IMG/VR virus record: IMGVR_UViG_3300037104_000416
Span: 1-35,161 of that record
Origin: a virus
Lineage: Duplodnaviria > Caudoviricetes
DNA length: 35,161 nt
Reading direction: 5' to 3' (one strand)
Below, piece after piece: positions 1 to 35,161 of this stretch. Within the stretch, counting starts at the first letter, position 1, and the number at the start of each line of letters is the position of its first letter. The position numbers and the translations under genes were made by a program. A model generated the notes under the pieces. That model was given only the letters and a program-made list of their open reading frames with translations, was not told the origin of the DNA and did not search any database.

Positions 1-960
1 GGCCTGCGCCCCGTAGCCGCCGTTGGCGACGGTGACCGATGCCGCGGGGGCGATCAGGAGAGGGAAGCTCTTCTCGTAGAATCTCTGGCAGGCGATGAGC
101 TCGTCGCCGAAGGAGCGCGGGTAGTAGTCGCGGATTTCCGAACCCACGTACAGCCCGCATTCGGTGATCTGGATGATGTCGTTGATCGCGGGGATCGAGT
201 TCGTCCAGATGGTCGGGACGAGGTTCTTGATGTTGGTTCCCGCGGGTACGACGAAGGTCGCCGAGAACCGCTGCATGACCGCCGAGAGCACGCAGTCCAC
301 CCCGCCGCTGCCCCTGGTGTTGTTGATGACGCCCGTCGATTCGGTGAGGACGGGGTTCAGGGCCAGCATGTTGGTTCCCCAGGTGGGGTCCACGTTCACG
401 AGGCCGAACGCCGAGGCGATGGTGGCCGGCGGAGTGTCCACGGTTCCAGAGGCGTTGAGGTACAGCATCCCCAGGCGAAGGGTGGCGGGGTTGGTGAGGT
501 ACCTGGCCTTGAACTGGAAGCGCACGGTCAGCCCGGCGAGCTCCGTTGAGTCAGTTCCGTCCAGCCACTGCATGAGGACGAACTTCCCCGCTCCGGTGAT
601 CTGCTTGAAGTTCCCCATGAAGCGGGCTTTCACTCCCGCCACGGGAGCTCCGCTGTTGTCCACGTTCTGGAACTGGAGGGAGGCCACCGAGTTGACCATG
701 GCCCACCTGTCGGCGGCGTACACGCGCGCCGTGGTGGAACTGTAGGTCGTCAGCGTGTTGGGCACCTGCCGCTGAGCGATGGCGAACTCGGGGTTCATCA
801 GGAAGTTCCTGTCCCTGAAGCCCGAGGCGGAGAGCTGCTGGATCGAGCCGTCCGACTGGATCGCCTTCACCCTTCCGCTGTCGGCGGGGTCCGCGTAGAT
901 GACCGTCTTCCCGCTTACGGGAGCCTGCGGTGTTTCCTGCGAGAGTACGAGCTGGCCCAT
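1..960 (-). CDS. Tail fibre / receptor-binding protein (3' end runs off window)
   Basis: Read manually: ATG at 960, MGQLVLSQETPQAPVSGKT..., open to the window edge. Contains the N-x-x-x-N-x-x-F-x-I-x-Q-R...Y-x-A-D-R-W and EL-x-x-CQR(F/Y)YE motifs common in phage tail-fibre domains. The + strand ORF 164-745 is its shadow. Confidence 0.75.
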   Translation of the reverse strand, partial: MGQLVLSQETPQAPVSGKTVIYADPADSGRVKAIQSDGSIQQLSASGFRDRNFLMNPEFAIAQRQVPNTLTTYSSTTARVYAADRWAMVNSVASLQFQNVDNSGAPVAGVKARFMGNFKQITGAGKFVLMQWLDGTDSTELAGLTVRFQFKARYLTNPATLRLGMLYLNASGTVDTPPATIASAFGLVNVDPTWGTNMLALNPVLTESTGVINNTRGSGGVDCVLSAVMQRFSATFVVPAGTNIKNLVPTIWTNSIPAINDIIQITECGLYVGSEIRDYYPRSFGDELIACQRFYEKSFPLLIAPAASVTVANGGYGAQA

Positions 961-961
961 G

Positions 962-1144
962 TTATGTTACCTCCACGACTGCGCTCGGCCCGACATCTAT
1001 GGCCGCGCCGGTTGAGATTTCAAGACTCCGTGCAAAGATCAGGAACTGGTTCGGCCCCAGCACGATGTTGTAGTTGATGAACTGGCACGGCGCCACATAG
1101 TCCGTGACCGAACTCCCCAGAAGATTGACGCCTGTTTCTGCCAT
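962..1144 (-). CDS. Small putative virion/tail protein
   Basis: 60 aa; strong RBS AAGGAGAGGG upstream; tightly packed in the tail operon. Confidence 0.6.
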   Translation of the reverse strand: MAETGVNLLGSSVTDYVAPCQFINYNIVLGPNQFLIFARSLEISTGAAIDVGPSAVVEVT

Positions 1145-1156
1145 AACCCTCTCCTT

Positions 1157-1948
1157 CTACACGTAACGGATCGTCAGGTCAACGGCGACCTGGCCAGCGG
1201 CGACCAGCGGAACCACCTTCATCACGATGTCTGTCCCCGCCGGGTAGTCAAGGTTCAGGTTATCCATGTCGATGAACCCTGCCGAACCCGCGGTGAGTCC
1301 CGCGATGATCGTCTCATAGGCGGTGATCTGTGCGTTGTCGGTGCCGATGTTCGCCTGCACCTGGATGAGGAACTTCACGTTCTGGACGGCAGCCGAGGGG
1401 TACAGCGCCATGAGCTTTCCCGTGCGCTTCGGAACCTCCCCTCCCTGGTTGCCCGTGAGGTCAGCAGGGACCGTCCAGTAGCCCGAGTAGCCCGATCCGT
1501 TGGCGATGAGGATCTTGCAGCAGACGCTCGCCGCGGTGAGTGTGTTCGGTACCCCGCCCGCCCACGTGCTCGATCCAGTCTTGATGACGTAGATGTCGCC
1601 GGCCTGCACCCCGTCCGTTCCCACAAGAGAGACGGAGGCGGCGAACACGCGGCGGAAGGTACCGACCGTGGTGACCGCAGTCTGCCCGTTGAGCGCGATC
1701 TCCTCCACCAGCGGCCGGAGGTTGGCGTCCAGCCCGTAGACCTTGATCTTCCTGGCGCCCGTCCCCGCAGCCACGTCCTTCGTGTTGTCCGAACTGGTGA
1801 TGTCCAACTTGAACCCCGCCGTTCCGAAAAACACGGGGAGACTCTGGTTCACCGCGAAGTCGTTGAGGTTGAGGATCGAGGTCCCCGAGTTCACGCCGAA
1901 AGCGTGAATCGTGATGTCCTTCCCGAACAGGGAGCCCTGAAGATCCAT
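1157..1948 (-). CDS. Putative virion structural protein (beta-rich)
   Basis: 263 aa; RBS AAGGAG; G/T/V-rich; lies in the tail module. Confidence 0.65.
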   Translation of the reverse strand: MDLQGSLFGKDITIHAFGVNSGTSILNLNDFAVNQSLPVFFGTAGFKLDITSSDNTKDVAAGTGARKIKVYGLDANLRPLVEEIALNGQTAVTTVGTFRRVFAASVSLVGTDGVQAGDIYVIKTGSSTWAGGVPNTLTAASVCCKILIANGSGYSGYWTVPADLTGNQGGEVPKRTGKLMALYPSAAVQNVKFLIQVQANIGTDNAQITAYETIIAGLTAGSAGFIDMDNLNLDYPAGTDIVMKVVPLVAAGQVAVDLTIRYV

Positions 1949-1960
1949 TGCGCTACTCCT

Positions 1961-2314
1961 TCAATTCCAGTCCACCGAGGGATAGACGGGAATTGCGAAC
2001 GTGATCCCCGCATCCGTGGGGGGTACGACCACGGTGAAGACCTTTGAGGGATTCCCGAAGGCGTCTATCGTCACCGTGAGTTGATAGTCTCCCGCCGTGA
2101 CGGCCTGCTCGTAGTAGTAGGCGTGGCCATCAGCGCGCAGAGCGGGAAGGTAGTGATCCGCACTTCCGTTCGCGGAGACCGTGGCATTGTACTGACACCA
2201 GTTTTCCACGCGGAACATGGGGTCGAGTGCCGTGGTTGCTGCCGGGACCGCTGCCTGCTGGCATCCCGTGAGAGCGAGAAGTCCGAGAAGCAGGATGGTG
2301 GAAAGGTATTTCAT
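1961..2314 (-). CDS. Lipoprotein
   Basis: N-terminus MKYLSTILLLGLLALTGC is a signal peptide II with lipobox LTG-C; RBS ACGGAGGAT. Confidence 0.75.
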   Translation of the reverse strand: MKYLSTILLLGLLALTGCQQAAVPAATTALDPMFRVENWCQYNATVSANGSADHYLPALRADGHAYYYEQAVTAGDYQLTVTIDAFGNPSKVFTVVVPPTDAGITFAIPVYPSVDWN

Positions 2315-2338
2315 CTGAGTATCCTCCGTGCCACCATC

Positions 2339-2746
2339 TTACCCTGTCACCTGCGTCTGTGCAATAGAAATCGGAGCGTCGGGAACGTCCTGCAACTCCT
2401 GGACGGCCCACGGGTCGTCAGGAGACTCGTTGTTGTGCATCTCCACGGTGAGCTTCCACCTGTAGAGAAGGCCCTGGTAGTGGTCCTTCGCGTCGGGGAT
2501 TGGCTGCTCGGGGACCGCCTCCACCGGATCGTCCTTGCCCACGGAGGCGCGAGCCATCGTCGTCAGCTCGGCGTTCATAGCCTGGGTGTTGCTGGTGACC
2601 TCCGCGAGGTCGGCCGCGGTGTCAACGGAGAAGACGACGGTGCCTTTCTGGTCCACGACTTGGAGCGCCGTGGGTACGGAGGACACGGGGACGGGTTGCG
2701 ACACTGCCGAGGGGTCCTCTCCGAACACGGTGACGAACTTCATCAT
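2339..2746 (-). CDS. Hypothetical protein, possible tail-fibre chaperone
   Basis: 135 aa, acidic; ATGA overlap with the stop of the upstream tail-fibre gene. Confidence 0.6.
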   Translation of the reverse strand: MMKFVTVFGEDPSAVSQPVPVSSVPTALQVVDQKGTVVFSVDTAADLAEVTSNTQAMNAELTTMARASVGKDDPVEAVPEQPIPDAKDHYQGLLYRWKLTVEMHNNESPDDPWAVQELQDVPDAPISIAQTQVTG

Positions 2747-4218
2747 GCCACGTACCTACCCATCCAAAGGCTCAAGGCCGCTCCCATGCTCTTCGCCTCA
2801 GTGCTCTTGCCCGCACGCGGGGTGCCGTTGGTGCCGTCGGTGATGGGAGACCCCGTGGCAAGATTTGCGGTCCCTTGCGATGATGAATTGTAAGTGACTC
2901 CAGCTACGGCACCGCCAATCGAACTATCTGCCGCCGGTCTGTGAAGATGCCCCTGCCCCCAGCTCCTCCTCCTGAGCCCAATGATGTTCTTGTTCTGCGC
3001 GGCGTAGGGCGTCTCCTCATCCAAGTCTCCCGTGGACATGAGCGTGCGTCCCTGAGCCTTGTAGACGAGCGCGGAGGTTGCACTCCCCGAAATCCGGTAG
3101 GCGTAGAAGTTGGCGTTGAAGGCGCCCCCGGAGTTGTTGGCGACGGTGTAGGAGAAGGTGAGCGTCCGCGCTCCAGCGTTGAGGTTCGTGATCGCGTAGT
3201 CGCCGGCCGGGACGCTCGCTCCGAGGAGGGGAACGGTGACCGTCCGCCATCCCGTGTAGGTATTCCCATGGACGAGAAGCTCCTCGGCAAGCGCCGCCAG
3301 GATTGCATCGTTCGCCGTGGTCGCGTTGAACGTGATGGTGACGACGTTCGATGTGATCGACCACCCCGAGCACCCGAAGGCCGTGACCTCCGTTCCCTGC
3401 CCGCGCTGGTAGGCGATGGGGATGCTGAGAAGGTGAGGTACTCCAAGAGGCCAGTGAGCCGTGGTGATCGTCTGGTCGCCGTTCTCAAGGTAGAGGCCCG
3501 CCCACTGATTCTGAGGGTTAGCGGGGTCGTACTGTGACGGGGCAACGTAGTCGTCCGTCCACACGTACTCTCCGAGGCGATGGCGGTTCTCCATGTCGAA
3601 CTGCATCTTGTCGATGGTCGATCCCGCGGGGATGAGACCGAAAGAAATCTGGAGAGCGATGGTCTGTGCCTGAGCGAGTCCTGCCTGCCACACGGCGTTG
3701 ATGGCCGCCCCTGCCGAAGCGGTTACCGAAGGCGCCCCCGAGGCGTCGAAGGTCAGTTGCTGGAGCGCGCGCGCCGCCACCACGGGAAGGACGTAGCTGA
3801 GCCCCGGGGGATCACTCGTCGGGAAGGTGAGTGCGTACCCGGAGGTCGGGATGTTGCCGTTGCCGATCTCCTGGATCATCTGGGTGAGCTCGTCGATCAT
3901 GAACTCAAGGCGGTCGGCGACGATCCCCCCGCCGTCCACCACGCTCTCCTCGTTGACGTGAGGAGTGGAGCGGAAGATCGTGAGGTTCCCGTAGCGAACG
4001 TCCCACGTTCTCATCTGCGTGAGCGTCCCTCCGGTGGGAGAGGGGAGGGTCAAGCTGAAGTCCACCCCCTGCGTGAGCTGGAGGTTCGGCAAGCCGGTCT
4101 GAGACATGATGGCAAATATTTCGGCCTGCTGCCTGTAGCAGAAGGGAATGTTGTACGTCGAAGGCGATGCGCCTGGAGTGAAGGTGTAGAATTGGCTCGT
4201 CTGCGTCGTGGCTATCAT
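2743..4218 (-). CDS. Tail fibre protein with T7 gp17-like N-terminal anchor
   Basis: N-terminal YNIPF...LTQGVDFSL...LTIFRSTP...LEFMIDELTQMIQEI resembles podovirus fibre adaptor domains. C-terminal QGHLH...PITDGTNGTPR resembles tail collar/tip regions. Confidence 0.8.
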   Translation of the reverse strand: MIATTQTSQFYTFTPGASPSTYNIPFCYRQQAEIFAIMSQTGLPNLQLTQGVDFSLTLPSPTGGTLTQMRTWDVRYGNLTIFRSTPHVNEESVVDGGGIVADRLEFMIDELTQMIQEIGNGNIPTSGYALTFPTSDPPGLSYVLPVVAARALQQLTFDASGAPSVTASAGAAINAVWQAGLAQAQTIALQISFGLIPAGSTIDKMQFDMENRHRLGEYVWTDDYVAPSQYDPANPQNQWAGLYLENGDQTITTAHWPLGVPHLLSIPIAYQRGQGTEVTAFGCSGWSITSNVVTITFNATTANDAILAALAEELLVHGNTYTGWRTVTVPLLGASVPAGDYAITNLNAGARTLTFSYTVANNSGGAFNANFYAYRISGSATSALVYKAQGRTLMSTGDLDEETPYAAQNKNIIGLRRRSWGQGHLHRPAADSSIGGAVAGVTYNSSSQGTANLATGSPITDGTNGTPRAGKSTEAKSMGAALSLWMGRYVA

Positions 4219-4236
4219 GCGCGCATCTCGCTTTCT

Positions 4237-4265
4237 ATAGTGTGCCGGGAGACGGCGGGAGTCAA
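4237..4265 (-). promoter_or_regulatory. Putative sigma70-type promoter for tail-fibre genes
   Basis: TTGACT-N17-CACTAT in the short gap upstream of the fibre gene. Confidence 0.4.
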
Positions 4266-4270
4266 GGGCA

Positions 4271-7200
4271 TCACTTCAGAAGCCCTCTCAGCGGACGCTG
4301 TGACAGACCGAAAGTGGTGAGGCCGGTGTCGGTCAAGGAACTCAGGAGCTGCTTCCACGCCTTGTCCTTCTCCACCTGATTTGAGTGGGGGTTTATCATC
4401 TTCAGGACGGCGGCAAAAGACTGTGGCGCCATCGCAAGAGTCTGCTCCACTGGCCCCATGTTGGGCTGCTGAGGGTTGACCGCGAGATTGTATCCCTCGA
4501 CGGCCATGTCTCCGAGGCCGAGAACCATTCCCGCATCTTCCCGTCCTATGCTCTTGGCAACGTCGCCGAGCATCTCCTTTCTGTTGCGCTTCGGCTCGGG
4601 GAGAGGCTCTTTTCCCACCAGACCCCGGATGGCGTTCGTGATAGCCGTCCCTGCCTGATCCATTCCGTAAAACATGAGCCCCTCACCGATTGCGTAGAAC
4701 GCCGTGACTCTCGTCGCCTTCCAGATATTCTGGGCGGTGGGGTTCCGGTGAGCCTGCATCATCGTCCGGCGCACGACCTCGAACCCCTTAATGCCCTCGC
4801 TCTTGAACTTCGTGAGGAAGCGCATCACGGGGAACTTCTGAATGCCCGCCTCCTGGCCTCGGATGTTCGATGCGTGGGTCTGCCCAATGATCGCGTCACT
4901 GAACTTCCCTGCCGCTATCGTCTTATCTGCGGGAGAAAGCCCGGGGACATCGCCCTCCTTCAAGCCCGTGATGTTCTTGAAGTCCTCGCTCATCTGCTTG
5001 CCCTGAGAGGCCCTTCGGAACTCGATCTCGGCCTGCCTCCTTCCAAGGGTTGCGTCGAAGTTGTAGGCGAAGTCGGTCCCTGCGCGGTTGAACGCCATTC
5101 CCGCGCGCTTTCCAATCGTCCTGGCTCGGGATACAACGCGCGCGGCTCCTTCGAGGATGGGATGTTCTCCCTGCACTCCCGGGCTGCTGATCGCCAATTC
5201 CTTCCGGAGCATCTGTGTCTGGTCGAGCGTACCTCCGCGCCGGGTCTGGCTGTCGTATAGCTTTGACGTTGCCCTCGATGTCTCCCGCGATCCGTTGCGA
5301 TGGAAGACTACATCAGCGAGGGTCTTCATCGTTGATTCGAGGGTCCCGAATTGGAGCGCTGAACGGATGGCCAGGGCTGCCTGTTTCACACCGCTCTTGA
5401 TATTACCGGCAAGGTCGATGATGCCCGTCCAGTTGCCGGCGGCGTCCATCGCGTTCTCGAAGCCGCGGGGGGTGTCTTTCTGGCCCGCCATGTATTTCAG
5501 GTCGTCGCGCATCATATTGATGCGGGGCTTGCCAAACTGGCGCTCCAGCTTCGGTCCTATCACCGGGTCCCAGAGGATGTCGGCTGCGGCCTTCGCGCGC
5601 TTTGCCATCGTGGTGATGAGCGCCGACTGATTGAGGTCCTCCTGGATCGTGCTGTAGAAGTCGCGCGTGTAGACGGGGGCCGTGCTTCCGGTGCGCTCGA
5701 TTGTCCTCGACTCGTCAACGTGAAGACGAATCCACTGTTTGCTCTTCTGGAGGTCTTCGAGGTCGGTTGCGAAGTTGGCCTTCTCCCCTTTGATGACAAA
5801 CTTGGGCCAGCGGTTCTCCACCCGTGGCATCGGGTAGCCATAGCGTTCCTCAAAGTCTTTTGCCAGGGCATCTCCCGATTTCAGAAGTTGCTTGGTTGCC
5901 ACTTCGTCCATCATCTTCACGTCTTTCGGGTCCAGGTGGGAGAACATTTTCTGGAACGTTTCCTCGGGGATCTTGATGATGTCGTGGGTGTCGATGGCAT
6001 CCCAATGCTCAAGGCGCGTCCCGTTCAAGAGCGATTCCTTGTGGTTGGCGTCCTTGAACATCATGTACCACGACATGATCTCCCCGTAGGTGGCAGTCAC
6101 GTTGTCCTCAGTGATTCTCCGACCGCGCATCGCGTTGTACTTCTCGGGGTTCGTTCGGTGGTCGATTCCGAGGCTCTTCAGGTGGTCATCCATGATCGGT
6201 GATTTCAGGGCGTTCTGCGCCGGCTCCAGAGCGTAGGAGGCTTCAAGCATATCGCGCCCGACCGTCTGGTAGGCTTTATTGTCCTGGCCTCCGAACACGA
6301 TCTCGGCGTTCATGTCATACGTGTTGGCGAGTACGCCGCCCTCACTCTTCGCGTCCCGCACAGCCGCCTTGAAGGTCTTGCCGAGTGTCGGCTCTTTGTT
6401 CGCCATCTCCTCCGCCGTCAGCTTCATGCCCTTGATGCGGGGAAGGGTGTCTGTTCTCAGTGCGGATCGCTCGATGTCGCCCTGGGTAGTCCGTACCTTT
6501 TCCCGCATCCTCTGGATCCAATCCAGGTTCGAGAGAGCGTCAGCGAGGTCGGAAATGATTGCCGGAGGAAGATCCTTTATCTTCACCGTCGAAGCCTCGC
6601 GCAGTTTGTTGAGGTCGATGGTGGGGCCCCGATCCGGGGAAGCCTGTATGGCATCGACGACCTTGGAAAGTTCTCCGCGTAGAGTCTCGTCAAGGTTGGC
6701 TTTCGCCGTCTTGCCTTTGAGATTCAGCTTCTCCCCTATGGCTTTCACGGCTTCACCGAGATCAGCCTCCATGAACTTCGCGCCCTTCACAATCTCGTCG
6801 ATGCGCGATATGTCCTTCTTCATCTGGACGCGCGTGTCCATCTGAGCCCGTAGCGATTTCACAGCAGCGACCTTATCAGCCTTGGCGGCTTCGAGTGCGG
6901 CCTTCGCGTCGGTTTTCCCCTGGTCAACCGCCAGTTGGAGATTGGAGATTTTCTTGGTAAGTTCCTGCACGTCGGGCCGGCGCTCGATGTAGTCGGCGCT
7001 CCCCTCCTCTGTGCGCGTCGCCTCGTCGAGCACGCGGCCCTGTTCTTCGCTCATGGCAGGGGTGACCGGACGGGTTGCGGGTTCGGCGGTCGTTTTGTCC
7101 ATGCCGTTTCCCGTCGAAGGCCGTTCGGTCGCCTTTGCTTCCAGGGGTTCGACAATCGCGTGCGTCCCGCCCTCGGCGTCGTTGTACCAGAGGACAGCCT

Positions 7201-8791
7201 TCCCCTCGTCGTTGGGGTCCATCCGAACAGCGTCGTGCCAGTCCTTCGTGACCCCCGGCATCTTGATGTCTTCCCCGTGGGCTTCCTTGGCCTTGTCGAG
7301 CATGGCCTTCAGTTGTTCGTCGCTCACGGTCTTTCCCTCCGCAGTCTCGGCTTCGAGCTGGGCAGCGTAGGGGTCCTCGGCAGGCTTCACTTCGGGGAGT
7401 TGTGGCTCCCTATCCACGATGTCGCCTATGGTCTGTTTTGCCTGCATCTCGCGCGTTGCCGCCTCGATAGGATGCTCGGGGATCTCCGCGGCCTTCGCCT
7501 TTTCCGCAGAGGCTTTCACGGCTTCCTCGAAGCGCGCTTCCTGGGCCTGCTTGGCGAGCTCCCGGTCGGCCGCTGCGGAGACGGCGTTCTCGATGTGCGT
7601 CTGGACCATGGATCGGAGGGCTTCGTGGGCGCCAACAGCGCCTGCCACAACGAGGAACTGACCAGCCGCCCCCTGAGCGATCTCTCCAGCAAGCTCCCGG
7701 GGGGATTTCAGCTCGACATGCGTGCCCTTCAGCCTATTCGAAAGCGAGGCCGCCACTTCGGGAAGCGCGGCGTTCGCCGTCGCCATCCCAACGGCCATGA
7801 GCCCCTGCTTCCCGAACGCCCCTGCCGTCTCTGCCGTGGCCGCGTCCATGCCGAGGGTCGTTGCCAGCTTCCCGGCGGCAGCTTTCGGGATCACTGAGGC
7901 CGCAGTCTTGTCGATCGCTCCGTTGAGCATGGGTCGAATCACGCCGTCGATGAGGGCGTCGCCAACCGGCTTCGCCACTTCCTGGCCGATGGGGATAGCC
8001 ATCATTCCGACTTGGAGAGCGCCCAGCCCCGCGGCGGCCATGCGCGCGTAGGTGGGGTCCACTCCGCGGTCGATGAGACTTCCGTAGGAGCCTCCCACGA
8101 GGGAGCCGAACACCTTGCTGGACTCTCCCTCAGCCGCCTCCAGAAAGTGCGTCTTGGGGTTCATGCCCAGCGTCTTCGAAAGCAACTCTCCGCTGAGGAT
8201 GGACAGGCCCGTGTAGGCAACGGTGTCGGTGGCGTGCTCCACCTGGTATCCAAGCTGGAAGGCGATCCCCGCGGCCTGCTGGGGGAGCCACCCCAAGGTC
8301 GGCCCCAACTCGGCCTGCTGCTTCTTAACGGCAGCACGCGCGTCCTTGGTGGCCTGGCTGTCGTCTCCGAGGAACATCTTGCCAGCGAGATCAGCGTCCT
8401 GGGCCGCTAGTTGCTGGCCCTTGAACATATTGGAGACTTTCTGCCCGATGGTCGCCGGCGTCTGACCCTTGGCCGAATCTCCGAAAATATGCTCCGCGAT
8501 GGGGGCGAAATTACCGTGAACGTCCGCAGGATTCATCCGCAGCCACTTCCCGAGTTGCTCGGACGCGCTCAACTTCGCATCCGCCTGCGCGGGGTCGGGG
8601 GAGAGCGCCATGATGCGCTGGCGGGCATCCTCGGGAGGAGGGGGCGCAGAGGCTCCCGGGGCCTGTTGGGGAGGGGGGGGCGGGGAGGCCGACTCTGGGG
8701 GCGGCGGCGGGGCCATGACGGCTACCGGGGCCGTGGGCTGCGTGGCTACCTCTGGGGGAGGCGGGGGTCCGGGAGCGAAGGCATCTCCCAC
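4271..8791 (-). CDS. Large internal virion (DNA ejection) protein, gp16-like position
   Basis: 1506 aa, Ala/Lys/Glu-rich and helical with hydrophobic Gly/Ala segments; third of three genes after the nozzle, as in podoviruses. Confidence 0.75.
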   Translation of the reverse strand: MGDAFAPGPPPPPEVATQPTAPVAVMAPPPPPESASPPPPPQQAPGASAPPPPEDARQRIMALSPDPAQADAKLSASEQLGKWLRMNPADVHGNFAPIAEHIFGDSAKGQTPATIGQKVSNMFKGQQLAAQDADLAGKMFLGDDSQATKDARAAVKKQQAELGPTLGWLPQQAAGIAFQLGYQVEHATDTVAYTGLSILSGELLSKTLGMNPKTHFLEAAEGESSKVFGSLVGGSYGSLIDRGVDPTYARMAAAGLGALQVGMMAIPIGQEVAKPVGDALIDGVIRPMLNGAIDKTAASVIPKAAAGKLATTLGMDAATAETAGAFGKQGLMAVGMATANAALPEVAASLSNRLKGTHVELKSPRELAGEIAQGAAGQFLVVAGAVGAHEALRSMVQTHIENAVSAAADRELAKQAQEARFEEAVKASAEKAKAAEIPEHPIEAATREMQAKQTIGDIVDREPQLPEVKPAEDPYAAQLEAETAEGKTVSDEQLKAMLDKAKEAHGEDIKMPGVTKDWHDAVRMDPNDEGKAVLWYNDAEGGTHAIVEPLEAKATERPSTGNGMDKTTAEPATRPVTPAMSEEQGRVLDEATRTEEGSADYIERRPDVQELTKKISNLQLAVDQGKTDAKAALEAAKADKVAAVKSLRAQMDTRVQMKKDISRIDEIVKGAKFMEADLGEAVKAIGEKLNLKGKTAKANLDETLRGELSKVVDAIQASPDRGPTIDLNKLREASTVKIKDLPPAIISDLADALSNLDWIQRMREKVRTTQGDIERSALRTDTLPRIKGMKLTAEEMANKEPTLGKTFKAAVRDAKSEGGVLANTYDMNAEIVFGGQDNKAYQTVGRDMLEASYALEPAQNALKSPIMDDHLKSLGIDHRTNPEKYNAMRGRRITEDNVTATYGEIMSWYMMFKDANHKESLLNGTRLEHWDAIDTHDIIKIPEETFQKMFSHLDPKDVKMMDEVATKQLLKSGDALAKDFEERYGYPMPRVENRWPKFVIKGEKANFATDLEDLQKSKQWIRLHVDESRTIERTGSTAPVYTRDFYSTIQEDLNQSALITTMAKRAKAAADILWDPVIGPKLERQFGKPRINMMRDDLKYMAGQKDTPRGFENAMDAAGNWTGIIDLAGNIKSGVKQAALAIRSALQFGTLESTMKTLADVVFHRNGSRETSRATSKLYDSQTRRGGTLDQTQMLRKELAISSPGVQGEHPILEGAARVVSRARTIGKRAGMAFNRAGTDFAYNFDATLGRRQAEIEFRRASQGKQMSEDFKNITGLKEGDVPGLSPADKTIAAGKFSDAIIGQTHASNIRGQEAGIQKFPVMRFLTKFKSEGIKGFEVVRRTMMQAHRNPTAQNIWKATRVTAFYAIGEGLMFYGMDQAGTAITNAIRGLVGKEPLPEPKRNRKEMLGDVAKSIGREDAGMVLGLGDMAVEGYNLAVNPQQPNMGPVEQTLAMAPQSFAAVLKMINPHSNQVEKDKAWKQLLSSLTDTGLTTFGLSQRPLRGLLK

Positions 8792-8794
8792 GGG

Positions 8795-10741
8795 CTATCT
8801 CTTCGCCACGACGGGCCACGATGCGGGGTCAGGGAACTTCTTCGCGGCATCCTCGGTGGTGCCCTTCCAGACGCCCTTTCCGTTGGCGTCCAGCATGTAG
8901 GTATAGACGCCCCCTCCCTGAGTGTGCAGGTACGTCTGCCCGTTCTCCTTCTCGGGAGCCTTCACGGAGGTAACCTTGGCACCCTTCACGGCGTCGGCGA
9001 GGTCCTTCTGGAGGAAGTCCTGGTACCGTTTCATCGTCGGCTGGAAACCCTCCGTCTGCGCCATCTCCGCGGTCTCCCCGCGCTGTATCTTCCCCTGGAG
9101 ATCATTCATGGCCCCGCGGTCCTGGGAGCCAAAGAGAACCTGATTGAGAACGCCTTTCGTCGAGAAGAGTTGGCCCACCTCCTGATTGAGGAGCTTGTCC
9201 GTGAACACACCCTTGATGTGGTCCACGGCGCCGTAGATTTCCTGAAGGTCTGGAGTCTTACCCTGCGCGGCGCGTTTCCTGTACCAATCGTTGAGCATCA
9301 TGTTGGCGGCCACGCCCTGCTCGGGACGTATGAGCGTCGCACCTGTCACAGGGTTCGGGGAGGCCCACGTATGGATGATGCCCATGGCGTCGTGGAGGGT
9401 GGGGTCGTCGTCTTTGCGGTTTCTCAGGAGGTAGTCCAGCTCCTCACCGTCGATCTTGATGACCTTTCCCTTGTCCGGACCGTCCGGTACGGTGTAGCCG
9501 CCCTCCTTGAACGCCTGCCGGAAGATCGCACCCTTGTCCAGCTTCTCGGAGGAAGGCTCCGAATCGAGGAGGAGGAGGTAGGGGGGGATGCGATTGGCGA
9601 GCGGTCCCTTCGGGGGCTCCTTCTCGTCTTTGATGCGAGCCTCGATGAAGCTGTATTCTTTTTCGTAATCCGTGTTGGCTGCGAACTTCTGGTCTTTGTC
9701 GGAGAACCAGCGCAGCGTGTCCTCCCACGAGTTGCCAGCCTGATTGTAGGCATCGACGGAGTTGCTCATCTTCTGATTGTCGATTTTCGCCTTGGAGTCC
9801 AGATAGGACATCGCCGCCTTCATCGTGGCATCCTGGCGGAAGCCCGGGACTTGGCTCACGAGTTGGTCGAGGGCCTGGCTGTAGATCATGCCGCCCTCGT
9901 CGTGCGCTTTCACCGCGGAGTCGATGACCTTCTGGTTCCACTGTGCCTGCTCGCCGGCGTCAACGGCCTCTATCTGGCCCTTGAGCTGGTTGCGGTCCTT
10001 CTCGTCGATGCCTGTCTGCTGGGCGAGTTGCGCTATGGCAGCTTCCTTGCCCTGATTCTGGACAGAATCGAGGAGCGACTTCGAAAGCATCCCGAGCTGC
10101 GCCGCGGCCTTGGCGGCCCCTACCTTCTCCGCGAGGACCTCCGGGTGGTAGAAGTTCTGGTAGGTGGGGTTGGACGCGAAGGCATCGAGGAGGTCGGTGC
10201 TCCCCGTCTTGATCGCGTCCTGGGTCGCCATCTGGAGAGCTCGGTCAACGCCGGCCTTCCCATTCTCCACGGCGTCCTTCGTAGCCTCTTGGTAGGCGGC
10301 TTTGTGCGCCTCTACCGCTGTCCCCGTGAATGACTCCAGAGCGTACTTCACCACGTCGGGGAACGCCTTGTACTTGTCGGCCAGGGCCTGCTGGGCGCCA
10401 TCGAGGTAGGTCTGGAAATCGGGGTTGAGCTTGATCGTGCGCATCGGCGCCGGCTGGCCGTTGTCGTCGATCCCCTCGCTGGTGATGAAGTCGAAGCCCT
10501 TCCCCGGACCCTGCTGCACAAGGTCGATGGCCTTCGCGTTGGCTCCCTCTTTCGCGTGCAGGAGGTCGGCCTGCATGTTCACGAACGCCGCATCCTGGGC
10601 GACTTTGTGGAGGTACTGGCCTGCCTTCGCTATGGGGTCGAGGACAGCTTTTGTCGCCTCGTCTATCGCGGCGGATGCAGCTCCGTAGCCCGCGGGTGAC
10701 GGTGGAGAGAGGTTCTCGTTCGGGATGACGAAATCGCTCAT
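8795..10741 (-). CDS. Internal virion protein, gp15-like position
   Basis: 648 aa, helical, Ala/Gln-rich; assigned by synteny. Confidence 0.7.
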   Translation of the reverse strand: MSDFVIPNENLSPPSPAGYGAASAAIDEATKAVLDPIAKAGQYLHKVAQDAAFVNMQADLLHAKEGANAKAIDLVQQGPGKGFDFITSEGIDDNGQPAPMRTIKLNPDFQTYLDGAQQALADKYKAFPDVVKYALESFTGTAVEAHKAAYQEATKDAVENGKAGVDRALQMATQDAIKTGSTDLLDAFASNPTYQNFYHPEVLAEKVGAAKAAAQLGMLSKSLLDSVQNQGKEAAIAQLAQQTGIDEKDRNQLKGQIEAVDAGEQAQWNQKVIDSAVKAHDEGGMIYSQALDQLVSQVPGFRQDATMKAAMSYLDSKAKIDNQKMSNSVDAYNQAGNSWEDTLRWFSDKDQKFAANTDYEKEYSFIEARIKDEKEPPKGPLANRIPPYLLLLDSEPSSEKLDKGAIFRQAFKEGGYTVPDGPDKGKVIKIDGEELDYLLRNRKDDDPTLHDAMGIIHTWASPNPVTGATLIRPEQGVAANMMLNDWYRKRAAQGKTPDLQEIYGAVDHIKGVFTDKLLNQEVGQLFSTKGVLNQVLFGSQDRGAMNDLQGKIQRGETAEMAQTEGFQPTMKRYQDFLQKDLADAVKGAKVTSVKAPEKENGQTYLHTQGGGVYTYMLDANGKGVWKGTTEDAAKKFPDPASWPVVAKR

Positions 10742-10751
10742 CTGCTTCCTC

Positions 10752-11366
10752 TCAGAACCACGAGGCTATCCAGCCGGCAAGGGCTCCGACACCAGCGCCA
10801 ATGGCCCCGCCGATCACCGTTCCAATTCCAGGTATGATGGAACCGATGGCAGCTCCCGCAGCCGCTCCTACACTGGCTCCCGTCGTAACATCGCCCGCCT
10901 GTATCTGCGCATTCGCTACATTGAGCTTCCCCTCCGCGGAAGTCTTCTCCAAATCGAGCTGGTTCACCAGCGTATCGTAGCCGGCATCGTAGATGCTCTT
11001 CTGGGCCGTGTAAGCCGCGGCCCCCGAGGTAGGTTGGTCAGCTCCGCCGGTCTGGATCCCGCGCATCCCCATCGCCGCGAGGCGGTCTCCAAGGGTCTGC
11101 GCCTCATTGGTCTGATACTCGGCTTCCTTGGTGGCTTCGTACTGCGGGAAGTAGTCGAGATACTTCTGGTAGAGGTCCTTGTTTGCTTGGCCCTCAGTGG
11201 CAGTCGTGAGACCCTTCTCGAATCCTTCAATGTCCTGCGTGACTCCGGTAAGAAAGGAACCTACGTCGAAATTGACAGCGTCTGGACTGTTGAGTGGAGA
11301 AGAAGACTCGTACATAGGGTCGCCACCAGAAACCGATGAGAGGCTGTTGTAATTTACGTCGCTCAC
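10752..11366 (-). CDS. Internal virion protein, gp14-like, with C-terminal glycine zipper
   Basis: 204 aa; C-terminal GASVGAAAGAAIGSIIPGIGTVIGGAIGAGVGALAG; synteny. Confidence 0.7.
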   Translation of the reverse strand: MSDVNYNSLSSVSGGDPMYESSSPLNSPDAVNFDVGSFLTGVTQDIEGFEKGLTTATEGQANKDLYQKYLDYFPQYEATKEAEYQTNEAQTLGDRLAAMGMRGIQTGGADQPTSGAAAYTAQKSIYDAGYDTLVNQLDLEKTSAEGKLNVANAQIQAGDVTTGASVGAAAGAAIGSIIPGIGTVIGGAIGAGVGALAGWIASWF

Positions 11367-13252
11367 ACTTCCACCAGTTTGTAGCGTGCCGTGATCGACA
11401 CGAGGTTGAATGGAACAGGGTCAACGATGGCTACGTACACCCCCTGATTGTCGTCGATCTGCATGGGGAGGTTGTCAACGGGGACGAATCCCGAGTTCAT
11501 CGCCGGGGGGTTCCCGTAGGTCATCACACCGAGGATCTGGAGCTTGTCCCAGAAGTTGGTGAGCGTCTCTCCGGGGTTCCCCAGGGGATCGCTCGGAGCC
11601 GTCTGCCCAACCCACCCGCCGAGAGAGTTGTACACCTTCAACCAAGCCTTCTCGATTGAACGCAGCAACCCCAGGGCCCCACCCTTCGCGGGAAGCATCG
11701 GGATGAGATCCCACCACGCCGAGTAGTACGGGAAGCCTACCTGGAGCTTCTTCACCGGCTGAGTGTAGTCGATGACCCCGCCCCCCGAACAGGTGACCAG
11801 CGGCATTACCCTGCCGTCTCCGAACCCCGCCACCTGCTGAGTACCGAGCGGGGAAGGAAGGCCGGTGAAGTGGGTGGTGCCAACGCCCCCGGACGTCTGT
11901 GTCTGCCCGCAGTCCAGGTAGAAGCTGTCTTCCTGCGCGGTGGTGTTGATGTCGTCCAGGTACAGGTACTCGATGGAGACGGTGGTGCCGCGCACCACGG
12001 CGAGCCAGAGCTCGTCGTAATTGGTACCGGAGAGGACGCATCCCCCCGCCACCTTGCCGGCGCCGCCGATCTGGTGCTGGGCAAATCCGCACCCAGCGTT
12101 CACGATGAAGCCAGTGTCCTGCTGCTTCACGTTCGCAGAGACGATCGTGCCGTCAGCCATACGGATCCACGCGATGGGCTCTGGGCGCAACGTCACCCAG
12201 AAGTCCACGGCGACGCGGGACATGAGGTGCTCGGCGTGGTCGGACAGGGGGGCGTCGGAGAAGAAGCCGCGCTGGAGCGAGAGGATGAGGCTGCGCAGCG
12301 TCTTCCCATCCGCTCCGAGATAGAGGTTGACGTTGACCACGGGGACCGGCCGTGAGTTGGCAAGCGCCCCGTAGCTGGCGCTCTTCTTCATCCAGTAGGT
12401 AGCGGGAGTCGGAGGCGTCCCCGTGACCCCATCGGGGTACATCCATGTGGACTTGTCGGTTCCCGCCAGAAGGGACTGCGTTGCCAGGAGCCAGAGGACG
12501 CGCGAGGCGTTCATGTCGTTCTGGAGGAGGTAGATGGCGTCTGCCGCAGCCGGGGATGCCGGAATCGTGAAGATGAGATAGGTCTGCGCCGTCCCGGGAG
12601 CAGGGAGCGTGCAAGCGTACTGTGCCGTGGGGTTGGCGTTGGTGCCCGTCAGGAAGAGGCGGCCCGCGTAGAACTCTCCAGCCCCGGGGTAGTGATTCAA
12701 GCTGCCGAACGTCTCGGGTGTCCCTGCCGTCGTGTTGGTGAACGTCGGCTGGCTTGCCGACCAGGCCCCGCTTCCGTCAGAGGCGGCGTTCACGATCTCG
12801 CAGACGGGGCACCCCCCCGCGGTACCTGTTGCCGTCCCCGACATGAATAGCCAGAGCGTACCGTTCGTCGATGCGTGGTTGATCGCAGGAAGGTCCGCGA
12901 GGGCATAGGCGGGGACATTGGTGGTGATCGTGGTGACGTAGGCGTGCGTTGCCTGAGAGAATACGTAGATCGTGGCTACACCGGAGACGAGGCAGATGAA
13001 CAGAGCGAACTGCTGGCCGTACTTCGCGGTGAACTTGACCTTGCGGACCACCTGGGAATCAGCCGGCACAACGTAGACGAAGCGAGTCCCGGGACGCCTC
13101 CGCCACCCCCCACCCGCGCGCGGGATGACGTTGTACATGAGAGCAGAGCCCGTCTTGTACTCGGGGGATTCCACTCGGCCCTGGAAGGTCGGAGCTATCT
13201 CGCCATAGCCGAAGTCCCCCTTCGTGATCTCATGGACATCGAGATCGCTCAT
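11363..13252 (-). CDS. Tail tubular protein B / nozzle (T7 gp12, P22 gp10-like)
   Basis: 629 aa; N-terminal F-x-x-GEI-x-P...GR...Y...N-x-x-P-x-x-GG-x-x-RRPGTRFV signature; YP-x-x-x-x-F-x-x-x-RL motif. Confidence 0.9.
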   Translation of the reverse strand: MSDLDVHEITKGDFGYGEIAPTFQGRVESPEYKTGSALMYNVIPRAGGGWRRRPGTRFVYVVPADSQVVRKVKFTAKYGQQFALFICLVSGVATIYVFSQATHAYVTTITTNVPAYALADLPAINHASTNGTLWLFMSGTATGTAGGCPVCEIVNAASDGSGAWSASQPTFTNTTAGTPETFGSLNHYPGAGEFYAGRLFLTGTNANPTAQYACTLPAPGTAQTYLIFTIPASPAAADAIYLLQNDMNASRVLWLLATQSLLAGTDKSTWMYPDGVTGTPPTPATYWMKKSASYGALANSRPVPVVNVNLYLGADGKTLRSLILSLQRGFFSDAPLSDHAEHLMSRVAVDFWVTLRPEPIAWIRMADGTIVSANVKQQDTGFIVNAGCGFAQHQIGGAGKVAGGCVLSGTNYDELWLAVVRGTTVSIEYLYLDDINTTAQEDSFYLDCGQTQTSGGVGTTHFTGLPSPLGTQQVAGFGDGRVMPLVTCSGGGVIDYTQPVKKLQVGFPYYSAWWDLIPMLPAKGGALGLLRSIEKAWLKVYNSLGGWVGQTAPSDPLGNPGETLTNFWDKLQILGVMTYGNPPAMNSGFVPVDNLPMQIDDNQGVYVAIVDPVPFNLVSITARYKLVEV

Positions 13253-13255
13253 GGC

Positions 13256-13972
13256 CTAAGCGAACCTGTTCGGATCGGAGAGATCGCCCTCGGTCGAGGA
13301 GTCGCCGCCCCTGGTGTCCTCGTAATATTTGTAGCCGCGGACGCCGCTGCCTTGGTAGGTCACCTTCATCTTGTCGTCGTTGGCGATGGCGTTTCGGAGG
13401 GACGAGTCGGCGCTCTTCTCCAGGATCTTCAAGAGCGACGGGTTCTGCCGCATGGGCATACACAGGCCCACCGCGAGCTGATCGTGGACAGCGTGAAGGA
13501 ACCAGTCGGGGAGCGTTGCCGCATCCTCGTTGTAGAGGAGCCGCTGGTACTTCAGGTAGCATGCGGTGGCGTTGGTGAGGATCCACCGATCCTCTCGCGC
13601 CCACGGCATGCTGGACAGGGTGTCGTCGTCGGAGATCGTCGTACCGGCAGGAACCGCGTTGATGGCAATCACGCCGTCCTGCTGGAAGTCGGAGCAGTCG
13701 TTGGGTAGCGCATAGGCGTAGAGGTAGCCGTAGGCGGGAACGTAGTCTCCGTCCACGACGAGCTGGGCGCGCTTGCGCAGCACGCACCAGTCGTCGTTGG
13801 CCGCCAGTACGGCCGTTATGGCATCGGGAAGCAGGTCCGCGCAGATGAGGGCGTTGGGGTCGGAACCGCCGATGGCCGAGATCCGGTCCTTCCCCACCGC
13901 CCGAAGTGCGGTGTTGCACACCGAAACCCAGGATGCCCCGGGGGATGCTCCGACTATGGGCGTCTGGGCCAT
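13256..13972 (-). CDS. Tail tubular protein A / head-tail adaptor (gp11-like)
   Basis: VCNTALRAVG...I, W-x-x-x-x-KRAQL and Y-x-YAYALP-x-D motifs; directly upstream of the nozzle gene. Confidence 0.85.
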   Translation of the reverse strand: MAQTPIVGASPGASWVSVCNTALRAVGKDRISAIGGSDPNALICADLLPDAITAVLAANDDWCVLRKRAQLVVDGDYVPAYGYLYAYALPNDCSDFQQDGVIAINAVPAGTTISDDDTLSSMPWAREDRWILTNATACYLKYQRLLYNEDAATLPDWFLHAVHDQLAVGLCMPMRQNPSLLKILEKSADSSLRNAIANDDKMKVTYQGSGVRGYKYYEDTRGGDSSTEGDLSDPNRFA

Positions 13973-13979
13973 GTGTGTC

Positions 13980-14576
13980 CTACGCCTCCACCGGGACCTT
14001 CCCGGCCTTCTTCTTGGCTCTGGCCGCGGCCAGACGCTCGCCGGCGGCCTTCCTGGCCTCGGCGCTCATGGGCTTGCGGGTGCCCTTCTTGGCGGCGGGC
14101 GTGGGCCGCGCCGTGGGAGCCGCCGGCCGCTCGGGCCGCGTCAGGGTGATCGGGCCGGACACGGACTGCACATTTCCCTCCTCGGAGGTCTTGGCAATCG
14201 TGGTGCCCCGGCGGATGAGCTTCGGCCTGGAGATGGCAACGACGCCGTGGGGAAGCGTGTACTTTCCCTCGCCGGTCTTGGCGACCAGCCTGTCGTTGGC
14301 CTCTTCCTCCGCGGTGAGCTTCCGGTAGGGAAGGACACGCGCGTCAACGATATCGCACAACTCGTCGTTGTGGGCTTCCACCCATGCCGCGGCGGCCTCG
14401 TCCCCGTACTCGAAGACCTCGGGGAACAGGCCGATGGCCGTCAGGCGGCGAAGCTGGGCCTCGTCGATGTCGTAGATGCGCTCCCGCCGGTAGTTGTGCG
14501 TGATCGGGGTCTCGCGCTTGGAAAGGTGCTGGCGGTCTCCGCTGTCGATGGCGTCGTCGATGCAGATGAACTTCAT
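13980..14576 (-). CDS. Hypothetical protein with basic Lys/Ala-rich C-terminal tail
   Basis: Likely start MKFICIDD at 14576, just after the stop of the preceding gene. C-terminus KKGTRKPMSAEARKAAGERLAAARAKKKAGK. Confidence 0.65.
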   Translation of the reverse strand: MKFICIDDAIDSGDRQHLSKRETPITHNYRRERIYDIDEAQLRRLTAIGLFPEVFEYGDEAAAAWVEAHNDELCDIVDARVLPYRKLTAEEEANDRLVAKTGEGKYTLPHGVVAISRPKLIRRGTTIAKTSEEGNVQSVSGPITLTRPERPAAPTARPTPAAKKGTRKPMSAEARKAAGERLAAARAKKKAGKVPVEA

Positions 14577-14577
14577 G

Positions 14578-14892
14578 TTACGCTCCCACCTTCTCGGACC
14601 AGTGCCATGTCCCTTCGAGGCTGCTGTCGCTGAAGTGAACCGAAGTCCGCCACATCGACCCCTTTTCGCACTCTTCCCTGGTGGGCGTGGGCCTGTTGAA
14701 CCGACACGCTCCCGGGGGGATGTCCTTGTTGGTCGCCTCGAACAGGTCGTTGGTACCGTCGAGGATGACCTGAAGATTGACGAGACCCGTTGTCCCGCCA
14801 GCATCGTGCCATGCGTTCACGATCATGGCCGGCCGATGCTCGCCGTTTTCCAGAACAAAGTGGACTATTCGTCCTTCGATGACACCGTTCAT
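14578..14892 (-). CDS. Conserved-looking phage hypothetical protein
   Basis: 104 aa; RBS GGAGGT; GRIVHFV...PAMIV...VNLQV...GTWHW pattern. Confidence 0.7.
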   Translation of the reverse strand: MNGVIEGRIVHFVLENGEHRPAMIVNAWHDAGGTTGLVNLQVILDGTNDLFEATNKDIPPGACRFNRPTPTREECEKGSMWRTSVHFSDSSLEGTWHWSEKVGA

Positions 14893-14972
14893 TGAGCGTT
14901 ACCTCCGCTCTAAGAGAATGGCCCCCTCATACGAGAGGGCCACCCGAGTATACAGATTCGGAATCGCGGTTT

Positions 14973-15452
14973 CTACAGGTTGGACCCGCCGAGGGTCACA
15001 GCCAGAGCGGCCCGTGCGCCGTGCTCGAAGAACACCTCGAAGGTGTTGGACGTGTAGGACCCGCTGGACTTCGCCGTCAGCCCCTGGCTGAAGTAGCGCC
15101 GCACCGTCTCCGGTGCCCGGTACCTCCACTCCTGCCCGATGGGCCACACGATGCCCGTGATCGTCGGAGCGTAGGTGGCGACGTAGGCCAAGGACGAGTT
15201 CATGGCCGCCACCGTGTCGTCCGCGATGAACGGGATGATGTAGTCCGCCGCGTTGAAGGCGCCAAGGGCGCGCCACACCGCGTACAGATCCCGGTCCAGG
15301 GTGTGCCGCGTGAAGCGGCTCAGGGTGGACATCGCCCCCATGTCGATGTAGGTCGTTCCGACCCCACCCGCCGGGTAGTAGTCGGTGTTCGCGGTCGTCG
15401 GGGAGATCGTCGCGTTGGCGATCGGTCCGTAGGCAAAGATTGCGTCTCTCAT
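14973..15452 (-). CDS. Capsid cement/decoration protein (Bbp16-like position)
   Basis: 159 aa, beta-rich, immediately downstream of the major capsid gene; RBS GAGGAG. Confidence 0.65.
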   Translation of the reverse strand: MRDAIFAYGPIANATISPTTANTDYYPAGGVGTTYIDMGAMSTLSRFTRHTLDRDLYAVWRALGAFNAADYIIPFIADDTVAAMNSSLAYVATYAPTITGIVWPIGQEWRYRAPETVRRYFSQGLTAKSSGSYTSNTFEVFFEHGARAALAVTLGGSNL

Positions 15453-15477
15453 GGTCTTGCTCCTCTTTCCCTTCTGC

Positions 15478-16458
15478 CTACGCCAGCGCCGTCAGGTTGT
15501 TGGGGATGCCTTCGTGCATCCGCAGCGGGATACCCGCCACGAACGTCACAGGCCCGTAGCCCTCGATCGCCTGCACGGTGAGCGCGCCGTTTGCCGTGTC
15601 GCGGTACGCCTGCGCCTCGATCTGGCCCTTGATCGTGCGGTTGACGAACAGGAAGGCGTTCCGTCCGAAGTTCTGGAGCTGGTTCTTCCCGTAGCGCACG
15701 AAGTCGGTGATCGAGAACGTGTTGGCCGCGCCGCTGGTGGCGAGGTTGGTGTAGCGCATGAGCGCCCTGTTGTTGCGCAGCACGATGCCCGCCCAGATCT
15801 GGTACAGGCGGCACCAGGCGTAGTTCTGCCCGGTCCCGGTCGGGGAGGTTACCCTCTGACGACCGCGGTCCTCGTTGTGGAACCCGGGGGTCCCGCTGTT
15901 GGACGGGAAGGCCAGGTACAGGGTGTTGGGGGACAACTCCATGAGCCAGGCGTCCGAAACGTTCGCAGCAGCCCCGCCGCTGAAAACGTAGGGAGCGTAG
16001 CCGGTGAGGGCCGCGCGCCGCATGGACATCGAGTAGAAGTTGTCGGGTGCCAGTCCGTCGTTGCCGTACAGGAGGTTGTACGCCCAGTCCTGGAACGCCC
16101 CCTCCATGTTCAGGCCGTCTTCGCTGTCGCGCACGGCCAGGGGGTCATCGACGCCCTGGAGGATGCGCTCGTCGATCTGCGACTCTCCCTCGTAGAGCTT
16201 CACGGGCTCTTCGATGAAGTCGCCAGTCGAGGAGATGGTCGGGATGGGCTGGTTGGCGCGGGAGAACGTGCCGGTTCCGAGGCGGCTGCCCTGGAACTGG
16301 CGGTTCATCACGCCGTGGGTCGCCTTCAGCCAAGGCATGACATCCAGGAGGTCGATGATCTGGGCGAGCTCTCCGAGAGAGGCCGCCAGATTGTCGTAGT
16401 CCTTTCGGATCATGGCCTGAGGCAATGTCATTTGCGCGAAAGCGCTCAAACCTGCCAT
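15478..16458 (-). CDS. Major capsid protein (BPP-1 Bbp17 / epsilon15 gp7-like)
   Basis: 326 aa; LLDVMPW...R-x-NQ...E-x-x-x-LYEGESQID...R-x-SED...EG-x-x-Q...LLYG and FVAGIPLR motifs; RBS TAAGGAG; strongly biased codons. Confidence 0.9.
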   Translation of the reverse strand: MAGLSAFAQMTLPQAMIRKDYDNLAASLGELAQIIDLLDVMPWLKATHGVMNRQFQGSRLGTGTFSRANQPIPTISSTGDFIEEPVKLYEGESQIDERILQGVDDPLAVRDSEDGLNMEGAFQDWAYNLLYGNDGLAPDNFYSMSMRRAALTGYAPYVFSGGAAANVSDAWLMELSPNTLYLAFPSNSGTPGFHNEDRGRQRVTSPTGTGQNYAWCRLYQIWAGIVLRNNRALMRYTNLATSGAANTFSITDFVRYGKNQLQNFGRNAFLFVNRTIKGQIEAQAYRDTANGALTVQAIEGYGPVTFVAGIPLRMHEGIPNNLTALA

Positions 16459-16627
16459 TGGTTGGCTCCTTACAGAATGCGTTTCGTGAGAAACACACTT
16501 GTCCGGTTCCCAAGTAGGTTCGAGAGATTCGAGGTCCCGATTCTTTCACACGGTTCCCAAGGTCTCTCGCCCTTGCAGGTCTCTTCTTAAGTGCGGGTGG
16601 AGTCCCGGCACCGCCGAGAAGCTCCTA

Positions 16628-16701
16628 TGGCTGGGATGGGATTCGAACCCATGATCTCGGGGATATGAGCCCCGCGAGGACGACCACTCCTCTACCCAAC
16701 T
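16628..16701 (-). tRNA. tRNA-Met(CAU) with initiator (fMet) hallmarks
   Basis: Cloverleaf AGTTGGG-TA-GAGG-AGTGGTCGT-CCTC-G-CGGGG-CTCATAT-CCCCG-AGATC-ATGGG-TTCGAAT-CCCAT-CCCAGCC-A. Has a 1:72 mismatch (A:C), A11:U24 and consecutive G-C pairs closing the anticodon stem. CCA is not encoded. Confidence 0.9.
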
Positions 16702-16707
16702 ATGCAA

Positions 16708-16736
16708 TCAATAGCCACGCGCGAAGGAAATGTCAA
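16708..16736 (-). promoter_or_regulatory. Putative promoter for tRNA-capsid transcript
   Basis: TTGACA-N17-TATTGA ending 6 nt before the tRNA 5' end. Confidence 0.55.
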
Positions 16737-17089
16737 GAGCTTACCAGCCGGCTCCCGTCGCTGCTCCTGCCATTCAGGGCAACAGGTTCTCCGTCCACTC
16801 CGTAGATGACGCCAGGGGTCAGCCTCGGCGGGGTCTTGTGGACGCCGAGAAGGCGCTGGGACTCCTCGCTGTAGTGGAACCCCGAGTGCTTCTCCACGAC
16901 CTGCGAGCCGATGACGTTGCCCTCGCTGTCGGTCTTGGGGATCTCCACGAACTCGGCCCTCCGCTCTCCCTGCGGTTGCGGCCGAGCACTCTGCTTGGAC
17001 TCGAATCTCCGCGCGTTCTCGGCCACCCGGTCCACCTGCCCCTTGGAAGCCTCGATGCTCTTGAGGATGTCCTCTTCCAGCTTTCCCAT
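16733..17089 (-). CDS. Hypothetical protein (head module)
   Basis: 118 aa; starts 3 nt after the scaffold stop. Confidence 0.6.
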   Translation of the reverse strand: MGKLEEDILKSIEASKGQVDRVAENARRFESKQSARPQPQGERRAEFVEIPKTDSEGNVIGSQVVEKHSGFHYSEESQRLLGVHKTPPRLTPGVIYGVDGEPVALNGRSSDGSRLVSS

Positions 17090-17092
17090 CGA

Positions 17093-17848
17093 CTACGCTC
17101 CTGCCGCCTTCGGACCGTGCAGCGCCTGCCACTCGGGGGAGTAGTTGCCCTGACGGCCGTTGACCGCCGGCTTCTTGTCGCCACCGCCTGCCCCTCCACC
17201 CTCTCCGGTAACGAGCCCCTTGGGCTCCAGTTTCGCCTGCTCTGCGGCGATGTCCTTCAGAAAGTCGGGATCGTAGGCGACACCGCTGTTGATGAGGGTC
17301 GTCCGCGTTTTCTCCGAGTACCCTGCGAGCTTCTTCACCGCGAGGTTGTAGGCGGCGTCTGCGGCCTTGGCGTCGCCCCCCATTGCCGCGGTGAGCGCCT
17401 GCATCTTGTTCGCCTCTCCCTGGGCCTTTCGCGCCTCGGTGCGGCCGGCCGCGGCCTTGGCGATGCCCTCGATCTTGGTCATGTACGCCTGAGCCTGCTT
17501 GCGCGTGTAGCCGTTGGCGTGAACGAAAGCCTTCGCGTCGTCCACGACCTCTTTCGGAACGAACTTATCGTCGTACTTGAGGTCGTACTCCTCGGCCTTG
17601 GTGGGGAGGTCCATGCGGGCGTGGAACTCGGCGACCTCCTCGGGAGGGCTGTCCTTCGTCGGGATGATGATGCCGCGCTCCTTCACCTTCTGCGCGAGGG
17701 AGGCGTGCTCAAGGAAAAGCTCGTTCACGTCTTTCCCGGCGTAGGACTTCAGCACGTCGGCGTACTGCTCGCGGACCTCTTTCTTGACCTGGGAAGCGAA
17801 CTTCGGCTCTGCGGCTTTCGCGGCGGCCTCTTCTTCAGGTGTTGCCAT
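17093..17848 (-). CDS. Capsid scaffolding protein
   Basis: 251 aa, charged and helical; IIIP-x-x-D...EF-x-x-x-x-x-x-P-x-x-AEEY motif; lies between portal and capsid genes. Confidence 0.8.
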   Translation of the reverse strand: MATPEEEAAAKAAEPKFASQVKKEVREQYADVLKSYAGKDVNELFLEHASLAQKVKERGIIIPTKDSPPEEVAEFHARMDLPTKAEEYDLKYDDKFVPKEVVDDAKAFVHANGYTRKQAQAYMTKIEGIAKAAAGRTEARKAQGEANKMQALTAAMGGDAKAADAAYNLAVKKLAGYSEKTRTTLINSGVAYDPDFLKDIAAEQAKLEPKGLVTGEGGGAGGGDKKPAVNGRQGNYSPEWQALHGPKAAGA

Positions 17849-18197
17849 CTGTTCCTCCGATTTGTGTGAGTTCTTCGGTCACATCGTTCATGTTGGCCGT
17901 CGATAATAGCACCTTGGCTTCCGCGGTGTAAGCCCTGAGTGCTGCGGGGTCAGTGAGGTTCACGTTGGGCTCCTCGCCCTCCCGGATGCCCAGCATGGAC
18001 AGGAGCCAGTTGTGGAACGCCACGAGGTCGGGCTTGATGCGCTCGGCCTCCGTCTCGTTGCATCCGCAGCGGTTGGCGATCGCCGAGAGCACCAGCTCCC
18101 CGTAGTCTCCCGTTCCCTGGAAGCACGCGATGAAGGCGGCCCGGAAGGCGTGCTGGATGCGCAACTCCAGAAGGCGCTCTTCGTTGGGTTCGCTCAT
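17835..18197 (-). CDS. Bbp19-like head-module protein
   Basis: 120 aa; F-x-x-x-F...GELVL-x-x-I-x-x-x-C pattern; located between portal and scaffold. Confidence 0.55.
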   Translation of the reverse strand: MSEPNEERLLELRIQHAFRAAFIACFQGTGDYGELVLSAIANRCGCNETEAERIKPDLVAFHNWLLSMLGIREGEEPNVNLTDPAALRAYTAEAKVLLSTANMNDVTEELTQIGGTDGNT

Positions 18198-18469
18198 GTC
18201 CCGTCCAACTCGTTCGCGCCCTTGATGTGTGAGGCTCCGCAGATGAAAGCCGCCGCGGTCACGGACCTCTTGATGTCCTCCTCGGACAGGTGGGCACCCT
18301 GCACTTCCACCATGCCGTCCGTGTAGGCGAGGATGATGACGAACCCCGCGATGTGCTCGCCTTGGCAGTGCTTGGCGAGGGCGTTCTCGGCGCCTGCCGC
18401 GGCGATCATCTTCGCGGCGTTGCGCACGGGAGGGCCGGGGCGCCAGAGCTTGTTGTTGTTCTCGCTCAC
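18194..18469 (-). CDS. Hypothetical protein
   Basis: 91 aa; overlapping start/stop codons with both neighbours. Confidence 0.6.
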   Translation of the reverse strand: MSENNNKLWRPGPPVRNAAKMIAAAGAENALAKHCQGEHIAGFVIILAYTDGMVEVQGAHLSEEDIKRSVTAAAFICGASHIKGANELDGT

Positions 18470-18681
18470 GACTTTCCGAACCCGTGCTTCTTCATCAGGT
18501 CCTTGGCGTCCTTGTCCGCGTCGGCTTCCGCCATGACCCGCTGGTAGTTTCCGAGGAAGATCCCCGCGTACTCCTTCATCATCGTGAGGAGGTTCGAAAG
18601 GCCGTTCTTTTGCTCCCTCGCCAGAGCCTCAAGCTCAGCGACCCGCGCCTTCAGCGCCGCGTTCTCCTGTTCCAAATCCAT
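18466..18681 (-). CDS. Hypothetical coiled-coil protein
   Basis: 71 aa; RBS AGGAGG; heptad pattern LEQENAALKARVAELEAL. Confidence 0.65.
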   Translation of the reverse strand: MDLEQENAALKARVAELEALAREQKNGLSNLLTMMKEYAGIFLGNYQRVMAEADADKDAKDLMKKHGFGKS

Positions 18682-18693
18682 GCCATCCTCCTG

Positions 18694-20427
18694 TTACCCA
18701 AGTGCCGACCCCATCGTGGCCGGTGCGGGCTGCGCTACCGGAGTAGCCGCTCCCCGAACAATCGCACCCTTGGCGTTGGCAGCCGTGGCGCGAGCTCTGT
18801 CCAGATTGATCCTACTTTCAGTCTCTTTCTGTTGCGTGATCGCCTGCTGCTGGGCGGCCTGCGCCCTGCCCTGGCGGATCCGCTGCACGTCCACCATGTT
18901 GCGAATCACGTCCTTCGCCATGTCGTAGGACACCCCGATGTCCCGCGCGTACTGGCTCAGGTCGAAGTTGTCCAGAACGTCTCCCGGCTGGCCCGCGGAG
19001 AGCTGCATCTGCACCAGCGCGTTGATCTGCTGGAGGGCGGCCATCGTGGAGTTCAGCACGAGCTGCTGCCGCTGCATCTGCCAGAGAGGGCCAACGAAGT
19101 TGAGCTTCATCTGGCGGCCCTGCGCGCTGCGCGGGGGAGCGCCGAGCCGGCCGGCCCGAAGCTCCATGAAGAAGAGGTCCTTCAGGAGCGGCTCGACGTA
19201 CTCGACCTCCAGGCGCGAGGAGAACGCGGCCAGCATCGCGGCCTTCTCGCTCTGAAGGCCGTTGACGCCCGTGGCCGTGCTCTTGGTGATGGCGTCCAAG
19301 TTCTGGGTGAGGACGAGAAAGAAGTCCTTGTGGTAGCCGGCCTGCACGTTCTTCTGGATGGCGAGGTACCGCCCCTCCAGCATCCGCGGATCGCCCTCGA
19401 CCTTCTCCCGCTGGTAGTCCTGACCGGGGGGTAGGTAGCTCACGTCGCCCGGGACACGGGTAATTCGGCCGCGGGCGCCGATCGTCGCCTTGATCGACGG
19501 GTCGGCCATTCTCTGGCTGATCTTCAGCATGTCCTGGCTCATGGAGTTGAGCATCTTGATGTTCCCGAGTTGGAGCATCCCGGGGGCGCCCTGGCCCCAC
19601 GGGCCGGCGTCGTAGCTGCGCATGTAGCGCGCGGCGAAGAAGGGCTTCGTCTGGTGCGGGTCTATCCGCAGCGGGTGGAACCAGTCGCACAGCGGGAGGG
19701 TGATCTCAACGTACTCCCCGGCCGGGACCTCAAAGTCCAACTCCGGGCTGTACTTCGTCTGCGGGAAGCAGAAGGAGATGAGCATCCAGAGCTGGTCCTT
19801 GTTATGGTCGTAGGCATCCTGGATGGCCGGCGGGCACGCCTCGTATCCGTACTCGGCGACGATGTTCTGCGCGCTCCACCAGATGTCGCGGATGAGCACG
19901 TCCACCGCTCCCCACTGGTCGTTGTCGATGTAGCACCGATTCAGGTGCAGCGTCTTGTAGGAGGGCCTGCCGAGGGCCGCGTTCTCCTGCCGCCACATGA
20001 TGCCGGTGGAGAAGTCCAGGAGGGATCGGAGGAAGATGCGAAGCTCGTCCTTCCACGGCGAGACGTGAAGCTGCTTGTAGACCTGCTTCTCTGCCTTCTG
20101 GAGGAACATGCCCGCGTTCTCGTTCATCTTCTCGTCGTCGAACTCCATGCGAAACCAGACGTTGGAAAATCCGTAGCCCAGGAGGCCGTCCGCGCACTGG
20201 AGGCTGGACTCGGGTGCGGTCCAGTCGAAAATCTTCATGCCCGTGTTCGGCGAGCGCCCGCTCTGCTCGGGGTCGCTCCTGATGTACCAGTCGCTCATGT
20301 CCTGGTTCACGAAGGAGGCGATCTCGCGCATCGTGTTGTCTTTGAACATGCGCACCTTCCACCGCTGGTGGTAGATGTGCTGGAGCTGCGTGATGCTGTA
20401 ATTGGAGATCGGTAGGGAGAGGCTCAT
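18694..20427 (-). CDS. Portal (head-tail connector) protein
   Basis: Start probably MSLSL at 20427 (ATGA overlap). Motifs IFDWT, WFR, PF-x-x-x-R...WG-x-G-x-PG-x-x-x-LG-x-IKMLN and TAT-x-V...EK-x-x-ML match podoviral portals. Confidence 0.9.
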   Translation of the reverse strand: MSLSLPISNYSITQLQHIYHQRWKVRMFKDNTMREIASFVNQDMSDWYIRSDPEQSGRSPNTGMKIFDWTAPESSLQCADGLLGYGFSNVWFRMEFDDEKMNENAGMFLQKAEKQVYKQLHVSPWKDELRIFLRSLLDFSTGIMWRQENAALGRPSYKTLHLNRCYIDNDQWGAVDVLIRDIWWSAQNIVAEYGYEACPPAIQDAYDHNKDQLWMLISFCFPQTKYSPELDFEVPAGEYVEITLPLCDWFHPLRIDPHQTKPFFAARYMRSYDAGPWGQGAPGMLQLGNIKMLNSMSQDMLKISQRMADPSIKATIGARGRITRVPGDVSYLPPGQDYQREKVEGDPRMLEGRYLAIQKNVQAGYHKDFFLVLTQNLDAITKSTATGVNGLQSEKAAMLAAFSSRLEVEYVEPLLKDLFFMELRAGRLGAPPRSAQGRQMKLNFVGPLWQMQRQQLVLNSTMAALQQINALVQMQLSAGQPGDVLDNFDLSQYARDIGVSYDMAKDVIRNMVDVQRIRQGRAQAAQQQAITQQKETESRINLDRARATAANAKGAIVRGAATPVAQPAPATMGSALG

Positions 20428-20636
20428 GTGATCCAGGTTGGGAAGCGCGGGTCGTCCCCGATGTAGTACGGCGGGAACGGTGAGGGGGGATACCACGGTA
20501 TCGGCTGAGGAATGGGCATTGGCGCCGGGATGAAGATCGGCAAGGGCATGGGGAGAATCTGAGGCAGAACGGGACGCGCCTCAAGGTCCCTGATGCGCTG
20601 CTCCAATTCCTTGATTTTCTTCTGCGTCTCGCTCAT
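20424..20636 (-). CDS. Small proline-rich hypothetical protein
   Basis: 70 aa, MSETQKKIKELEQRIRDLEARP...; RBS GGAGGT; coupled to the portal start. Confidence 0.6.
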   Translation of the reverse strand: MSETQKKIKELEQRIRDLEARPVLPQILPMPLPIFIPAPMPIPQPIPWYPPSPFPPYYIGDDPRFPTWIT

Positions 20637-20640
20637 TGGA

Positions 20641-21417
20641 CTACCTCCATGCACCGCCCCCGGCCTGTAGCGGAACGTCGTGCGCGGAGTCGTCCTTCGC
20701 CGTGAAGGCGGCAAGGGGGTCCCAGGAGGCGATATCGTTCGGAGGAAGGACCTCGCCCTCGACGATCTCGTTCTCGTTGTACTGGACCCACCACGCGGCC
20801 ATGAGGATGCAGATCACGAGGTCGTCGTGGAGATCCTCGGTCTCGGCCATGTACTTTTGCTTTTTCTTGTTGAAGTTGAACCCCGTGAGTTGCGCCTCGA
20901 TGGCCTCCCGGAAGGGGAGGTCCTTGGCGAAAGCAAGGCGTCCCTGCTCCAGGAGAAGCCCGCCATCGGCAACGAGATCGCGCCGTGGCACCAGCCACTC
21001 CTTGATCGTGCGCATGGGGGAAAGCTCTCCCGAGCGGGACTCCCCGAAGACGCGGCCGATCTCCTCGTACACGGGATGCGCTCGGCCACCGTTGGTGAAG
21101 ACGATGCTGTGCGGGAATCCGCCGAGCTTCCGCAGGCGCTCTACTACCGCATCCCCGACGCCGGTTCCGTCCACCAGTTCGTCGCAATTTCCGCGCAGCT
21201 CCTTGCGGCGGATGAGGTTCATGTAGCGCCGCTCCATATCCTCATACCGGAGATTCTCGTCGTGCCACGCCCACACGCACTGGAGCTCGGAGAGGAGACG
21301 GTCGGAGGATCCTGCCCGAGGGTCGCCATCGACGTAAGAGTACGACCGCTTGAACACGGCCTCCGCGTATCTATCGCGCTTCGAAGCTATGTCGAAAGTG
21401 GCAATGTACTCCCTCAA
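20641..21417 (-). CDS. terL: Terminase large subunit, stand-alone RNase H-like nuclease domain
   Basis: Acidic catalytic motifs IATFDIASKRD, VDGTGVGDAVVE and HDDLVICILMAAW. TTG start overlaps the HNH gene stop; lies upstream of the portal. Confidence 0.85.
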   Translation of the reverse strand: MREYIATFDIASKRDRYAEAVFKRSYSYVDGDPRAGSSDRLLSELQCVWAWHDENLRYEDMERRYMNLIRRKELRGNCDELVDGTGVGDAVVERLRKLGGFPHSIVFTNGGRAHPVYEEIGRVFGESRSGELSPMRTIKEWLVPRRDLVADGGLLLEQGRLAFAKDLPFREAIEAQLTGFNFNKKKQKYMAETEDLHDDLVICILMAAWWVQYNENEIVEGEVLPPNDIASWDPLAAFTAKDDSAHDVPLQAGGGAWR

Positions 21418-21911
21418 GCTGCCACCCTATTCCTCTTGGGACGCCGTGCGTTCTCGGCGCGAGTCAGGAATTGACAATTGGATGGTCCATATCCCTGTGA
21501 GGAGTTTTTCCTGTCGATAGTCAGGGAATCGGAATAGCCATTGGCGCGTGCCCACGCAGCGAAGACGGCATAGTTGTGCCACTCTTCGCACACAGAAATA
21601 CCTTTCTCACCATAGGACTTGAATCCACTGGCATAGGAACGTTCACACCTGTCCAGCATGTTCCGCCATGTGACATAAAGACGAGTCCGGTGGGATTCTC
21701 CGTGCTTCCTGTTCAGTTTTCCTACACACTCTCGATGTAGGCATCCGCAGGAACGGGTATCTCCATTCACGATGCACATGGCCTTGATTACTTTTTCGGA
21801 TCCGCATTCACAGGAACATTTCACCCACAACTTTCGATTGGCATCCCTGTGGTCAACCGAAAGAACCGTGAGTCTTCCGAGCTTCCTGCCTATGAGGTTG
21901 ATCGTCTTCAC
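21414..21911 (-). CDS. HNH homing-type endonuclease
   Basis: GRKLGRLTVL...CSCECG...SCGCL...HGES-x-x-RLY-x-x-W-x-x-M-x-x-RC...GISVCEEW...LTIDR-x-N...Y-x-PSNC; visibly more AT-rich than its flanks. Confidence 0.9.
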   Translation of the reverse strand: MKTINLIGRKLGRLTVLSVDHRDANRKLWVKCSCECGSEKVIKAMCIVNGDTRSCGCLHRECVGKLNRKHGESHRTRLYVTWRNMLDRCERSYASGFKSYGEKGISVCEEWHNYAVFAAWARANGYSDSLTIDRKNSSQGYGPSNCQFLTRAENARRPKRNRVAA

Positions 21912-21914
21912 AGA

Positions 21915-22151
21915 TCAGTCTCCCGGGCAGTCGCCGTCCATGTCCATCGCGGGTTCGGCGGGGTCCCAGGGCTTGCCGTCCGCGCGCTGCGCGCCCTTGA
22001 CGTAGTTCCCAGGAGCGGGCCACGGGGAAATCGGAACACGCCCGCCGGGGGTGTAGGCGGGAGCGGGGAGGGAGGTCCCTGGATAGGGGTTGGAGATCCG
22101 AACCGCGTTTCTCCCGCCAGGGAGGGCGGGATTGCTCTTGCTCTTCGCCAT
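21915..22151 (-). CDS. Small proline-rich hypothetical protein
   Basis: 78 aa from MAKSKSNP; TAATG overlap with the upstream gene. Confidence 0.6.
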   Translation of the reverse strand: MAKSKSNPALPGGRNAVRISNPYPGTSLPAPAYTPGGRVPISPWPAPGNYVKGAQRADGKPWDPAEPAMDMDGDCPGD

Positions 22152-22438
22152 TACGAGTTGGGGATCTGGGAGGCGGTCACCATCGCCGCCACCTCGGTAG
22201 GGGTGCAGAGCACCATGAAGACCTGGCCGTGATTCCCCAGGGCAACCAGCTCGTCCATCGCGGCCTTCAACCCCTTGACCTTCACGCAGTCCCTCTCCGA
22301 GGGGGTCCCGTTGCCTCCAAGGAGAGCGGCCTGCACGCTGGCTCCCACGGTGCTGAAGTTGCGGTTCAGGCACTGCTTCAGCGTGAGCGATGCGCCTCCG
22401 ACTTCCGTCGAGTCGATTTCCAGAATATCGACGATCAT
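22151..22438 (-). CDS. Hypothetical protein
   Basis: 95 aa; RBS GAGGGAGGG. Confidence 0.65.
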   Translation of the reverse strand: MIVDILEIDSTEVGGASLTLKQCLNRNFSTVGASVQAALLGGNGTPSERDCVKVKGLKAAMDELVALGNHGQVFMVLCTPTEVAAMVTASQIPNS

Positions 22439-22452
22439 GGGTCCCTCCCTCG

Positions 22453-22595
22453 AAAAAGTTGGGGCGGAAGCGGGCGCCGTGAGGATGAGTCAACGGTGCC
22501 ACGGCGAAGACGCTGTTTCCAGCGGCTATCTGGCGAAATCCCGTGGGAACGCCGAACGGAGGATGGCCGTGCCGCGCGGTCTATCCCGCCCCTTG
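22453..22595 (-). ncRNA. Putative structured small RNA or leader
   Basis: Follows a promoter. Closed by a GGGGCGGGA/TTCCGCCCC stem then AACTTTTT. Internal stems CACGGC/GCCGTG, GGCG/CGCC and CGCTG-GAAA-CAGCG. Two CATCCTC motifs. Confidence 0.55.
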
Positions 22596-22601
22596 TTGTC
22601 G

Positions 22602-22630
22602 AGAATGTGTCGAATCGCGGGGAGAGTCAA
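22602..22630 (-). promoter_or_regulatory. Putative promoter
   Basis: TTGACT-N17-CATTCT; similar in sequence to the promoter at 4237-4265. Confidence 0.45.
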
Positions 22631-22779
22631 GTGCAGGAGTGCTCGGCGTTGGACTTCCGAACGGCGCGGGCTAAGACCACAAGAGCCAGGTTGCGGTGGT
22701 CAAGCGAGACGTTATGCTTCAAGGATTCTTCAAGGGCCTCGGCTATGCAGAGAGCCTCTGATACGCTGGGAAGTTTCAT
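22627..22779 (-). CDS. Small hypothetical protein (50 aa)
   Basis: Read manually: MKLPSVSEALCIAEALEESLKHNVSLDHRNLALVVLARAVRKSNAEHSCT; ATGA overlap with the terminase ATPase stop. Confidence 0.5.
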   Translation of the reverse strand: MKLPSVSEALCIAEALEESLKHNVSLDHRNLALVVLARAVRKSNAEHSCT

Positions 22780-23702
22780 TCCTCGATCTCCTCCGGTTCC
22801 TCTCGGAACGCCTGTATGTCGTCACGCACGATGACCCCGGACTTCAGAGCCCGCAGGTCCTCGCCAACGGCGAATGCGCGCGCGATGTCGCTGTAGCTGA
22901 AAAGCTGGGCGTCCGGCTCGACGAACTCCCCGCACTGCTCTTGCCTGTATTGTTGCTGGCCCAAGTTTTTTAGCTGGACATTCAACTGATGATTGAGATC
23001 GAGATGTCTTGGAGAGTAGCACCCAATGATCCCGCGCGCTGCCTGCTCTGATGCGAACTCCTCCTCGGTCTGCATCATCTCAAGGGAGGTCCCGCTGGTG
23101 GGTGTGTAGGGCGAGCGCACGTAGTACCGCTCCCAGGATCGGTCGTGGAAGACGCGGAAGAAGAAGCCGGTCCGGCCGTTGGGCGTGGAGGGTACCAGAA
23201 CTTCGCACTCCTCGTTCGAGGTCAACATGGGAATGATCCCGCTGGTGATCGCCACGTCCTCGACGCGGGACGCCTCATCGACGATGATGACCGAGGGCTT
23301 GCTGCGCCCGCGGGCCGACTTCTCGGTGGTGCAGAGGACCTCGATGCGGCTCTCGTCTTCGGTGACCACCAGGGAGTCGGACTCCCGGATGAGCTTGGGG
23401 TAGGTTGGGTCGCGGGCCATACAGGCTTTGATCTTCAGCATGTCGTCGGTGGCCTGGTCCTCGGTGGCGGCCAATACGAGGATCCGCGAGCCCGGCTTGT
23501 ACTTCGCGGTATGCGTTGGCACCACGGCTATTATGCTGGACTTTCCTGATTGTCGGGCGCAGTTGAGGCACTTAAACTTGTGTGTCGATGCCAGGAGGCG
23601 GCGTTGCCAAGAGAAAAGCACAAAGCCGGCAACGAGTTTCGCGTAGCGGACGCGATCCATTGCATAGACCGCGTCCTCATACGCCCGATGATCAAGCATC
23701 AA
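22776..23702 (-). CDS. terL: Terminase large subunit, stand-alone ATPase domain
   Basis: Q motif WQRRLL, Walker A CARQSGKS, Walker B IIVDEAS, coupling motif STPNG, and YRQEQCGEF. Stops at about 308 aa with no nuclease domain. Confidence 0.9.
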   Translation of the reverse strand: MMLDHRAYEDAVYAMDRVRYAKLVAGFVLFSWQRRLLASTHKFKCLNCARQSGKSSIIAVVPTHTAKYKPGSRILVLAATEDQATDDMLKIKACMARDPTYPKLIRESDSLVVTEDESRIEVLCTTEKSARGRSKPSVIIVDEASRVEDVAITSGIIPMLTSNEECEVLVPSTPNGRTGFFFRVFHDRSWERYYVRSPYTPTSGTSLEMMQTEEEFASEQAARGIIGCYSPRHLDLNHQLNVQLKNLGQQQYRQEQCGEFVEPDAQLFSYSDIARAFAVGEDLRALKSGVIVRDDIQAFREEPEEIEE

Positions 23703-23708
23703 GAAAGG

Positions 23709-24002
23709 CGCTCCATGATTTTGGGTTACTCGCGGGCATCGGCTCGCTCGGCGCCAGTGGTTGACTCCAGCTCGGTGGCTCGCTCTTTCGCCCTGGGTGA
23801 CTCAAAGATGGTGGCTCGCTCGGCCGTGTTGGTTGTCTTAAGTACAAAGGCTCGCTCCCGCGGCTCTGGGTGACTCGGAGGCTCTGGCTCGCTCTTGTCA
23901 TTTGGTTGACTCGCAGGTGCTGGCTCGCTCGAAGCACGTGGTTGACTCTGGTGTGATGGCTCGCTCACGGTATTTGGTTGACTCGTACCCACTGGCTTTT
24001 GC
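23709..24002 (-). repeat. Dual-repeat interspaced array, TIGR-like (8 units of ~36 nt)
   Basis: Minus strand: GAGCGAGCCA-N8-GAGTCA(A/C)CCA-N8 repeated 8 times with 16 distinct spacers. One spacer is 9 nt, giving a 37-nt unit. Terminal repeats are degenerate. Confidence 0.85.
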
Positions 24003-24004
24003 TT

Positions 24005-24724
24005 TCATTTTGCAGCCTTGATCGTCACTGCGATCTCGTCGGCCAGTTCCGTGAGAACGGAGATGTCGTTCTCAGTGAACTTGAGACGATCCGCCCTGAG
24101 TAAATTCAGGAGCATACGCGCGTGAACCTTCCAGACATTCCCATCGGTTGTCCTGGCCGCGTGCTCTTGCTCCTCGTTCAACGGCTCCTCGTTTTCTGCG
24201 CTGGAAAGATGCGAGGCTCCATAGGAAAGGGGAATCCTCTCTCCCGTACTCTCCACTGTCGCTGAACGTTTCTCCAGAAAATCCTTCATCGCCTCAGAGA
24301 GCATTCCGAGGGCCTTTGCAACTTCAGAAGCCGGGATCTTCATGCGCCTGGCTTTGATGATGAAGTACGCTCGGTCCATGGGAGACATCATTTTCCCCTG
24401 ATGAGCGTTGAATCGCCCCGCGTCAAGGAACATCTCCCTCTCATTCTCATACACTCTGACATCGGCGTCGATCATGGCCTCATCGCCGTACAGATCGAGA
24501 ACGGCGGTCACGCGATGGAAACCGTCCACCACGCGCATGTCAGCCTTGTTGATTACGATTGGCGGAAGGCTTAGACCGGCTTCAAGCGATTCTTTCATCT
24601 GCCTGATATTCGCCGTATCCAGTTTTTGATGGACTGAGTGGCGGGGCCACAGATTCCAGTCGAGGACGCACTCAGGAGAAAGTCTTTTGATCCCCCAACG
24701 GGGGACTGTCTGACAGTACATCAC
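24005..24724 (-). CDS. ParB/Srx-fold protein with HTH-like C-terminal region
   Basis: LPPIVIN...VVDGFHRV-x-A ParB-N motif; N-x-x-x-G-x-x-(M/L)S-x-x-DR; HTH-like ASEVAKALGM. Start codon uncertain. Confidence 0.8.
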   Translation of the reverse strand: MMYCQTVPRWGIKRLSPECVLDWNLWPRHSVHQKLDTANIRQMKESLEAGLSLPPIVINKADMRVVDGFHRVTAVLDLYGDEAMIDADVRVYENEREMFLDAGRFNAHQGKMMSPMDRAYFIIKARRMKIPASEVAKALGMLSEAMKDFLEKRSATVESTGERIPLSYGASHLSSAENEEPLNEEQEHAARTTDGNVWKVHARMLLNLLRADRLKFTENDISVLTELADEIAVTIKAAK

Positions 24725-24742
24725 TTCACAGCCCTTGGCAAG

Positions 24743-24925
24743 TCATCTGCGCGGCTGGAAGGCGGCGACGGTGCGGAAGAGGATTTCCTTCGCCGTGATG
24801 TCCAGACTCTCGATGGACAGGTTGTCGGAGAGGATCGCGATGATGAAACCGGATTTCACATCCTCGATGTCCATTAGCGGAAGCACGCCGCGAGCACGAG
24901 GGTCATTCGGTTCGTCAAACGTCAT
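24743..24925 (-). CDS. Small hypothetical protein
   Basis: 60 aa from MTFDEPND; RBS GGAGG. Confidence 0.5.
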   Translation of the reverse strand: MTFDEPNDPRARGVLPLMDIEDVKSGFIIAILSDNLSIESLDITAKEILFRTVAAFQPRR

Positions 24926-25649
24926 CGGGGGTTGCCTCCAAGGCCAGGGCCTTTTGCTCGAACATGGCGACAACACTCTCACGGGCCTCGGGGAACGGGG
25001 CCAGCGCAGCAATGATGTCGCTCATCACGAAGGACCAGATTTCGGTGCGGCTGATGTTGATCTTCACTTCCCCGCCCATCTTCTGGAGGTAGGCCACGCG
25101 GTCGATGACCTCCATGGCCAGGCGCATCGCGTCGTGGTACAGGCGGCGGGTGTCGTCGCGCTTGACGGTGAACTCGAAGGCGGACTTCCCGCTCTCTGCC
25201 ATCTGCGCGATGAGGACGGAGAGCTGGGTGGTCTTGCGCCGCGTGATGGGCGCGCCGGCCTTGGTGACCTCGCCGGTGTCCTGGTCGTAGTGGGCCACGA
25301 CCTCCTCGGCTTGGAGGCCCATCCAGATCTTGGTGGGGTCGTTGGGGTCCTTCAGGTAGTCCTCGAAGGCGGTGATGTTCCGCGCCGCCCGGTCGGCCAT
25401 CTCCTCCAGCTTGGTGAGGAGGCCGTCCACGGTGCGCATCCCGCGCGCCGCGCGCCTTTGCGCCAGGACCTCGGCAACCCACTTCTGGCGGTACTGGCGG
25501 ACGGTGGCCGCCGATATCCCGTGGCGGCGTCCGATCTGCGCGTCGGTTCCGCGGTCGTCCTCGATGTCCTTGAGGATGGCGGCCCTCCGCGGGTGGGTGT
25601 CGATGACGGTGGCCTGCGGGGCGCGAAGGTGGCGGGAGGGTGTGCTCAT
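24915..25649 (-). CDS. Probable terminase small subunit
   Basis: N-terminal HP-x-R-x-x-I...HTH (TDAQIGRRHGISAATVRQY), then helical oligomerisation-type segments; upstream of the terL genes. Confidence 0.55.
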   Translation of the reverse strand: MSTPSRHLRAPQATVIDTHPRRAAILKDIEDDRGTDAQIGRRHGISAATVRQYRQKWVAEVLAQRRAARGMRTVDGLLTKLEEMADRAARNITAFEDYLKDPNDPTKIWMGLQAEEVVAHYDQDTGEVTKAGAPITRRKTTQLSVLIAQMAESGKSAFEFTVKRDDTRRLYHDAMRLAMEVIDRVAYLQKMGGEVKINISRTEIWSFVMSDIIAALAPFPEARESVVAMFEQKALALEATPDDV

Positions 25650-25972
25650 CCCCGGATCCTCCTCTCCTGCTTGTACATCTCCCGCCAGTCGGGGTTGGGA
25701 TCGACGAGGAAGTCCCCGAGCCAGTTCTGCGGCCTCGGGTCTCCCTTCAGGTACACGTCGAACCGCTCGCCTTTCAGAGGAGTCACCTTCATCCCGAGGA
25801 ACGTCGTCACGTCCTCGAACTTCATCCCGTACTTGGCGGCGAACTCGAACCGCAGGTAGTCAACGGCCGTCTGGTAGCCGAAGCGAATGTGATCGACCTC
25901 CCTGCCCATGTCGCGCAGGGCGAGGCACTTCCTCTTGATGCAGTAGACCATGAAGTCGGGCTCTTCTCTCAT
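25646..25972 (-). CDS. Hypothetical protein
   Basis: 108 aa from MREEPDFM; ATGA overlaps at both ends. Confidence 0.6.
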   Translation of the reverse strand: MREEPDFMVYCIKRKCLALRDMGREVDHIRFGYQTAVDYLRFEFAAKYGMKFEDVTTFLGMKVTPLKGERFDVYLKGDPRPQNWLGDFLVDPNPDWREMYKQERRIRG

Positions 25973-26544
25973 CGGGTGAGCCTCACAAGCTCGATGAGCT
26001 TGGACAGGACGAAGCGGGTCATCTTCAGGTCCCATGAGGCGTCGTGGGCGCCGGCGGTGTCCATCCCGAAGTGGCGGGCCAGGTCGGTGAGCTTCGCGTC
26101 GGAAAGGGGAACGTCCACGCCCATGTAGGCCAGCCATGCCAGTGTAGAGGACGGGTCCAGGGCCCCGAAGTGGAACCACGAGCCGAAGTAGTCGTCGTGG
26201 TGGTCCTTCCAGAGTACGCGCAGGAAGCGCATGTCGAAGTCCCGAACGTTGTACCCGCCGGCCATGAACTTGTCGTGGTGGTCGTACTTCTCCACGTACT
26301 GGCCGAAGATGTCCAGCAGGGCGTAGTACATCTCCCGCGGCGGGGGGAATCCCAGGAGCTGCCCGCGGCTGAAGTGGTTGATGTTCAGGGCCGAGTCGTC
26401 GATGGCCTTGCCCTCGCAGGAGGAGCGCAACTCTCCCTCGGCAACTTCCTGGCCGTCGATCTCCACGGCGTAGGACAGGCTGATGATGCCGTGGCGCGCA
26501 GGGTCGAGGCCGGAGGTCTCCAAATCTACCCAGAATACCTTCAT
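25969..26544 (-). CDS. DEDDh 3'-5' exonuclease (DnaQ-like)
   Basis: ExoI VDLETSGL, ExoII GYNVRDFD, ExoIII AHDASWD. Confidence 0.92.
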   Translation of the reverse strand: MKVFWVDLETSGLDPARHGIISLSYAVEIDGQEVAEGELRSSCEGKAIDDSALNINHFSRGQLLGFPPPREMYYALLDIFGQYVEKYDHHDKFMAGGYNVRDFDMRFLRVLWKDHHDDYFGSWFHFGALDPSSTLAWLAYMGVDVPLSDAKLTDLARHFGMDTAGAHDASWDLKMTRFVLSKLIELVRLTR

Positions 26545-26762
26545 CGCAGGTACTCCCCGATCATCTGGCTGACGCCCTTGGCCTTGGAAATGTCAACGCG
26601 CAACTCCACGGGATGGTTTCCTACCCACACCCTCTTGGCGAAGATTCCCTTCGCCTTCTTTCCCGTCTTGGCGATGAGGAGCATCACCGAAGCCTCCTCC
26701 CAGCTTTCCGCGGTCAGAGAGATGCTGAAGTGATGATCGTAGTCGTCGATCCTTGCCTTCAT
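26541..26762 (-). CDS. Hypothetical protein
   Basis: 73 aa from MKARIDDY; ATGA overlaps. Confidence 0.55.
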   Translation of the reverse strand: MKARIDDYDHHFSISLTAESWEEASVMLLIAKTGKKAKGIFAKRVWVGNHPVELRVDISKAKGVSQMIGEYLR

Positions 26763-27028
26763 CCCTGTGCCTCCTCCGTTTTCTCCCAGGCATCGCAGAC
26801 CCAACGGGACATGATATCGGTGCCCGGTCCTAACGTGCAACCCACGAGGTCGCACTTGTGATACACCCTCCCTGCGCAGTGCAGCATGTGATGCGAGCAC
26901 GTCGAGCAGCGCACCGCCTTGTCCGTCGAGGGCCGGTAGTTCAGCGGCCCCAGAATCCTCTGCATCGGCGACTGGTGGTGTCCCGCGTACTCCTTGCCCG
27001 TGTCTTCGTTGCCGAACAGGTCAGTCAT
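26759..27028 (-). CDS. Small Cys-rich (Zn-binding) hypothetical protein
   Basis: CSTC...KC...VCDAW; coupled start/stop. Confidence 0.65.
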   Translation of the reverse strand: MTDLFGNEDTGKEYAGHHQSPMQRILGPLNYRPSTDKAVRCSTCSHHMLHCAGRVYHKCDLVGCTLGPGTDIMSRWVCDAWEKTEEAQG

Positions 27029-27471
27029 GCGGGGTCCCTGCCGCTCCAGTACTTCTTGCCCTTCCAGTCGATCTTGGGGTCATACCCCGGCATCGGAAGC
27101 TCACCCCCGCAGCCGTAGCAGAACTTGGAACCCGTCAGGGCCTCCTCGATCAGGAGCTTCCTGCACCCCGGGCGCCAGAAGAACATCTTGTCGTCGTACT
27201 TCCCGCTCTCGTCGAACCCTCCCCTTCCTCCCACGGTCAGGCAGACCTTGAAGCATTTGCAGGTGGGCATCCAGTAGGTGAACTGCCCGAAGGCAAGGTC
27301 GACATCCAGCCGGCCGAACTGCGCCTTGCACTTCGGGCACGGCCCACCACGGGCCATCAATTCCCAGGCCATGGTGGTCTCTGAGCTCATCTCCGAGCTT
27401 GCCTTGTACAGCGCCTCCTCAAGATGCTCCTGCGTGATCCTCTGCTTGATTATTTCCATACCGCTCACCAA
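27025..27471 (-). CDS. Zn-finger hypothetical protein
   Basis: CPKC, CKC and CYGC motifs; directly downstream of the replication initiator. Confidence 0.65.
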   Translation of the reverse strand: MVSGMEIIKQRITQEHLEEALYKASSEMSSETTMAWELMARGGPCPKCKAQFGRLDVDLAFGQFTYWMPTCKCFKVCLTVGGRGGFDESGKYDDKMFFWRPGCRKLLIEEALTGSKFCYGCGGELPMPGYDPKIDWKGKKYWSGRDPA

Positions 27472-28412
27472 CTCCTCGGGGTGGCCTGGTTTCCCGTAGG
27501 CCGCCTCTGCTCCTCACGCTTCTGCTGCGCGTGCTCTTCCTCCACGACAGCGTTCCTCGCCGCCTGGAGGTACCCCTCGAACTTCGGGGAGAACAGTGTG
27601 CTCGGTCTCAGGTACTGCGCCATCTCGGGGTCCGACCGCCACTGCCCGACCTTGAAGTCGATCACCAGCAGGAAGTCCTCCACCACGAACCCCTCCGCTG
27701 CCCTCGCCTTCAGGAACCTCACCGTCTGATCGGTGTCCGCCTTGAACGCCGTCCCCGCTTTCTCGTTCAGCCGACCGACCACCTCTTTCATCCAACCCCT
27801 GTCCAACCCAGAAGAAGCTGGTGAGGAAGGCTCAACCCCTTCTTCTCCTACGTCTTCCGAGTTATCTTCTCTTTCTTTGAGTTCAGGAGAAGAGAGAGGA
27901 GAAGAGAGATTAGTATAGATTAAGGTGTCGCGAGGGCTCGTCGATGACTCGTCGAGCTTTCGACGATCATTCGTCGAATCATTGGTAATGGACTTTATCT
28001 GCTTTTTTGGATTCGACGAACGTTCGGCGATCAATCGTCGAGTCATCGGAGACAACTCGTAGAGGACTTCAATCGACTCGTCATCAAAAGAAGGCAGCAC
28101 GGAAGGGCTTGGCCTGTCTATCCTCTGGTACCTGAACCAATTGGGATGCATGAGATAACTGTAGTTCTCATCCCTGTAGGCAACAACCAGACCTGCTCTG
28201 GCAATCTGCTCAAGATCGGTATCGACCATCTTCTCGCTGAAGTTGTCGCACGGATGAACCCTGGCTCTGAAAAGAGGCAGTGACACCTTCACCCGTCCAT
28301 CGTCATCAGCTTGTGATATCAGGTAGATATAGAGCTTGAACTGAGAGTCCGTCAAAGCCATGACCTGCTGACTGTCCCAGATCCTGGGATCAATCATTCT
28401 CTTGCGGGCCAC
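27465..28412 (-). CDS. Phage replication initiator / replisome organiser
   Basis: N-terminal ARKRMIDPRIW...ADDDGR winged-helix-type domain; Ser-rich linker; C-terminal conserved phage domain (AR-x-x-EGF-x-x-EDF-x-x-VID-x-K...W...YLRPSTLF-x-x-KFEGYL). Confidence 0.85.
   Translation of the reverse strand: MARKRMIDPRIWDSQQVMALTDSQFKLYIYLISQADDDGRVKVSLPLFRARVHPCDNFSEKMVDTDLEQIARAGLVVAYRDENYSYLMHPNWFRYQRIDRPSPSVLPSFDDESIEVLYELSPMTRRLIAERSSNPKKQIKSITNDSTNDRRKLDESSTSPRDTLIYTNLSSPLSSPELKEREDNSEDVGEEGVEPSSPASSGLDRGWMKEVVGRLNEKAGTAFKADTDQTVRFLKARAAEGFVVEDFLLVIDFKVGQWRSDPEMAQYLRPSTLFSPKFEGYLQAARNAVVEEEHAQQKREEQRRPTGNQATPRSW
27860..28085. other. Putative replication origin inside the initiator gene
   Basis: Cluster of TCGTCGA/TCGACGA heptamers in both orientations (~27938-28051) next to a purine-skewed, AT-rich tract; lambda O-like arrangement. 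Confidence 0.55.
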
Positions 28413-28413
28413 G

Positions 28414-28605
28414 TCAGCGATCCGAAACTATGCCAGGCTTAACCCTTGTGTACTTCACCACGAGTTCATCGAGCTGCTTGAAAGCCTGCCCCCATACGGC
28501 GGCCTCAAGCTCCTCGTCGTCAGTCGCAGCCAACTGATCGTTTCGTGTTGATCTTTCTTCAAACCTCGCACGCAAAACCAGAAGTGCTTCCCATAGCGTC
28601 ATCAT
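28414..28605 (-). CDS. Hypothetical protein, first gene of the leftward operon
   Basis: 63 aa; RBS GGAGGT. Confidence 0.6.
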   Translation of the reverse strand: MMTLWEALLVLRARFEERSTRNDQLAATDDEELEAAVWGQAFKQLDELVVKYTRVKPGIVSDR

Positions 28606-28627
28606 GGTCTACCTCCACGTCACGCAC

Positions 28628-28657
28628 AGATTAAAACCACCTTCGCACCGTTGTCAA
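28628..28657 (-). promoter_or_regulatory. Leftward promoter
   Basis: TTGACA-N18-TAATCT just upstream of the RBS of 28414-28605. Confidence 0.6.
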
Positions 28658-28982
28658 GAAGAATCTTTCGAAATCGTCTCCCCTCCTGGTCACGTAACTC
28701 GCACACGGACGAGGGGAAGCAGGGAGAGGGTAGCCGCGCGCGCCCCGCCCAGCGGCCCCTGCCTCGCCCTGGGCGCGGGTCCTTCTGGGAGAATCGACGG
28801 GGGGAGGGGGCGTGCTCTTTTCTGTGCGTTCTGTGCGTGCTCTGGGGATTCTCCTTGACTCGTGCAACGTAACAGTAATTAGGTGATTATTGCCATAGGC
28901 AGACTATGTATGCGTGATAGCGCTCACTTGTCCATCATAGCGCACGCATCCACGAGCCAGCACGGGCGACGACGACCCAGTA

Positions 28983-29096
28983 TATCACTGTGATAGCATC
29001 ACTGTGCTATAGCAAGGTGTTACCCTGGCGTAACAGTAGACAGCCTATGTACTCTTGTGCTCTGGATTGTATCACTGCGATAGTATCAGTGTTCCA
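28983..29096. promoter_or_regulatory. Operator-like palindromic repeats
   Basis: TATCACTGTGATA (28983), CATCACTGTGCTA (28997), TATCACTGCGATA (29070) and degenerate TATCAGTGTTCCA (29084); two pairs, each with a 14-bp period. Confidence 0.55.
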
Positions 29097-29105
29097 CGTG
29101 AAACA
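29090..29105. promoter_or_regulatory. parS: parS centromere site (chromosomal type)
   Basis: TGTTCCACGTGAAACA matches the TGTTNCACGTGAAACA consensus exactly and is intergenic. Confidence 0.8.
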
Positions 29106-29187
29106 TGACAGTGAAACACTACACATCCGTTAGGTAACGCCCGTTTCAAAAATCGTCAGCTATTTGTCAGATTATTGACAATAGTGC

Positions 29188-29216
29188 TTGACATATACCC
29201 GAGTGTATGCGATTAT
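29188..29216 (+). promoter_or_regulatory. Rightward early promoter
   Basis: TTGACA-N17-GATTAT with a TGn extension; preceded by the inverted repeat TTGTCA-N6-TGACAA. Confidence 0.65.
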
Positions 29217-29236
29217 GTAGTCATGGAGGATGAGAG

Positions 29237-29458
29237 ATGACAATACATGATGCGAAGAGTCTGAAAGCCGGTGATTACATTCACCATCTGACAAAGAAGA
29301 ATGCCGACAAAACGCCGATGAGGGCGCGCGTTACTTCCGTAAAAACGTGGAAGACACGCCCGGATGAAATCCTCATCGGATACAAGCACGGCATGTATGA
29401 CACCGGCAAAATCAACCAGAATGAGCTTTCTTATTTTGGCATCGGGTACGGATCATGA
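29237..29458 (+). CDS. Early hypothetical protein (SH3-like beta pattern)
   Basis: 73 aa; RBS GGAGGATG. Confidence 0.7.
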   Translation: MTIHDAKSLKAGDYIHHLTKKNADKTPMRARVTSVKTWKTRPDEILIGYKHGMYDTGKINQNELSYFGIGYGS

Positions 29459-29685
29459 ATACAACATTCTGGATGGGCGACACGATGGTGACGGTGAAGG
29501 CGCGGGACGATGCGGAGATCGTCAAGGCACTGCGGGAGATCGTGAACGTGGATACACCGGAGCTGGAGCATATCGAACCGCTTCCCGTTGACGTGTACTG
29601 CGTCCAGATCAGTGACGCACAGATAGCATTCATCCGGGCACTGATTGCCAAGAAGCCGGAGAAGTACGCTCCGCTTCTGGTGTAG
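29455..29685 (+). CDS. Early hypothetical protein
   Basis: 76 aa; ATGA overlap. Confidence 0.65.
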   Translation: MNTTFWMGDTMVTVKARDDAEIVKALREIVNVDTPELEHIEPLPVDVYCVQISDAQIAFIRALIAKKPEKYAPLLV

Positions 29686-29751
29686 GCCGAAACGGCCGGG
29701 CGCTCCCCGCGCGCCGGGCCGTCACTGGATGTTATCCAGTCTGATGAGGCC
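29685..29751 (+). ncRNA. Type II hammerhead ribozyme
   Basis: GGCC-GAAA-CGGCC[hairpin]GGCCG-TC-ACTGGAT-GTT-ATCCAGT-CTGATGA-GGCC. Full core (CUGAUGA, GAAA, GUC); stems I and III closed, stem II open; predicted cleavage after C29723. Confidence 0.9.
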
Positions 29752-29769
29752 GAGAGTACGGAGGATGAT

Positions 29770-30138
29770 ATGGCAAAGGCAACGGATCGTGTTTACGAAG
29801 GCGCGGAGATCATGGACAGCCGCGACGTGATCGAGAAAATCGAAGAGCTGGAAGCCCTGGAAGCCGAAGCGACCACCGAGGAACCAGATGAACTGACAAA
29901 GCTCCGGGAAATGGCAAAAGACGGGGAAGGCTCCCCGGACTGGCCGCATGGAGAGACTTTGATCCTTGACAGCTACTTCGAGCAGTACGCGCAAGATCTG
30001 GCCGAAGATATCGGCGCCGTCCAGAAAGACGCGACCTGGCCGAATCAGTACATAGACTGGGAAGCCGCGGCCGACGCTCTCAAGCAGGATTACATGCGCG
30101 TGACCTACGGAGAGACGGAGTATTGGATCCGGGCATAG
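29770..30138 (+). CDS. ArdA-like antirestriction (DNA-mimic) protein
   Basis: 122 aa, highly acidic; YAQDLAEDIG...YIDWEAAADAL-x-x-DY resembles the ArdA C-terminal domain; located in the early region. Confidence 0.65.
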   Translation: MAKATDRVYEGAEIMDSRDVIEKIEELEALEAEATTEEPDELTKLREMAKDGEGSPDWPHGETLILDSYFEQYAQDLAEDIGAVQKDATWPNQYIDWEAAADALKQDYMRVTYGETEYWIRA

Positions 30139-30242
30139 ATGAGCCTTTCGGCTCATGGGCCGGGAGAGTGCGGGGAGCTTCACAACTCCCCCCGGCCAGG
30201 AGGGTACCAACATGAAACGCCCGGAGAAAGCCGGGCAAGCGC

Positions 30243-30317
30243 GCCGAGTCTCCGGGCAGACTGAGCGGAGATCGGCCAGAGCTGCGGGCGGGAGAAGCCG
30301 CCGAGCACACGGAGGAT
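30243..30317 (+). ncRNA. Two-hairpin structured element, copy 1
   Basis: GCCGA-G-TCTCCG-[GGCAGACTGAG]-CGGAGA-TCGGC, then GCT-GCG-GGCGG-N6-CCGCC-G-AGC, then RBS ACGGAGGAT. Confidence 0.6.
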
Positions 30318-30323
30318 AGGCAA

Positions 30324-30530
30324 ATGATGGTGTTTGTCTGGAAAGCTCTTGACCACGTATCGGATCGCTACCACGAAAACGGCGGGTTGGTAGTGTTCGC
30401 TTCGAGCCTTGAAAGAGCAATCGCCATTGCTTCCGAAAAAGGAGCGATTGCAAATGACAAGCCCGATGAGGTAAGAAAAACCCAAGGGCAGGAAGCCGTC
30501 TACATCATGGAAAACGCGGGGTGTTGCTGA
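30324..30530 (+). CDS. Early hypothetical protein
   Basis: 68 aa ending AGCC; RBS GGAGGA. Confidence 0.7.
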   Translation: MMVFVWKALDHVSDRYHENGGLVVFASSLERAIAIASEKGAIANDKPDEVRKTQGQEAVYIMENAGCC

Positions 30531-30546
30531 ATAGACAGGGGACCGA

Positions 30547-30621
30547 GCACGTCCCGGCGGCAGACTGAGGCCGGGCGTGCCATCGAGCGCGGACACTACA
30601 GGGTGTCGGCTCACGGAGGAT
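30547..30621 (+). ncRNA. Two-hairpin structured element, copy 2
   Basis: GCACG-T-CCCGGC-[GGCAGACTGAG]-GCCGGG-CGTGC, then GAGC-GCG-GACAC-N6-GTGTC-G-GCTC, then RBS ACGGAGGAT. Confidence 0.6.
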
Positions 30622-30717
30622 GGCAATGGATGCAGTGAAGTGGCAAGCCGAGTGGCAGGCAGGCATGGAGCGGGGGCTGGCATGGTGATGTACAATGCCC
30701 TCCCAAAGGGGGAGACC

Positions 30718-31002
30718 ATGCAGAGATGGATAGTCGTCCTGGTGCTGGTGATGCTCATATCGGCCACACTTGCCGGCGCGGAACCGGTGCTCAAATTCGT
30801 CGTTAGCGGTGGCGAGACCTACCTAATTTCGCCCGCGTATGTAACCGCTGTTCTTCTTACCGCGAAAGAGTCCGCAGCCAAGCGCGTCACGGTCTACTTC
30901 GAGGCCATCGCTGGACCAGTAGTGGTCATGGACTTCAACTCCTGGGACGACGCAGTCAAGTGCTTCAATCAGATTGAGCAAGCCCTGAAGCAGCTCAAGT
31001 GA
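30718..31002 (+). CDS. Secreted/periplasmic small protein
   Basis: Signal peptide MQRWIVVLVLVMLISATLAGA; RBS AAGGGGGAG. Confidence 0.65.
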   Translation: MQRWIVVLVLVMLISATLAGAEPVLKFVVSGGETYLISPAYVTAVLLTAKESAAKRVTVYFEAIAGPVVVMDFNSWDDAVKCFNQIEQALKQLK

Positions 31003-31068
31003 TCCACTTGGCGCCGGGGCGCCCGCTGGGCAGCGGTTCTACGACGAGCAGAGAAAGGGGAGGCTGGG

Positions 31069-31311
31069 ATGAGCAGAATGACCACGATTTCGGGAGAGCA
31101 GAGGCTTGTCGATTTCGCAAAGAAGGCCGCCGAGTACATGGGAAATGACTCCCGTGTTCATACGTTCGGAGATGTCGAACCCGGCACGTTCCTTGCAATC
31201 CGGTGGGGGCTCGGAGACGACTGCCTCATGGTGGTGAAGCTCGACGAGGACTTCCAGCCGATCAACTTTCAACAGGCGATCCCGCGAGGGAAGGAGCCGG
31301 GCAATGACTGA
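31069..31311 (+). CDS. Hypothetical protein
   Basis: 80 aa; RBS GGGAGG. Confidence 0.65.
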   Translation: MSRMTTISGEQRLVDFAKKAAEYMGNDSRVHTFGDVEPGTFLAIRWGLGDDCLMVVKLDEDFQPINFQQAIPRGKEPGND

Positions 31312-31482
31312 GCGCTGGTGCGCGTGGCACAAGCCGGCCCCGATCATGTTCGCGCACTACGGGGACGGGAGGAAGAAGGTCAGCCGGACGCACGGGATAT
31401 GCCCGAAGTGCCTCCCGCGCGTCCTGGCAGAGTTGAACGAAAGAGCCCGGAAGGGGCACTACTACGAGGAGGATGGGAAGAA

Positions 31483-31486
<4 letters not shown>
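31304..31486 (+). CDS. Small Zn-binding hypothetical protein
   Basis: CAWH...THGICPKC motif. Confidence 0.7.
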
Positions 31487-32147
<661 letters not shown>

Positions 32148-32151
<4 letters not shown>

Positions 32152-33014
32152 GTAGCTTGGCCATCGTGCGCCCGGAGGCCGGGATTGCCCCCCCGGCCCT
32201 CCTGGAAGTCAGCGGACGAAGCGTGGAGACGACCACGCACTACCTGCGGGCAGCCGCGGCGTGGATCGCCTGGGCGAAGGGCCGGCCGTTGACCGCGCAC
32301 CTGTTCGCGGCATGGATCGACGCCGAGCGCCGGAAGGGCGTGAGCACGGCAAAGCTGCGCGTGGAACTGTTCGGCGTGAAGGCAGCCATCATGCAGGCAG
32401 CCGAGAAGGCCGGTATGAGCGCGCGCGAGCTCGCCGGCATGAAGGCGGCGCTGGACTCCATCCCGATCCCGAAGATCCAGAAGGTACCGGACATCGCGGT
32501 CCTGGATGGCCGGGAGCGCCATGCCCTGATCGCAGCTCTTTCCCCCCGCATGAGCCTTGTCGTGCGTTTCCTGTACGCCACCGCGGCCCGCGTCAGCGAG
32601 GCCATCGGCGTCCGGGAGACCGATATCAAGGTCATGGAGAAGTCTGCGCGCGTGCGGCTCCAGGGCAAGGGCAGGAAGGAGCGCACCGTCACGATCCCGC
32701 TGGACCTGCTGGTGGAGATCAACGCGGAGTTCCACAGTCTGCGGCGCGTGTTCCTCTTCGAGGGCAGGCCGGGCAAAGCGTACTGCCGCAGCCATATCAG
32801 CCGGGCCATCGGGGAGTGCGCGAAGGCCGAGATCGGAAGGCAGATCGGCGCCCACGTCTTGCGGCACAGCCGGGCCACGGACCTGTACGGGAAGAGCCAT
32901 AACCTCAAGGGCGTGTCTGACCTCCTGGGACACGCGGACATCTCGACAACCGCCCGCTACTACGTGCGTTCCACGTTGAGCGAGGACGATCTCTGGAAGG
33001 GAGAACAAATATGA
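32148..33014 (+). CDS. Tyrosine recombinase (XerC/D-like)
   Basis: Catalytic R (TAARVSE), K (GKGRKER), H-x-x-R (HVLRH), and H and Y (LGHADISTTARYY); about 288 aa with no obvious arm-binding domain. Confidence 0.92.
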
Positions 33015-33178
33015 GCGGAATGGATAGGTACAACGAAGACCCGACGTTTCATGTACTGGTGGACATGATCTATGCCGAGTATGAGCGGCTTCGTTACACG
33101 CCGTCAGAGATCAGGGATGCGGCAATGGTTGCTGCCATACGCTTCGAGATGATGCACATCCGGGAGCCTCGCGTATGA
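33011..33178 (+). CDS. Small hypothetical protein (55 aa)
   Basis: Read manually: MSGMDRYNEDPTFHVLVDMIY...YTPSEIRDAAMVAAIRFEM; ATGA overlap. Confidence 0.6.
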   Translation: MSGMDRYNEDPTFHVLVDMIYAEYERLRYTPSEIRDAAMVAAIRFEMMHIREPRV

Positions 33179-33339
33179 GAACCCCCACGAAGGCGCAGAT
33201 CCGGGCCAGCAGGCGCAACGGGAGGAAGCCAGTCAAGGAGGGAAGCCGGCCCCGCGGTCGCCCCCGGGGGCCTCAGCCGTGGCTGGAGCTGGGCATCACC
33301 AGGCAGGCGTGGTACGCGAGGAAGGAGAGGAAAACATAG
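33175..33339 (+). CDS. Small basic DNA-binding protein (AT-hook-like plus short HTH)
   Basis: Read manually, 54 aa: ...RPRGRPRGPQPWLELGITRQAWYARK... Confidence 0.6.
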   Translation: MRTPTKAQIRASRRNGRKPVKEGSRPRGRPRGPQPWLELGITRQAWYARKERKT

Positions 33340-33374
33340 CCAGTGGAGATTTTTGGGCACTATTGATTCTGGAT

Positions 33375-33402
33375 AGCCCTACGCGCGTCGTGGGGCTTTT
33401 TC
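33375..33402 (+). terminator. Rho-independent terminator of the early operon
   Basis: AGCCCTACG-CGCGT-CGTGGGGCT followed by a T run, between convergent operons. Confidence 0.7.
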
Positions 33403-33479
33403 ATTTCAGGTCGATATTGGGCTTCAAAGTGTGTCGTTTCGTTGAGCCTTGATAAGCCACGCTAAGGACAGGTGCCTTC

Positions 33480-33893
33480 CTACCGGACCTCGACGAAATT
33501 GATGTCCGGGTACTTGGTGAACAGCATCTGGAGCTTGGCACGGTAGAGGGGGGTGGAGACACCCTTAACGTCCTCTACCACCAGCTCCCCGAAGATGTGC
33601 GGACCCGTGGCCTTGGGGACAGTCCAGTAGCGGAAGTCGGCGACGTACTTCAGCCCGCGGAAACGCCTGCCCTTGTATACAAAAGGATACACCAGCACGT
33701 ACTCCGGCTGGAGCTCGATGTCCCGGATCTCCCCCGCCTTCTCCCTCCACTTCAGCTCCTGGTAGCGCCTCATCTCGGCCTTGGAGTCGAAGACGATGCC
33801 GTCCATCGTGCGGTCGGCCTTCTTCGCAACCCCGTACTTGGAGCGCACCACGTCGGACCCGCCGTACCTGTCTCTCGCGCTGATGCCCTTCAT
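33480..33893 (-). CDS. DUF1064-family PD-(D/E)XK nuclease-like protein
   Basis: SKYG...DGIVFDSKAEMRRYQEL...LQPEY...YVADFRY...VEDVKG; start MKGIS at 33893. Confidence 0.88.
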   Translation of the reverse strand: MKGISARDRYGGSDVVRSKYGVAKKADRTMDGIVFDSKAEMRRYQELKWREKAGEIRDIELQPEYVLVYPFVYKGRRFRGLKYVADFRYWTVPKATGPHIFGELVVEDVKGVSTPLYRAKLQMLFTKYPDINFVEVR

Positions 33894-34045
33894 TCGGGAG
33901 TCCATTTGTCCAGCATCTCGATGACCCGTGTTGCCACTTCGGGGTGGCAGATCACCGCGATCATTCCCTGCATTTCGGCAACCGTCTTTCCCTGCTGATG
34001 CCACGCCTTGAATGTCGCCTTCCAGTTCTCCCGTGCGTCGATCAC
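33890..34045 (-). CDS. Small hypothetical protein (~51 aa)
   Basis: Read manually: (M)IDARENWKATFKAWHQQGK...; overlapping start/stop with both neighbours; RBS GGAGGG. Confidence 0.5.
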   Translation of the reverse strand: MIDARENWKATFKAWHQQGKTVAEMQGMIAVICHPEVATRVIEMLDKWTPE

Positions 34046-34353
34046 CACGCCCTCCATCTCTGCACTCTGTCAATGTCCCTCGCGTGCGGCTTCGGAAGGT
34101 ACTCGATGGGGATCCCCGACGAGGAGTGGAAGCGGTACGTCATCCTCCCGCCGGCCAGCTCGATGCACAGGTGCGCCCGCAGCTTCATCGGCAGCTCCCC
34201 GTTCATGGGCGGGACCACGACCTCAACCATGTCTTTCGAGATCGCCTTCCTGGACATGCTGAACTCCGCGGCCTCCCGCCAGTCGTCGAAGTCATAGACG
34301 GTCCCGGAGAGCGGTCCCCCGTCCCCCTTGATGCGGCCGATGTTCCTCTTCAC
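34042..34353 (-). CDS. Hypothetical protein
   Basis: 103 aa; RBS AGGAGG. Confidence 0.6.
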   Translation of the reverse strand: MKRNIGRIKGDGGPLSGTVYDFDDWREAAEFSMSRKAISKDMVEVVVPPMNGELPMKLRAHLCIELAGGRMTYRFHSSSGIPIEYLPKPHARDIDRVQRWRAW

Positions 34354-34414
34354 TTCATCCTCCTAACAAGTAGAGCCGGGAAAGGCGTGCAGTTGGTTTC
34401 TGCTTTGTTTTTGC

Positions 34415-35143
34415 TCATACGGTCCTCTTTACGGGACCGCACCATGCTTGAGCCTTCACATCCCAATGGCGCGCAGTTCCGCCGGACCACACCGCTTCAT
34501 AGGCAGGGCCCATTTCCTTTCCACACCCCTTGCACATATACCGATCGGATGAGGTAATCTGTGCCTTGCCGTGACATTTCGGACATTTAGAGCCAACGGG
34601 TCCGCCATGCTCACCAGTTCCAGAGCACAGAGGACAGTCAATCAGGTTCCCCTTAGGCTTTTGCGGCAGAGGGCCTCCATCACTTCCAGCAAAGTCATGG
34701 TCACTCAGCGGAGGCTTCTGCGGCGGGGAGGTTCGTAGGGAGGCGGTCTCCTTTTCGTATCGGGCTGCCAGAACCCGGATGCCATTCGCAATCGACCTTG
34801 CCCGCTCGAAGGGGACACCAAACTGAGCAAGCGTATCGTATGCTCGCTTTTTCCAGTGCATATCGCGTTCGGCTTCCAAGTCCGGCGTCTCCCCCGGCGG
34901 GGCGGCGAGGGCGGCGTCGGGATATCGCTTCTTTGCCTCATCGTGGGCTTTCTCGTGAGGGGTGGGTGGCCATACAGGAGCGCTCACGGCCTCAAGGTAG
35001 CCATCGCGGAGCGGCTCCCCTTCCTCCCGAGACTAGGCCAGCAGGGCGCGGATCTCGTCAGCTACCCACGATGGAACGTCAAGCCCACGCAGGCACTTCT
35101 GAGCCAGCGCCTCAAGTCTCTCGCCGGGAACCGATTCACTCAT
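34415..35143 (-). pseudogene. Hypothetical Zn-finger protein interrupted by an in-frame TAG (or two genes)
   Basis: ATG 35143 with a strong RBS, TAG at 35033-35035, then the same frame continues into ORF 34415-34987, which has CPLCSGTG/CPKCHGK motifs. Confidence 0.45.
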
Positions 35144-35161
35144 CTCATCCTCCTCCCATCA

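Follow-up and report, generated by a model that had tools for sequence, protein, structure and literature searches.

The locus between two packaging genes of this phage is very probably what remains of a tasParB-tasA-TIGR cassette, and comparison with related genomes makes it highly probable that two of its guides were aimed at the terminase gene (terL) of sibling phages. These two natural guide targets are what is new here; the pairing of tasParB with such arrays has already been published. The window is the whole 35,161-nt stretch of DNA that was analysed, and the locus within it holds the following features.

22776..23702, minus strand: terL, ATPase part, from a Pfam/PHROG-type family search and comparison with relative G002
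23702..23714, minus strand: array end, with the E-R-L-S codons that close arrays inside tasA, fused to the terL start and holding GGAG
23709..24002, minus strand: TIGR dual-repeat array of eight units, from the repeat parse; repeats close to those of the SpTIGR array
23976..24008, minus strand: putative tasA relic start, overlapping the parB stop; first 11 codons those of TasA P0333
24005..24724, minus strand: tasParB-like gene, with predicted ParB/Srx N-terminal domain, helix-turn-helix region and C-terminal helices; body intact
24674..24675, minus strand: deletion junction (about 36 nt), where parB lost its ribosome site and start codon along with its first 8 codons
24691..24705, minus strand: predicted leader hairpin, kept upstream of parB in relatives; z-score of the region not significant
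24713..24741, minus strand: promoter-like TTGCCA-N17-TACTGT, seen in the sequence, weak (8/12), at the cassette's very edge
24915..25649, minus strand: probable terS, from its position and a helix-turn-helix match below the cut-off; flanks the cassette

An ORF profile search found portal, capsid, terminase and integrase genes, and the phage looks tailed and temperate. A near-identical record, G001, is identical to the window over 18008-26292 and joins both window ends with 6.1 kb extra, so the phage has a circular genome of about 41.3 kb, the joining stretch being taken from G001 and not from the window's own record. The window's proteins were also found, identical, on a 41,313-nt contig, and all metagenome runs holding at least half of the window came from peat. 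The preliminary description placed the locus between terS and terL. The terL ATPase gene is as described, likely starting at TTG 23702, the counterpart of the G002 GTG start, whereas terS stands on position and the helix-turn-helix match (a PHROG search with 24915..25649 found no match), and a 59-codon ORF sits between it and the promoter-like sequence.

The large terminase itself seems split, with a likely nuclease gene at 20641-21417 (minus strand), identified from position and sequence without a named family match, in addition to the ATPase gene at 22776-23702. An HNH gene (21414-21911) and two small ORFs lie between the two parts. G002 has a different endonuclease in the slot of the HNH gene, and in G035 the terminase parts are also about 1.1 kb apart.

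The array, the parB gene and what was lost

Read from its repeats, the array is confirmed as a TIGR dual-repeat array. Each unit is made of a 10-nt edge repeat, an 8-nt spacer A, a 10-nt loop repeat and an 8-nt spacer B, with a period of 36 nt and a single 37-nt step; repeats were set at 10 nt and spacers at 8 nt because, in 520 units parsed from related loci, about 96% have an A right after the 9-nt repeat core. CCA (box C) closes 14 of the 16 repeats preceding a spacer, and both repeat types begin with xAG. A degenerate first edge repeat begins at 24002, 2 nt past the parB stop (24007-24005), agreeing with the earlier observation that the array adjoins a gene of the ParB/Srx fold with a DGFHR motif, and the last repeat is half-length and ends at 23709. 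A CRISPR array was rejected on the two alternating 10-nt repeats with 8-nt spacers, the lack of an Rfam CRISPR match and the lack of any cas family in the scanned ORFs. The SpTIGR-TasH system of Salicola phage CGphi29 has the same 36-nt units and 8-nt spacers with nearly the same repeats, and the unit-5 loop is the common SpTIGR loop, but TasH carries an HNH nuclease and lacks a ParB partner, whereas the TasA of the family described here has no nuclease domain.

The array carries defects: an in-frame stop in unit 3, an extra base in unit 4, and changes in the box C that precedes units 5 and 8. The two units with altered box C are also the two with targets (see below), which would occur by chance 1 time in 28. 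The middle units, which hold a stop and a frameshift, may have come from a downstream array. Stop depletion in spacers, as a general rule of dual coding, was not significant in either count (48 vs 58 ± 6 and 49 vs 58 ± 6). In two related loci (L023:7609-8133 and L030:7582-8103), downstream arrays of about 14 units are open frames with an ATG.

The product of the ORF at 24005-24724 is confirmed as having the ParB/Srx fold, as predicted by AlphaFold (pLDDT 94) and matched by Foldseek, where KorB, ParB-CDP and Noc came first (E 4e-6 to 5e-5). Compared with pNOB8 ParB, the model gave a VIA Z of 11.4 (rmsd 3.4 over 141 residues). The PHROG match was ParB-like (5.6e-7), and a Pfam search gave the ORF no name. 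Across an alignment of 55 ParB sequences, G67, R70, R27 and N105 are invariant and A73 nearly so, and the motif reads DGFHR, as in the window. The nucleotide-binding motif of ParB CTPases is GxxRxxA with a conserved Arg and Asn, and characterised ParB CTPases carry GERR; with DGFHR in place of GERR, clamp behaviour of TasParB is not assured. No ParA family was found among the 44 window ORFs or 88 neighbour ORFs of related cassettes. Co-folding of two copies of TasA residues 52-308 with one ParB scored 0.00, which has no bearing either way.

In the closest relatives the tasA start overlaps the stop codon of parB, and in-frame reading of the array gives the first 40-110 residues of TasA. The window has an overlapping tasA-type ATG at 24008, which opens the 11 codons equal to those of P0333, and an E-R-L-S end running into terL, so the body of tasA appears to have been deleted. 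Two profile searches in six frames found no tasA in the window or the G001 bridging stretch (best E 5.3), and in a positive control the same kind of tasA profile gave matches in 19 of 33 other records. A tasA in the part of the genome outside the window was ruled out, as G001 bridges the window ends without one. With no Nop-domain tas gene beside the array and only the first tasA codons left, this is not a complete TIGR-Tas system. The Nop domain of TasA-type proteins is reported as needed to cut arrays into 36-nt guides. Lacking tasA, the window copy alone would be unable to make or use guides, and the earlier proposal that array processing affects terL translation fails, for this genome on its own, for want of that domain.

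The second loss is the parB start. The hairpin-to-DW distance is 44 in the window and 80-81 in L074 and L075, and the sibling form P0251 is identical over 222/222 downstream of the junction and has the normal family start. A 99%-identical contig in run X10 also has an intact parB start. The body of parB has no stop or frameshift, and its remaining in-frame starts are 24724 and 24721 only. These had been taken as the start of the ORF; they lie inside the promoter-like sequence, upstream of the likely transcript start, and are not the family start, though full-length ParB could be made from them on read-through transcripts. This cassette copy is likely inert. The promoter reported earlier, TTGCCA-N17-TACTGT, is present as a sequence at 24741-24713, but its status as a promoter is weak, as it matches at 8/12 positions and a consensus promoter scan gives no call. 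By eye, its -10 box lies 7 nt before the leader hairpin, as do better promoter-like boxes in L075, L077, L078 and L079, and the hairpin is likely the transcript 5′ end. Homology to the cassette-free G002 ends at 24743. At 24675 and 23703 alike, the junction is flanked immediately on its left by one and the same 6-nt pyrimidine run and immediately on its right by TGA, which may be chance.

The GGAG of the array end (23714-23711) lies 8 nt ahead of TTG 23702 and likely serves as the terL ribosome site, a plausible suggestion of the preliminary description; sibling contigs have a better site through a change at 23715. Both tasA-less forms (see below) retain the array end, consistent with this use. 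Under a strict pattern, the window type of array end was found in 0 of 61 upstream or downstream arrays and in 1 of 6 internal arrays, and ERLS is also present in P0333, P0292 and P0269.

Alleles of the slot and relatives of the cassette

Comparison with relatives supports reading the window locus as an inserted cassette. The parB gene, the array and tasA are all missing from G002 and G035; the slot holds a different small gene in G002 and only about 160 nt in G035. The cassette had been called self-contained as parB plus array, which does not hold, as the guide-binding TasA is deleted and the parB start lost. In the metagenome runs, four alleles occupy the slot. The window form (i) was found in X4 and X6-X9, and an X4 contig of 1306 nt covers 23685-24990 with 0 differences from it. 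X10 has an allele (ii) with a 99%-identical parB, an intact start and other spacers; its contig joins the intact-start parB to repeats, and the loose end codes for residues of the P0333 N-terminus. In an array-only allele (iii), found in X4 and X6, 338 nt separate terS from the two final units, and an empty, G002-like allele (iv) is present in X10. Alleles without tasA are common in the peat runs. The deleted form outside X4 is spanned over both junctions by X6, by X7 and X9 with each junction on separate contigs, and by X8 at the parB junction only. An assembly artefact was ruled out, as contigs of four other studies span the deleted form. P0251, P0333 and P0260 (a terL, 96% identical) each come from an ENA contig of 5585 nt and, given this equal size, we read them as sitting on one contig.

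A family search starting from the 55-sequence alignment gave 160 loci, with the window replacing its own duplicate, and the 160 rows reduce to 139 distinct ParB sequences; the metagenome part is the best 80 of 292. In a FastTree ParB tree, made without a clade test, the window is nested with L074-L079 in a clade of 86 rows with support 100 (metagenome rows again the best 80 of 292). With the same best 80 of 292, tasA lies within 1.5 kb in 73 of the 75 informative clade rows (11 end too soon), the exceptions being the window and L022, where the array is missing too, and outside the clade a tasA neighbour is found in 2 of 48 informative rows. The check proposed beforehand, that homologues be scored for arrays and Nop-domain genes, thus bears out the tie of guide arrays to this ParB-like gene: a detected array and tasA occur together in 63 of the 86 clade sequences, counted with the best 80 of 292 metagenome rows. 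By profile, the clade neighbour gene matches TasH 21kl (9e-24) and TasR 9mty (3.5e-22), with Pfam Transposase_20 in 9/9.

According to Faure et al. 2025 (PMC12045711), tasParB is operonised with tasA, and arrays with 10-nt edge and loop repeats lie upstream, downstream or between the genes. The TasA proteins of L077 and L006 are present in Table S1 of that paper, and from these shared entries we infer that the window parB belongs to the published tasParB kind; the pairing of parB and array, presented as new in the preliminary description, is already there as tasParB in section 44. The window copy differs from those operons in having no tasA and no parB start, and natural targets are identified here. 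The cassette was found in many unrelated contexts, and a fixed tie to terminase genes was rejected as not general, with a Pfam terminase or portal neighbour in 6 of 37 cassettes.

Outside the main clade, distant ParB-like genes lie near Tas-like genes in L033 (two) and L071, suggesting independent or older ParB-Tas pairings. Phage ParB-like proteins 25-37% identical (L024-L073, L154-L164) are without tasA or such arrays, and this group has 1178 representatives at E up to 0.001.

Guide matches in terL of relatives

Both main TIGR papers give natural guide targets as unknown and describe short spacers drowning in false matches, and PMC12045711 calls genuine guide targets hard to identify. Limiting our search to the carrier's close relatives removed false matches, and two targets were found, both in the terminase gene adjoining the cassette. 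In the published geometry, spacer A lies on one strand and spacer B on the other with no gap, and each target was read as spacer A plus the reverse complement of spacer B, with the order derived from the reported 3′ overhang.

23822..23847, minus strand: unit 5, spacer A 23847-23840 and spacer B 23829-23822; 16/16 in G002 terL
23497..23512, plus strand: own counterpart of unit 5, in terL; three synonymous mismatches at 23505, 23508 and 23511, third codon positions
23714..23739, minus strand: unit 8, spacer A 23739-23732 and spacer B 23721-23714
23419..23434, plus strand: own counterpart of unit 8, in terL; four mismatches to the sibling guide, all synonymous

The unit-5 match in G002 terL is exact and gapless, with 4.5e-4 exact matches expected in G002 for all eight units under a second-order model. 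Its 16-mer is found in 45 of 2.9 million viral contigs, and the G002 record is the only one of these related to the phage. Unit 8 matches G035 terL at 14/16 and G002 terL at 13/16, and the sibling form of this unit, which differs from the window at two letters, matches at 16/16 and 15/16, respectively. The sibling letters were fixed before G035 was retrieved, and the expectation for its 16/16 match is 2.8e-5. The G035 match lies at the same codons as the G002 match, and the unit-8 site in G002 is 78 nt from the unit-5 site. Both targets are 190-280 nt inside terL, beside the insertion site, and the tandem opposite-strand spacer geometry appears to hold for unit 5 and sibling unit 8. For spacer acquisition, this means that the two spacers of a pair would derive together from a single uninterrupted 16 bp of a relative's DNA.

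The carrier's own terL has synonymous differences at both sites and is in that sense a spared ("immune") allele. Synonymous codon differences between this terL and that of G002 number 36/96 in the first conserved codons and 33/197 in the rest (69/293 overall), and as the mismatches at the two sites are close to this local divergence, there is no clear sign of selective escape. Exactly the three letters that match unit 5 are present in contigs of X4, X7 and X8, so DNA of phages bearing the target occurs alongside the carrier. Units 1-4, 6 and 7 and one sibling-only unit gave nothing above chance in G002, G035, G036, G037 or the phage's own genome; GC-rich unit 4 has a 14/16 match in G036 that we attribute to chance, with about 0.09 such matches expected per 43-kb genome.

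Family-wide, 526 units were compared with 2.1 Mb. Matches with at most 1 mismatch numbered 49 vs 35.8 in within-locus shuffles (0/200 shuffles reached this), and exact matches numbered 3 vs 1.5 expected, which is not significant (42/200 shuffles). Near matches to the own locus were enriched across 69 loci (57 vs 38 ± 5.7), while a whole-genome near-match test on 14 records showed no enrichment (159 vs 139 ± 15) and a codon-phase test was also negative. These results are mixed, and a general targeting rule is therefore a lead and not a result. A guide pair in L083 is exact to the ribosome site and start of tasParB at L007:2848, L008:1157 and L118:369, and differs from its own start, possibly reflecting TIGR-against-TIGR targeting; one exact match is within chance for the set. 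The same applies to a guide in L014 that is exact (16/16) at L015:974 (minus strand), both being cassette-bearing viral records.

A possible role among co-infecting phages

For the tasParB-tasA-TIGR cassette that is broken here, we lean slightly towards the reading that its intact form blocks packaging-gene expression in co-infecting relatives. Phage competition, one of the roles proposed beforehand, is the likely one in view of the terL matches in cassette-free relatives, and the window copy is likely a phage-versus-phage weapon, now inert. TasA-type proteins are reported to bind DNA without cutting it and to repress transcription (bioRxiv 10.64898/2026.09.09.750476), where TasA and dead TasR repressors are, like the relatives here, nuclease-free Tas proteins with in-frame arrays in the 5′ end of tas. 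In an intact cassette, TasA would sit on the rival's terL and block its transcription, and a block by binding rather than cutting is the part we favour with somewhat more assurance. TasParB might be loaded or locked there as a clamp, spreading the block over the packaging region in the manner of KorA-KorB; ParB as a TasA-anchored clamp is a tentative suggestion, and we would sooner expect otherwise. On plasmid RK2, KorB-KorA is a ParB-fold clamp with a site-bound partner (PMC11790492), and KorB is the top structural match at 13% identity, but that system uses protein-DNA operators and not guides, and TasParB is likened to it by predicted fold. The carrier would be spared through the mismatches of its own terL to the guides, and two deletions would have silenced the cassette in this lineage, with the array end retained for the terL ribosome site. 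Since terminase is able to work in trans when phages co-infect, shutting off terL of the rival by itself may bring little advantage.

A wider reading, which we consider doubtful, is that TasA-TasParB cassettes are RNA-guided weapons against closest kin, with guides to the essential gene by the insertion site of cassette-free siblings and TasA anchoring a ParB-fold effector that would silence or cut the packaging locus of the rival, and that they spread or prevail like a programmable homing element. If true, the empty, intact, decapitated and array-only alleles of the peat population would be the successive stages of a full life cycle at a single slot. With P0333 and P0251 as the proteins, a guide, its target and an immune allele are at hand for testing TasA and TasParB directly, and the search itself is a recipe for finding more targets. 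A literature search, with subscription papers outside its scope, found no paper pairing tigRNA with terminase and no title on natural targets among the TIGR-Tas papers listed.

Some ParB/Srx proteins are nucleases, and an alternative that we regard as unlikely is RNA-guided homing, in which terL of the rival is marked by TasA and nicked or cut by the ParB/Srx protein, after which the cassette, together with the immune 5′ terL, is copied into the rival during repair. Both targets lying 190-280 nt into the gene next to the insertion site would fit this, as would the presence of the cassette in many unrelated contexts and the greater divergence from G002 in the 5′ third of terL (36/96 vs 33/197 codons), which a co-converted tract could show. 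Clustering near essential genes is described for homing nucleases (PMC10055350), and free-standing homing endonucleases (PMC10055350; T4 mobE, PMC2790892) likewise sit by an essential gene and are aimed at the allele in relatives without them; the window cassette differs in picking its target by RNA and in having no known nuclease. Against homing, TasA has no nuclease domain, the structural matches of the ParB model are clamp-type (ParB, KorB, Noc), and six of the eight guides have no match near the site.

More unlikely again is that the tasA-less locus is active in trans, supplying guides for the TasA of a co-resident intact sibling as a cheater or guide donor. The promoter-like site, the leader hairpin and most repeats are kept, the phage has an integrase, and intact-start, deleted, array-only and empty alleles are present in the same peat runs. 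However, at two positions unit 8 of the window departs from its target and the sibling form agrees with it, the box C preceding units 5 and 8 has changed, unit 4 is one base too long, and no other array without tasA was found among the 75 informative clade members (metagenome rows the best 80 of 292). It is improbable that the cassette is a passenger, with the matches recording spacer pick-up near the insertion site in an ancestor and having no role in competition. The array lies beside both targets, near matches to the own locus are enriched across the family and the carrier's own mismatches equal background divergence, all in keeping with pick-up, but the guides match two relatives (86% and 68% DNA identity in terL) better than the carrier, and as TasA binding represses genes such guides are unlikely to be neutral. 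That the ParB-like protein is itself guided by the array RNAs, without any Tas protein, has almost nothing to recommend it beyond the adjacency of parB and array, a parB body without stop or frameshift and the lack of tasA in the genome, as 73 of 75 informative clade members have tasA (best 80 of 292 metagenome rows), the other tasA-less one (L022) has no array, the array itself forms the 5′ part of the tasA gene, the parB start is lost, and processing and binding are Nop-domain functions.

Elsewhere in the genome, a tRNA gene (16628-16701, minus strand) lies immediately upstream of the major capsid gene, and a low-complexity tandem repeat (31797-32079, periods 9-15) adjoins the integrase. Window positions 1-793 (compared with L003:1-793) are in a tail-fibre-like gene where G001, elsewhere identical, is only 87.5% identical, a variable tip in near-clonal phages.
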